In this document: piece by piece, positions 1 to 64,000 of the stretch
How positions within the stretch are numbered: the first letter of the stretch is position 1
Layout of the letters: every line of letters begins with the position of its first letter
Position numbers and translations under genes: made by a program
Notes under the pieces: model-generated
The model's database searches: none
What the model was told of the DNA's origin: nothing
The model's input: only the letters and a program-made list of their open reading frames with translations
Origin: Azolla caroliniana
Taxonomy: Eukaryota; Plantae; Polypodiophyta
NCBI GenBank assembly: GCA_043228905.1
Contig: JBHGNT010000022.1
Span: 5,270,001-5,334,000, forward strand
Direction: 5' to 3'
DNA: 64,000 nucleotides

Positions 1-2533
1 TCCATTTGAAGTGGATGGTCGGAGGGTACGTAGGGTGAAGTTCGTCCCGGTGTCGGACTATGGAGTGCATCTGACAGCTCTCGCAAGTTGTCACGAATCG
101 ATGCACGTCCCGGTATAGTCCCGGCCACCAGTACTTCCCCTTTATCTTCTCGAACGTGGCCCAAGTTCCACGGTGTCCGGCCCAAGGGCTGTCGTGGTAG
201 GCCGTCAGCAGCTCCTCCTGTTCTTCCTTCATCGCCACCACCCGGAGCGGAGCGCCGTCCCTCTTCTTCGGGTGCTTCCATAAGTATCCGTCCCGGAGAA
301 AGAATCGGTAAGCTTTCTTCTGGATCCGGTTGGCCTCGTCCTTCGTCCATGACGCATCCGGCGTCATTGTCCTCAAGAATCCACCGATCTGGAGCCACTC
401 GCCGTCGTACTTGCTCTCGTCGAAGTCGTTAAGTGCCGGAGTGCTCGTCCCATCGGTCGTCACGTTCGCCGCCTCGAAGAAGTCCACGCCGACTTCTTCG
501 TCCTCTGAAACCATGCCGCCCTCGTCATCAAACCTCGCCCTCAAAAGCATGTCGGCCATGGCGTTGTCCTTTCCGGAAATGTGTCGTATCTCTGGGTCTA
601 GGGACTTGATGTACGCTATCCACCTGAGCATCGCCAGGTCCGGTGTCGCGCATCCGGAAACCATGCCAAGAATCGGCAGGCAATCCGTCCCGATAATCAC
701 TTCTGTCCCGATCAGGTAGTCTTTGTCCGCCTTTACTGCCGAAACGATACTCCAGAGTTCACGTTTAACCTGGGCGTACCCTCGCTGTCGCTCACTGAGG
801 ACCTTAGCGCCGAATCGGATCGGGAACCGGGTGTCGTCCTCGTCTTCTTGGTTGACGACCCATCCGATCCCGGTCGGGCTCGTATCCACCGTTATGTATA
901 CCGGGGTACCCTTCTCGTAGACAGCCTTCCGGAGCGCCGGAGCTGCCGCAAGAGCCTCCTTCAGCTTCCGGACCGACTGCGTGTGCTCGTCTCGCCACTC
1001 GAATTTTCGCCCTTTTTTCAGCAACCCGTATAGCGGCTCCGCAACGTGGGCGTAATGTGGGATCCATATGTGGTAGAATGCGCATGCCCCCAGGAACCTC
1101 CGAACTTCCGTAACCGAGCTACAGTCGGTCTTCATCACGGAGATGGCTTCTACCTTTGCCGGAGACGGCTTCCGGCCATATGGTCCACATAGATGCCCGA
1201 CCACCAGGATTTCTGATTGCCCGAAGGCCGATTTCTCCTCGGAGAAGGTGAGCCTAGCATCCTCTAGCCTTTGTAGCACCTTCTCGCAGTCGTCGATGTG
1301 TTTCTCCACGAATCGCCGGCATCCGTCCGGCCCGACTGTCTTGTCCTTCTCCTCCACCGGGCACCCCTTAATCGGGATGTCGTCCAGAAATGGCATGGTG
1401 ATGTCGGGGATGCAATCCCTCAGTACCTTGTTCATTGCATTTACCATGTGAGCCACCGAGTTAGTCCCTCCTTGTGGCAGGGTACACATTCGCACTAGGC
1501 CGAGGGGAGTTCGCATCGTCGTAATGTCTCTGCTCTCCACGGCTAGCTGGAACTGGTCGTACCCTGAGTACAGATCACCGACCGAGTAAATCGACCTTCC
1601 GGCAAAGGCCTCCGCAAACTCGTCTATGGTTGGTCTGATTCCTGCGTTTCGAATGGTCACTCTGTTGATCGGCTGCAGGTCTTGAATGAAGCGCAACGTT
1701 CCGTTTTTCTTCGGTACGGTAAACCATCGGTTCGAGTACGGGACACTCGACGGTTCAAGAATGCCCATATCTACTTTCTGCCTCAATAGCTCCATCAACT
1801 TCGGGATGTGAGCTCTCGGTACCGGAATCGGCTTGAGATTCCACGGCACATGCGGTACCGTGAATATCACCATCGGCTCCACGATCGTCGGGTCTACGCA
1901 CCTGATCTCTTCCGGTGAGAATGCGAAGGCTTTCCTGTGCCTTCCGAGCATCCTCCGAAACCGGTCTTCCTCCGCCGGCAGTAGGAACCCGCCCCCACCG
2001 ATCTTGAGCTCCCGGAGCGTCCCGTCGGTGAAGGTGTGTCCTATGCAGGCCGGATCTCGTAAACTGGGGTTCGACGCAACCCCTCTGATCCGGGACTCGC
2101 TGCCCTCCGGTAAGGGTGCCGCGACTAGCCTTACCTTCCAGTCCACAGCCTTGTACTTGGTGCTAACTAGGGCCGTCCGATCCGACCCGAGCCCCCGACT
2201 GAAGTTCGCGATGACTTCGTACATCTCTTCGGAACATACCGGTATCGTCCGGTCTTCGTTAAGGTCTTCTCCGGCAACCTTCCTCAGCATCCCTAAGGTG
2301 TCGTCGAAGGAGACCGCCTCCACGGCTCCGCTAATTTCCTCGTCCGGGCCTAGAACTCCGCACGCTCGAAGTCGCTCTTCCGCCCTTGTCTTTTCTCGGC
2401 CAACGATGCCGACAATCATACACCCTCCGTTGTCGAAGAAGCAAAACCTCCTGCCTATCGTACAATCGTGGGGTCTTTCCTGAGTGTCCGGACTGTCTCG
2501 GCCCCACGCCTTGGCAGCCCTCTCTAAAAATCC
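1..2533 (-). CDS. pol: gypsy pol (RT, RNase H, integrase N-terminus), -1 frame relative to gag-pro, apparently open to the window edge
   Basis: Manual translation gives TKYKAVDWKV, RT motif ITMPFLDDIPIKG (~1370-1410) and integrase Zn finger YWWPGLYRDVHRFVTTCESC near 90-135, all in one frame. Absence from the ORF track is consistent with no stop before position 1. Confidence 0.85.
2467..2533 (-). promoter_or_regulatory. putative -1 programmed ribosomal frameshift signal (GGAUUUU + pseudoknot)
   Basis: G GAU UUU UAG at 2533-2524. Stems GGGCUG/CAGUCC and CGUGGGG/CCCCACG are interleaved in H-type order. Confidence 0.75.
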
Positions 2534-4602
2534 TCCCGGTTCTCGCCACCGAGGGACTCGCGGTTTCTCTCGTGGTTCGGCCGCACCGTCAAAAATTGCA
2601 CCGAATGGCACCCGTCCTGGCTTTTGACCCTCGCGTAGGCCGAACCGTTGTCCAGCACCTTGGTCTCTATTCTCGCCGCCGTGATGTATGGTTCCCCTAA
2701 TATGACCGGATGCGAGGACGTCTCCTGTACGAAGAAGTGCTGGTCAATCTCGACGTCGCCGATCTTTACTCGCACATTCGGGCAGGCCCCATGCAGTTCC
2801 TCGGTGGCGCGCGTCGCCGCACGTATCTTCCACCCGTGCTTGGTGTTGATCGGCCACTTCCCCTTCTTATAGAAGTCCATGAACATTAGGTTTATTTCCG
2901 AACCGTGGTCCACCAACGCCACCACCGGTTCCCGAACATCTCCGATCTTTACCGGGGTCTCCGTGGTCGCTCGGGCCCAGTGTGGCCTCGAATAGTGGCT
3001 CTCCGCCCACTCATCTTCCGGTTCCGTCTCCGTCGACAGTCTCTTCCGTTTCACCAAGTCTACAATGGAGTCGTGGAACTCCTTCTTGGCGATCCCTAGC
3101 ACCTCCCGTAATGACAGCTCCACTTTGTTGTCGAGGATCCGTTCTTCTAGGACCTTTTGTAGGTCCGTAGCCCTTTCTATTTCTATCCCCAGTCGGTACC
3201 CGCCCTTCCTGGGGTTATCTTGCGGGCCGGGCCCACCGGCATCGTTCCGTCGTTGCCCGGATCGGGTCTCGTACCGTTGTGAGGGCCCGGCCGCTCCTGC
3301 TTTCCCCACTCGTTTTTCTTCTACCAGAGCCTCGTAGTTCCGGCAAGCGGCTTCTACGAAGCCCGTCTTCTCTTCGACCGGATCGCTCCACCCGGTTATT
3401 TCCCGGACCCGTCTCTCAGCGCGGTCCGTTTCATCTTTCCTCAGCCGCGCTCCGGCGAGGCCTTCCAGCATTGCCAACCAGAAACCGTCTTTACTCTCCT
3501 TTCGGGCCTCGCTGCCCCCGACCTAAATACCGGCTGACGCTGAGTAGTGGATGACCTCCACGTGTCGGGCCGCTGCCTCTTCCATCAGTCTCTTCATACC
3601 TCCTCGCCCGTCGTTTCGGCTCAGGGCCCTCCTGGTGTCGCCAGCGTGCACCCGGCCTTCCCACAGGTACACCACCCGGTTTCTCAACGCCTCTGCGAAA
3701 TCGCCGCAGTCCTTCCGAATGTGGCTGACCTCGTCGCACCACATGCACCTGTTCCCCGTTGCCGGCCGTCGGTCACGAGCCGGTTCGCCGCCTTCCCTTC
3801 GAGTTTGGGCGATCTGGAGATCCTTTATCGCCCGCGTCAACTCCTCTAGTGCTGCTCCTCCGGACGAGCCATTGACCATGCTGGTCGAAGCCGGACTGGT
3901 TTCGGGCCATTCCCGGGTTTCTTCCCTTCGCACTTGCGGCGCCGGTTCAAGCCTCCTTGCTGTAACAGCACCCGCACCGGCCGCCCCGTTGTCAGCCCAT
4001 TCTCGCCATTTGTCGAAACGGCCACAGACTCTCTTAACCGCAGCGCAGTCGGTCGTCAACCCGTCTTCAGTTTCCAGCAAGGAGCCGACTTGATCCCGGT
4101 CCCGCTCGTCCACCGACTTGACGAACAGTAGGACCCGGCTCGTATCCAGGATAGTTCGGTCAAGCGCCGAAAGGCGCGCAAAGCGTTCTTCGAACTCCCG
4201 GAGGAGTGCCGACGCGTTTCTTCCTTTGCCGGGGGACTCCACCCATTCCATGAAGTCCCGTTTCGAAAGCCGGAGCGCGTCGTCCAGCCCATATTTCTCT
4301 AGGAGTCGGCCTTCGAACTCCTCCCAGGTACGACTCTCCGCCCGTACCTCGAGCACCTCCTCATGGATGCTCGGCATCGCCACTCGAGGGAACCCGGCAA
4401 GACGCCTCTCTTCCGGAATGTGCCGCATCAGCATTTCCGCCCCGTAGGACGCCAAATACCTCGTAGCATCCTTTCCACTAAAACGGCCGATCGTACTGAT
4501 GACCGCCTCAATGGCTCTGTCGAGGGCACCGGTGCCCTCGCGTGTGCTCAATATCCGATCCACGGCCGAAGCCATGGCCTCTGCAAGATCCGACCCCTTC
4601 AT
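2524..4602 (-). CDS. gag: gypsy gag-protease, one in-frame TAG at 3523-3525
   Basis: ORFs 3523..4869 and 2524..3477 share a frame. Zinc knuckle CMWCDEVSHIRKDC; aspartic protease-like ALVDHGSEINLM...VILGEPY; ATG at 4602 just downstream of the PBS. Confidence 0.8.
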
Positions 4603-4624
4603 CTTCTGCTCTTCTGCCGCCTCT

Positions 4625-4642
4625 TTCACGTTGGGTTCACCA
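4625..4642 (-). promoter_or_regulatory. primer binding site, tRNA-Trp
   Basis: TGGTGAACCCAACGTGAA, one mismatch to the complement of the plant tRNA-Trp 3' end (TGGTGAACCCGACGTGAA), 4 nt after the LTR terminal CA. Confidence 0.8.
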
Positions 4643-4709
4643 AATATGTCGAGGTATTCCTCGCGGATGCGTGGATTGAGGCGGGACCTCGGGGGTCCTG
4701 TACCGAAGA

Positions 4710-4749
<40 letters not shown>

Positions 4750-4929
4750 CACTACGTGCGAGCGTAGATTCACAGGGACACGGCCCTTCGACGCAAAAAC
4801 GCGAGTGGGACAGCGACACAGAAAGACACGAAAGTATGTATGTATTGACAAGACAAACAACAAGAACACGAAGACTACAAAACACGAAGTCGGTTACAAC
4901 CGAACAGGCCGGCGAACAGATGCCGATAC

Positions 4930-5632
4930 TGTTGGGATTTCGGTCCCTCCGGATGGGATGTCCGGAGATGAATGACGGCAAGCCCGGTTGCGGTTACGGA
5001 GCCGGATGATGAAGACCCCGGCTACGGTGCCGGATGATGAAGACCCCGGCTACGGAGCCGGATGATGAATACCCCGGCTACGGAGTCGGATGATGAATAC
5101 CCCGGCTACGGAGCCGGATGATGAAGACCCCGGTTACGGAGCCGGATGACGAATGTACCCGGAGGGAGATCCGGATGCGGGGACATATTTGTGAATATGT
5201 TTGCCAAGAGCCCTTGAGGCTATATTTGTAAATAGTCCGAAAGTCATATGTGTATAAATATGACTTAGGGCAAACAGTTTAAGTTGTTGCTCATTTTCTG
5301 TTTTTTCACTGAGAGGAAGCAAAGTGAGAGCAGCCGAGAGAGAGATAGAGCGCGAGAGAGACGAAGAGGTAGACGCCTCTGTGTATTTCCGCCGCCTGTG
5401 GCGAGGACAGCGAGCTCAAGGTCGTTGCCTTGCAGCTCGCCATTGTATATTTCTCTGTGCATAGTTTGGTTTGGAGTCTCGCACTCCCGTGGTTTTTCCC
5501 GTATAGGGTTTTCCACGTTAATTCCTGTGTATCGCGTCTTTCTCTGTATTTCCTATTTTTCTGCTGCATTGATCCGCGATTACTCGGTTGTGGCCGAGTG
5601 GTGAAGGTGAATCCAAGCGTTGATTCCCAACA
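4930..5632 (+). repeat. copia 5' LTR with 28-bp U3 tandem array (~5002-5150)
   Basis: TGTTGGGA...TCCCAACA termini; unit CCGGATGATGAAGACCCCGGCTACGGAG x~5.5; TATA-like TATAAATA at ~5254. Confidence 0.95.
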
Positions 5633-5635
5633 AAC

Positions 5636-5647
5636 TGGTATCAGAGC
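5636..5647 (+). promoter_or_regulatory. primer binding site, tRNA-iMet
   Basis: TGGTATCAGAGC 3 nt after the LTR. Confidence 0.95.
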
Positions 5648-5661
5648 GACTGTTGCAGAAA

Positions 5662-8600
5662 ATGGAAGGCGGCGGCAGCGGGCAGCCGATGATGATGGTG
5701 CTGAATGCACAAAATTACGCCGACTGGAAGATCAAGATGGAGGACCTTCTGATTGTTCGGGACCTGTACGAACCGATTGACAGGTCGGAAATACCGAAAG
5801 GGGTACTTGAGTCGGAGTGGAAGCTCCTGAACCGGAAAGCCGTAGCGACGATCCGACAATACGTCGACGTGAGCGTCCTACAACATGTGGCAAACGACAC
5901 CAACGCATATGAGATGTGGAAGAAGCTGTCGGGCCTCTACGAGAGGAAGAATGCGTTGAACCGGACCTCCCTGATGAGGAAGATAGTGAATCTCAAGTAC
6001 CGGGACGGCGAGAGTATGGTGGAACACGTAAGCACGTTCATGGGATTCGTGAATCAGCTTGCGGCGATCAAGTTCCCGTTGGAGGATGCAATGCAAGCCA
6101 TCATCCTGATGTGTACACTGCCGGACAGCTGGGAGAACTTGGTGGTGACTCTCAGCACCTCCTGCACGGAAGACAACTTGTCCCTACAAACGGTAAAGAC
6201 AAGTATTCTAAATGAAGAAGCGCGTCGGAGAGATAAAGAACCGGCCTCCGACTCGAAGGCGCTGCTTACCGAATCGGAACGGGGAAGACACTGGAACCGG
6301 AGTCCGCAAAGACGGGAGAAGTCGGGGACCCGGTCGCAGTCAAGAGGAAGACCCACATGCTTCCACTGTGGGAAGCCGGGGCACTTTCGGAAGAATTGTC
6401 GGCATTACCGAAAGGACAACGGAGCCGACGACACGGATTCGAAGAAGTCACCGGAGAGAAACGGTGCATACCGGGGAGCCACGGACCGGAGAGGTCCGGA
6501 TCGGCGAGGGCAGGACCGGAAAGGAACGACGGCACTCGCGGCAAGTGAAGAGGAGATCATGCTCATCACCGAAGAAGGTGAACTAAACATTGCCGGCGAT
6601 GAGACGACCTGGGTGGTCGATTCCGGAGCGTCGTTCCACCTGACCCCGGAGAGAAGATACTTTTCATCCTACACAGCCGGCGAGCATGGCTGTGTTCGGA
6701 TGGGAAATGAAGGTACGTGCCGGATTGCCGGCATCGGAGACGTGTGGTTGACAACCCCGACCGGATGCAAAATGCTGCTGAAGGATGTCCGTCACGTTCC
6801 GGAGGTTCGATTGAACCTGATTTCGGCCGGGAGGCTAGACGATGAAGGCTACACAGGTAGCATCCGGAACGGCGTAATGAAGTTCAGCAAGGGGAGCCTG
6901 ATAGTGGCTCGGGCCCGGAAAGTCAACACACTGTACCTGATGAATGCCCGGTTATGTCCGGAAGAGCTGAATGTGGCAGCCGACACTGCCGGTGAGCTGT
7001 GGCACAAAAGACTGTGCCACATGAGTGAGAAGGGGATGAAGAGGCTTGCAGAAGACAACCTTATCCTAGTGAAGCATGTGCACCTGGAGAAGTGCACCGA
7101 TTGCCTGGCCGGTAAGCAGAACCGAACCTCCTTCCACTCAAGGCCACCGACGAGACGTAGCGCACCATTGGAGTTGGTGCACACTGATGTGTGTCAGGTA
7201 GAAACGAAGTCACATGGCGGAGCCCAGTACTTCGTGACTTTCATTGATGATCACAGCCGGAAGCTGTGGACGGCGCCGTTGAAGACAAAGGACCAAGTGT
7301 TGTCCGTCTTCAAAGAACTCCACGCGAGAGTGGAAAGAGAATCCGGCAAGAAGCTGAAAGCGATACGAGCGGATAACAGAGGGGAATACCGGGGGCAGTT
7401 CGCGGAGTACTGTCGCTCGAAGGGAATCCGGCTCGAGTTTACTGTGCCGAAGACGCCGGAACTGAACGGGCTGGCCGAGAGGATGAACCGGACCATAATG
7501 GAGAGGGTCCGGAGTATGCTAGCGCATGCGAAATTACCCAAGGGGTTTTGGGCTGAGGCGATGTCGACGGCGACATACGTGATAAATAGATCACCCTCAG
7601 TACCTTTGGACGGAGACACGCCGCAGAGAGTGTGGACCGGTAAGGAAGTGTCCTACCGGCATCTGAAGGTGTTCGGGTGTCTCGCATACGTGCATGTGGC
7701 AAAGGACCGGAGAGGAAAGCTAGATCCAAAGACCCGGCCATGCATATTCCTCGGTTACGGCGATGACGAGTTCGGCTACCGAGTATGGGACCCGGTCGAC
7801 AAGAAGATATTCAGGAGTCGAGACATCATCTTCATGGAGGACAAGACACTCGCCGACTGGGAGTCGGAGAAGAAGGTGAAGAGCTCCAAGTCGACCGGTG
7901 AGGATCAACTCTACGAGGAGCAGTCCCGACCGGCAAGAGACCGGTTAGCACTCGAGGATCCGGCCGAAGACGGTGAAGAAACAGGACCGGCCGAAGAAGA
8001 TGAAAATGATACCGGAACTGGCCCCGATCCCGAAATGGATTCGGATGAAGAAGAATCGGGAGAACCGGTTACCGAAGCTCCGGAACGGAGATATCCTCTA
8101 AGAGAGAGAAGGGCCCCCCGGAGATTTCCGGAACCAGAGCACGTGCTGCTAACCGACGAAGGGGAGCCGGAGAGCTTTGAAGAAGCAAAGCATGACACCC
8201 AGAGCCGCAGGTGGTTGAGTGCCATGCAGGACGAGATGGATTCCCTGCATGAGAACCACACATATGAACTTGTGGAGTTGCCGAAAGGAAAGCGGGCACT
8301 TCGAAACAAGTGGGTGTTCAAGCTGAAACCGGGAGATGCCGGAAACCCCCCGAGATACAAAGCCAGGATCGTGGTGAAGGGGTTTCAGCAGAAGAAGGGC
8401 GTCGACTTCGACGAGATATTTGCTCCGGTAGTGAAGATGACCTCCATCCGGACGGTGCTGAGCATAGCGGCAAGCATGGACCTCGAGGTAGAACAGATGG
8501 ACGTGAAGACGGCATTCCTTCACGGTGACCTCGAAGAAGAGATCTACATGCAGCAACCGGAAGGATTCGAGAAGAAAGGGAAGGAGCACCTGGTATGCCG

Positions 8601-9735
8601 GTTGAAGAAGAGCCTTTACGGACTGAAGCAGGCTCCCCGGCAATGGTACCGGAAGTTCGACTCCTTCATGACCGACGAAGGGTACCACAAAACGCAGTCT
8701 GATCACTGCGTGTTTGTGAAGAAGTTCGAAGGAGGAGACTCTCTAATACTCCTCCTGTACGTGGACGACATGTTGATCGTCGGACGGGACCAGGTCAAGA
8801 TACGGACGCTGAAGAAAGCGCTTCTCCGAACCTTCTCAATGAAGGACCTGGGTCCGGCGAGGCAAATACTAGGGATGCACATCATCCGGGACCGGAAGAA
8901 GAAGCAGTTGTGGCTGTCACAGGAGAAGTACGTGACAAAGGTGCTTCACCGGTTCAACATGTCGGAAGCAAGACCGGTCGGGTCAACCCTCCCGGCAAAC
9001 TGCAAGTTGTCCAGCAAGCAAAGCCCCAAGACAAAGGCTGAGAAGGAGGACATGATGAAAGTACCATATGCCTCTGCCGTCGGAAGCTTGATGTACGCAA
9101 TGGTGTGTACAAGACCGGACATAGGATATGCAGTTGGAGTGGTGAGCCGGTACATGAGTAATCCCGGCAAAGAGCACTGGAACGCGGTCAAGTGGATACT
9201 CCGATACCTAAAGGGCACGGCAAACGTGTGCCTCCGATTCGGCTCTGGTAAGCCCGAACTCGACGGCTTTACCGATTCGGATATGTCGGCTGATGAAGAT
9301 ACCAGCCGGTCCACATCAGGGTATGTGATGACGCATGCAGGGGGAGCTGTTTCGTGGCAGTCGAGGCTGCAGAAGACGGTTGCGTTGTCAACCACGGAAG
9401 CGGAGTACATGGCGGCTGTTGAAGCCGGCAAGGAAATAATATGGATGAAGGACTTCATTAGAGAGCTCGGTATCCGACAAGAGGAGTACCGACTCTACTG
9501 CGACAGTCAAAGTGCCATCCACCTTGCGAAGAACGCGGCCTATCACTCCCGGACGAAGCACATCCAGCGAAGATATCACTGGATCCGGGAAAGGATAGAA
9601 GACCAGGAGTTCATGCTGACGAAAATCCACACGGAAGAGAACGGGTCAGATATGCTGACCAAAGTGCTCACACCCGACAAGCTGGAAGCGTGCCGGAAGA
9701 GGGTCGGATTGGAGAGACATCCCATGCCGAAGTGA
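5662..9735 (+). CDS. copia gag-pol polyprotein (~1357 aa; Tnt1-like)
   Basis: CFHCGKPGHFRKNC knuckle, protease WVVDSGAS, GAG-pre LWHKRLCH, integrase FIDD/ADN/AERMN, RT LYVDDML, RNaseH STTEAEY/YCDSQSA. Probable ATG at 5662. Confidence 0.97.
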   Translation: MEGGGSGQPMMMVLNAQNYADWKIKMEDLLIVRDLYEPIDRSEIPKGVLESEWKLLNRKAVATIRQYVDVSVLQHVANDTNAYEMWKKLSGLYERKNALNRTSLMRKIVNLKYRDGESMVEHVSTFMGFVNQLAAIKFPLEDAMQAIILMCTLPDSWENLVVTLSTSCTEDNLSLQTVKTSILNEEARRRDKEPASDSKALLTESERGRHWNRSPQRREKSGTRSQSRGRPTCFHCGKPGHFRKNCRHYRKDNGADDTDSKKSPERNGAYRGATDRRGPDRRGQDRKGTTALAASEEEIMLITEEGELNIAGDETTWVVDSGASFHLTPERRYFSSYTAGEHGCVRMGNEGTCRIAGIGDVWLTTPTGCKMLLKDVRHVPEVRLNLISAGRLDDEGYTGSIRNGVMKFSKGSLIVARARKVNTLYLMNARLCPEELNVAADTAGELWHKRLCHMSEKGMKRLAEDNLILVKHVHLEKCTDCLAGKQNRTSFHSRPPTRRSAPLELVHTDVCQVETKSHGGAQYFVTFIDDHSRKLWTAPLKTKDQVLSVFKELHARVERESGKKLKAIRADNRGEYRGQFAEYCRSKGIRLEFTVPKTPELNGLAERMNRTIMERVRSMLAHAKLPKGFWAEAMSTATYVINRSPSVPLDGDTPQRVWTGKEVSYRHLKVFGCLAYVHVAKDRRGKLDPKTRPCIFLGYGDDEFGYRVWDPVDKKIFRSRDIIFMEDKTLADWESEKKVKSSKSTGEDQLYEEQSRPARDRLALEDPAEDGEETGPAEEDENDTGTGPDPEMDSDEEESGEPVTEAPERRYPLRERRAPRRFPEPEHVLLTDEGEPESFEEAKHDTQSRRWLSAMQDEMDSLHENHTYELVELPKGKRALRNKWVFKLKPGDAGNPPRYKARIVVKGFQQKKGVDFDEIFAPVVKMTSIRTVLSIAASMDLEVEQMDVKTAFLHGDLEEEIYMQQPEGFEKKGKEHLVCRLKKSLYGLKQAPRQWYRKFDSFMTDEGYHKTQSDHCVFVKKFEGGDSLILLLYVDDMLIVGRDQVKIRTLKKALLRTFSMKDLGPARQILGMHIIRDRKKKQLWLSQEKYVTKVLHRFNMSEARPVGSTLPANCKLSSKQSPKTKAEKEDMMKVPYASAVGSLMYAMVCTRPDIGYAVGVVSRYMSNPGKEHWNAVKWILRYLKGTANVCLRFGSGKPELDGFTDSDMSADEDTSRSTSGYVMTHAGGAVSWQSRLQKTVALSTTEAEYMAAVEAGKEIIWMKDFIRELGIRQEEYRLYCDSQSAIHLAKNAAYHSRTKHIQRRYHWIRERIEDQEFMLTKIHTEENGSDMLTKVLTPDKLEACRKRVGLERHPMPK

Positions 9736-9745
9736 AGGGGGATTT
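9731..9745 (+). promoter_or_regulatory. polypurine tract
   Basis: AGTGAAGGGGGA immediately before the 3' LTR. Confidence 0.9.
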
Positions 9746-10448
9746 TGTTGGGATTTCGGTCCCTCCGGATGGGATGTCCGGAGATGAATGACGGCAAGCC
9801 CGGTTGCGGTTACGGAGCCGGATGATGAAGACCCCGGCTACGGTGCCGGATGATGAAGACCCCGGCTACGGAGCCGGATGATGAATACCCCGGCTACGGA
9901 GTCGGATGATGAATACCCCGGCTACGGAGCCGGATGATGAAGACCCCGGTTACGGAGCCGGATGACGAATGTACCCGGAGGGAGATCCGGATGCGGGGAC
10001 ATATTTGTGAATATGTTTGCCAAGAGCCCTTGAGGCTATATTTGTAAATAGTCCGAAAGTCATATGTGTATAAATATGACTTAGGGCAAACAGTTTAAGT
10101 TGTTGCTCATTTTCTGTTTTTTCACTGAGAGGAAGCAAAGTGAGAGCAGCCGAGAGAGAGATAGAGCGCGAGAGAGACGAAGAGGTAGACGCCTCTGTGT
10201 ATTTCCGCCGCCTGTGGCGAGGACAGCGAGCTCAAGGTCGTTGCCTTGCAGCTCGCCATTGTATATTTCTCTGTGCATAGTTTGGTTTGGAGTCTCGCAC
10301 TCCCGTGGTTTTTCCCGTATAGGGTTTTCCACGTTAATTCCTGTGTATCGCGTCTTTCTCTGTATTTCCTATTTTTCTGCTGCATTGATCCGCGATTACT
10401 CGGTTGTGGCCGAGTGGTGAAGGTGAATCCAAGCGTTGATTCCCAACA
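9746..10448 (+). repeat. copia 3' LTR
   Basis: Direct repeat of 4930-5632 at offset 4816; identical shadow ORFs in the track. Confidence 0.95.
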
Positions 10449-11143
10449 GATACCTGTTCGTAAACGCATAGAGGGGAATGAGTAGGTTGGAGGTGCTGCC
10501 GGAAGCACTCAGGCATTCCTCAGAGCAGCGCGGGCCTCCCGAAACCTGCACAGAAGGAAGCTATGGCGTTTGCAACCAGAAAGAGAGAGAGAGAGAGAGA
10601 AGCCTTCACACGCAAACCGACAGCACTTCGTCCTCGACTCACCGCGATCCCCTTACTCTCCTCGTCTCCCTCCTTTTTTAGGCAAGGAAGGAGCCGTTTC
10701 CCCTTTACTCCCTACCTACCGAATCTACCTAGGATCTCCTATGTACAACTTAAGGCGCACGTGCATGAAGAGTCGGTTTCTATGCTCCGGTACACCGATT
10801 CCGCTTGTGGACGGTTTTCTTCACGACACCGTGTGGCCTTAGCCACTTCTTGGCTGCTTCTGAGAGTGCTTGGCAGTCCATGGTTTCTTCAAGGTCGGTG
10901 AACGCTGGTGAGGGATGTGTGGGAGGAGGCTCTGTGTGCGCGGGCTCGCGTCTGATAATCTTCAATCGCCTGTCTGCGTTTGTGCTCCTCTGTTCGCGAA
11001 ATGTGAAGACCTCTATGCGGTGGGGGTTTTCTTGCTGCATGTTGGCGCTTGTTTTTCTTACCCACGCGTGTGCACATTGTGTACTACAATAGAATGACGT
11101 GCCATGTGGCGACGGTTTAATACCCTATTAATAGCCCCCTACA

Positions 11144-12546
11144 TACCTTTTCAAAGTGCTTGTTCACTCCTTGTTCTTGCATGTGTCCGTTCACACCTCG
11201 CCCTTGCATGATTTACTTTGATTTGATTTGATTTATTTTTCTATTTTTTATTTTTTTTAAAGATAAAACTGTTTGGTTAATTCACATCCGGTCCCATTGG
11301 ACCCTTATCCGAATTGTGGGACTTACCGGGCGCTGGACTACTTGCCGTCGCGTCGTTCTTGCCGTTTGCTGGCTCGTGCTCCCTCTTACCGGGTTCGCGC
11401 TTGCCGTTTGCTAAACGTGTTGCCGTCTCTTCCGACTTACCGGTATCCGGTTCTGTGTCGGCCTTTACTTGTTCAAATGGGTTTCTTGGCATGGGTCCAT
11501 TGTATGGTTTGAGGTAAAACCCATTGACGCAGAACCTCACCGGCGAGTGTCCCTAATTGGTAAGAACCGTTGAACTCACGCGTGATTCAGTGTGGTCTGG
11601 TTCACCGAAATCGTAGCTTCCCCGACATCTTACCCATCCGGGTCTGGAATACTAGTACCGGCTTACCGATTCCGAACATCTTTTCGTTCCCTTTTCGGTG
11701 ACGATCCACGAACGCTTTCCTTCGCCGCTGCTCAAGTTCTAGGTGCTGATGCTGGCTAGCCAGTTTTCTTCCAATTCGCATAGCGCGGCTAACTGGATCG
11801 CTTCCGATTCCTTCTCATTTAGGCGTTCCTGAATCTATATTCGTAAACTTGGTACCTGGAACTCGACCAACATCACTGCCTCCAATCCGAATGCTAGGCG
11901 AAACGGTGTTGTGCGGATACTTGTCTTATATCCCGTTCGATAGGCCCAGAGTGCACTGTGTAGCTTTGTATCCCAATCCGTCTGGTTCTCATTAACGATT
12001 TTTCGAAGGATGTTCTGTAGTGTTTTATTTGTTGACTCAGCTAATCCGTTGGCTTGTGGATAATAGGGAGTGCTCCATTTGTGCACCACTGCATAGAATG
12101 TCGTCAAACTTTCCACTACTTGCCCTAAAAAGTGCCCACCTTGGTCACTTATTAGCTCTATTGGACATCCATACCGACACCAGATGTATTCATATAAAAA
12201 TTTTGTCGTGGATGCCGCGGTGTTGCATAGTGCTTTGGCATCCACCCATTTTGTGCAATAATTCGTAGCGACAATCACGTACCGGTTGCCGGTTCTCATT
12301 GCTGGTGGTTTGAATGGACCGACAAAATCTAGCCCCCATTTCTGAAATGGTTCTAACGGTAGCATGGGCTGGTGAGGCATCCTCGCTTGTTTGGTTGGTT
12401 GGCCCATTCGCTAACATAGGTCACATTCTTTAGTGTACCGGACTCCATCCTTCAATGTTGTTGGCCACCATAGCCCACTCTGCCATATTTTCCTTGTTGT
12501 AGCGTCTCCGACATAATGTCCTCCAGCCACTCCGCAGTGTGCTTCT
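11144..12546 (-). mobile_element. Tat/Athila-like gypsy fragment (integrase, decayed)
   Basis: EAHCGVAGGHY..GLWWP..CDLC, PFQKWGLDFVGP, ISDQG, QANGLAES, C-terminal VNGFYLKPY; in-frame stops. Confidence 0.85.
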
Positions 12547-13075
12547 GAGGAGTACCCGGCTAGGGAGAGCTGGATGGTGCAGACCCGGTCAGAACCGGAT
12601 GAGGAGTACCTGGCTACGGAGAGCCGGATGGTGCAGACCTGGTGAGAATCGGATGAGGAGTACCCGGCTACGGAGAGCCGGATGGTGCAAACCCGGTGAC
12701 AACCGGATGAGAAGTACCCGGCTAGGGAGAGCCGGATGGTGCAGACCCGGTGAGAACCGGATGAGTACCCGACTACGGAGAGCCGGATGGTGCAGACCCG
12801 GTGAGAACCGGATGAGGAGTACCCGGCTAGGGAGAGCCGGATGGTGCAGACCCGGTGAGAACCGGATGAGGAGTACCCGGCTACGGAGAGCCGGATGGTG
12901 CAGACCTGGTGAGAACCGGATGAGGAGTACCCGGCTAGGGAGAGCCGGATGGTGCAGACCCGGTGAGAACCGGATGAGGAGTACCCGACTACGGAGAGCC
13001 AGATGGTGCATACCCGGTGAGAACCGGATGAGGAGTACCCGGCTACGGAGAGCCGGATGGTGCAGACCCGGTGAG
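12547..13075 (+). repeat. 54-bp tandem array (~10 copies) in LTR U3
   Basis: Unit CCGGATGAGGAGTACCCGGCTACGGAGAGCCGGATGGTGCAGACCCGGTGAGAA; 18-aa periodicity in three ORFs. Confidence 0.95.
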
Positions 13076-14884
13076 GAGTGCTCACCGGATGAAGAGACAT
13101 ATTCGTAAATTTGTTTCTGAGAATCCATCGTGGCTATATTTGTAAATAGCCGAAAAGTCATATTAGTATAAATATGACTTAGGGAAAACTTTTAGTGAGT
13201 AGTGGTTGTCATTCTTGTTGGTGCAAGGAGAGAGACACCGCATAACTGTGTACAAAGAGAGAGAGAGAGAGAAAGAGGTCGTTGCCTCTGTTGTAACCGC
13301 TGCCTGTGGCGAAGATCGTGAGCACGAGGTCAGTAAGCAAAACCGGACCTCCCTCCGACCAAGGCCACCGATGAGACGTAATGCACCGCTGGAGTTGGTG
13401 CATACGGATGTGTGTCAAGTAGACACGAAGTCACATGCCGGAGCGCAGTACTTCGTGACGTTCATAGATGACCACAGCCGAAAGTTGTGGGCCACACCGT
13501 TGAAGACGAAGGATCAGGTGCTATCCGTCTTCAAAGAGCTCCACGCGAGAGTGGAAAGAGAAACCGGCCGGAAGCTGAAGGCGGTTCGAGTAGATAACGG
13601 AGGAGAATACCGGGGGCAGTTCGAGGAGTACTGCCGCTCGAAGGGAATCCGGCTCGAATTTACCATGCCGAAGACGCCGGAACTAAACGGACTGGCCGAG
13701 AGGATGAACCAGACCATAATGGAGAGGGTCCAGAGTATGCTAGCGCATGCAAAACTACCCAAGAAGTTTTGGGCTGAGGCATTGTCGACGGCGACATACG
13801 TGATAAACAGATCACCCTTAGTACCCTTGGACGGAGACACGCCACAGAGAGTTGGGACTGGTAAGGAAGTGTCCTACTGGCATCTAAAGGTGTTCGGGTG
13901 TCTCGCGTACGTGCATGTAGCTAAGGACCGGAGAGGAAAGTTAGATCCAAAGACTTGGCCATGCATATTCCTCGGTTACGGCGACGATGAGTTCGGCTAC
14001 CGAGTGTGGGACCCGGTCGACAAGAAGGTATTCCGGAGTCGAGATATTATCTTCATGGAGGACAACACGCTCGCCGACTGGGAGTCGGGGAAGAAGATAA
14101 TGAACTCCGAGTCGACCGATAAGGATAGACTCTACAATGAACAGACCCAACCGGCAAGAGACCGGTTAGCACTCAAGGAGCCAGCCGGTTACGGTGAGGA
14201 TATTGAACTGGCAGAAGAAGAAGTAGAGGAAGCTGAAACTGGTACCGGCCAAGACTCCGAATCAGATTCGGATGAAGAGCAAATGGAGGAGCCGGTTACC
14301 GAAGCCCGAAGACGGAGATATCCTCTCAGAGAGAGAAGGGCCCCCCAGAGATTTCCGGATGCAGAGCATGTTCTGTTGACCGATGAGGGAGAGCCTGAAA
14401 GCTTCGAAGAAGCGAAGGATGACACCCACAGCCAAATATGGTTAGGTGCCATGCAGGACGAGATGGATTCCCTGCATGAGAACCATACGTACGAGTTGGT
14501 GGAGTTGCCGAAAGGAAAGCGGGCACTCCGAAACAAGTGGGTGTACAAGTTGGAACCGGGAGATGCCGGCAACCCCCCGAGATACAAAGCCAGGATCGTG
14601 GTGAAGGGGTTCCAACAGAAGAAGGGTGTGGACTTCGACGAGATATTTGCCCCGGTAGTAAAGATGACCTCCATCCAGACGGTGCTGAGTATAGCGGCAA
14701 GCATGGACCTCGAGGTAGAGCAGCTAGACGTGAAGACGACATTCCTTCACGGTGACCTTGAAGAGGAGATCTACATGCAGCAACCGGAAGGATTCGTGGA
14801 GAAAGGGAAGGAGCACTTGGTTTGCCGGTTGAAGAAGAGCCTCTACAGGTTGAAGCAGGCCCCCCGGCAATGGTACCGGAAGTT
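12547..14884 (+). mobile_element. truncated, internally deleted copia related to 4930-10448 (partial LTR + integrase/RT)
   Basis: LTR-like 12547-13332 (TATAAATATGACTTAGGG, as in the intact LTR) is joined directly to integrase. ORF 13206..14969 is highly similar to the intact polyprotein and is cut in RT at 14884. Confidence 0.9.
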
Positions 14885-17800
14885 TGTTGAGAGACAAGGT
14901 CAACATCGGTCGGATCGGCTGAAGAAGCCGAGGACTGGATCGGCTGGGACCGATTGGTTAGGCCGTTAGGAAAGATATTCCGTGAGGAATATATTTGGGA
15001 GTTAGTGTAGGAGCTCTTAATGAGCATTGAAGTACTGTCAGTACTCCAGTCAGTCCTTCTAGGGCTTGTACAAAGTGTTCATTGAACACATAGATGTTTG
15101 TTTTTGTCTTTTATTATACATGCTCCTTTTGGTGTCTTCTCTCTAACTCTCTCGGTCTCTCCCGCGTATACTGTGTAAGCTCAAGCTCTCCATTAAACCT
15201 GAGTGTTCTCCCTTCTGTTCTGTCTTTATACTTGCTTCTGCACGCTACTTTTTACATGGTATCAGAGCACAAGGGTTGAGAACCTCTCTGCAGCCGACAC
15301 AGCTTGACGAAGAAGAACAAGAAGAACGATGGATAGAGGCATGGCGAGCTCGCTTCCAACAGAGAAGCTCGACAGAACCAACTACGCGTCTTGGTTCTAC
15401 AAGATGCACTAGTACCTGCTCGGGCACGGCTATTGGAGTTATGTCGAAGGAGCTAATGACGCGGCACCCGAATCGACACACAGAGACTTTCCGTCGTGGG
15501 AGCAATCAACGAGTAGGGTATTATACTGCTTCACGTCGTCTGTGGGCGAACAACGATTGAGCTATGTTCGGGATGCAAAGACGCCGAAGGGTACGTGGGA
15601 AAATCTGAAGAAGATCTTCGCCACGAGCACCACAGCCAGGAAGCTTCAGCTCGGACAGGAGTTGAGCAACCTACGACAACGCGACTTGTCGGTGGCGGAG
15701 TATACCTCGAAGATCAAGGATATCTGCGACTCCCTCGCCTCCATAGAGGTGAACATCGAGGAGAGCGAGATGGTCCAGATCTGTCTCAGAGGTTTGGCGT
15801 CAAAGTTCGAAGTGTTCCGAACGGCTGTGTGTACCCGGGAGAATACGCCGTCCTTTTTCGACTTACAGTCGATGCTCCTGGTAGAGGAGAACCACGCGGG
15901 TGCGTCGACAAGCAGGCACACCGACATCAAGATGTTGTACACGGAGGGAGAAAGGCCCCGTGGTCGTGGCAGACGAGGCGAGTCGGTACGCAATGGAAAC
16001 GGCCGACGAGATCAAGGAAGAAGGCACCGAAGTGATGTCGACAGCAACTCCGGACCCTCCGGAAACAGGGGGAGTCGAAGCGATGAGAACCGGCAAGGGA
16101 AGGCCATCGCGGAGTGCTGGTACTGTGGCAAGAAAGGCCACAGGGAAAGTGAGTGCTGGAAGAAGCGCGCCGATTTGGAGAAAACCGGTTCCGGAAACGG
16201 CTCCGGACATACCGACAAGGGAAATCGGCAGTGATCGCACTACGCCGAAGACTCCGGGAGAGACGGAGAATGGTCTGCCTTCATGACGAGACACGAAGCA
16301 AACTCAATGAAACAGACCACCCCGAGATCGGACGAGGTGTGGTACGTTGACTCCGGTGCGTCAAACCACATGACGAGCCATAAGGAGTGGTTCTCGTACC
16401 TTGAAAAACCGATACAACCTGGAGTAGTCGCAACTGGAGAGGACACTCCGCATCCGATCACGAATGTCGGAGAAGTTCCCCTTAGCCATGTCGGGCAGAA
16501 AGGGAAACTCATGAACGTGTTGCACGTTCCGACAATCACAAAAAACTTGGTCTCGGTCGGACAGATCGTCGACCAAGGGATGGAGGTTCGGTTTACACAC
16601 CTCGGGTGCTTCATTGAGGAAGAAGGCCATGTGATTGCGCAAGGGCGCAGAGACGGGAGGATGTTCATCCTCGATTCCACTGACGGCGGCACCGCAATGT
16701 TCGCGAAGGGACAAAAAGCTGAGTCGGACATCGACTTGTGGCACAAGCGGATAGGCCACGTCAACTACCAGCGGCTTCAAGATCTACAATCGAAACAGGT
16801 AGTGTTCGGATTGCCCAAATGTAGTGGCCGAAAGGCACAAATTTGTGAAGCCTGCCAGCTCGGGAAGCAACACCGACTTCCCTTCCCCAACGAGCGAAAC
16901 CGGAGCCGGAACAAGCTCGACCTTATACACTCCGATGTATGGGGGCCGGCACAAAACGTTAGTCTTGGTGGGAGCCGATATTTCGTCTCCTTCATCGACG
17001 ACCACATGCGGTACACGTGGATCTACCTCATTGAGAGGAAGAGCGAAGTCTTCGACTATTTCCGGGATCTCAAAGGGTTCGTGGAAACGGAAACGGGACG
17101 AAAGATCAAGTGCCTGCGGTCGGATGGCGGGAAAGAGTACTTTTCCGGTCAATTCAATGGTTATCTACAACAAATGGGAATTCGGCGCGAATTCAGTTGC
17201 AGATACACGCCGGAGCAAAACTGCGTGGCCGAGAGGAAGAATCGGTCAATTATGGAAGCGGCACGGGCAATGCTAGAGGCGAAGAGCTTGCCCAAGTTAT
17301 ATTGGGCCGAGGCGGTAAGGACCGCGGTATACATCCAAAACCGGATCAGAGACAAAGTGTCGGCGCACGAGCTATATTTCGGAACGAAGCCGAACTTGCG
17401 ACACTTGAGGGTGTTCGGTAGCATTGCGTATGTGCATATACCGAAGGAGAAAAGGAGGAAGCTGGACGCAAAGGCCGAGAAATGCATCTTGGTCGGTTAC
17501 TCGGACGAGGAGAAGGGTTATAAGTGCTATAACCCTCGCACCAAACAAGCGCGTGTCAGCCGCGACATTGTGTTTGACAAGTCCGCGTCCTGGTACCTGC
17601 CCCCGACTACGAACCTCGACTCTAATCCGAGCTCTGACGATGAGGTCAGCGAGGCCGAGATGCCTCCGGATGAGCCCGAAATCGAGACCCGAAATCGATT
17701 TCACTCCGGTTAAGTGGACCGCTTGGACGACTGAGTCGGTACGACCAGTCCAATGAAGAGCCGACAAGTAGTGGAGACTCGGTCGTGCATTCCCCGCGCA

Positions 17801-18106
17801 GGAAGCCGAGGAGACGGCTTACACGCAAAGAGAAAGGGAAGAAGAAGGTGTCGGATTCTGGCACGAAAAGGAACGAGTCAGACCGACGCGAGTCCGAATC
17901 CGAGGGAACCAGTGACGGGTCTTTAAAGATGAAGACCGCGTCGACCGAGAAGGCCTCGACATTGGCTAATGTGAGATTACGCCGATCTACCCGCCAGAAG
18001 AATCCTGTTTTGCGGTTCGGATACAACGAGTACATGGCGCATCATTATGCGTACATGACCCGTGTAGCGGAAGTGCGTGAGCCGGAGAGCTACGCAGAAG
18101 CGGCTA
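14885..18106 (+). mobile_element. 3'-truncated Ty1/copia (second family), decayed
   Basis: LTR 14885-15256 (TG..CA); PBS TGGTATCAGAGC 15257-15268; gag from ATG 15341 (MASSLPTEKLDRTNY); CWYCGKKGHRESEC; WYVDSGAS; integrase; stops and frameshift; ends before RT. Confidence 0.9.
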
Positions 18107-18109
18107 ATT

Positions 18110-18397
18110 GTTCCCGTCAGTTGCCGACTCCATCCGGTCGACAGTTTCCGGCTCTGTCCGGTCTTCGGTTGCTAGCTTCATCAGGTCGCCAGTTCGATCC
18201 AGTTGCCGGTTGCCAGTTCCGTCCGGTCTACAGTTGCCAGCTCCGTCCAATTTCCGGTTGCTGGATCCACCCGGTCGCCAATTGCCGGCTCCATCTGATC
18301 GCCGATTGTCGGCTCCGTCCGGTCTCCTGTTGCCAGCTCCATCCAATTTCCGGTTGCCGGCTCCATCCGGTTCCTGATTGTTGGTTCCTTAGCCACA
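18110..18397 (-). repeat. degenerate 24-bp tandem array, probably the U3 remnant of another LTR
   Basis: ~11 units like TTGCCGGCTCCATCCGGTCGCCAG; 8-aa periodicity in ORF 17785..18462; possible TG terminus at 18397. Confidence 0.65.
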
Positions 18398-18509
18398 TTT
18401 GTCCATGTAGACAAATTGGTCCAAGTTCAACCATTACTTTTGTGCTCTCAACACATAGATAAAAACTAATGGTTTTCAATCTGCTTCTATAGCTAGATGC
18501 TAAAGTTTC

Positions 18510-21500
18510 CTTTTCTTTCTTTTTTTTCCAAAAAACCACTACTTTGCATTAGTTAGCAAATAGAATACAACAAAGTTTATCCAAATCCACAATGGGATCA
18601 ACATATACAACTTGGAGAAACAACTCCAAAACTATCAACCAAAAACAGAAAAAAAAACTCAACCAATCCTTAACTCAAGCAAAATTGAATTAAACCCTAT
18701 TTTACCCCGACTCTACAACTCCCTAACGCACGTTTGTGTCAGCTATACATACATAATTACAACCCATGTACAATATTGGGAGCCATCAGTTGAAACAGCC
18801 ACCTAGGTGCCTGGTAATTCCACTTAGGCCTCGATGAAGATTTGACTAGCATGGGAGAGCTACTCCATTTCAGCAAGAACTTTGACCTTACCCTTTCTGC
18901 TTCTTCTGAATCCCCTTGAATCGAATCATACCGACCGCGCAACCAAGCCACAAGATCAAACCAGATATTTAACATCATCTCCCCGCATGAAATCTTTTGT
19001 TGCTGAAAAACAACCTTACAACGCTTGATCCAGATGTGCCAGGCCGTCAAACAGGCCATCATAAGCCAAATCTCCTCCAAATATTCCAGAATTTGTGCCT
19101 GGTCTCACCCCATCACATTGGAACACGCTACCACCTTGCACTATAAATCCATGTCCTTGTGGGTTTAACCGTTCACCCCAGCTTTCCCCTTTTAAGGAAA
19201 ACCTTTGTATTGAGCCCCACATAATGTTCCCTTTCACACCACAGGCTGCCACGATTCGAAGGTTTCTACTCCAAATACTAATCGCCTCCGTACAATTCCA
19301 AAAATAGTGAGAGATTGATTCCAAAGCCTGTCCACATAACTTACAGCTAGCTTCACCACCACGGGAGCTCAACCACTCGCCTACAGGTACCGCCTTGTGG
19401 CTAAGAAGCCACCACCAAGCCTTAATTTTTTCTGACATATCCAATGCTCATAGTCTCCTCCAAAACGACTTCAAATCGTCATCTGAAATGCCTTTATCCT
19501 TCTAGCTGTTGCGAATCATTCCAACATCCACGATTTTGGAGCCAACAATTCGTCTTCCTAGCTTGGTATTGTATTCAAAAACTTTTTCAAGTTTTTTGTT
19601 CCTGGTGTCTGCCACCAAACCTCCAATGGGTCCCACTCCAAATCATATAAGGGCTTGTTATTGTAAAGCCATATTTTACAATCATGATCCAGTGTCTTAG
19701 GGTCTGGGTTCAATTGCCACCACTTACCCTCCAACACTACCACCCACACTGCCATCCACCTGCCATCATTTGTCAAAGAACTTCGATTACCCCACAAACG
19801 ATCCTCGCTAGTTGAGCACCTACCACGGATAAGTTGTGCGTCACCCTCACCTACAAACGAGCCCAACCAAACTGTCTCTTCCGCAGTCAACTTATCCAAT
19901 CCATCAACAACCCCATCTATCATTTAGGTTACCTTCACTAGTCTTCCAGTAATCCTACAATTAATAGTCTGACCCCCCGTCCGCCTGTTCATGCTAAAAA
20001 CCTCCCAATCGTGTACTGACCGAATCTTGTACCCTAGCATCTTCCCCCAAGGCAAGTACTTTTGTTGTCCAAGCATCTTACCATCTTCACTTCTAATCCT
20101 AGGGTTCCAAAACAACGGTTGTCATAGCTGTTCATCTAGTGTTTTCGGTTGCATTAAGACTAACCCTTCTCTTAAACTTGACCATGCCTTCATTACGGCG
20201 TGAACCACTCTATCCTCCATGCTAGCTGGTTCTTTCAACTTTAGAGCTGGACTGAACAACCACCATGTATTTGCCTACCAAGGACCACCATTCCTGGGAC
20301 ACCAAAGGTAAACTCTATTCCTAAGGAGCACCTTCCACAATTGTGGTCCGGGTTGCAAATTTCACACTAAAAGCTTACCAAGTAGAGCTTTACTTTGGTG
20401 AACCGGATCCACCAGTCCAAGTCCTCCCTCATTCTTTGTCTTAACTAAACAACCCCACGCCACTTTAGTTGATGCCATTTCATTGTCTCTACCCGACCAC
20501 AAGAAGCCTCTTACCATTGCCTTAATATTTTTTTGCAGGCTTTGTCTAACATCCAACATGCCACGGAATGCCACATGGTGGCCAGCAAAATATGGTTCAC
20601 CACCACAACCCTACCAGCAAGGGAGAGCTTTACTGATGCCCACAACCGAAGCTTTTTTCTAATTTTGTCTTTGACCTACTCAAGCTGCTGATTTTTAGGT
20701 GTCTCAACTCCCACCAAAAAGCCCAAATACTTAACAGCCATGCCATTGGGGACCCATTGAAAATCAACGTTGGGACACCATAACGGTCGTGGGTTTGAAC
20801 TTACCCAGAATCCTCTACTTTTGTTCCAATTAATTTTCCCCCCTGATGCATCGCAAAACCACTCAATCCGTCCTTCCGCCTTTTGTAAATTAGTATCATT
20901 CCCTTGCAAGTAAAGCATAGTGTCATCTGCATACTCAAAGTCCAGCAACTCCTTACTCGCATGTGGGATAGCTAAACCTCTTATTCCTGCATCCGATTTG
21001 TTCAAAAAGAAAGAGAATGCTTTTGTAATAAATAAGAAAATATAGGGGGCCAGCGGGCACCCCTGTCTAACATACCTACGTAATGGAATCGATGGGCCAC
21101 GATGCCCTATCACTAACACCCTACTCGAACTTCCTTTGTAAAGGGCTAGCACAGTTGATCGCCATTTTAAAGGTAGACCCAACCTTTCCATGACTTTATC
21201 TAAAAAAGGCCACTAAACTCTGTCATATGCCTTCTCAAAGTCAAGCATGAGACAGGCAATGTGTTGATTGGTTTTCTTTGCCAAGGCAATCGCCTCCCAA
21301 AATGTCAGCACTTTATCAATTATGCATTTGTTTTCCATGAACCCTGTTTGTCCAACATGGATTAGTTCCTACAGGTAGGGTTTTACCCTCTTGGCTAGTA
21401 TATTAGCAAATATCTTATATATTGTGTTTAGCAGCGTGATTGGTCTCCATTGCCTTGCATCAGTTGTTACACCTTGTACCTTAGGAATTAGAAATATCAT

Positions 21501-23582
21501 CCCCTCTTGAAATTGCTCAGGTAAGTACCCAACATCTTATGCCTCCTTTAGCCCATCAACCAAATCTGCCTTGATTACCTGGGCAGAACGTTCTACAAAT
21601 ACTTACCAAAGCATCAACCACCTCCTCGTCCAAGAGAGGCCTCACCAAATTAGCTTTTGCCGCATCCGAAATTTTATGTTGCATTCCCTCAAGCACATAT
21701 TCTATCATAGCAGGTTGTTCGGGGGCTATTGTAACTATCCGAAAGCAACTCATGATAGTGTGAGGTGACCGCCTCCAAGATCTCTGAAATATCCTCCGAG
21801 ATAGAGCCATCTTCCTTAACCAGCTTCGGATTGTAGCTATAGTTTGTTCTAGGTTGTTTATGCATGAAAAATTGTTTATTCACCTTATCCCCATTTTTGC
21901 TCCACCATGTCGCCGAACTCCTAAATAACATCATATTTCTGGATGCAATCAAGCATTGCAACATTTCTTTGGCAGCCTCGAGGCCTGCCCTAGACCATTG
22001 GCATCGGGGATCTTTCTATAGTAGCCTTTGGGCAGCCACTATTGATCTCCATAAACACATTTCTTCCTCCTTAGACCTCGTAATTCTACTTTTCGTCGCC
22101 TTATGGAGATAAGTTGACGTTTCGATAATCTTCCCTCGAAGTTTATCAAGTGCGCCACATCCAACCGAATTGCTTTCCCATATACGCCTTATGTTTCTAC
22201 TCACCTCCACATCCTCAAAAAGTTTTTTGTTGATCTTCACATTGCAGTCCCTTGGTGGTCTCCTCTGCGTTTCTAACGTTACCTTAACCAGCATATGATC
22301 AGAGTAGGCTGACCCTCCAATGATTTCAACATTGGTTCCAAATTTTTCTAGTGTTGGACTGATGTACATTCCGTCTATGCGTGACATGCAAAAACCATGC
22401 ATACCGCAACCTGCTCTCGAAAAACTTAGTGAATTTCGAGGTTTTTTTATTCTTTCACCCCCATTCGACCCATCAGCAAATCCCACGCAACAACCTTAGC
22501 CCCCTGCACCACCATTGGCATACCCCCCACCTTGTCCTCTTTGTACAAAGTCATGTTAAAATCCCCAGCAAGGATTCATGCATCTGCCGTTGGCAGACCA
22601 TCGGCCAATTGCCTCCAAAAAAGGGCTCGGTTCGTTGACGAATTGGGCGCATACACATTTATTATGCCAATTAGACATTGGGCCCATCTAATAGTCACAT
22701 AGATGGCACGTCCCTCCACTATGGTGTCATGACCCACCACAACAACATCTAAAGACTTCCTTATAGATGTACAGACACCCCCTTTCCTACCGTGCTCACC
22801 TTGAGTTGGGGACCAGAATGTCTGCCACTCTCCCTCAAGAGGATTGCCAATATTTAAGATCCTATTCGCACTTAGATGGTGCTCTTGCACCAACAATATA
22901 TCTGGGACCCCTTGAAACTTGGGGATTTGAACTCCTGTCGGAAGTTCTTCCTCTCCAACATACATTTGCTACCCCCTAGACCTTGTATGTTCCACGTGAG
23001 TAATTTCATCAAAACATGAGTGAAGCCTCCCATGACGGACATAGCCCCTCCTCTTGAGTCCACGCCCAACCACCCTTACTGAGCCTCTCCCATCCCACCA
23101 TAACATCCTGCCGCATTGCATCCTCTATTTCCTCCTCATGGAAGTGCAATACCTCATCGAGGGAGTCCACCCTCTCTTCTATGTTTAGTAGCAACTGTTT
23201 TTTAATGCATGAATCATTGACCCTTCCACAGATCATTTTAGCGTTCATCCACATCACACTCCAGTTATCTCCATTCGAATTGATGGGCAAATTGTTAAAG
23301 TACTTGTTTGCCCTACTGGTTATGGAACTCGAGATCCAATCCATGTTATTGGTTGAAATCTCCAGGTCTGTCAGGTCAAAAGAAAAACAAGCATTTGGCA
23401 ACTTGTTGCGTTCATTGACAACCACATAAACCCCTAGCCCTGGGCCTTCCTCATGAAATAAGTCAATCAATCTCTTGTGAGCTTGTTGGCTAAACCTGCA
23501 CCCCTTGTCGAACCTATCCCTGATTGATCTTTTGGACTGAACCAATTTCACCGGAACTCAAGCATCTACGCCTAAAGTTACT
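18510..23582 (-). mobile_element. L1-type LINE (non-LTR retrotransposon), decayed, 5'-truncated
   Basis: ORF1 remnant 23009-23551. ORF2 from ATG 23009: APE endonuclease MKLLTWNIQGLG..ILLVQEHH, RT RQGCPLAP and EYADD, zf-RVT CKLCGQALESISHYFWNC. Many stops/frameshifts; A-rich tail near 18510-18528. Confidence 0.9.
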
Positions 23583-23924
23583 TGTCTTGTCTCATGCAAC
23601 TTCTGAGTTTCGGAATTGAGTGGAGAGCTTTCTTGCCCCCTCCTAGTACGCAACCACCCTTTCACCACTCTCAGTTCGATACTTCCACTCTTACCAAGCA
23701 AGGCATAAAGTTTCCTATTTATGTGGGATATCTTAAAATTCTAGTATTCCCTTATCCTCTTAAGGTTCATAGTTACATAACTTAATATGTAGTTATCCAT
23801 TTTATATGTAGTAAAATGCATTAGGAAACTCTTGAAGACATCTATCTTTCCATATCAATTCATTACGCTAATCTTAAATAATTATTTACTAGTTTTCATA
23901 TCGTGTGTGAAAAACCACACGACA
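23583..23924. repeat. putative solo LTR (342 bp) without matching TSD
   Basis: Termini TGTCTTGT...ACACGACA form an imperfect inverted pair; it sits exactly between the broken LINE and the broken copia. Confidence 0.45.
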
Positions 23925-26900
23925 CCCTATAAGCTCTTCTTCAACAGGCATACCAGGTGCTCCTTTCCCTTCTTCAAGAAACCCTCTAGTTACTGCATGT
24001 AGATCTCCTCCAAGAGGTCCTCGTGGAGGAATGTCATCTTAACATCGAGTTGTTCAACCTCGAGGTCCATGATTGCCGCTATGCTCAACACAGTCTGGAT
24101 GGATGTCATCTTTACTACCGGGACAAAGATATCGTCGAAATCCACTCCTTTCTTCTATTGAAAGCCCTTCACCACAATCTGAGCCTTGTACCTCAGTGGA
24201 CTTCCGGCGTCTCTCAGTTTCAGCTTCTACACCCACTTGTTTCGGAGTGCCCTCTTTCCTTTCATCAACTCTGTCAGTTCGTATGTGTGGTTCTCATGCA
24301 AGGAATCCATCTCATCCTACATGTCACTCAACCGCTTGCGGTTGTGGGTGTCTTTCTTTGCTTCTTCAAAGCTCCCCTTCATCGGTCAGTAAGACATGCT
24401 CTACATCCGGAAATCTTCGGGGGGCTCTTCTCTCTTTGACAGGGTATCTCCGTCCTTGGTCTTCAACTACTAGCTCCTCCGTTTGTTCTTCATCCGAATC
24501 CGATTCGGGGTTTTGACCGGTTCCGGTGTCTAAAACTTCTTCTTCGGCAGGTCCGGATTCTTGTCCGACTCAGACTGGTTCTTCGAGTGTCTTCCGGTTT
24601 CCGTCCGGATGAGTCCTTGTGTCTTTCGACCAATCCCTGTCGATCTTAGAGTTCAATATCTTCTTCTCCAACTCCCAGTCGGCAATAGTCTTCTGTTCCA
24701 TGAAGACTATGTCTTGACTTCGGAACACCTTGTCGACTAAGTCCCACACTCGGTAGCCGAACTCATCATCACAGTACCCAAGGAATACGCATGGGCGGGA
24801 CTTCGTATCCAACTTTTCTCCCTTATCCTTTGCAACATGCACATAAGCGAGACAACCAAATACCTTCAGATGCCGGTAAGACGCGTCTTTATCAGTCCAT
24901 ACTCTCTTTGGTGTGTCTCCTTCCAATGGTGCTGAGAGTGATCTATTAATCACGTCCGTCATCGTCATTAGCGCCTCAGCCCAAAACGTCTTGAATAACT
25001 TTGAATGTGGTAGCATGCTTCAGACTCTCTCCATTATGGTCTGGTGCATTTCTCAAGTTGCACGCATTATATGCTTGAACCACCTTCAGCTTCTGGCCGG
25101 TTTCTCTTTCCACTCTCGCGTGGAGGTCCTTGGAGACGGAGAATACTTGGTCCTTCGTCTTCAGTGGTGATGCCCACAGCTTCCGGCTATGTTCATCTAT
25201 GAACGTCACAAAGTATTGCGATCCAGCATGTGACATCGTGTCCACTTGACACACATCGGTATGCACCAGCTCCAACGGTGCATTCCGTCTCATCTGTGGC
25301 CTTGTTCGGAAGGAGGTTCGGTTTTGTTTGCCGGCCAGGCAGTCGGTGCACTTCTTAAGTTGCACGTCCTTCATCTCCGGAATGAGGTTGTCCTCGGCAA
25401 GTCTTAGCATCCCCTTCTGTTTCATGTGACACAACCTCTTGTGCCACAGCTCACCGGCAGTGTTGGCTACTACGTTAACTTCTTCCCGGCATATCCGGGA
25501 ATGCATCAAATACAATGTGTTGATCTTCCGGGATCGTGTCACGATCAAGATCCTTTTGTTGAACTTCATGAATATGTTCCAGATGCTACCCGTGTAACCT
25601 TCATCAGGTTCAACCGAACCTCCAAAACATGTCGGACATCCTTGAGCTACAACTTGCACCCAGTTGATGGCGTCAACCACACATCTCCTATGCCGACAAT
25701 TCGGCATGCACCTTCATTCCCCATCTAGATAGAACCGTGATCTCTGGCTCTGTAGGATGAGAAGCACTTCCGATTGGGGGTCAGATGGAACAACGCTCCA
25801 AAGTCAACCACCCATGTTGTTTCGTCGTTTACAAGATGCAGCTCACTCTTCTCGATGATTAGTAGCAGTTCTTCTTCACTTGTCGCGATCACCAACATTC
25901 CCTTGCGATCTGTAACCAAAGCCTTCGAGTTGGTTCTGGATTCCCGATCCTTCCAACGAGCCTCTTCATCTAGCAAGCTTGATTTTACCCTTACTAGGAA
26001 CAACCGCTTTCCTTCCGGCCCGGCGTTGGCCAACGTGACAACTAGCGTCTCTCAACAATCCGGGAGGGAACGGAGCAGGAGCAATGCAAGTACCTCATCG
26101 GCCACAGGTACTTCAAGAAAAATTGTTTGATTTATAAGCCCCTGGAATGCATCCATGTGCTCCGCCATGTTGGATCTGTGCTGGTACTAGAGTGTCACAA
26201 ACTTCCGAAATACCGAAACCCGATTTACAGTGTTTTTGCGCTCTAGCATGGTGCTGATTTTCTCCCAAAGCACATGAGCCTTACTTTCTTCATTGAAGTT
26301 GTTGTACAAGTCCATGTCGATGAAGCACTATATGTATGTTGTCGTCTTCATGTGCATCACCTCCTATGTCGTGGCATCAATCTTGTCTGGTTTCTTGTCC
26401 TCGAACTGTACCCGCAACCAGAGATCTTTGACCACAAGCATGTCCCTCATCTTCAACTTCCACACTGGGTAGTTGGAGCCGGTGATCTTGAATATGCTTC
26501 CGAATGACTCTTCCATTTTCTTGTTTGCTTTGATAACTGTTTGTGCGGAATAGCGCTCAGCCACAACTGAGACTCAAACACTTTATGAAAGAACAAAACA
26601 GAAATGGAGGTTTGTACACTTACACAGAAGAGACGACACTAGATGTTTACATGGAAATCCCTAATAGGGAAAAACCACGGGAGCCCACAGACTCCAACTA
26701 TCACTATACGAGAAAGGAGGTACAATGTGAGACTCAGAGGCAACGAACTCGAGCTTTGTATCTTCACCAACTAGCGGCTTCTCTTCTCTCTCTCTCTCTC
26801 TTTGTACTAGTATAATAAAACTCACAACAACAATAACAACAACCCTTACAAATATTTATATTTATATGACTTTAAGACTATTTACAAATATAGCCTTTAC

Positions 26901-26930
26901 AAGCACACCAGAAACATATTTGCAAATATG
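23925..26930 (-). mobile_element. decayed copia (family related to 4930-10448), both ends truncated
   Basis: LTR remnant 26542-26930; degenerate PBS AGTTATCAAAGC; gag MEESFGSIFK..; WVVDFGALFH; LWHKRLCH; integrase; RT up to the KKSL motif. Confidence 0.88.
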
Positions 26931-29900
26931 TGTTGTCCGCCGGAATAGTAACCGACGGACAAGAGTGTAGGAATAAGAAATAATATAAGATCATAACGTA
27001 TGTAACGGTTCACGCAGGAAGTGTGAACAGCTAAAAAGACCCTATGTATATAAAGGGCAGAAAACCTCTGATAGAGGGGGCGTGTAATTTTGGAATGTAA
27101 AGAAGCGTATCGTAATAGAATTCTATCTTCTCTGAAAATCCGTGTATAGCTACGGCTAATCTACTGTGTGTCTGGAATACCTGAGAGTGTAAGAACGTGA
27201 GTGTGTAACCATTGATAGGGAGTCAGTTGTAGTCGTCCCCCTTATACCCTGTTAGGTTACGGGGAACCTTCCCCTATGTATTATGCATAGATACCACCAT
27301 TCGTTGTTCCACAATCACTTGGAGGTCTAGGTCGAAGGACTGACCGCAGACCGTGTTCCTAACCGATAACACTTTTGGCACGCCCGGTGATCTGTGTCTT
27401 CTCACAGACAAACATCGACGAATGGATGTTTAGCCGCAGATGCCCCAGAGAACCAACACGACAAGACCGGCAAATCACAAGGTCCGTCACACACCAGGCA
27501 GAGGAACGCACACGACAAAAGCCTCGGCTCAGCGACCTCAGTACTACCTTCCGTGATTACAAAGGTGATTCTTCGCTCTCCAAATACCTCGACGATACGC
27601 GGGGAGCACGCTCACCACAACAACACTGTGGTCTTTCCGGACCCGCCGTAGCCCCCAGCATGGCCTTTGTCTATCCTCGCTTTAACGGCGAAACTGACGC
27701 CGCAACCCATATTCGCATGTTCCTCAATGTTTGGAATGCGAACCACATGGCGTAGAGCCTTTCGGAGGCAGTAGCGCACCAGTCGAAAATGACAGAATTC
27801 GGGTTAACATTGGATGGGCGAGCGGCATTTTGGCATTCACAAATGGATTTGCCAACAATCACGACCTTCAATCAGCTACAATCCACTTTCTTGCAGTTCT
27901 TCCATCAAAGGGTCCCACAACGTGAAATCCTCAGATAGTTCTACATGATCAAGCAACTGCCGACCGAGACGATCGTAGACTTCAGCTTACATTTCCAAAA
28001 TTTATGGCGGAAACTAGAATGGAGCCCCGCGGAGGACGAGGCTCAAGAGACATTTCTGGCAACATTACGCCAACCCATACGGACAACGCTCAACAACAAT
28101 AGCGTGAAAGGGGAAACGACAGATATGGTCATTGAACGAGCATTACAGCTCGAGTTGGACAACGAGGAGGAAAGGTTTTCTATGTCCTCCTTACGACAAG
28201 TGCTACCCCAGGACGAGGAACGCTAGTTTCGTCAAGCAATCCAGTGCACGATTTGCTTGAACTCGGGGCATCCCGCAGTGGAGTGCAACATGTGAATCCA
28301 CTGCCCAATCTGCCACTCGAAGGCTCCCACAGTACACAGCATGGACACACAGCATCCCCCACGCCGTACTGAACAAAGGAGGCAAGAAGACCGACCATGG
28401 TATGTGAATCACAACCCACGTGACGACCGGCACCACCGGAATCGTCGGAATCACAATGATTCCGAGGAAGACGAACCAGAGGATGAGGATTACCGTGGAC
28501 CTCCAAGTTATGTTAAAGGGGGATGGCGCTATGAGAATCACCGCCCGACAAACAAATGTGGCGGCTTCAATGGTTATCGTGGGAAGCCGTGGCAATATCG
28601 AGACCACCGGCGCTACGACGAAAGCTCGGGAGATGAGTGACACCAAGAACCACGCCGGAACCAACAGCAACCACCGCGTGCTTTCCGACAAACGAGGCCG
28701 GACCGTGAGGAGCAAGTCACACCAAGGGATCGGCACACACCACCAGGAGCCGAGAAGGGCGAATCAAGCATGCATTGTTTTGTTTGTCAGCAGCCCGGAC
28801 ATTATGCCACGCAATGCCCAGCACGCAAGGGCAAGGGGCCCGCCGTCAATACGATTACGGAGGAAGTGCAGCAAGTCACGACATGCCAGCAAACAAAAAC
28901 GGCTGATTGGGCCACGCAAGATGAGATACGACGACAAGCCCAGGCATGGGTGGAAAAAGCAAACGCGATCAACACAAAGCGCATGCAGAAGGAGTCCGCG
29001 AATATGAGGGAGCACGCGGAGGACGAAGGACCGGTCTCGAACCCCATTTGGCAGGCATTAGCAAGCTGCGAGATAACGTTAACCATGGAGAAGCTGTTGC
29101 AGCTAGTCCCACGCTTCCGCCAGATCATGGAAGAATGGGTGACGGGCATACCCGGAGTGAGCGTCGCTACAAACCTTACTGACGTTAGTGACAGACCGTC
29201 TGTAGTGGATCACCACAACCTGGCTATTACATTCATATTACACGGACAGGAAATTCCTGGATGCGTAATCAATGGCGACTCATGCGTTAATGTAATTAGC
29301 GCAAAAACTTGTGAGCAGTTAGGCATTTCAGAATGGGAGGCTTGCCCATTCTAGCTCCGAATGGCAGATACCCGCTCAGTACGACCATTGGGGTAATTTC
29401 GCAAATAGGCACTATCGTGGGCAGACATCAATTCGACATCTCAGTGGTCATCCTCGCCTTGGACGCCCCAGGGGCGTACCAACTGCTTCTGGGCAGACCA
29501 TGGTTTCGGGCTGCAAATATCAAGCAAAGCTGGCAACACAAGTGTATCAGTTTCCGACACGGACGCAATAAGGTTCGCGTACCTACGGAAGGAAGCACAC
29601 CACAACCCAAGGGTATAACACCATTATACGCAAAAGATATAAATATGTTGGTTGGGGTGGAGGATGCAGAATTAGAGGCATACCTAGATGAGCACCCTCG
29701 GATCATTCCGCTGTTCAAAATCGACGTCATCGCAACCGCGGCAGAATATGCCACGGCCACTATTCTCCAGGATGAGGCGTACGAACCAAACCTAGATTCC
29801 ATATTAGAACTCAGCAGAGCACGGGGGGCATTCGAAAGGGAAACGGAAATTTCAGGACGAGTCACCGCATCCGCCCTAGAAGAAGTTAATGTGGGTACTT

Positions 29901-32515
29901 AAGGCCGGACCAGAGAAACACGATGATCACACTACTCAAGAAATATAAAGATGTGTTCACTTGGGCTCATGAGGACATGAAGGGGTTAGATCCCAAGTTC
30001 TATCTACAGCCTGGAAAATATGGCCGGCGGGCCTATGGTGGCCGACAACGCAGAAAGACGCATCCAAGTATTGTAGAAAGTGTGATTTGTGTCAATGGAT
30101 GGGCCAGCCCACGGAGGGCGCCAGGATGCCACACCAACCCGTATTATTGTTAGACCCCTTCCAAAAGTGGGGATTGGATTTTGTGGGCCCCTTCACACCG
30201 GCAGCAGCCCATACGGGCAATAAATACATATTGGTAGCCACTGATTATTGCACCAAGTGGGTAGAAGCAAAGGCACTACGAGAAAATACGGCGGCCGTCA
30301 TAGCAAGATTCCTTTACGAGCACATTTGGTGCCTGTTCAGTTGTCTGATTAAGCTCATCAGTGATCAGGGGAGCCACTTTCTCAATACGGTGGTTCGGGA
30401 ACTCACACATCATTACGCCGTAGTCCACAAGAAGAGTACGCCATATTATCCATAGGCGAATGGGTTAGCGGAATCCACCAATCAGACGTTGCAGACCATC
30501 TTGAAGAAAATCATCAATGAAAAAAGAACGGACAGGGATACCAAATTACAGAGTGCATTATGGGCGTACAAAACCAGCTTTAAAACATGTATACAGTCAA
30601 CATCGTTTCGACAGCGTTTGGGTTGGAAGCTGTGATGCCGGTAGAATTTCAGATACCCAGTTTGCGGATTCAGGTACGGGACCGACTATTAGAAGCCAAG
30701 TCGGAGGAGGTACGGCTCCACCAGCTACTCGAACTCGGGGAAAAACGCATACACAACATGACGGTGTTGGAGCAGGAACAGCGATGATGTAAAGCGTTTG
30801 TGGATCGACATTGGAACGCAAGGGAAAAGGCTTTCGCTGTCGGTCAAGCGGTGCTGGTTTTCCAAACCCGCATGGGCCATATACCAGGGAAGTTACGATT
30901 CCGCTGGACAAGCCCGTACTGGATAATTGGAGCGGAACAAGGCACGTTCCAACTAGGTACGCTAGCCGGGGAAGTATTACAGCAAAAGGTGAATGGGTTT
31001 CACCTTAAACCTTACCTGGGCCCTACGCCACCTAACCCATTCACCGCCGGACAGGACAAAGCCAGAGAACCCGCGACGTAAGTGGACGGCCCCACTTGTA
31101 TCATAATGTAAAAATAGGTTGTTTGTAACCGTTACGGCAGGAAAAAAGAAAAAAAAGAAAGAAAGAGAGAAGGTAGCGACACTATTAAAGAAAAAGGACT
31201 AAATGCATGCACAGACTCCTAGATCAAGAACACGCGGCACCACAATGGCTCACCGCCCAATGAACCCTAAGCCACAAAAAGAAGGAAATAGAAGATCTTC
31301 TGCACAAAATAGAAACCCACCTTCTAACTATCAACACTCCCATCGCTCCTCCCCCTCACCTTCTCCTCCATCCTATCACAGAGCTACAGCCCACCGCAAC
31401 CACTAGTCTCCTCCCCACGAACCTACTCTAGCGATGCCGATCTTCATCACTACTGCATTACGCTGATGGCTCATGGAGAAACGCATGGATGGGTACATCC
31501 GGGTCGTAGAGGCACCTCCACACCCGGATGTCATGGACATCACCAGAAAGCTTAACATCGACACGGTCACCAACTCTTCCATCCAGAAAAAGTTGGACCT
31601 GTCATCGCTAGGCGAAAGACATTTCAAAATCCCTCCTGCAGAGGCACTGCAGAGATATTTCGGTCCATATTCCTCCTCCGCCAAGGCCTATAGAATGAAG
31701 CAGATCCCGGATCCCTTCTTCCGTGAAGTCACGAAGTTCCTTTTAGAGGTCGGTTGCGTACACGTCAACGCATATGGGATGCCCAAGCAGAAGGCGGGTA
31801 TCATTATGGATACCTTTGAAGGGCGTGAGGTCGATTGGGGGTCATCACAGGGCCAGCATTAAGGGAAGGCCTGCATGCGTATCAACGAGGCAAGAAGCTC
31901 AAGGCGATCATACAACAGTACTATATGGTGTTATTCCCACCCTGAGTCCTGTCGGCACCGCAGCCCAGCCGACCCACGCCTCCGCCCCGATCCATGAAGT
32001 GCAGGTTAGCGGAGTTAGCTACCCCAAAGTGGGAAGAGGAACCCCAACCCACCCAGCCAGACACACGGACAACGCAGGAAGAACAGTCGACACGCTCCGC
32101 GGACGCAGCCCCAGAGCCAGATGCTGAAACACAGCAGGATAGCCCAGACTGAAATGGCAGAGATTGGACAGGAAAGATGGGTGGGGATTGGTCAAAGACG
32201 TCCCCACGGTGGCAGAGACAATGACAGAAGGCGATCGTTCTGCAGTTACGGAGCCCAATACCACCTTCAAAATCATCCAGGAGGCACAACCGATCATTAC
32301 GACCAAGTCACAACGAGGGAAAGCCGTATTGACAGCGGAAAGCGAGGTTTTGGCATATCCAGATATCCCGAACACGACCCATGTGTTCAACACCCTCTTA
32401 CAGTTCAAACCTCTTTTGAGCTCATGGAATTTTAGGCAACGCAACAGATAAAGGCCTCACAACGAATGGTCGAGGATCACACGAAGCGCCAGATGATCGA
32501 GCGCACCCTCTACGA
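26931..32515 (+). mobile_element. Tat-like Ty3/gypsy, decayed, RT/RH deleted, with 3' extra ORF
   Basis: LTR 26931-27371 (TG..CA); PBS TGGCACGCCCGGTG (tRNA-Arg type) 27376-27389; gag with CFVCQQPGHYATQC; protease ..LLLGRPW; integrase KWGLDFVGP; extra ORF from ~31434. Confidence 0.85.
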
Positions 32516-32783
32516 ACTCCCCCTTCACTCCGACATGGGATGTCTCGTTAGTCCAACCCATCTTCGGCATGTGTCCAGCTTGTCGGTTGACAACACCTTG
32601 GTTAGCATGTCCGACCCATTCTCCTCTGTGTGGATCTTTGTAAGAACAAAGTCTTTGACTTCTACCTTTCCCCGAAGCCAGTGGTATCTTCACTCGATGT
32701 GCTTGGTCCTCGAGTGGAAGGCCACGTTCTTTGCAAGTTGGATGGCACTTTGATTGTTGCAATAGAGTTTGTATTCCTCTTCG
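32516..32783 (-). mobile_element. copia RNase H C-terminus + PPT fragment (inverted)
   Basis: YKLYCNNQSAIQLAKNVAFHSRTKHIE and reverse-complement PPT CCCCCTTCACT. Confidence 0.8.
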
Positions 32784-33354
32784 GTCCCTCTGGAGGGGAT
32801 CCGGATGAGAACTGGACGAGGCGGATTGGACGAGTCAGAGGAAGGAACCGGACTAGATGGATCCAGAAGGTACCCATCCAAATACGATGAGAACAAGACG
32901 TAGGGACATATTAGTAAATATGTTTCAATGTGACTGTTGAGGTCATATTTGTAAATAGCCTCAAAGTTATATAAGTATAATATAACTAGGGCAATAACTG
33001 TTGTTGAGTAGTTGTGATCATTCGTATTGTTGTATAGATTGAGAGAGAGATACAAAACTTGTATCTGTTGTAACCACCAGTTGGCGAAGGTAGAACTCAA
33101 GGTCGTTGCCTTTGAGTCTCCCATTGTACCCTTCCTCTTTCTAGTGGTATAGTTCAGAGTCTGTGGGCTCTCATGGTTTTTTCCCGATTAGGGTTTTCCA
33201 CATTAACACATTGTGTCATCTTATTTTTGTTTTTCCTTCCATTGTGAGTTAGGAGATTGGTTGTGGCCGCGAACGATTCCTTACATGTTCACACACTTCA
33301 CATATTCTTAGGGTGTGCTCCCATACTAGGTTAAGTTGAGTTTGATTCTCAACA
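32780..33354 (+). repeat. copia LTR remnant (5'-clipped)
   Basis: TCGGTCCCTC start, ATATTTGTAAATAG, CTCAAGGTCGTTGCCT and GATTCTCAACA end, all similar to the 703-bp LTR. Confidence 0.75.
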
Positions 33355-33499
33355 AATGTTCCAACCATAATTGTCAATAGTTAGCACATGTGCCTCATCT
33401 AAGAAGGATACAATTGATCAATTTCCTATTGATATCAAAGAAAGTTAAAGAAGAAAAGTTATCACTCAAAGCAATACCCGGAGAGGATCAAGTGTTGCT

Positions 33500-34330
33500 A
33501 CGTTGATCAACAAAGAGCATGCAAATATTATGTTGGTTAGATGAATTGTGGAAGGTAATATGTCGTTTAATCTTTTGAAAATGTCATGTTGGAGGAACAT
33601 GTTGTTAGATTTCCCAAATATTGGAGAAAGGTATAGGTGTATTACCTACAATGATTTAAGGGTTAAACATTTAAATGAAGAGCATTTATATGTGCAACAC
33701 AAAGTGCAAAATGTGAACTCCCTTTGGCCAAATTATGGAGTTACTATACTTTCAAATGAATGGATTGACTCTAGCAAGCGAGTACTTGTGGGTATTTTGG
33801 TTGCATGTTATTATGGCACTACATACCTTAAAGTATTGATTGTAGTGGTGTTTCTACAAGTGTTGATGGTCCATGGTTGGTTGAAATGTTATCAACTACA
33901 ATAAAGGATGTAAACGCAGAAAATATGGTGCAAATTGTCACCATCAATGCATCTAATTGTGTTAGCATGGGTCACATTCTAGATATTGAATTCCTAAACC
34001 TTGTATGGACTGCTTGTGCATCACATTGTCTAGATATATTACTAGAGGATATTGTGAAGTTGTCTTGGGTTCATTGAATATACAAGAGAGAAAATTATGT
34101 AGTTAAACTATTCATGAAGAAATAGAATGCACGAAACATTTTGAGCAATTATTTTTCTCTTGTGCTCCTTAGGCCAAGTGTCACCCGATTTGGCTACATT
34201 CTTATTGTCCTTGAGAGGCTTGCAAGAGTTTGAAGAGCCCTTGAACAAACTATGGTTAGTGACTATTGAGAGGATTGGAGTGACTCTAAAAAGCCAAATG
34301 TTGCCAAGGTAAAGTCCATTGTGCAAGATA
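33500..34330 (+). pseudogene. hAT-type transposase relic (DUF659-like)
   Basis: YGVTILSNEWID, VQIVTINASN, WTACASHCLDILLEDI resemble DUF659/hAT motifs; frameshifts and stops. Confidence 0.7.
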
Positions 34331-34658
34331 TATCTACTTTGCCTTCAATTATGATTGCAATTTCTAAGAAGCAAGAGAAGACACATCAAATAATGACAAG
34401 TAATTTGTTTTTATTCCGATATTATAATTTCTATTGCTTAATACTTTATGTCATAGGACTAGTCTTCTAGAAATACAGAAAGAAATTGGAATGATCATGC
34501 ATTGACAATACAAAAAAGGGAATCTTTGGAAGGTGAAACAAGTGCAGAGATTAGTATATATTAGAGAAAACTTAAGGCTTTGTTCGGAGCTTTCAAACTC
34601 ATGTTGGTCTTCCAATGTAGGTCTAAATCTTTCTTATTCATGTTTGAAATAGTCCTAA

Positions 34659-34694
<36 letters not shown>

Positions 34695-35149
34695 TAGTTT
34701 TCATAGGTGTCGCTATGTGACGCTCCATGATATGTCACCATGAGATGCACTTGTAAAATGTGTATCTCTAGGACATACAAATTGTATAGTGCAACGTACA
34801 ACAAGTAAATAGCCAATTGGTAAGGCTATGGATTGTCGGGTTTTAGTTGGCACACAAAGGAAATAACCTTTTACATATTTTATGGTAAGAATTAAATGCA
34901 AGTGGTGGTGCCTCTCTTACTATTAAAAGGGAGAGGAGAACTCGTTTTGGGGTTTGGTTTTTGGTAATTTGAAGGTCTTCATTTTCAAATTGAGGTCTTT
35001 TTTTCCTTATTGAGTTTGAGTGAGTGAGTGTGAGCATGGAGCTTCCACACACTTTAACTAGGGTATTATTCACCCAAACCCCATCATTAAAGCATGTCAT
35101 CTTCTTTGTTTTAGAACCCCAATGGTCCACTTAAGTTTAACATACATTT

Positions 35150-36300
35150 GCATTATTTTTGCAACAACTTTTGTACTTCTTCAATTTGATAAATATCCGC
35201 TAAACATGATTGGTCAAAGACTTCTACAACTACAGGCTCTATGTCTTCCCTTGGCATTTGGGTTTATTTGATGCCGAGGATTATTGGCGGTGCAAGCTAA
35301 TACCTGACTTCCACCTTTTTTCCATCCTACGGATAACACAACAATATCTTCATTACTCCTTTTTTGAAGTGGATGAGTGGAATTGGTTGTCCTCATAGTA
35401 TATGATAATTTTTGTAGCAAGTTGTGGTGGTCAATGCAATTGTGTTGTTCGTGCTCCATTATATTACACCATATGCACCATCATGTGTCACTCCAAGAAG
35501 GTCATGACTTCTTTCGATCTGGGCTTGTGATTTACAAGTCCGCCATGCTATTTTTCACCAATTTCTCAATGCCTTCTTGGTTTGGTTGTCTCATATCCTC
35601 GAAACTACTTTAGTTGGCCTAATTAGGGTCATTTCTTTGTGTAATCTTCGGTATTTCCTAAGACAAATGGTTGAAATTTCTATTCACTTCATCTAATGAC
35701 TTGACTAGGTTTGTCTCACTCACCATAGTTAAATCTTTTTTATCCTTCATTTTGAGGGCTCAAAAAAACAACTCTACATTTTTGGCCTAGACAAGAGCTT
35801 GATCCCTTGCTACAAGTTGCTTAAAGAGATTATCTAACTCAAAAAGTATGTTTAGAAGCAACACATTTTATGAGTTAATGTAGCCCAATACACAAATCCA
35901 TTTTGTGTCATATTTGAAGCATCATCAATTATTGGCAAATGCTTTAAGCATGCAATGCTTGAACTCTCCCATGTCTTTTTGCTTTCTCAAAGCTCTCAAA
36001 TACAATCTTTCAAGTCAACGTTCACAACTCGTCTAAATGATGAAACATGCAAAACTTCAGAAATTTCTCCCCAAAGCATCTTCACTTTGTAGTATTGTAG
36101 GTACTCTAAGATGTTTGACCACAAAGCTAGATGTCAAACTTGACATCTAGTTGATTGCCACTCCCACCTTCATCATTGTTCCTCATTCCTGAAGTATCCT
36201 CTCGAACATAACCATCATAGACAACATTAGTTCACCAATCTTCTTGTCACCTATCCAAGTCAAGGTCACCAAATTGAAGTTCGAAAGATTGTCCTCCACT
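35150..36300 (-). pseudogene. highly decayed gypsy gag remnant
   Basis: Zinc knuckle CIWCNIMEHEQHNC at ~35440-35480, resembling that of the Trp-primed element; TW..FK gag-like motif near 35960. Confidence 0.45.
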
Positions 36301-36424
36301 TGATCATTGCATGCTTAGGTGGGTTTAGAAAGAGATTTTGAGTAAGATAATTAAGAGACCTAGATACTATTTGTTGAATACAAAGTAGAGAGTGGAAAAA
36401 AAGACAGATTGTAACAAGTATTAG

Positions 36425-39400
36425 TGTTAAGAGTCAAACTCAACTTCCCATAGATAGGTTTCACACTAGCTCATGGACATGTTGCGCTAGCTTTGTAAAT
36501 AGTAGAAAGGGCACTTGCCCTAGCTTAGTTGGTATATAAACCAATGCATTGTAACTTAGTTACTGTTGGATGTTTTATGTTTGATGTATTTTTTGTTAAT
36601 ATACAGTCTCTCTCTCTCTCTCTGTTGCCTCGCACACACACAGACTCTCAATCTTCTTCCGCTGCATTGCAATCACTCTTGCTTCCCATTCTGTTACATG
36701 GTATCAGAGCGAGGTTGCCTGATTAAGTCTATTCGACTGTGTTGTGCTGCACGCCGACGATCAACAGAGAAGAAATCACCATGAATACTCAAATGGGAAG
36801 CGCTCTTCCTACCGAGAAGCTCGATAGAACGAACTTTGCATCTTGGGAATACAAGATGCATCAATACCTTGTCAGACAAGGCTATTGGAGCTACATCGAA
36901 GGAGCTCACAAATCACAACCCAACCCCACACACGCCAACTATCACGCTTGGTAGCAGGCTACAAGCCATGTGTTGTATTGCCTTGCATCATGTGTTCATG
37001 ATCATATGCTTGGCTACATTCGAGAGGCAAAAACGCCGAAGCAAGCATGGGAAAACCTCAAGAAGATTTTCACAACCAATACGGCCGCACAAAAGCTCCA
37101 ACTTCGACAAGAGCTGAACAAACTTCAACAAAGGGACATGTCAATCGGCAACTACACCTTAAAGATCAAGGAGTTATGCGATGCCCTTGGATCGATCAAT
37201 GTTAGCATTGACGATGAAGAAATGGTGTAGATATGCCTCGGTGGCTTGGCACCGCGATTTGGCGCAATAAGATCGGTCGTTCTCGCGAGAGAGAATCCTC
37301 CCTCCTTTTTTGATCTCCAATCATTGTTGCTAGTTGAAGAGAATCACGTGTGTCAAAGGAACAACGTGAATGACAGACAAATGCTATATTCGAACTTCGA
37401 TGGAGGAAGAGGACAAAGCCGCGGAAGGAGAGGTCGATTCGGCCAAGGCCGACACAACCAAGAGCGTAACTCCCACCAATGACAAGCGGACAGAAACAGC
37501 CCCAGAGAGTTTGGCGGAAGGGGGAGTCATCACGCCGGACCAAGCAACCGTAGGAACCCAATTGAGTGCGGGTATTGCGGAAAACCCGGCCACTACGAAG
37601 AGGAGTGTCAGAAGAAGAAGCGTGAGCAAGGCCGACAACGAACAAATTACGCCACGAACTCCGACTACGGAGACCGCAGTGGAATGTTCATAATGAAGCA
37701 CGAAGCGCACTCAATGTTCGCACTTGGGTCAACTACCAATTCTACTCCGAACAGCGTATGGTTTGACGATTCGGGAGCATTCAATCACATGAAGTCCCAT
37801 GAAGATTGGTTTCGGGAACGACGGAAGCCCGAATGTCCCGGATATGTCGAAACAAGAGATGACACAACTCACCCAATACAGCAAATCGAGAACATCCCAT
37901 TCGGAAACAACAACAAACAGACCTACCTCAAGAACGTGCTGCATGTCCCCACTATTACGAAAAACCTGGTTTCGGTTGGCCAGATCGTCGAACAAGGAAT
38001 GCAAGTACGCTTCAATAACGATGGCTGCTTCATCGAAAAAGGCGATCAATTCATAGCTCACGACCGTCGTGAAGGCCGTATGTTCATCCTCGAATCAAGC
38101 GAGGTAAAGTCGGCCATGTTTGCAAAGGGCCAGAAAGTCGAAACCAACTTGAAATTATGGCACAAGAGAATCGGCCACATCAATCTCCAAAAGCTCTAGA
38201 ACATGCAATCGAAAGGAGTCGTAATTGGACTCCCAAACTTTACGGCAAAGGAGATTACAGGCGTATGCAAAGCATGTCAGTTCGGAAAACAACGTCGTCA
38301 CCCATTCCCTAAAGAGCGGAATGTGAGAAAAGGAATCTTGGATGTCGTACATTCAGATTGTGGGGACCAGCCCAGACAGCAATATTCGACAGATGCCGAT
38401 ACTCTGTCACATTCATCGACGACTTCACCAAGAACACCTGGATCTATCCGATAAAGCAGAAGAGTGAAGTGTTTAGGCACTTCCAGACATTCAAAGCCAA
38501 AGTCGAAAAAACTACGGGTCGGCATGTACGCTGTCTTCGATCAGATGGAGGCAAAAAATATTTTTCGGATGAATTTTCGGCATATCTCCGAAAAGAAGGA
38601 ATCCGACGAGAGTTCTCATGTTGACACACGCCTCAACAAAATGGCGTAGTAGAGCGTAAAAATCACCATGTAGTAGAAGTTGCACGAGCCATGATGAACG
38701 AGAAGAATCTGCCGAAATCATATTGGGCATATATCTCATGAACAGGTGCACAACCTCGGGAGTACACGATATAACTCCGCATGAGAAATTCTTTGAAAAG
38801 AAGCCGGACTTGTCACATGTCCTCATTTTCGGTTCTATCGCCTATGTACATATTCCCGACAATACACGGAAAAAGCTTGACCCAAAGTCGGACAAATGTA
38901 TCCTCGTAGGATACTCACTCGAACATAAGGGGTACAAATGCTACAACCCATCTAACCGTGAGGTTCGAACAAGTCGAGACGTAGTCTTCAACGAATACGC
39001 ATCCTAGTGCGCACCAGAGAATACTTCCACTCCAACCCCGGTCGACGTGGATGCCACTGAAATAGAAATAGAAGCTAAGGATCGTCTCACACAGATGTTA
39101 GAAGATAGCCCAATTACGAAACGTCTGAGTGGGCCATCAGAGCCGCCGAGCGATGAAAGCACATCTCGGCTGAGTCCGAAGCTCGACAAAGGGAAGGTGA
39201 AAATGCGGGAATATGAAGATCAGGAAGAGACCGAGATGCTTCACTCTCTTGACAGTGAATTTGAAGATCTTGACATCCGCATAGATGGAGCGAAGAAAGT
39301 CATACTCCCCACAGATCGAGAGCTACGTCGATCCATGCGTGAAAAGAACCCTGTAAACCGCTACGGCTACGACGAGTACATGGCGTATCACTACGCTTTT

Positions 39401-41283
39401 CTGATGAAAGTAGCGTCAGTACGGGAACTGGAAATGCTTTCCGAAGCCGCAAGGGATCTGCGATGGGTCGAAGGGATGAATGAGGAGAAGGAAGCTTTAT
39501 GCAAAAACGAGACATGGGATCTCATTCCTCTTCCCCCGAACAAGAAAGTGATTGGTTGCAGATGGATATACAAAGTAAAATACAATGCCAACGGATACAT
39601 AAATCGCTTCAAAGCACGGCTCATTGCGAAAGGCTACGCGCAAACGCATGGCATAGACTACGAAGAAACCTTTGCCCCAATGGCAAAGATGACAACTATA
39701 CGGACAGTAATTGCACTCGCCGCATCGAAGGGATGGCACCTCCACCAGATGAACGTGAAAAATGCTTTCCTCCAAGGAGAGTTAGAAGAAGAGGTGTACA
39801 TGATACAACCACCCGGATTTGAATCACGTAAACATCCGCACTCCGTATGCCTACACAAGAAGCAACTCTACAGCCTCAAACAAGCACCGTGTGCTTGGCA
39901 TTCGAAGATCACGCAGTACCTTCATCAAGTCGGATTTCAGATGTCAAAATCCGATACTTCTTTGTACATCCGAAATGAGTCTGATAGCCCGATCATCATC
40001 ATCCTATACGTGGATGACTTGGTCATCGGAGGAAAGGATCTCACCGAGATCAACAAAGTCAAAACACTTCTCTCCGGCAGATTTGAAATGAAAGACCTAC
40101 ATGAACTCCATTACTTCCTAGGCATTGAAGCAATTCAAACACCAATCGGGATAATGATCTTACTACATCCTCAACTTACTCTACAAGTTCGGAATGACCG
40201 AGTGCAAGCCTATGTCTACCCCTCTCGATTGTAACCTAAAGATTGATGCCAATTCCAGAACCGTTGAGAGTGAGCCAACTCAGTATCAACAACTGATCGG
40301 TAGTTTGATCTATCTAACCATTACGTGACCCGACCTCAGTTATTCGGTCGGCCTACTTAGCCAATTCATGTAGAATCCACAAAACCTTCATCTTGATTGT
40401 GCTAAGAGGATACTATGGTATGTCAGTATGACAATGGCTTACGGCATCATGTATAAGTCGAACATGACTATTCGACTCGAAGGGTACACCGACACGGACT
40501 GGGCAAGCTATAAAACGGATAGATGATCCACCTCCGGATTTGTCTTCTCCCTCAGTAGTAGAGCAATCTCTTGGAGCAGCAAGAAACAGTCGACAGTTGC
40601 ACTATCGAGCACAGAAGCCGAATATAGGGGCGCAGCAGTCACTGCATGCGAAGCCGTATGGCTTAAACGCATACTAAAGGATCTAGGCGTTCCCATCAAG
40701 GATCTAATTTGTCTCTACTGCAACAACATGAGCAGTATCTACCTAGCGCAGAACCCCATATTCCACGCACAGACTAAACATATCAAAGTGCATTACCACT
40801 TCATCCGCTAGCGCGTACAAGCCGGTGAGATCAATCTACAACATACCAATACACACCTCCAAGTTGCTGATATATTTACGAAGGCCTTAGGAGTCGACAA
40901 GCTCGGGCAATTTGCATCGGACCTTGGTCTCACGACATCTACATTGCCGAACTTGAGGGGGAGTACAGGTACAGGCGACATGGAAACAATATGCAACACA
41001 TACACAATTGATCGAGTATGCGAGTACGCAACACAGCTGACTAGACAAGTCGAAGTACGAACCGAACAAGCTTCTCGACGGATAGAAGTTGTGTTCGAAG
41101 GGGCGTGTTGAGAGTCGAACTCAACTTCCTATAGATAGGTTTCACACTAGCTCATGGACATGTTGGGCTAGCTTTGTAAATAGTAGAAAGGGCACTTGCC
41201 CTAGCTCTTAGTTGGTATAGAAACCAACACATTGTAACTTAGTTACTGTTGGATGTTTTATGTTTGATGTATTTTTGGTTAAT

Positions 41284-41334
<51 letters not shown>

Positions 41335-41409
41335 CCTCACACACACACACACTCTCTCTCAATCTTCTTCCGTTTCATTGCAATCACTCTTGCCTCCCAT
41401 TCCGTTACA
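36425..41409 (+). mobile_element. full-length but inactivated Ty1/copia (related to the 14885 family)
   Basis: LTRs 36425-36698 and 41106-41409; TSD ATTAG at 36420-36424 and 41410-41414; PBS-Met 36699-36710; PPT ~41097-41105; gag-AP-INT-RT(LYVDD)-RH with many stops. Confidence 0.93.
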
Positions 41410-43823
41410 ATTAGGATTTTGATTGCAAAGGTTAACTATCAAATTGCTAGTAAAACCTAATTAGTAATTCTCATAATCAAGATTTCTTCCCCCCTTATGG
41501 CCCACATTTAGGGGTTTATATAGATCATACCATGTTGAGATGGTGAGCACATGGCACCACTTGGGCGTCATATTTTTGCCTAAAAATATAGAGTAGATTC
41601 AATATATTTGTGCATGCACTTGCTTTATCTAGTTCTTGTTCTAGGCATGAATACTTTTTTAATCTATAAAAATGTTTACATTCTTCAACTTCCACATGTG
41701 CTCATTTGCTCAATTGTTCTATCTTCAACTAATACGCTCTTGCTCAAGACCATGGCTAATGTTGTTTTTATGATGATTCACATTGTGTGCCTACGTTATC
41801 ATGACAATGTACGATTCCATGAAGAATCATATAATGAAGAAAAGTTGATAAGGCAAGTTTATAAGAGTTGTAGATCCAATATTGCAAACAAATGCTTGAA
41901 GGCACTTTGTGGGATATGCCTTTTACTCATATAATCCCCAGATTATAAAAATCTTTACAATGAAATCTATAATGTGAAGTTTGTGAGAATCTTGAACTCT
42001 ATTGATTTTTATCATTTTAAGTCACACCAAATTATTAGTGCGTTGACTCCTATGCTACAAGTTTGTGGAAATCATCAAAACACATTCATATTACATTGTT
42101 GACATGATGAGTTGAGGGTTGAAATATCTTTAATTTGAGTTTTATAATTCCAATGTTATACAAATCCTGAATATGCTCTACATAAATTTAGAACGTTATT
42201 CGATGGTAATTGGAATATTCTCTTTTGACTTTGACAACACTAAGTTTATGCAAACCTTTAAGCATTAAATATGACTTCAATAATCGAACTTTGTGCAAAA
42301 CATTTACATGTTTACACCTCTTTGTTGTGAGATGCCATCAGGAGAATTAAGATATTCTCTATTTGAGTTTTATAATCCACGTTTGTGCAAAACATGTAGG
42401 TCACCTTTGTCACATGGGATCATGAGAGTTGACATATTTAATATTTGAGCTTTACATTCCAAGTTTGCACAAATCTTTAATATATTCATTTGAGTTTTGT
42501 AACATGAAGTGTGAGAATTGATCTCTCTTTTATTTGGCATCTACAATCTCATGTTTTTGTGAATCTTTAGCATGCTCATATACGTTTTGCAACATGATGT
42601 GTTGATCATATTTTACTCGAGTTTGTGGAAATTGTTACCCTGTGAAAGATTTGCATAGACATGGATTAGTTGTCCTTTTTATGATAACAACATCTTGTGT
42701 GATGCGAATGAGATCGCACAACATAATGTATTGTTCATGATATTGTGTTCATATATTGTTTTCAGTGGATTACAATAGTTTCCTCGTTTACACTAAATGA
42801 CATGAGATGAGAAATAATTTAGTTCATGTTTTTTAAAGAAGTGTTGATGTTGAGGGAGATTAGAACAGACACCCAACTTCACAAGTGCAAAGTAATAATT
42901 TAATAGGAGAAACTCTAAAAATACAATTGGTGTTTGCTTTAGTTTCACAAATGCCCCATTAGTTTTAAAATGACCCCAAATGCCCTTTGTAATTTGCCTT
43001 TCAAGCAATTTTATTTGCAATTTAAGTAAACAAACATTGAATTTATCCCCTTTTACCTTAATGATATGTGTTATATCAACAATTAAATGGTCAATTCATC
43101 CCCTTTGTCTCTCTTTTGAGTGTTGACCATGAGATTTAGGGAGAATAATGGGGAATGGGACTTTACGAGATGTTTGACTTCAAAACCAAACTCATGGTTC
43201 AAAAACATCACACTACTAAAGGGCAAACATGTTCCCATTGAAAACCATTACTTTTTGTTGGTTCAATACAATTGAAGTATGACACATGTGCATGCTATGT
43301 GATGGCACACATTTTGTAGGGCCAATGTGGGGATTCACAACAGAAATTCAACATAAGAGAAATTGTTGCAATAACAAGACAAATTGCTCTGAATTATTCT
43401 CATCGGCATAAGGAACTTAAATGTCAAAAAGGAGCCATGATTTCCATAATATAATAGGATTAAATGTCAAAAAGGAGCCATGATTTTCATAAGATAATAG
43501 GATTTCAAGCAGCAAGTTTGGAGATGCATTATAGAAATTAATGTTAGACCACCTAATTTTCTAATATACATAAAATGCCAAAGAGTTTTTATGAATAAAA
43601 TGACCAGTGTGCTCTCTTTTTCTTTTTCTTTTTTTCCTAAAAAAACCTCCTTCCATTAGTTATAAAATTTTAGAGATGAGAGTATTATATACAAATCCCT
43701 CTAATCTCCTCACACGTCTCTCTCTCTTGTCTCACATTTTCTAGTACGACGCATCTATATTTATATTAGTAATGACTTATATATTCATTCATACATATAC
43801 ATATATTGTTATACATATGTATA

Positions 43824-43829
<6 letters not shown>

Positions 43830-43884
<55 letters not shown>
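43830..43884. repeat. (TG)n microsatellite
   Basis: Direct reading. Confidence 0.95.
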
Positions 43885-43894
<10 letters not shown>

Positions 43895-45271
43895 ATGTGT
43901 GTGAGTGTGTTCCTCTCTCAACGCAATCATTTACTCTCTAGTAGATAGGCCTAACGACTTTCAAAATAATAAAATTCTAAACATGATTTATTACATTGGA
44001 TCAATATAAATACATTATGAAAGTTCTCTCTAAAGACCCAAAACGTGGACTCGATTTTCTTTATGGGATCAATTTGAACATTTTCCTTTGTGCCACCCAT
44101 CATATGCCTTTCTCACCTGATTAATATAGTGACCACTGACAACAATGATTCTCTCTTAGAAATCTCATATGAAGTCATCTATCCCAATTCCCTAACATTG
44201 TTATTAGGCTTCTTCACACATGGGGATTACACATCCAAGCATTTGTAGACATGCGTTGTTGTCTTGCTCAAATGACTATAATTGTCAAACAAACCCCTAT
44301 TGGTTCAATTGTTTGAATCCTTGAAAATTAAACCAATATCACTTTTGCATACCGTACTTTCTCTTGTCGAAGATATCATTGATTTGTCAACATCACACCC
44401 CTTGACTATGAACTTTCAGGCAACAATATACACAATAAGACCTAAAACATATTCTCAACACAATATTTTAAGCCACACAATCATCACTTCTCATGGCCTA
44501 GCTTTTACAAACGGGGACTACACATTGGGATATAACCTACGACTTCATCCACAAGTACATTTGTCATGTTGGGACTTTTTCTCACAATCTTGTTCACACT
44601 CAATAAGATTTGGACCAACATATTAAGCTACCAATTTTGTCTCACTAATGTATAGTTAACAATGACATCTCTTTTGTTGGCCAAATGGCTATCATGTTTG
44701 CTTAGTTTTCCAATTTTTGGAATAAAAATGCTCCATAAGTTCCAAAAGTGAGATTGAAGATGCCAACGAAAAACGAAGTTGCTAAGAAAGCCCCAAATTT
44801 CTATAGAAGATAAAGGGACAAAGTAAGCAAATAGTAACAATAAATCAATTAACATTTTGTTGGTTTTGATTTGAGGTGTGTGAAAGCCCTAACATCCACT
44901 AGAGTGAGTTGTGTTGGCTTTCTTTGACAATGCAAGGTCTATTCTTGATATTTATAATAAATTTCTAGGGGCTCATAACATCATTCAAATCTATCCATTT
45001 GATCTATTCTTTATACAAGATCCAAAGTTCTATGTGGAACCTTATTAATTGGATTGCACTCTTCCATGCTTGCCTGCCTCAAATGCTCAACGTTTTAATT
45101 TTCGATTTTCAATGTGTGATGACACTTTTCTCGTTTAATTCAATGACCCTCCAATCCCCACTTTTTGTTGACTAGGAAAGGAGGGACTGTCATTCCTTTC
45201 CTTTGATAATTAGCGCAAATCTAACCAAGATAACACCTAGATACCATGCTAGACACTCCCATAGATTGTAG

Positions 45272-45422
45272 GAGTTCTTTCATGTGGCGTTTCAAGCTTG
45301 ATCAAGTGCCAACTTTGACTTATTGAATTCACATGTAGAGAGAGTTATTACCATTGTAAGAAAAACATTGACATTGAGAAGTTGTTGGATGGTGGAAGCA
45401 AAATGGGATGGACGGTGTACAC

Positions 45423-45463
<41 letters not shown>

Positions 45464-45633
45464 AGGGAGTTGCTTGCAAATAGAGTTCTTTCATGTGACG
45501 TTTCAAGCTTGATCAAGTGCCAACTTTGACTTATTGAATTCACATGTAGAGAGAGTTATTACCATTGTAAGAAAAACATTGACATTGAGAAGTTATTGGA
45601 TGGTGGAAGCAAAATGGGATGGACGGTGTACAC

Positions 45634-45670
<37 letters not shown>

Positions 45671-45689
45671 AGGGAGTTGCTTGCAAATA
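45272..45689 (+). repeat. 211-bp tandem duplication containing (GA)n
   Basis: GAGTTCTTTCATGTG..GCTTGCAAATA twice; duplicated ORFs at 45323 and 45534. Confidence 0.92.
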
Positions 45690-46138
45690 AAATCATGTTC
45701 AAGTCATAGCGTGTGGGGTCAAGGGAAAGAGTGGCACATTGAATATAATTGATGAATTAGTGTATCATCTAAAATTTGTGAAACTTCCAAGTGTATTCTA
45801 CTGTTAGCTTTCACAACATGACCCGCAGACATATACTTGCTCCCATTATATTGGACCATCCATTGTAATCGTGCTTTCAACCCTCTCCTGTGGATTGATA
45901 AGTCCAAATCTACTACGTTTCCTCGAGTGTGTGTACTCATACCCAATGTATATTTCTCGGGTCCTTCACCTTGGTGTATGCATTTTGGAGGAAGGGGGAA
46001 ATATAAAGGTGCCAAAAATGGAGGAATTATCGAATGATCCCCAAAACAAAAAGGCGCTAGAAGAATGTTTGTTTTTGTCCCTTCTTAGTTTTTTTTAGAG
46101 AAATAACCAAAAGAAGGAGATGAGCAAACAAAGACATA

Positions 46139-46147
46139 CTATATAAA
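46139..46147 (+). promoter_or_regulatory. candidate TATA box of the HAK gene
   Basis: CTATATAAA ~130 bp upstream of the ATG; position only. Confidence 0.45.
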
Positions 46148-46269
46148 GAGATTTGCCTCAAAAACACACCTTCAGCTCCAATCTTATATTGAGCCGCCCC
46201 CCCCCCCCCCCCCCCTGCCCCTGTTTCACTAAATTTGCATACCATTCCTCATCATTTTTAGCTAAGTTC

Positions 46270-46649
46270 ATGGAATCCTCAAGAAGCATAAAGTTCAATT
46301 CCACCACCACCACCATTGCCAATGGCAATTATGATGATGATAATGATGAGGACCAAATCTGGCGCCCTTCATCTCCATCACCATCTTCGCCACCGCCACC
46401 GCCACCCCCATCATCACCGCCACCGAGGAATCTTCAAAGATTTGATTCTCTTGACGTGGAGTCGAATCACGATTCTCTTTTTCATGGGAGAGCCAGCAAG
46501 GTGATTAACACTTAATTTGCATTTCAATTACATACAGATACATGTATCTGTATATGTATATGGGTATGGGTGTGTGTGTCATATGTATGTGTATGTGTAT
46601 GTGTATATACATATTCATAAAATACACTATTTTTTTCCAATTCCCAAAA

Positions 46650-46739
<90 letters not shown>

Positions 46740-49700
46740 TGCTATTTGAGGAGTTCCAAAAACTCAGTGGGAATAATTTTTGGAAAACTTGAAGATCTGA
46801 GTTTTAAGGGATTGAAAAACTGTTTTTTGTTCCATCGAGATTGATTTTAAACAACTTTTGTTATTGCATGGAAATGGAATACAAACACAGGTTCTCTCAA
46901 CATCATTGATACTAAAATTGGCATTTGAGAGCATTGGGGTGATATATGGTGATGTGGGCACATCCCCCCTCTATGTCTACAGTAGCACTTTCCCCGACCC
47001 CGACCACCTCCCGGGAGAGAGAGATATCCTGGGAGCACTCTGCCTCATCATCTACACCCTCACACTAGTGCCTCTCATCAAATATGTGCTCATCGTCCTC
47101 AATGCCAACGATAAGGGAAACGGTAATTCATATACAATATCAAGCTCCCCCCCCCATTTCAATGCCAGTTTAATTGTGCTAATTCAGCTCATTCACCTAT
47201 GTGGTTTGCTAATCGCTTGTACTTTTCGCTAGTAATTTTTGTAAATATTTCGCTTCATCGAGCAACTACATGATGATCCATAATTGTGCTGGTTCTCTAG
47301 TACTAATTGCGTTTATTTTCACACAAAGGCTGAAGACCATAGTAGTCGAGCTCTGCCTCACTTCCACAAGCTCGCCATAGTACAGAATGTCAAGGGCAAA
47401 TGTGCTCACAAACACGTAACTAGATCTCAAATGAATTGAAGAGTAGCGACACTTTAAGACTTTTTCTAGCACGTTTTTAACAAGGCATAGAAAAAACACT
47501 TTTTACCAAGGGTATACACTTTATCTTGTATTCATGAAAAGTCTACACATGGAGTTTTCCAAAAAAGAGGCCTTGACTGCACTTTAAGTGACTTGGCCCC
47601 CCAAAAATGTTACAATATGTATGTATGTATATATGTATGTATATGCATATGTATGTATGTATGTATGTATGTATGATGAGGGAATGCGAAGCTTGTACAT
47701 GCAGGCAAGAATGGGGGGAACATGAGAGAAAGTGGGTGCCTTCCCACATGATCTTGTGCTTAGACCACCATTACCTTTGCCTTGCATTTTACACACAGCT
47801 TTTGACCACCACAATAGGAAAACATGAGGTGAAAGAGTCTCTTTGACTCGCAGAGCCCATGATTCCTTCATCTAGGCGCATAATGTGCCTAGCTAGGATG
47901 AGATTTTTTGCGTAGTCTCAACATGGTGATTGGGTCAGACCTCCGCAGTCAATACTTAGGCTAGGTATGAGGGACCTCACATAAAAGTTTGGTCCACAAT
48001 TCACTATCCACCACCATAATAGAGGAAACTTGGTTATGTCACTCAACTAACACTTGTCCCCATCATCTATCGACATGCACAACCTCATAAAGTTTAACAA
48101 TCTTTGAGGCAAACTGGATTCTTTTTTCCCACACGGGCCAAATGTCTAAAACTTGTGTGAATTTTGACCGTCTTAAGGTGGTAGCTTTGCACTCTACTCG
48201 CTCATATGTCGGCATGCTAAGGTAAGTCGACTCCAGAACCAACAAGTTGAAGATCAAGCATTGTCTGGGTATAGACTTCCAGGAGTTTCTGAGACGAATG
48301 GGTCAAGGAGTCGACGAGAACTTGCTGCGAAAATAAAGGCGACATTAGAAGGAAGCACAATCGCCAAGCAAGGTTTGCTAGTGATGACACTACTTGCTAC
48401 TTGTGCAGTCATTGGAGATGGGGTTTTGACACCAGCTATATCAGGTGAGATGCTTTTTCTTATCAAGAATCAAGCGCTATTAATTTATACGAGCCTTAAA
48501 TCTAACATTTGAGAAATTTTGTATTAATTTTGCAGTAATATCAGCAGTCAATGGAATTCAAATCAAGGATCCGAACTTGACAACTAGTAAGTTGAGCTTG
48601 TTGTGGTAACCATCTTCTTACATGACTGGTATATATACAGCGTTTTAATCCGAACTAAATATACATACCCAACTGATGAAATCCCATATGATGACAAATG
48701 AACTAATCAGTTGTACTATAATAAATTTGCAGATCATGTGGTTCTCATTTCCATTGCTATCCTCGTTTCACTGTTCAGTATCCAAAGGTTTGGTACGGAG
48801 AAGGTGTCCTACATGTTTGCCCCATGTGTCACTGTTTGGTTTGCTTTCATTGCCTCCATCGGCCTTTACAACATCTTCAAATATGATGTGAGCATATTAC
48901 GTGCATTCAATCCCTACTACATCATTGACTATTTCCAGCGAAATGGAAAACGCGGCTGGTTGTCATTGGGTGGAATTGTGCTTGCCATAACAGGTTGGTT
49001 CGGAATGGCCTCTATGAATCGGGAATTAGTCAATAAATTTACCGACCAATGTTCATGTGGTTATTGAAGCTTGCTTGATGGCATGGGCTTAACTTGATTT
49101 AATCAAAATGCAGGCACTGAAGCCATGTTTGCGGACTTGGGGCACTTTTCGATGCCGTCCGTTCGAGTAAGTTATCTATTCATTGCACAGAATAACTGAC
49201 AATTTTCGAACTATAATTTCGCAATTCGAACCTAAGTTCATCTCGCGACAGTGTGGAACACTTGTTTGTCATGTGAAGAACATGAACACATGTTATAATG
49301 TATGCACCATCTTTAAGAGCCATACCATTTGGTTTTGGATGAATTGTTTGTAGCTAGCGTTTGTGAGCATGGTGTACCCTTCCCTCTTGGCTGCCTACAT
49401 TGGTCAAGGGGCTTACCTCCTCCAAAATCCAGAGCATGTTAGCCAAACATTTTACAAGTCTATTCCAGGTAAGTAATCTACAGAATACATTCAATCTCTA
49501 ATAATAATAATAATAATAATAAAACTTTCGGTAGTTTGGGTCTTTTAAAGCTATATTAAGTTGTGTTAATGTTGTCTTCATACTGCAGAACCTGTATTTT
49601 GGCCAATGTTTGTAGTAGCAACTCTAGCTGCCATCATTGCAAGCCAGGCTATGATATCTGCTACGTTCTCCATCATCGAGCAATCGCTCGCACTTGGTTG

Positions 49701-51560
49701 CTTCCCTACTGTAAAGGTCATCCACACATCCCCAAAATTTATGGGACAAGTCTATATACCCGAGGTGAATTGGATATTGATGGCTCTGTGTGTCTTCATT
49801 ACTGCAGTCTTTAAGACAACCACCTATATCGGAAATGCATATGGTAATTATTTCTCAATGAGCTTTCTATACAACTTTCTACTAAGTGTAAATTAGTGTA
49901 GACATTGGCTCATTGGTTCTTTATAAATGACCATGTGTGGTATCAAATTAAGGACAAATTTATGATTGATGCATTAGGCAAACATCAACATAGTTGTAAG
50001 TTTTTTGAATCAATGAGATCAAAGTTGATTGAGAAATAGTGTTCATGGATGAGTAAATGAAAGATTGCTTACATTTTGGATGCTTATAGTTGAAATCATT
50101 AGGTAGCAGTCAACATAGTTTTTTGAATCAATGAGGTCAAAGTGATTGAGAAATAGTGTTCATGGATGAGTAAATGAATTGAATCAATGAGGTCAAAGTT
50201 GATTGAGAAATAGTGTTCATGGAGGAGTAAATGAAATATTGCTTGCATTTTGGATGCTTATAGTTGAAATCATTAGGTAGCAGTCAACATAGCTAAAGGT
50301 AGAGATTGTTTATTTTAAGGCAAGTGCATGATGTTAAGGAATCAATATGAAGGCTAGAGATTGTTCTTTTGAACTATCTTTCTTGGACAAGAAATGGACG
50401 AAACTATGATCTAAAACACTTAAATCACACTCATGCTCTAAAATCCTACCTCTTTGCATAAGCATAAGATACATGATCCTAAGAAGTCAATAAGATTATC
50501 CATTCATGGACAATTGCATGGTTGGATAAAGTCTCATCGGTTATTGTTGGAATAATTTCCCTCATGTTATGCTCCTTTTGTAGGCATTGCTGTGATAGCC
50601 GTTATGATCGTGACAACGACGTTGATGACCCTTATCATGTTAATGATATGGCAGACAAACATATATCTTGCACTGGCCTTCTTCTCTATTTTTGGTTCAA
50701 TCGAGTTGTTATACTTCTCGGCCAACATATACAAGTTTGATCAAGGAGGGTGGCTACCAGTAGCATTTGCAACCTTCCTAGGAGCTCTTATGCTAATTTG
50801 GCAGTATGTGGCAAGCAAGAAATATACATTCGAAACTGATAACAAAGTGTCTATGGCATCATTAGCTGGAAGATTAGACAAGGAAATAGGTCTTACAAGG
50901 GTACCTGGGATGGGGCTCATGTATACACAACTAGTACATGGGGTGCCCCCAGTGTTTGACCATTTTGTGGAGAATTTAAGCGCCTTACACTCGGTCCTTG
51001 TGTTTGTGTCAGTTAAACATCTTCCGGTCTCATCAGTTCTGGACGAAGAGAGGTTCCTTGTGAGAAGAGTAGGAGACAAGAGGTACAGGATGTATAGAGC
51101 TGTGGTGAGATATGGATATTGGGATGCATTGATTGAGCACAAGAATTTTGAGTCCTTACTGATGGCAAGCTTGGAGGAAACCATAATGTCAAGCGCATGT
51201 GATCAAACATTAGAGCCAGAGACAGCGAACGGTAATGGTAGCGAATCAGAGGAGACAATCAGTGAAACTCCATTAATGATGTCGTCAAATACAAGTCAAA
51301 ATTTGAGGGAAAGGATAATCAAACACCAGAACGAGCTCATCGAGGAAGAATTGTCTTTCATTCGGAGGGCAAGGGAAGAAGGAGTGACTTACATGCTTGG
51401 AAATAGTGTAGTGGAAGCTTCTGAAAATGCTTCTTTTGGAAAGAAGATTGTTGTGAATGGCATCTATCATGGGCTACAACTCATATCTAGGAGGAGTAGA
51501 GTTGCACTTGAGATTCCACACAAGAGGCTGATGGAAGTTGGCATCACTTACACCATTTGA
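46270..51560 (+). CDS. HAK: HAK/KUP/KT potassium transporter (HAK5-like), 9 exons, ~813 aa, intact
   Basis: Exons 46270-46500, 46891-47122, 48178-48444, 48536-48586, 48733-48993, 49114-49166, 49354-49468, 49589-49843, 50584-51560. All introns are GT-AG with consistent phases (2442 nt). Motifs [84 protein letters not shown]. Confidence 0.95.
46654..46737. repeat. compound (CT)n(CA)n microsatellite in intron 1
   Basis: Direct reading. Confidence 0.95.
50007..50292 (+). repeat. local triplication in HAK intron 8
   Basis: GAATCAATGAG(G/A)TCAAAG..GAGTAAATGAA at 50007, 50125 and 50181. Confidence 0.85.
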
Positions 51561-52170
51561 CCCCCAACTTTCTCCTACTTCCAAGATGCACTAATGTATT
51601 TTATTACTTACCTCTTAGCTCAAAACTCCAAATGAAATAATTCATCCTTATGCTATAACCATTTACATAACCTAAGCTCAATTTCCCTTTCTTTCATTAT
51701 ATAGCTTAAAAGCAAAAACCCAAACATGTCTCCAAAGATATTCTATGTCTAGGAAAATTTGTGCAAATATGTATGTGTTTCTATGGTGTTGTAGAGTAGA
51801 GTAGAATCTAGATTGTTTTGTCCTAATGATGGTCAGCATGTTCTTTTCTCAAGATGGATGTGCGTGTGCTTGTGAGTGTATTTGTGAACATGGTGGTGTG
51901 GTAGTTAAGGCGAGGCGAAGTGGGGAGGAGGAGAGAACTGCCAGTAATTTTGGTGTTAAAAGAGAAGGCTTTTCTAAAGCTGAGTTAAACAAGGGAGGAG
52001 CCAAATGGAGGACTTCTCTTAGACAAAACTCAAACAGGCTTAACAATGCTAATTTTCAAATGGATGCTTTGTGCCATTACATTTACACAGAAACATCACA
52101 CTCCACTCATATGTATGTGAAAACGAAAAATGATGATGCTTTTCAATTGATTCATGGAGAGAGCGAATGC

Positions 52171-52221
<51 letters not shown>

Positions 52222-52667
52222 ACAAACATACGAACACTTTGAATGAATGAACCAAGGGGATGTTATTCTTCTTCGTCTTCTTCTGTTCTTCTTTTCTTTA
52301 ACCCTGTTCCTGCATTTACCCTGTTTCTTCAATTTTTTTTGAAATTTGTTTTGCTTTAACCCTTCCGTCTGCACTCTCGCCTCTGTTCCTGTTTGTTCTG
52401 CATGGTTCGGTTCTTTACGCTTTTGTTCACTTTAGCCCCTTCCCCTGTTTCTTTACCCTCCCATTTTATGTTTTTCAGAAAAGGTTTCTGTTGTTCCTCC
52501 TAATTCCTGATGGCATATAAATAAATAGAAGAATTTATGTCTTTACCTTCCTTTTTATGTTTTTCAGAAAGGTTTCTGCTTGTTCCTCCTAATTCTTGAT
52601 GGCATATAAATAGATATAGAGGAATTTATGTCTTGGTTAGTTCATGTTCATTGATTTGTTTGTTTTC

Positions 52668-52699
<32 letters not shown>

Positions 52700-53164
52700 C
52701 ATACTGATACATATATGATATATCTTGTCTACAAGTCTAAGCAAGAGATCATGACACATGCAGACCATACATATATCTTGTCTACAAGTCTCACCAAGAC
52801 GATCATGACACATGCCAACCAATGCTCCGCATCATCCGTCTTCGTCTTCTTCTTTTTAAAAAAAAAGCTCCCTTCCATTAATTATAAATTCATCCTTCTT
52901 CTTTTTCTTCTCCATAAAACAATTGTAATAATAAACTTGGGTGTTGCTTTTCTAGGGTTTTGCAAAAGAGATCGTGCCTCAAGGTCTTAGTATATTTAAA
53001 TGGAAGGGAACATGTGCGTGGTCTAATGTACACACTTCATGCATGTGAGTCAATGTGATGACTGATATGGTCTTAGGAAGCATCACCCCACAAAAGTGGA
53101 TTTTGAGTGCTTCAACTACCGTGGTCCTCATCAGATCAGTGAATGCTTGACTGGGTGAGTTGCG

Positions 53165-54490
53165 AAGTGTGATGTCAATTTTTGTTTGTAAGAAAATATT
53201 GTTGCAAATATGTTGGATGCTATGATGTCCAAGAATAAAGTGTGATATGAAAGGTGTAAGTATCATAACAATCAAAGAAGGAACTTGACAGGATGAAATT
53301 AGAGGCGTTTTTCGAAAGTGTCAAAAGGTAGAAAAACGCAAGGCGTGGATATGAATCCAAATTTTGAAAGAAAAGATGCATAAAAAAGGTGACAATGAGA
53401 GGTTTCCAAAAATATCTTGTATAACAAATTTGGGATTACAGAGGAGAAATAGTGGTATAACAAACGCCTCACATAGACTCGTGTATATTCTAAAAAAAAA
53501 CAAGAATAACATAACCAAAAACCTATAAATAAGGGGGAGGAGGGAAGAATAGGTCTACAAGAAGTGAGAAGAATCTTGGTAGGAGGGAAGAAGGGAAGTC
53601 TACAAGAAGAATCTTGGTAGGAGTCATAGAAAGAAAAATAGTTCTATGGAGTTGAGTTTTGACTTGTGTTTCGGGTTTAGGGAAACATTGGACTTTCATG
53701 AATGTGTATGCTCCGAATAGTAGAACAGGTAGGGTAACATTCTAGGAGCGTATCCGCCTATAAGTAGTGGGTGAGGAGTGTTGGAAATGCGACCAACGGG
53801 TGTAGAACAAAACCAACACTCATCAAGTGAAGAGCTCCAAAAATGATGGAGAGATATTAAAAAACAATAGCGAAGAGAAGAGGAAGACAAAAGAATACTT
53901 CAATATACTATTAGGTAAACAATACCAACTTCTTAGACTCCAATGAAAAACTCAACTACATAGAACTTTTTTTCTTTTTATGACTCTAAACAAAAAATAA
54001 ACCTCCCACCTTCCTTCCTTCTTCTACCAAGACTCTTCTCACTTATTGTAGACCTTCTTATTCTTCTTCTCCCCCTTGCTAAGAATACCCTCCTATTTAT
54101 AGGTTTTTTTTGTGTTATTCTTGCTTTTTTCTTTCTTTTTTCTTTTTACATATCCTCGAGTTTATGTGAGACATTTTTTTATATCACTATTTTTGCTTTG
54201 TCATCCCAAATTTGTCATACAAGAAAGCTCTCTTTGTCAGCTTTCTTATGAATCTTTTCATTTGAAATTTGGATATGAGGTGAAGAAGTTATGAGCTTAT
54301 TTCTTTGCCTTGCTTTTTCTACGTCCTTTTTTCTTTTACTACTTTTGAAAATTGCCTCTAACTTTCTATCCCTTCAAGTTCCTTCCTTTGTTAATACTTG
54401 ATCTTTTCATATTGTCCTTTATTATTAGACCTCTTAGCATCCAACATGTTTGCAAGAGTCTTTTCTTACGAACAAAGATTGACTTCAGAT
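53165..54490. repeat. long diverged inverted repeat (arms ~53165-53660 and ~53947-54490)
   Basis: Colinear reverse-complement blocks, e.g. AGTTCTATGGAGTTGAGTTTT / AAAACTCAACTACATAGAACT, CAAATTTGGGAT / ATCCCAAATTTG, TGTTGGATGCTA / TAGCATCCAACA. Confidence 0.85.
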
Positions 54491-54539
54491 TTAGCCCTCC
54501 TTGCTTGTTGAGCGAACCATTTATGTGAAATAACTTTTG

Positions 54540-55189
54540 AATTCTCCTCCATTGTCGGACCGTAAGAATTTCAACTTCCGGACGGACTAGGTCTCCACCA
54601 TGGTGAGCCATTCAGAAAAGAACGAGAACACCCAATCTTTGGTTTAGGTCGGGTATGCCCACACCTTACGAGTTGAATCATTGATAAAGGTAACGAAGTA
54701 GGAGACGCCGCCAAGAGACTGATGTGGCATTGGGCCATAGACGTTTGAATGGGCCAAATCGAGTGGACTTGATTCTCTTGGTGTTGCCTCAGCTGCGAGT
54801 CTACAACTTCTTTTCCGTATTTGTAGCACTCGCAGAAATGGTGGTCTGAAAAGGAGAGTTTGGGGATGTATCCGGCTTTGGATAAATGTGTTATGCCGAC
54901 CTTGTTGAGATGTCTGAGTCGTCTGTGCCATAGTGATGACATGAGGATATCAATCAGAAACAAGTAACCCTCTCTGAGTGTGATGTATAGCGAGCACAGA
55001 GAATGTACTTTAAGACTTTGAGCAAGTAGGAGGTTCCCCCCTGTGGAGTGTGCACCCTGCTGATGAGAAGCCGGCATGGATGCTGTCTTCATCAAGTTGT
55101 CCGATCGAGATTAATGATCTTGAGAGCTCAGGTAGGTATTAGACATTATGTAGTACCAATGTAGAGCCACCCAGAAGGTTGAGCTCTAG
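54540..55189 (-). mobile_element. decayed copia fragment (protease end, GAG-pre-integrase, integrase start)
   Basis: LWHRRLRHL, LDLAHSNVYGPMP..SYFVTFINDSTRKVW. Confidence 0.8.
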
Positions 55190-55739
55190 TGTGCTGATTC
55201 CGCTGAGACCCTAGTCCTTCGGGGTTCGACTTCAAGGGAATCGTGGTTCAAGAATGGGAGAGTACGTCATAACTGTCAGGAATAGTATTGAGAAAGAGAA
55301 GAAATTAGTACTAAGAGGAATAGAGGGTGTAGAACACTCGAGAGAAGGAGAGAGAGTGTGTGTGTGTGAGAGAGTGAGAGATCGAGGGAGAGAAAATGAT
55401 GATGATAGCGATATATTATGTGAGAGGAATATACAAGGAAGGCTAGGAGGCTTAAGACTGGCGTTGAACCGATTTGGTTCGAAATAATGCCTTGTGCCTC
55501 CTTTTATAGTGTTCTCAAGAGTAGTCCTGAAGCTTCTAGAATGTTCTAGAGAAATCTGGAATATACATTAATTTTCTATAGTAAAACTTAAATAAAAATA
55601 ATATTTTACGTATTACAATAGATAGTGTAATGGTCAAGAGCTCGACCCATGTAACATAAGGTCATGGGTTTGAGTCTTGTCATATCATGACACTATCCCC
55701 CCTTTAAAACGACGAGTGTCACGAGTCATTTTGGATTGA

Positions 55740-55915
55740 GGACCCGGTTTATCTGGATATTGACGATGGAAGTCTTGAAGAAGAGCATGAGCATTGGTCA
55801 CATTCTCTATTGGTTCCCAAGTACGCTCGTTGGGACTATATCCTAGTCAATCGACTAAATAGTAGAGATTGCTGCGAACAATCTTGGAATCGAGGATGGC
55901 GGCAACCTCGTACTC
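55740..55915 (-). pseudogene. integrase C-terminal chromodomain (one W to stop)
   Basis: Manual translation EYEVAAILDSKIVRSNLYYLVD*LGYSPNERTWEPIENV. Confidence 0.85.
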
Positions 55916-57527
55916 AGGTCCATCTTCAAGTTCGATCTGGGGTGGAGGTTGTGGAATACATCATGGGATGGTGCTGTCTTGATAGGGTTCGAGGAGAGAA
56001 CTATGAAACACCGGATGTATGCGAAGTTGCGGGGGTAGATCAAGAAGAAAAGCGACATCATTAATCTTTCCGATAATACAGAAAGGACCTAGACGCCGAT
56101 AATCCAACTTCTCGCATGGGCGTGTAGTCTTGATGTGTCGTCGTAGTAGCCATACTTAATCTACAATGTTAAAATTGTATGGAAGCCGATGACGATCCGC
56201 GTCAACCTTGTGTGTTAGTTGAGCTTACTGTGGATGAGTAGATAAATCTACTTGTATCTTGCGTAACCGCTCCAAAAGATCCGCTGCGCAAGGATTTGTG
56301 GGTACCTCTGGGGTTTCAAATACACACCACCGGGGGTGACAACCCGTATAAGCATAAAATGGCGTAACTTTAGTTGATGAGTGGACAGAGTTATTATAGG
56401 AAAATTCGGCGAAGTGGAGAATATCCGTCCAGTCATCCTGATGATAGCTTAGAAAGCACCGAAGATACTGCTCTAGCGTTTGATTTGTTCTTTCTGCTTG
56501 GCCGTCGGTTTGCGGGTGGTAGCCGGAGGAGAGGTTACAAGTGACCTTGAGCATTTTAAAAAGGTGCTTCCAGAATTTCGAGACGAACTGGGGTCCACAG
56601 TCGCTGATGATATTATCAAGAAGGCCATGATGCCAACATACTTCACGCATGACAATTTCGACTGTTTCTTCACTGGAGATTTCCTTAGTACATGGCAGGA
56701 AATGAGCCATCTTCGTATATCGATCTACTACCGTTAAGAGACTAGAAGATCTATAATGAAATCTAGAGCAATGGATTGCCACGACTTGCTTGGAATTGGT
56801 AATGGTTCTAATAAACCATATGGATGATGCCTTGACATTTTTGCTCTGCAACATGTACTAAATCTAATGTCTTAGTACTACCAAAATGCCCAACTATATA
56901 TGTGTCACGACAGTTTTGGACTACTCGACGGTGGCAAGAACCATTCTGAACATACAAGAGTTTCTTAAAGAATAGTAATCCATCATGACATTCGAATTGT
57001 TGATAGTCCGTACCTAGTTGTTGCGATTGTGAACAAGATGCTCGAGAGGGATCAATTTGTGCTAGAATGGCTTGGGCGAAAGCATTTGTCTTCAAGTCCT
57101 CACGTATGGTATCGATAACGTGGGAATCCAGGGGCATGCTGAAGACCTGTGTTGCTTGCAGTTGTGCCGGTCCCAAGATTACTTGCTTTTGGTTATCGAA
57201 AGCTGACTCGCCGGGACGCAGTGCTAGATATGAACGCCGTGATAATGCATCTGCCTTCCCTTGGTGTTTCCCCGGAGGATATGTAATTTTGAAGTCGAAA
57301 CGCGTGAGGAATTGGGCCCACCGAGCTTGACGTCAATTTAACACACTAACACGCTGAAAGTAGGCAAGGTTTTTGTGATCACTGAATACGGTGACTTGAT
57401 GAGAAGATCCCTCTAGAAAATGCCCCCATTGTGTAAAAGATTCCACTATTGCTAATAACTCCTTATCATGAATTTCATAGTTGATTTTGGCGGCGTCAAA
57501 CTTGCGTGAGTGGAAAGCCATAGGAAG

Positions 57528-58668
57528 TGTTAGGAAACAGGTCCCTCCGAATGGGAAGTGAGAAGAACAGTGTTGATGAGCAACTTGGCCGAGGCCGAAT
57601 CCGGATGTGGTGTACCCGGCAACGGAAGACCCAGTGAGAACCGGATGTGGAGTACCCGACAACGGAAGACCCGGTGAGAACCAGATGTGGAGTACCCGGC
57701 AACGGAAGACCCGGTGAGAACCGGATGTTGCAGGCCCGGTGAGAACCTCTCACCGGATGAAGGGACATATATGTAAATATGTTCCAGAGAGCCCACTGGG
57801 GCTATATTTTAAAAATAGCCGAAAGTCATATTAGTATAAATATGACCTAGGGCAAACTCAGTGTGTGTGTAATTTTGGTGTAACGACTGTACAGAGAGAG
57901 AGACAAAGAGATTCCACTATTGCTAATAACTCCTTATCATGAATTTCATAGTTGATTTTGGCGGCGTCAAACTTGCGTGAGTGGAAAGCCATAGGAAGTG
58001 TTAGGAAACAGGTCCCTCCGAATGGGAAGTGAGAAGAACAATGTTGATGAGCAACTTGGCCGAGGCCGAATCTGGATGTGGTGTACCCGGCAATGGAAGA
58101 CCCAGTGAGAACCGGATGTGGAGTACCCGACAACGGAAGACCCGGTGAGAACCAGATGTGGAGTACCCGGCAATGGAAGACCCGGTGAGAACCGGATGTT
58201 GCAGGCCCGGTGAGAACCTCTCACCGGATGAAGGGACATATATGTAAATATGTTCCAGAGAGCCCACTGGGGCTATATTTTAAAAATAGCCGAAAGTCAT
58301 ATTAGTATAAATATGACCTAGGGCAAACTCAGTGTGTATGTAATTTTGGTGTAACGACTGTACAGAGAGAGAGACAGAGAGAGCGATACAGAGCATGTCT
58401 CTGTTGTAACCGCCGCAAGGCAAAGATTGTGAGCAAGAGGTCGTTGCCTCTGTGCTCCTTGTTATATTACTTTACAGAGTGATAGTTTGGAGTCTGTGGA
58501 CTCCCGTGGTTTTTTTTTCCCTCTCAGGGTTTTCCACGTTAATATCCTGTGTATTCTCTTTCTGTTTTGTGTACTTACCTCCATTCCCATTTCGTCTGTG
58601 TTTTGATTGTCATCAAGTGATCTACGCTTCAGTTGTGGCCGGAGATTATTCCGCGTATTTCCCTGTCA
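57528..58668 (+). mobile_element. copia solo LTR (57999-58668) inserted in chromovirus RNase H, with a partial duplicate (57528-57908)
   Basis: TG..CA termini; TSD GGAAG/GGATG; 40-bp U3 array; TATAAATATGACCTAGGG; 471-bp tandem duplication 57438-57908 / 57909-58379. Confidence 0.88.
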
Positions 58669-61097
58669 GGATGTAGCTTTTCATCATTACCTTGTTGTGA
58701 CAGAATGCAACCCAATGCGAAATCCGACACGTCCGCTTCCATGATGAATGGTTTTTCCAGATCAATGTGAGCTAGAATAGGAGCCAATGTAAATGTCGTT
58801 TTAAGATTCTCAAAAGCCATGTCCTCCTTTTCAGACCAAACGAATGATTGTCCCTTCTTAGTAAGTTGTGTGAGAGGCAGAACAAGCTTTGAGTAATCCT
58901 GTTTAAACTTGCGGTAGAAATTGGCAAAGTCTAAAAAGCATTGCATATCTCGCAACGAATGCGGAGTTTACCACTCTACCACCGTTTTGACCTTAGCTGG
59001 ATCCATGGAGATGCCTTCCGAGGAGATGACATAGCCCAGAAATTCCACTAGGTCGCACCCGAAACTACATTTTTCCAGCTTTGCATAAAGACTATCTTCT
59101 CGAAGTCATTTTAGTACTAATAATACATGAGAATCATGATCTTCTTGGGTCTTCGAATAAACCACTAGATCATCCAAATAGATGATCAAACAAACATCCA
59201 AGAGATCTCGGAATATATCATTTGCCATGTGCTAGAAGACTACTGGTGCATTAGTGAGGCCAAACGGCATGACCGTATACTCGAAGTGCCCATATCTGGT
59301 GCGAAACGCGGTCTTCCATTCATCTCCTGGTTAGATCTGTACGAGGTTATATGCTCCCCGTAAGTCGATCTTCGTGAAGAACCTTGCACCATTGATCCGT
59401 TCTAAAAGACTTGAGATAAGGGGAAGTGCATACTTATTTTTGAGGGTGACCTTATTCAAGCCACAGTAATCTACAACGAGACGAAGTGATCCATCCTTTT
59501 TCTTGACAAAGAAAATGGGTGCGCCGGGTGGAGATTTCGAATGCCGAATGAAACCATTTTCCAAATTCTCCTCTATATAGGCTCGAAGGACTTCTAGCTC
59601 TGTTGGTGACAAATTGTAGATCGATCCCCATGGTGGCTCTTTTCCCGGTTGTAAATCGATGATGCAATCAGATGGTCGATGGTGAGGAAGCGTATTGTCT
59701 TGTACTTTATCGAACACATCGGCATAATGATGATACTTCTTTGGAAGTTGAACGGTGAACTCTTCTTTAGTGGTGTTAGAGGGTTTTACTGATATTGCGA
59801 AGAGAAATATTTCTTCCTTGCGTCCTTCTTCCCACAATTGATGTAGCAAAATGGTTGCAATCTTATGAGTAGATCCTCGGGCTTGTCGATGCCGGATTTC
59901 TCTTGTTCTCCAATCTATGTTTGGGTTATGTAATTCAAACCATGGTAATCCTAAAACAATGAGATGTTATGGGATACTAATTATATTAAATGATACTACA
60001 CACGCTAGATTATCTAGGACAATATTAACGGGCTCTGACTCTTCTTTGATATTTCCAGAAGCAATGGGACGACCATCAATGACTACTACAGAGGCTGGAC
60101 ACGGGAGTTTTCTGAGAGATATCTGATGGGCTTGGGCAAAATTCCTATCCATGAAGCAAGAATTAGCTCCGGAATCTAGAAGTGCTAAGACATGTACTGG
60201 AGGGGTACTTTTAGTACTAACTATTACTTGGGCTACGAACACATTGCTAACTTGCTTAGAGGGAATGGAACCACTAATGGGCTGCACAGATCTAGGGTTG
60301 TCCAACCAAATGGCTCCTATTTTGGCTAGACTTAGTTGTTTAACTCTTCTTCTAACTGACTAAGAACATCAAATTTGTTCGCTAGATTTGGGCTATTAGT
60401 ACCATTAGGACTATCAGATATTTCTACTGAAATGGACTCGGGTTTAGTACAATTAGAACTAGCAACTATTTCGTTTACCTGTCTTCTTGGCCTATGGGAA
60501 CAATTTACTGCAATATGCCCTGGTTCACCGCAATAAAGACATAGTTGATTTGCTCGACGTTGCTGCTAACAACGGAGCGAACCATGCTAATGCTAAGCCA
60601 CTAAGTAGAGTGCCTACTAGTCCCACGCGTGATGCATCGTGGGATATCGAGAAGGATGCATTTGAATCACTAAGCATACCTGACTCAGAAAACCTCTAAA
60701 TTGTGATCGGGACCCATCAAATTTTGTAGGAAGAACAATCTTGGGTTCTTTGTGAATCCCTTGACTGCTTGATCCGTGTTGTTGTAGTGATACAATATTC
60801 GCTTCAAGTTGTAGTACACGTAATGTCAGCTCCCCGTGTTGTTGTTTTTCCAGTGCTATTTGTTGAAGATCCCCCAACAAACGGTGATTTTCTTGTTCTA
60901 GTGCTACAAATTTCTCTTTTAAGCACTAGAGCTCTGAGAAAACAGATTGGTATTCCTGAGCGCTAACAGTTTCCATTTTACTAGGGAGGGAAAAAGGGGT
61001 AAGAAGATGAGGGAAACCGGAAAGAAGACTGGGAAAAAAGGGGATATGTAAGAAGATAAAAGGAAGAGGAGGAAAGGAGGAGACGGAAGGGGACGAA

Positions 61098-61110
61098 AAT
61101 TGGTTCAAAC
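61098..61110 (-). promoter_or_regulatory. putative self-priming PBS (non-tRNA)
   Basis: No TGG tRNA complement after the 5' LTR. The sequence is complementary to an LTR segment ~34 nt downstream of TATAAAA. Confidence 0.65.
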
Positions 61111-64000
61111 TATCAAGAATAGTACTAAGACAGAAGAAATTAGTACTAAGAGAGGAATATTATTACTAAGAGGAATAGAGGGTGTAGAACACTTGAGAGA
61201 GAGAGAGAGAGAGATCGAGGGTGAGAAAAATGATGATGACAACGATATATTATGTGAGAGGAATATACAAGGAAGGCTAGGAGGCTTAAGATTGGCGTTG
61301 AACCGACTTGATTTGAAATAATGCCTTGTGCCTCCTTTTATAGTGTTCTTAGGAGTAGTCCTGAAGCTTCTAGAATGTTCTAGAGAAATCTGGAATATAC
61401 ATTAATTTTCTATAGTAAAACTTAAATAAAAATAATATCCTTTGTATTACAATAGCCATTACAATAGGCAGTGTAATGGTCAAGAGCTCGACCCATGTAA
61501 CATAAGGTCATGGGTTTGAGTCTTCCCATATCATGACAGTAACCATGATACGGGTGACTATACATTGAACTTGTAAGTGTTGACTTAATCGTGGAGATTA
61601 GGAAGATGGCTACAACCGACTTCTTATGCCCTAGCACACACCATGTATGTATATGGCTCAGCATAGAGAAAATAAACTCGGCACGAACAATTACGAGAAC
61701 ACAGAGAGTTAGGCAATCAGAACCTATATTTCAGACGTTGAATAGAAAATTATCACTAGCTTTTTACAAGTTTTCCATGCCCTTTATATATAGGTTCATG
61801 GTTGGTTACGCTCGGCTTGTGAACTATTACTTTCATTAACTACGCTTCGACCGTCCCTACGCTACGACTATTGCTCCCTCATTACTATGCTACAACCCCA
61901 CCCGCCTTCTTCGCTTGCTATAACTGTCCCTTTTTCTTTTCTCCTTCTCGATCTTTCTCACTTGGCCGGCCAAGGCGACCAACACGGAGCTCCATGGAAA
62001 CATCGAGCGGCATGTTTGGCTCGGTTGATGGAGAGTAAGGTAGGGAGTGAGGGTTTCTATCTCGGGGGTGAGAGTGCACGAGATCTTCTATGCAAGGAGG
62101 GAGAGAGATTTTGAGCAGGGGCGAGAGTGCAAGAGAGCTTATATGCAGGTGGTGAGAGAGCTTGAGGGCCATGAGCTTTTGTGCCTATGTGAACTCTTGG
62201 CCTGTGGTGCCCTGCTTTTTGTATATGCTTTGTGGCCTTGTGTCCTAGATTAAGAATCTTGCCTGCCATAATTAGGTTTTAAGGCCACACGTCGGAAACA
62301 GTTTGTACTTGCTTTTCTTGCATGGTGTGCATGCTCCTTAAATACTTAACTTAGTGGGCCTTTTTTCTTTTCTTTTCATATACACTTAATGTAAATAATC
62401 TAGTAGGTGGGGTTAGTTACCATGACCAGGGCGATATGCCCTCGTGAGCCTCCATTTTACCTAGCTCGGCCTGATCGTGGTCGTGTCGTTTGTCGGTGAA
62501 TGCGTTAGGTGGGGTATGGCTAAGATATGGCTTTAATTGGAATCCATTAACCCATTTCATCATGATTTCGCCAGTCAGAATGGATTCGAGTAAACTAGCC
62601 GGTACCATTTCGGAGGCATCATTTGCATTAGAGCACTCCTGATAGCGGTGTCGGAGGCGTCGACAAAAACATGAAAGGGTTGCTACCAATCAGGGGGTTG
62701 TACAATCGGTGCGTGAGATAGCATAATCTTGAGAGCCTTATATGCGTCATCTTTTGTTTCTATCCATTAGAAATGTGTTTGATGGATCGCCACATGTAAA
62801 GGCGTCACGAAATCGGCTAAGTATCGAAGCATTCGGTTATGCCATCGGATTTGCCCCAATAATCGGCTTAGAGCCTTTGCGGTAGTCGGAGCCGGAGCGG
62901 CTAAGATAACATTCACTTTGTCAGGGTCCATTGCGATCCCCTCTCGACTCACTATATTCCCCAGTAGGGTGCTGCTATCTGATACGTTAAACCCACATTT
63001 CGCCGGATTCAAGCTTAGTTGAGCCTACCGACAACATTCCAAATAGAGGCGTAGCTGGTCGAGATGTTTGATGTGGTGGTTGTAAACAACAAATTCATCG
63101 AGAAAGAGTTGCATGAAGGCCGGAATATATTCACCGAAAATCTCGGTGATGATACGTTGGAATGTGGCAGGCACCGTATTGAACCCGAACATCATTACTA
63201 CAGCCACGAAAACACCCCACTCGATTACAAATGTTGTCTCCTCTTGGTGCTCGGGTTGCATTTGGATCTGATTACCCATTGAACCCATCGAGAAAGCTGT
63301 AACGCTCGTGGCCAACCACTGCATCCAAAACATCGTCCGTAAAGGGAAGGGGGAAATGCAGTGGTAATTGTTTCTATGTTCAACTTCCGATAATCGATGC
63401 ACACCCGAATTTTGTTGTTTTTCTTTGGGACGACAACGATAAGGCTCAGCCATGTGGCACGTACGGGCGTGGCGTAACTCATTTACCGATTTCGGGTCAG
63501 ATTCCTGACCGATATCCTGATCCCCCTCCATTGGTACGGAGAAATACGGGTTGACGGCTTCCATGATGTCGATCTCAAAGAGCGGTACAATCTTCGGGTG
63601 GTCCTCCAAGAAGCCTTTGACTTCGTCATCTACTAACCCATCCAGCATATGACCACCTTTAGCGTACAGAGGTGTGATATCCTTCGATGTGTGGAGTCAC
63701 TCCTCCGTGGCAACGCGCACCTTGGTCTTCCCTCGGTGGAAAGAGATCATGTTATGCTGCCAGTGTTGTTTGATGTTCGCAATGTGTAACAAGAAGTGGC
63801 CAAGCAGCATTGGGTATGCATCGGGAGTGTCCAACCGTAAAACCATAGCCGAGATTGTGAAGGTGTGGCTGCCAAGGACGAAATTGAGTTTCCGAATTAG
63901 GTCGAGAGGTAGGACAGAACGGGCGTCTGCCATACGCAACCAAAATGGGCAAGGTTCCCATTGTATAAGGTCGAGAGATCTACAGGTTGCCTTGCTAATT

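What the first reader, a model, noticed from the sequence alone, without database searches (positions are those of the whole stretch)
2467..2533. -1 ribosomal frameshift cassette (GGAUUUU + pseudoknot) between protease and RT
Seen: gag-pro ends GAG GAU UUU UAG, and pol continues in the -1 frame from this point through RT, RH and the integrase Zn finger. Six nt after the heptamer are stem 1 GGGCUG(2520-2515)/CAGUCC(2495-2490) and stem 2 CGUGGGG(2508-2502)/CCCCACG(2473-2467), interleaved as an H-type pseudoknot. Known: GGAUUUU is a slippery site in dianthoviruses and umbraviruses, and heptamer + 5-9 nt spacer + pseudoknot is the canonical -1 PRF layout. Inference: this family makes protease stoichiometrically with Gag, as alpharetroviruses do, and meters RT/IN by frameshifting. 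This is atypical of plant LTR elements, where any gag/pol break normally lies upstream of the protease.
Basis: partly seen in the sequence, partly recalled or inferred. Interest (0 to 1): 0.85.

Follow-up and report, generated by a model that had tools for sequence, protein, structure and literature searches.

The report
Retrotransposon frameshift switch after the protease
In thousands of copies of a plant retrotransposon the protease gene ends at a conserved slippery site followed by a predicted RNA pseudoknot, so ribosomes likely slip back one base to make reverse transcriptase, and a young sister family likely slips back two bases instead.

Summary
Observation confirmed base for base. The window holds a dead copy (premature stop, copia insertion) of a Phygy-type Ty3/gypsy element. 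Gag-protease ends G_GAU_UUU_UAG, pol is open in the -1 frame, and an H-type pseudoknot can form 6 nt downstream.

The cassette is a lineage trait. 843 of 946 anchored genomic copies keep the heptamer plus T-purine-purine (nearly always a stop), homologues down to about 40% identity end in xF*, and stem 1 shows double-sided changes at 8 of 11 pairs across 19 chosen representatives. -1 frameshifting is very likely but unassayed.

One correction: a break after the protease is already recorded in plant Ogre and Retand elements (intron or in-frame stop). An overlapping-frame version is not listed there.

New here: a young sister family in the same genome keeps the pseudoknot, but its pol is in the +1 (= -2) frame behind AG_GUU_UUU, the arterivirus -2 shift site, with a spacer 1 nt shorter. 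Its pol is intact in 10 of 15 fetched copies and under purifying selection (pN/pS 0.15). This would be a pseudoknot-driven -2 frameshift in a retrotransposon, which my paper searches did not find described.

The parts
2527..2533 (-). Slippery heptamer G_GAU_UUU (last two codons of gag-pro, Asp-Phe)
   Evidence: Sequence; kept in 30 of 30 closest copies examined and 843 of 946 anchored copies
2521..2526 (-). 6-nt spacer beginning with the gag-pro stop UAG (2526-2524)
2513..2520 (-). Pseudoknot stem 1, 5' strand (6 bp core 2520-2515; 8 bp in most relatives)
2502..2508 (-). Pseudoknot stem 2, 5' strand CGUGGGG
2490..2497 (-). Pseudoknot stem 1, 3' strand
2467..2473 (-). Pseudoknot stem 2, 3' strand CCCCACG
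2524..4602 (-). gag-pro frame (first ATG 4602, Cys/His motif, DUF4100, protease-like domain with DHG at 2910); broken in this copy by TAG at 3525-3523
2..2743 (-). pol ORF in the -1 frame (about 120-codon linker, RT, RNase H, integrase Zn finger); continues left of the window and ends at a stop inside the integrase there
4625..4642 (-). Primer binding site TGGTGAACCCAACGTGAA, tRNA-Trp-like (tRNA assignment recalled, from no call)
4647..4929 (-). 3' part of the 5' LTR (96.9% identical to the 3' LTR left of the window)
10448..10828 (-). 5' part of the 5' LTR (98.2% identical to the 3' LTR); 4-bp target duplication ACGG at 10832-10829, repeated after the 3' LTR
4930..10447 (+). Ty1/copia element inserted in the 5' LTR (identical 703-bp LTRs, 5-bp duplication GATAC, 1374-aa ORF); not part of the cassette

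Best explanation
The site is a conserved slippery heptamer, stop codon and predicted H-type pseudoknot at the protease/RT border of a Phygy-type gypsy retrotransposon, and it likely works as a programmed -1 ribosomal frameshift signal. Shown: the anatomy, the frames, conservation across thousands of copies and many families, and covariation of stem 1. Inferred: most ribosomes stop at UAG and make Gag-protease; a minority pause at the pseudoknot with GAU/UUU in the P/A sites, slip to GGA/UUU and make Gag-PR-RT-RH-IN, so protease is made at Gag level and only RT and integrase are rationed. Inferred with less certainty (about 0.6): one nested clade has moved its pol to the +1 frame, keeps the pseudoknot 5 nt behind AG_GUU_UUU, and likely reaches pol by a -2 slip.
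For: Own genome: 30 of 30 closest copies examined keep heptamer and stop (30 of 40 scored, of 3267 candidates). GGATTTYTRR-N14-19-TGGGG occurs 3989 times against 21 for the reversed control. 843 of 946 copies found by an independent protease-end anchor carry GGATTTTTRR 24-30 nt later. Proteins: 41 of the 101 homologues that reach the C-terminal region (of 120) end in DF and 16 more end in PL, typically DF-x3-PL, including Physcomitrium, Adiantum and Riccia entries; distant ones at 37-46% identity end DF, NF or GF. DNA: pol is in the -1 frame in most loci with a pol hit. All 19 chosen representatives have an H-type pseudoknot starting 4-7 nt after the heptamer, matched by at most 1 of 100 shuffles. 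Stem 1: 8 of 11 pairs change on both sides, covariation 0.415 against 0.198 shuffled and at most 0.146 slid. The first pol AUG lies anywhere from codon 1 to 109 in 15 sequences and no donor-like site is shared across the 19. +1 family: pol in +1 in 26 of 28 loci; unbroken 739-aa gag-pro and 1164-1182-aa pol in 10 of 15 full-length copies, LTRs at least 99% identical in 13 of 15; pol pN/pS 0.146 for shared against 0.83 for private variants (24 of 35 copies); clade 100/100 among -1 families; a relative at about 82% pol identity has peptides that overlap substantially only at +1. Literature: AG_GUU_UUU is the PRRSV -2/-1 site, and -2 is optimal at spacers 1-2 nt shorter (PMC7618472 passages; PMC3458567 abstract).
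Against: No translation data of any kind. Nested folding is not better than shuffles. The 19 representatives were hand-picked and cover about 16 of 34 junction clusters; the dropped ones were decayed singletons, and related rows inflate covariation. Stem 2 is mostly invariant GGGG/CCCC, overlaps a conserved Trp-Gly dipeptide in the pol frame, and was registered by best complementarity, so its support is weaker. The loop between the stems is 4-6 nt in the window's clade, longer than in compact H-types. 4 copies carry one more T at the site, and 1 of them is open in one frame for about 500 codons on each side. One distant relative (P0225, 57% RT identity) is a single PR-RT ORF. For -2: P-site re-pairing (GUU to AGG) is poor, several -1 families also reach a 5-nt or shorter spacer if stem 1 is extended by a pair, and a pol-frame AUG lies just upstream of the stop in the young copies.
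Confidence: 0.88

Rival explanations
1. Pol is made by splicing of an intron between protease and RT, as in Ogre, and the frame offset is incidental.
For: Ogre has an experimentally shown intron at this border (PMC6317226 passage). Riccia gene models join PR to RT through predicted introns.
Against: Those gene models cut at different places each time. No donor-like site is shared across 19 representatives. The pol frame is open and coding through the junction. Splicing would not explain the in-phase heptamer, the fixed spacer or stem covariation.
Confidence: 0.04
2. Pol is translated separately (internal start, reinitiation or a subgenomic RNA) and the structure serves packaging or dimerisation.
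For: Tyl3 has gag and pol separated by stops (PMC5014426 passage). In the +1 family a pol-frame AUG lies shortly upstream of the gag-pro stop, and in its relative the called pol begins MIRFF.
Against: The first AUG position is not conserved in -1 families (codon 1-109). The heptamer stays in phase at fixed distance from stem 1. The AUG in the +1 family follows from GAT-GAT codons and is absent from the 19 nt shown in several older copies.
Confidence: 0.05
3. The offset is a mutation in a dead copy or a founder, or comes from transcriptional slippage on the T run.
For: The window copy is dead. Only 5 of 30 close copies are open on both sides within the 3.4-kb loci.
Against: The same offset and cassette occur in families down to about 60% protease identity. 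The T run is only 3-5 nt long. In-frame variants are 4 copies against thousands.
Confidence: 0.02
4. For the sister family only: pol is reached by +1 slippage near UUU_GAC_UAG (antizyme-like, pseudoknot-aided) or by reinitiation, not by -2.
For: Most access to a +1 frame is by +1 shifting (PMC5009743 passage). Variants with UUU_UAC could re-pair at +1.
Against: The commonest active form is UUU_GAC, which re-pairs poorly at +1. The pseudoknot sits at minus-shift distance and descends from a -1 signal. The site equals the PRRSV -2 sequence.
Confidence: 0.35

Closest known systems
Rous sarcoma virus / alpharetrovirus gag-pro / pol (0/-1 pattern)
   Same: Protease in the gag frame and pol reached by a pseudoknot-stimulated -1 shift (PMC1224870 and PMC5009743 passages).
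   Different: Here a plant Ty3/gypsy element with a G_GAU_UUU heptamer; likely convergent, not tested.
Ogre and Retand (Tat) plant gypsy elements
   Same: [quoted passage not shown]
   Different: They use a spacer/intron or a single in-frame stop and carry aRH; here overlapping frames with a slippery site and pseudoknot.
Phygy lineage (Physcomitrella non-chromovirus gypsy)
   Same: 4-bp NCGN target duplication, Trp-type PBS, no extra domain found, Physcomitrium homologues ending DFGEVPL.
   Different: ORF organisation of Phygy is listed ND. The window family is about 7.0 kb, below the listed 7.7-10.0 kb. Placement against the reference RT set was not testable.
Dianthovirus and umbravirus G_GAU_UUU -1 signals
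   Same: Same heptamer with a nearby stop (PEMV G_GAU_UUU_UGG_UAG).
   Different: Their stimulator involves long-range pairing; here a local H-type pseudoknot.
Arterivirus nsp2TF -2/-1 signal and Trichomonas vaginalis virus 1
   Same: AG_GUU_UUU shift site; TVV1 uses -2 while TVV2-4 use -1, a precedent for a switch inside one lineage.
   Different: PRRSV has no RNA structure and needs nsp1beta/PCBP at CCCANCUCC; the sister family has a 10-bp + 8-9-bp pseudoknot and lacks that motif at 10 nt.

Membership tests
Canonical -1 PRF signal | X_XXY_YYZ-type heptamer in phase with ORF1 | tested here: met
   G_GAU_UUU, a documented G_GA variant
Canonical -1 PRF signal | Spacer of 5-9 nt | tested here: met
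   6 nt in the window; 4-7 nt in 19 representatives
Canonical -1 PRF signal | 3' stimulatory structure conserved by covariation | tested here: met
   Stem 1: 8 of 11 pairs change on both sides; stem 2 present in 19 of 19 but mostly invariant
Canonical -1 PRF signal | ORF2 open in the -1 frame through the site, without a conserved start | tested here: met
Canonical -1 PRF signal | Measured frameshift product that depends on heptamer and stems | not testable with these tools
   needs a reporter, ribosome profiling or mass spectrometry
Phygy (REXdb) | 4-bp target duplication, NCGN | tested here: met
   ACGG/ACGG for the window element; NCGN also at relatives such as L197, L203, L204, L208-L210
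Phygy (REXdb) | tRNA-Trp PBS | tested here: met
   TGGTGAACCC(G/A)ACGTGA after the 5' LTR; assignment to tRNA-Trp is recalled
Phygy (REXdb) | No chromodomain or aRH | tested here: inconclusive
   None in a Pfam scan of one full relative pol (P0388) or the window pieces; no REXdb profiles available
Phygy (REXdb) | Size 7.7-10.0 kb | tested here: inconclusive
   Window family about 7.0 kb; sister families 7.5-8.4 kb
Phygy (REXdb) | RT-RH-INT phylogeny with reference Phygy | not testable with these tools
   The reference FASTA supplement was too large to read
Ogre/Retand-type PR/RT break | Non-coding spacer/intron or single in-frame stop between PR and RT | tested here: not met
   Frames overlap with a -1 offset
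Arterivirus -2 PRF (sister family) | RG_GUU_UUU shift site with ORF2 in the -2 frame | tested here: met
   AG_GUU_UUU, pol in +1/-2
Arterivirus -2 PRF (sister family) | CCCANCUCC motif 10 nt downstream and no RNA structure | tested here: not met
   A pseudoknot lies there instead: it may work like the arterivirus signal but is not a member
Arterivirus -2 PRF (sister family) | Direction shown by junction peptide | not testable with these tools
   no proteomic data

The most novel reading that the evidence does not exclude
Phygy-type retrotransposons of non-seed plants ration RT and integrase by a pseudoknot-driven frameshift after the protease, and one active clade has retuned the same pseudoknot from -1 to -2 by a one-base register change to AG_GUU_UUU with a shorter spacer: a natural, RNA-structure-driven -2 frameshift in a nuclear retroelement and a natural test of the mRNA-tension model.
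Probability: 0.55. Interest if true: 0.85.

Novelty: new variant of a known kind. Interest (0 to 1): 0.7.

Why it matters
It fills the ND entry for how a major lineage of non-seed-plant gypsy elements expresses pol. It adds a third plant solution (after the Ogre intron and the Retand stop) to making protease with Gag while rationing RT. It explains why gene models splice falsely over this junction. The paired -1 and putative -2 families share one pseudoknot scaffold, so they give a ready comparison for what sets frameshift direction on plant ribosomes. The natural -2 cases named in the reviews I read are phage Mu, arteriviruses and TVV1, and the arterivirus one is protein-driven.

Tried and rejected
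Rfam: nothing near a gathering score. Nested folding: not significant. A pattern with a mis-set gap (N20-40) gave 112 against 122 control and says nothing about the cassette; the GGATTTTTGGGGAAAC repeat it turned up has no protease hit. Sequencing runs: no RNA holder listed; laying contigs on the window showed no GT..AG joint across the junction among the joints shown, which is uninformative. PDB sequence search with the protease alignment: no hit. The structure prediction (ticket) had not finished, so no fold search was run. Earlier findings of this scan: none by words or by sequence. Paper searches (listings only unless cited) showed no description of this cassette or of a -2 shift in a retrotransposon; most subscription papers are not held. 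Gao et al. 2003 (PMC1370496), the most relevant survey, and Steinbauerova 2008 were not held; Gao is known to me only through the PMC5009743 summary. Two Neumann supplements (element table, FASTA) were too large to read and may record Phygy ORF layouts. A two-step -1/-1 route for the sister family was rejected because its -1 frame has stops directly upstream (sequence). Whether fungal DUF4100 elements share the layout was not resolved: distant xF-ending proteins were mostly unnamed.

Full report
Observation. On the minus strand gag-pro ends GAG GAT TTT TAG (heptamer 2533-2527, stop 2526-2524). Pol is open in the -1 frame from 2743 to the window edge and carries RT, RNase H and the integrase zinc finger. 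The domain before the site is protease-like: Pfam hits are below cut-off (Asp_protease_2 in 8 and gag-asp_proteas in 7 of 22 aligned homologues at E up to 0.05), and the ESM Atlas returns aspartyl-protease clusters at 0.96-0.97. The two stems interleave as described. Nested folding gives one stem or the other and no significant z-score; a simple H-type search ranks the pseudoknot above 100 of 100 shuffles. Rfam has no match.

The element. The 5' LTR is split by a recent copia insertion (4930-10447, identical LTRs) and matches the 3' LTR left of the window at 97-98%. The flanks repeat ACGG and the PBS reads TGGTGAACCCAACGTGAA. Neumann et al. 2019 give a 4-bp NCGN duplication and a tRNA-Trp PBS for Phygy and list its ORF organisation as ND (PMC6317226, passages and Additional file 5). 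Named homologues come from Physcomitrium, Adiantum and Riccia, so the host is likely a non-seed land plant (inference). This copy is dead: there is a TAG at 3525-3523.

Conservation. All 30 closest copies examined keep heptamer and stop. The pattern heptamer-TRR-N14-19-TGGGG occurs 3989 times against 21 for the reversed control. With an anchor in the protease end that ignores the cassette, 843 of 946 copies carry GGATTTTTRR at the expected distance. A variant with one more T occurs in 4 copies; one of these is open in a single frame for about 500 codons each side and may be a slip or an assembly error. Among 120 protein homologues, 101 reach the C-terminal region; 41 end in DF and 16 in PL, typically a few residues after DF. 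Relatives at 37-46% identity still end in DF, NF or GF. Of 199 loci with a protease hit, 169 have GGWTTTY at the protease end, 15 do not and 15 do not reach it; these loci are redundant and were partly chosen by pattern. Pol proteins called as plain ORFs begin after the junction, while fused Riccia gene models skip it at varying places; one distant relative, P0225, is a single ORF.

Structure. I chose 19 representatives covering about 16 of 34 junction clusters and left out decayed singletons. All 19 have an H-type pseudoknot starting 4-7 nt after the heptamer, matched by at most 1 of 100 shuffles. In an ungapped alignment stem 1 has double-sided changes at 8 of 11 pairs; the covariation score is 0.415 against 0.198 for shuffles and at most 0.146 for slid registers. 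Relatedness inflates such counts, but the changes include G-C to C-G and U-A to C-G swaps. Stem 2 is mostly an invariant GGGG/CCCC, with matched changes in three families; it also encodes Trp-Gly in the pol frame, so its evidence is weaker. A 7-nt interstem element has a precedent in Visna-Maedi virus (PMC5009743 passage).

Mechanism. Shown: anatomy, frames, conservation, covariation. Inferred: tandem slippage GAU UUU to GGA UUU at a pseudoknot pause, which gives mostly Gag-PR and a minority of Gag-PR-Pol. Rivals fit worse. The first pol AUG ranges from codon 1 to 109, no donor-like site is shared, and T runs are 3-5 nt. No RNA data were available.

The sister family. A search with a divergent homologue returned a family whose gag-pro ends CAG GTT TTT GAC TAG and whose pol lies in the +1 frame in 26 of 28 loci. 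Its pattern gives 130 hits against 52 control. Of 15 full-length copies, chosen by gag-pro score and so biased to intact ones, 10 have an unbroken 739-aa gag-pro and a 1164-1182-aa pol, and 13 have LTRs at least 99% identical. In pol, variants shared by three or more copies have pN/pS 0.146, against 0.83 for private ones (24 of 35 copies kept), so pol was under selection while the family spread in this frame. It keeps the pseudoknot in its strongest form (10 + 8-9 bp), one base closer to the heptamer in homologous register. On an RT tree (53 rows, midpoint root, L031 left out for a short hit) it forms a 100/100 clade inside a 100/99 clade whose other labelled members are -1 families; the labels of P0136 and P0139 were inferred from their N-termini. 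A relative at about 82% pol identity has a gag-pro ending DQVFY and a pol beginning MIRFFTRT, which overlap substantially only at offset +1; that both lie on one contig is inferred from equal contig length. A 444-nt contig of run X1 spans the junction with 19 substitutions and no gap; it is probably DNA and may come from a close relative. AG_GUU_UUU is the PRRSV -2/-1 site, and -2 shifting is optimal at spacers 1-2 nt shorter than -1 (PMC7618472 passages; PMC3458567 abstract). In the commonest form the -1 frame meets UGA at once. I put -2 at about 0.6 and +1 slippage or reinitiation at about 0.35. Against -2: P-site re-pairing is poor, and some -1 families also reach a 5-nt spacer.

Comparison and novelty. 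It works like RSV (0/-1 pattern) and uses the heptamer of dianthoviruses and umbraviruses. The 2003 survey as summarised in PMC5009743 found only +1 offsets in two plant element types. My ten paper searches found no description of this cassette, but the 2003 survey itself and two supplements could not be read. Verdict: a real, lineage-wide recoding signal and a new variant of a known kind, with a putative -1 to -2 switch as the most surprising part.

Noticed in passing
L142-L170, L191-L205, L211-L230 (G000): Sister family with pol in the +1/-2 frame behind AG_GUU_UUU and the same pseudoknot; young, intact, pol under purifying selection.
   Followed up: yes
L206, L207 (G000:C1 and C1099): 4.4-kb derivatives with a 758-aa gag-pro ORF, near-identical LTRs and no pol or cassette; likely non-autonomous gag-pro-only elements related to the +1 family.
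   Followed up: partly
window 4930-10447: Copia element with identical 703-bp LTRs, an unbroken 1374-aa ORF and a 5-bp duplication, inserted in the gypsy 5' LTR; its LTR holds a short tandem repeat array.
   Followed up: partly
window 2477-2493 (minus); L034, L043, L045, L063, L188: Hairpin overlapping the 3' end of stem 1 and loop 3 in the window's subclade, with matched changes (GGA-CAC-UCC to GGG-CAC-CCC); absent in other families; could compete with the pseudoknot.
   Followed up: partly
P0225: Distant relative (57% RT identity) with DUF4100, protease and RT in one 1374-aa ORF; single-member cluster.
   Followed up: partly
L233: One genomic copy with one more T at the site, open in one frame on both sides; single, not amplified, possibly an assembly error.
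   Followed up: partly
P0252, P0331, P0409, P0412: Gag-pro relatives ending FFKDYG or FFQDYG rather than DF; may use another shift site or frame. No DNA was fetched.
   Followed up: no
window 50556-51560 (+): Potassium transporter (K_trans) coding stretch amid nested retroelement remains.
   Followed up: no
L112, L116, L117, L121, L128: Another repeat family with GGATTTTTGGGGAAACGG followed by possible interleaved stems, but no open frame or protease hit.
   Followed up: partly

What the first reader, a model, noticed from the sequence alone, without database searches (positions are those of the whole stretch)
61098..61342. Tf1-like self-priming structure in a plant chromovirus
Seen: no tRNA PBS follows the 5' LTR. 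The PBS position reads UUGAACCAAUU (61108-61098), complementary to the LTR segment AGUCGGUUCAA (61308-61298; AAUCGGUUCAA in the 3' LTR, 10/11 match). That segment starts ~34 nt downstream of TATAAAA (61342-61336), at the expected TSS. Known: S. pombe Tf1 primes reverse transcription with the first 11 nt of its own RNA, and Tcn1-like chromoviruses of non-seed plants are related to fungal elements. Inference: tRNA-independent priming here. The window would then hold four priming modes (Met, Trp, Arg, self).
Basis: partly seen in the sequence, partly recalled or inferred. Interest (0 to 1): 0.75.

Follow-up and report, generated by a model that had tools for sequence, protein, structure and literature searches.

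The report
Self-priming retrotransposon family in a fern
This is a decayed copy of a jumping gene, likely from a water fern, whose primer site pairs with a 12-base stretch of its own terminal repeat, so the family likely starts copying itself with its own RNA, as yeast Tf1 does and as was already predicted for related moss elements; rare mis-copied insertions in the genome likely record where that RNA is cut.

Summary
Observation confirmed. The element is a degraded Ty3/gypsy chromovirus (61538-55274, minus strand) with no tRNA-type PBS. This copy's pairing is decayed: 9 Watson-Crick, 1 G-U and 1 mismatch of 11. Young relatives pair perfectly over 12 nt starting at C|A, 33 nt after the TATA box. 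A second family in the genome and metagenomic relatives keep the pairing with different letters at TATA+32/33. Seven tRNA-primed elements tested show no such complement. RT-RNase H groups (100/100) with fungal and vertebrate elements. Self-priming is proven for Tf1 and was predicted for 83% of 1,500 plant Tcn1 elements (PMC6317226). This scan noted it before in two moss genomes. The core claim is therefore a new member of a known kind. Additions: (1) two host genes point to a fern, while the papers read limit Tcn1 to mosses and Selaginella; (2) about 2% of family junctions are fold-back insertions joined at the primer, and in 8 of 12 events the opposite arm ends within -1 to +15 nt of the predicted cut; (3) a short covarying helix sits beside the cut. 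The TSS was not measured. 'Four priming modes' is three tRNA types plus self-priming.

The parts
61111..61538 (-). 5' LTR, 428 bp (TG...TA, terminal CA decayed)
61336..61342 (-). TATA box TATAAAA
   Evidence: 34 nt before the 11-mer in 28 of 30 copies
61298..61309 (-). Predicted 12-nt self-primer at the predicted RNA 5' end (decayed in this copy); predicted RNase H cut between 61298 and 61297
61289..61297 (-). Post-primer segment C-GC-CA-GTC-like, predicted to pair with the U5 end and GT spacer (second helix)
   Evidence: MFE in six of seven elements folded; covaries GUC/GAC, GUUAUGGA/UCCGUGAC
61109..61110 (-). GT spacer between LTR end and PBS
61097..61108 (-). PBS, 12 nt, complementary to the self-primer, not to a tRNA 3' end
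61456..61538 (+). Decayed tRNA-like segment (A-box/B-box-like) antisense to the element at the start of U3; same in the 3' LTR
   Evidence: 3 of 300 and 15 of 300 shuffles for the two LTRs; Rfam tRNA E=0.67, below gathering score, in relative L071; no Rfam or ARAGORN hit in the window copy or 28 family loci
60335..60976 (-). gag remnant (ATG at 60976; zinc knuckle), broken and partly deleted
55688..60359 (-). pol remnant: protease, RT, RNase H, integrase, SH3, group I chromodomain; broken by stops, frameshifts and an insertion
57521..58666 (.). Nested insertion in RNase H: copia-like LTR piece with an overlapping 471-bp tandem duplication
   Evidence: joint 57520-58667
55693..55708 (-). Polypurine tract
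55274..55692 (-). 3' LTR, 419 bp (TG...CA), with TATA 55508-55502 and primer copy 55475-55464

Best explanation
This is a decayed copy of a Tf1/sushi-group chromovirus family, likely in a water fern, whose PBS pairs with a 12-nt LTR segment 33 nt after the TATA box and which likely primes reverse transcription with the first 12 nt of its own RNA. Steps: (1) inferred: Pol II starts at C|A, TATA+33; (2) shown in sequence and predicted by folding: nt 1-12 pair with the PBS, stacked on a short helix with the U5 end that leaves a bulged C at the junction; (3) inferred from Tf1: RNase H cuts after nt 12 and the 12-mer primes minus-strand strong-stop DNA; (4) inferred: plus-strand synthesis copies the primer back into the PBS, giving matched primer/PBS changes and a hypervariable junction right after the PBS. 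About 2% of products mis-prime at the primer and integrate as fold-backs (structures shown, origin inferred). The window's own copy is broken and its pairing has decayed.
For:: 11/11 Watson-Crick in 13 of 30 loci, 10/11 in 10, 9/11 in 6, 3/11 in 1 (PBS deleted); 5 of 5 younger self-type elements 11-13 nt (0 of 300 shuffles); 6 Met-PBS and 1 Trp-type PBS elements at most 5 nt. Family B (L047) has 5 changed letters on both sides, at TATA+32, repeated in 15 more copies. Metagenomic L071 and L072 pair 12/12 at TATA+33/+32; L073 pairs 10/11 with its 3' LTR. Predicted primer:PBS pairing probability is 0.91-0.95 in 5 of 7 elements folded, 0.69 in the window copy. Tree: window RT lies in a 40-row clade (100/100) with fungal and vertebrate elements, apart from the genome's Met-PBS chromoviruses and the seed-plant and algal rows. 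Fold-backs: 14 junctions in family A against 645 exact LTR-end/PBS junctions, and 3 of 131 in family B. Two carry 5-bp TSDs (L150, L156). 8 of 12 distinct family-A events end their U5 arm within -1..+15 nt of the primer's last base (P=3e-7 under my uniform null).
Against: No TSS or cleavage was measured; no RNA holder was listed. The second, PBS-downstream duplex of the Tf1 'pretzel' was not found in any of 7 elements folded, and the upstream arm tested alone did not clearly beat shuffles (best 11 of 200). L074 (79% RT identity) keeps only an 8-nt run and no complement was found for L075. L073's own 5' LTR pairs poorly (P=0.09). 4 of 12 fold-back events end elsewhere (+43, +96, +187, full LTR). 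Five of the 11 families in the covariation table were picked for complementarity, so its 109 of 110 pairs is partly circular. Only 15 host tRNAs were compared; tRNA-Asn has a 9-nt T-loop complement to the PBS region.
Confidence: 0.9

Rival explanations
1. The primer is the same sequence but comes from the 3' U3-R end of an RNA (same or co-packaged molecule) or from an upstream-started transcript, not from the capped 5' end.
For: The 3' LTR holds the same 12-mer. Fold-backs carry the whole U3 fused to the primer, as a U3-bearing primer would give.
Against: In about 98% of junctions complementarity stops at, or 1-3 nt beyond, the C|A start. The start sits at TATA+32/33 in five diverged families. 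In 3 of 7 elements a U3 arm would fold over the 3' copy of the primer (0-3 of 500 shuffles).
Confidence: 0.05
2. Priming by an internal tRNA fragment ending in the T-loop (GGTTCAA); the LTR match is a by-product.
For: The family-A PBS region has a 9-nt complement in the T-loop of a host tRNA-Asn and 7-8 nt in four others. A tRNA-like segment lies in U3.
Against: Family B's PBS has at most 6 nt to any of 15 tRNAs but 11/11 to its own LTR. PBS and LTR segment change together across families. The half-tRNA primers listed in PMC6317226 are half-Met and half-Ile, used only by copia lineages.
Confidence: 0.03
3. The complementarity is a structural 5'-leader element (dimerisation, packaging or translation control) or chance, and priming is by an unknown route.
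For: The window copy alone is not beyond chance (32 of 300). Novikova 2010 found neither tRNA priming nor self-priming in SM-Tcn1.
Against: The site is at the exact PBS position (LTR+2) in all families. Fold-back joints start at the primer's last base and mostly end at the base after it. The junction after the PBS is hypervariable (8 different trinucleotides in 30 copies), as expected if it is re-made at each cycle.
Confidence: 0.02

Closest known systems
Plant Tcn1 chromoviruses (REXdb chromovirus|Tcn1; Neumann et al. 2019, PMC6317226, passages and supplementary table 5 read; Novikova et al. 2010, PMC2864245, passages read)
   Same: Group I chromodomain with aromatic residues, overlapping gag/pol frames in young copies, 5-bp TSD, 5.3-5.8 kb for young copies, no tRNA PBS, LTR complement at LTR+2; predicted self-priming in 83% of 1,500.
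   Different: Host is likely a fern; those papers found Tcn1 only in mosses and Selaginella, and a PCR survey of 26 ferns and horsetails reported other clades. No labelled Tcn1 sequence was in my tree, so strict clade membership is untested. Those papers give only a blastn prediction; the fold-back record is extra.
Tf1/Tf2 of S. pombe, Tj1, Tf1/sushi group (PMC7175516, PMC10085805, PMC4600332, PMC11042837: passages read; Levin's primary papers not held)
   Same: Self-primer at the RNA 5' end complementary to the PBS; a PBS-adjacent duplex with LTR sequence downstream of the primer; PBS re-copied from the primer, with non-templated additions reported for Tf1.
   Different: 12-nt (family A) or 11-nt (family B) primer versus 11 nt in Tf1; only one of the two extra 'pretzel' duplexes found; cleavage and TSS not shown experimentally here.
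TAR copia lineage (Houba, Osr-1), predicted self-priming in 89% (PMC6317226 supplementary table 5)
   Same: Plant LTR element with an LTR-complementary PBS.
   Different: Ty1/copia; unrelated lineage.
Helenus/Cassandra TRIMs with small-RNA-derived LTR sequence (PMC10886601, passages read)
   Same: tRNA-like sequence inside an LTR.
   Different: Here the tRNA-like segment is decayed, antisense to the element and in an autonomous chromovirus with a TATA promoter; weakly supported.

Membership tests
Ty3/gypsy chromovirus | Order PR-RT-RH-INT with C-terminal chromodomain, LTRs, PPT, TSD | tested here: met
Tf1/sushi group | RT-RH groups with fungal/vertebrate chromoviruses, apart from tRNA-primed plant clades | tested here: met
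   40-row clade 100/100; reference rows are named by host organism only, Tf1 and sushi themselves were not in the tree
Tf1/sushi group | PBS complementary to LTR segment, not to a tRNA 3' end | tested here: met
   tRNA comparison limited to 15 host tRNAs
Tf1/sushi group | Complementary segment is the RNA's 5' end | tested here: inconclusive
   indirect only: TATA+32/33, C|A start, complementarity stops there; no raw RNA reads available
Tf1/sushi group | Three-duplex 'pretzel' structure | tested here: inconclusive
   PBS-upstream helix predicted and covarying; PBS-downstream duplex not found in 7 of 7
Tf1/sushi group | RNase H cleavage after the primer | not testable with these tools
   indirect: 8 of 12 fold-back arms end at -1..+15 of the predicted cut
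Tcn1 clade (strict) | Clusters with Cryptococcus Tcn1, PpatensLTR2, SM-Tcn1 | not tested
   no labelled reference obtained
Tcn1 clade (strict) | Group I chromodomain with aromatic cage | tested here: met
   young copy reads YEV..YYLVDWLGY; Pfam Chromo in the window copy, where the W codon is a stop
Tcn1 clade (strict) | Overlapping gag and pol frames, 5-bp TSD | tested here: met
tRNA-primed plant chromoviruses (Galadriel, Reina, Tekay, CRM) | TGG-starting tRNA PBS | tested here: not met

The most novel reading that the evidence does not exclude
Two recently active self-priming Tf1/sushi-type families are abundant in a water-fern genome, outside the moss/Selaginella range reported for plant Tcn1. 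Their integrated fold-back cDNAs are a fossil record of self-priming in a plant: they join U3 and primer to a minus-strand strong-stop copy that ends at the RNase H cut, so primer length and cut site can be read from genome assemblies alone. A U3 anti-primer hairpin may shield the 3' copy of the primer to limit such mis-priming.
Probability: 0.55. Interest if true: 0.58.

Novelty: new member of a known kind. Interest (0 to 1): 0.4.

Why it matters
Self-priming is experimentally proven in fission-yeast Tf1; in plants the papers read give only a sequence prediction. Here the prediction gains compensatory changes across families and, more usefully, dated mis-copied insertions whose joints fall at the primer end and at the predicted cut. 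That offers a genome-only test of priming mechanism for any candidate self-priming lineage. A fern host would widen the range of a clade whose patchy distribution was used as an argument for fungus-to-plant horizontal transfer. The mechanism itself is not new.

Tried and rejected
TSS mapping: no RNA holder listed; the three runs laid were contigs only and gave no start sites. Rfam scan of the element: one chance hit; ARAGORN found 0 tRNAs in 28 family loci; Rfam on L072's LTR start gave no tRNA hit. Whether the single-G extension after the family-B PBS (5 of 131 junctions) arose repeatedly was not resolved by the tree. U3/R hairpin: significant in 3 of 7 elements, not in the window copy (492 of 500 shuffles as good). 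Simple inversion between primer and PBS as the source of fold-backs: rejected, because the far arm joins distant internal sequence, not the PBS and leader. Of 20 regions, 12 with clear LTR pairs were tested and 8 were not. Of 20 regions, two had no LTR pair and one was mis-called. Of 79 metagenomic loci most lacked a usable LTR pair. The tree label 'mg_tMet' on L099 was my error: it has no Met PBS, and its PBS is undetermined. One search used wrong coordinates for L045 and was not used. No named Tcn1 reference came. Papers PMC230564, PMC6388632 and PMC109269 were not held. Searches for Tcn1 in ferns and for fold-back records of self-priming found no report, within an open-access library only; supplementary file 1 of PMC6317226 (per-element table) was too large to read.

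Full report
Observation. The element lies on the minus strand: 5' LTR 61538-61111, 3' LTR 55692-55274, 94% identical over 397 aligned bases, TSD GTTAC/GTTAT, PPT 55708-55693. Between the LTRs are broken remnants of gag (zinc knuckle), protease, RT, RNase H, integrase, SH3 and chromodomain, with a nested LTR piece and duplication in RNase H. After the 5' LTR come GT and the PBS; there is no TGG. In this copy the pairing is 9 Watson-Crick, 1 G-U and 1 mismatch of 11. Its longest exact run, 7 nt, is reached by 32 of 300 shuffles. The single copy is suggestive, not decisive.

Family conservation. A DNA search of the own genome gave 42 matches; the best 30 loci were read (two look like duplicates). 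Pairing was 11/11 in 13 of 30, 10/11 in 10, 9/11 in 6 and 3/11 in 1; the TATA distance was 34 nt in 28 of 30. There are 645 exact LTR-end/PBS junctions of the commonest type. In the first 30, the next base was T in 30 of 30, so the complement is 12 nt and begins at a C|A step 33 nt after TATA. The following three bases took 8 different forms. TATA at about -30 with a pyrimidine/purine start is the usual plant promoter layout (own knowledge).

Covariation and controls. Of 20 chromovirus regions fetched by an SH3 profile, 12 with clear LTR pairs were tested. Five self-type elements gave 11-13 nt complements (0 of 300 shuffles); six Met-PBS and one Trp-type element gave at most 5 nt. Family B (L047, RT 64% identical) has a PBS and LTR segment that differ from family A at 5 positions on both sides, at TATA+32; 15 further copies repeat this. 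Metagenomic relatives L071 and L072 pair 12/12 at TATA+33 and +32, L073 pairs 10/11 with its 3' LTR, L074 keeps 8 nt and L075 gave nothing. Across 11 families 109 of 110 positions pair (family-swap null maximum 85), but five of those families were selected for complementarity.

Structure. Folding from the predicted start gave primer:PBS pairing probabilities of 0.91-0.95 in five elements, 0.69 in the window copy and 0.09 in decayed L073. The MFE repeats a small helix stacked on the primer duplex: a bulged C, two pairs with the GT spacer, an internal loop, then 3-8 pairs with the U5 end, whose letters differ between families. The PBS-downstream duplex of the Tf1 'pretzel' (described in PMC10085805, passages) was not found in any of the seven, and the upstream arm alone did not clearly beat shuffles.

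Fold-back insertions. In family B the base after the PBS is C in 122, G in 8 and T in 1 of 131 junctions. Three of the G loci (two may be one event) continue as an inverted copy of the LTR from the primer's last base back to base 1. L150 (LTR, GT, inverted 261-1) and L156 are flanked by 5-bp TSDs, so they were likely integrated as units. Family A has 14 such junctions, 12 distinct. In 8 of the 12 the U5 arm ends at -1, 0, +1, +3, +3, +5, +13 or +15 nt from the primer's last base and is joined to distant internal sequence. The others end at +43 (cut by a later insertion), +96, +187 or span the full LTR. Under a uniform null over 235 nt, P=3e-7 (the null is my assumption). That is the extent expected of minus-strand strong-stop DNA made on an RNA cut right after the primer. 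It implies, by inference, that primer and PBS pair during reverse transcription and that the template ends there. Tf1 cDNA is reported to keep a single-stranded PBS copy and non-templated bases at its 3' end (PMC11042837, passages), which fits these joints. Earlier scan notes describe fold-back inserts in tRNA-primed elements of other genomes, so fold-backs as such are not special; their register here is the evidence.

Lineage and host. In an RT-RNase H tree of 50 rows the window's RT joins families A and B in a 14-row clade (100/99), inside a 40-row clade (100/100) with fungal and vertebrate elements. The genome's Met-PBS chromoviruses and the seed-plant and algal rows lie outside. No labelled Tcn1 was available. 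The window's KUP/HAK gene groups with Adiantum proteins (100/100; no moss row among the listed hits). A phytochrome of the genome is 89% identical to Pilularia, 85-86% to other ferns and 72-78% to mosses. The host is likely a heterosporous fern; an earlier scan note guessed moss.

What is known. Tf1 pairs its first 11 bases with the PBS and RNase H cuts between 11 and 12 (PMC7175516, passages). Neumann et al. predicted self-priming for most plant Tcn1 elements, 83% of 1,500, and found the clade only in mosses and club-mosses (PMC6317226, passages and supplementary table 5). Novikova et al. found Tcn1 in basidiomycetes, mosses and Selaginella after surveying 26 ferns and horsetails by PCR, and saw no self-priming in SM-Tcn1 (PMC2864245, passages). 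Searches for Tcn1 in ferns and for fold-back evidence found no report in the library held. This scan reported the same signature in two moss genomes.

Rivals. A tRNA T-loop fragment matches 9 nt of the family-A PBS region but fails for family B (15 tRNAs only). A primer from the 3' U3-R end is possible and may explain the fold-backs, but not the roughly 98% of junctions that stop at the C|A start. The 'four modes' are Met, Trp-type and Arg-like tRNA sites plus self-priming, an ordinary mix.

Verdict. Real, well supported, and a new member of a known kind (self-priming confidence 0.9; interest 0.40). The fern host and the fossil strong-stop record are the parts worth following.

Noticed in passing
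window 61456-61538 and 55616-55692; L045, L071, L072 LTR starts: Decayed tRNA-like segment (A/B-box-like) antisense at the start of U3 in several related families; 0-15 of 300 shuffles in family A, L071 and L072, 37 of 300 in family B; Rfam tRNA E=0.67 in L071. Could be a Pol III/TFIIIC site; unproven.
   Followed up: partly
L046, L047, L071 (U3/R border): Inverted copy of the primer in U3 just upstream of it forms a hairpin possible only at the RNA's 3' end (0-3 of 500 shuffles in 3 of 7 elements).
   Followed up: partly
L150 (G000:C2 ~3.115 Mb), L156/L157, L189-L202, L209: Fold-back insertions joined at the self-primer, two with TSDs; L191, L198 and L199 share one junction.
   Followed up: yes
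L159-L188, L203-L232: Hypervariable bases right after the PBS: extensions complementary to positions -1 to -3 followed by C/T runs, like a fossil 5'-RACE with non-templated additions.
   Followed up: partly
window ~46800-51560 (+): KUP/HAK potassium transporter gene, closest to Adiantum proteins.
   Followed up: yes
window 4930-10448 (+): Copia-type element with 100% identical 703-bp LTRs, Met PBS and a 1374-aa open frame.
   Followed up: no
window 27376 (+) and 4642 (-): Arg-like and Trp-type PBSs of other elements. Earlier scan notes describe families in this genome with a tRNA-Arg copy in place of the PPT; not checked for this element.
   Followed up: no
L031-L034, L037, L041-L043: A second, Met-PBS chromovirus lineage with single 1479-aa frames and 94-99.6% identical LTRs coexists in the genome.
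   Followed up: partly
L233, L240, L241, L250-L252: Tandem arrays of tRNA-Lys(TTT), tRNA-Ile(TAT) and tRNA-Arg(TCT) genes; some Lys-type units carry a GTT anticodon.
   Followed up: no
L076, L080, L083, L085, L089, L102, L139, L141, L144, L147: Metagenomic elements grouping with fungal or unnamed rows, with 8-10 nt self-complementary PBSs.
   Followed up: partly
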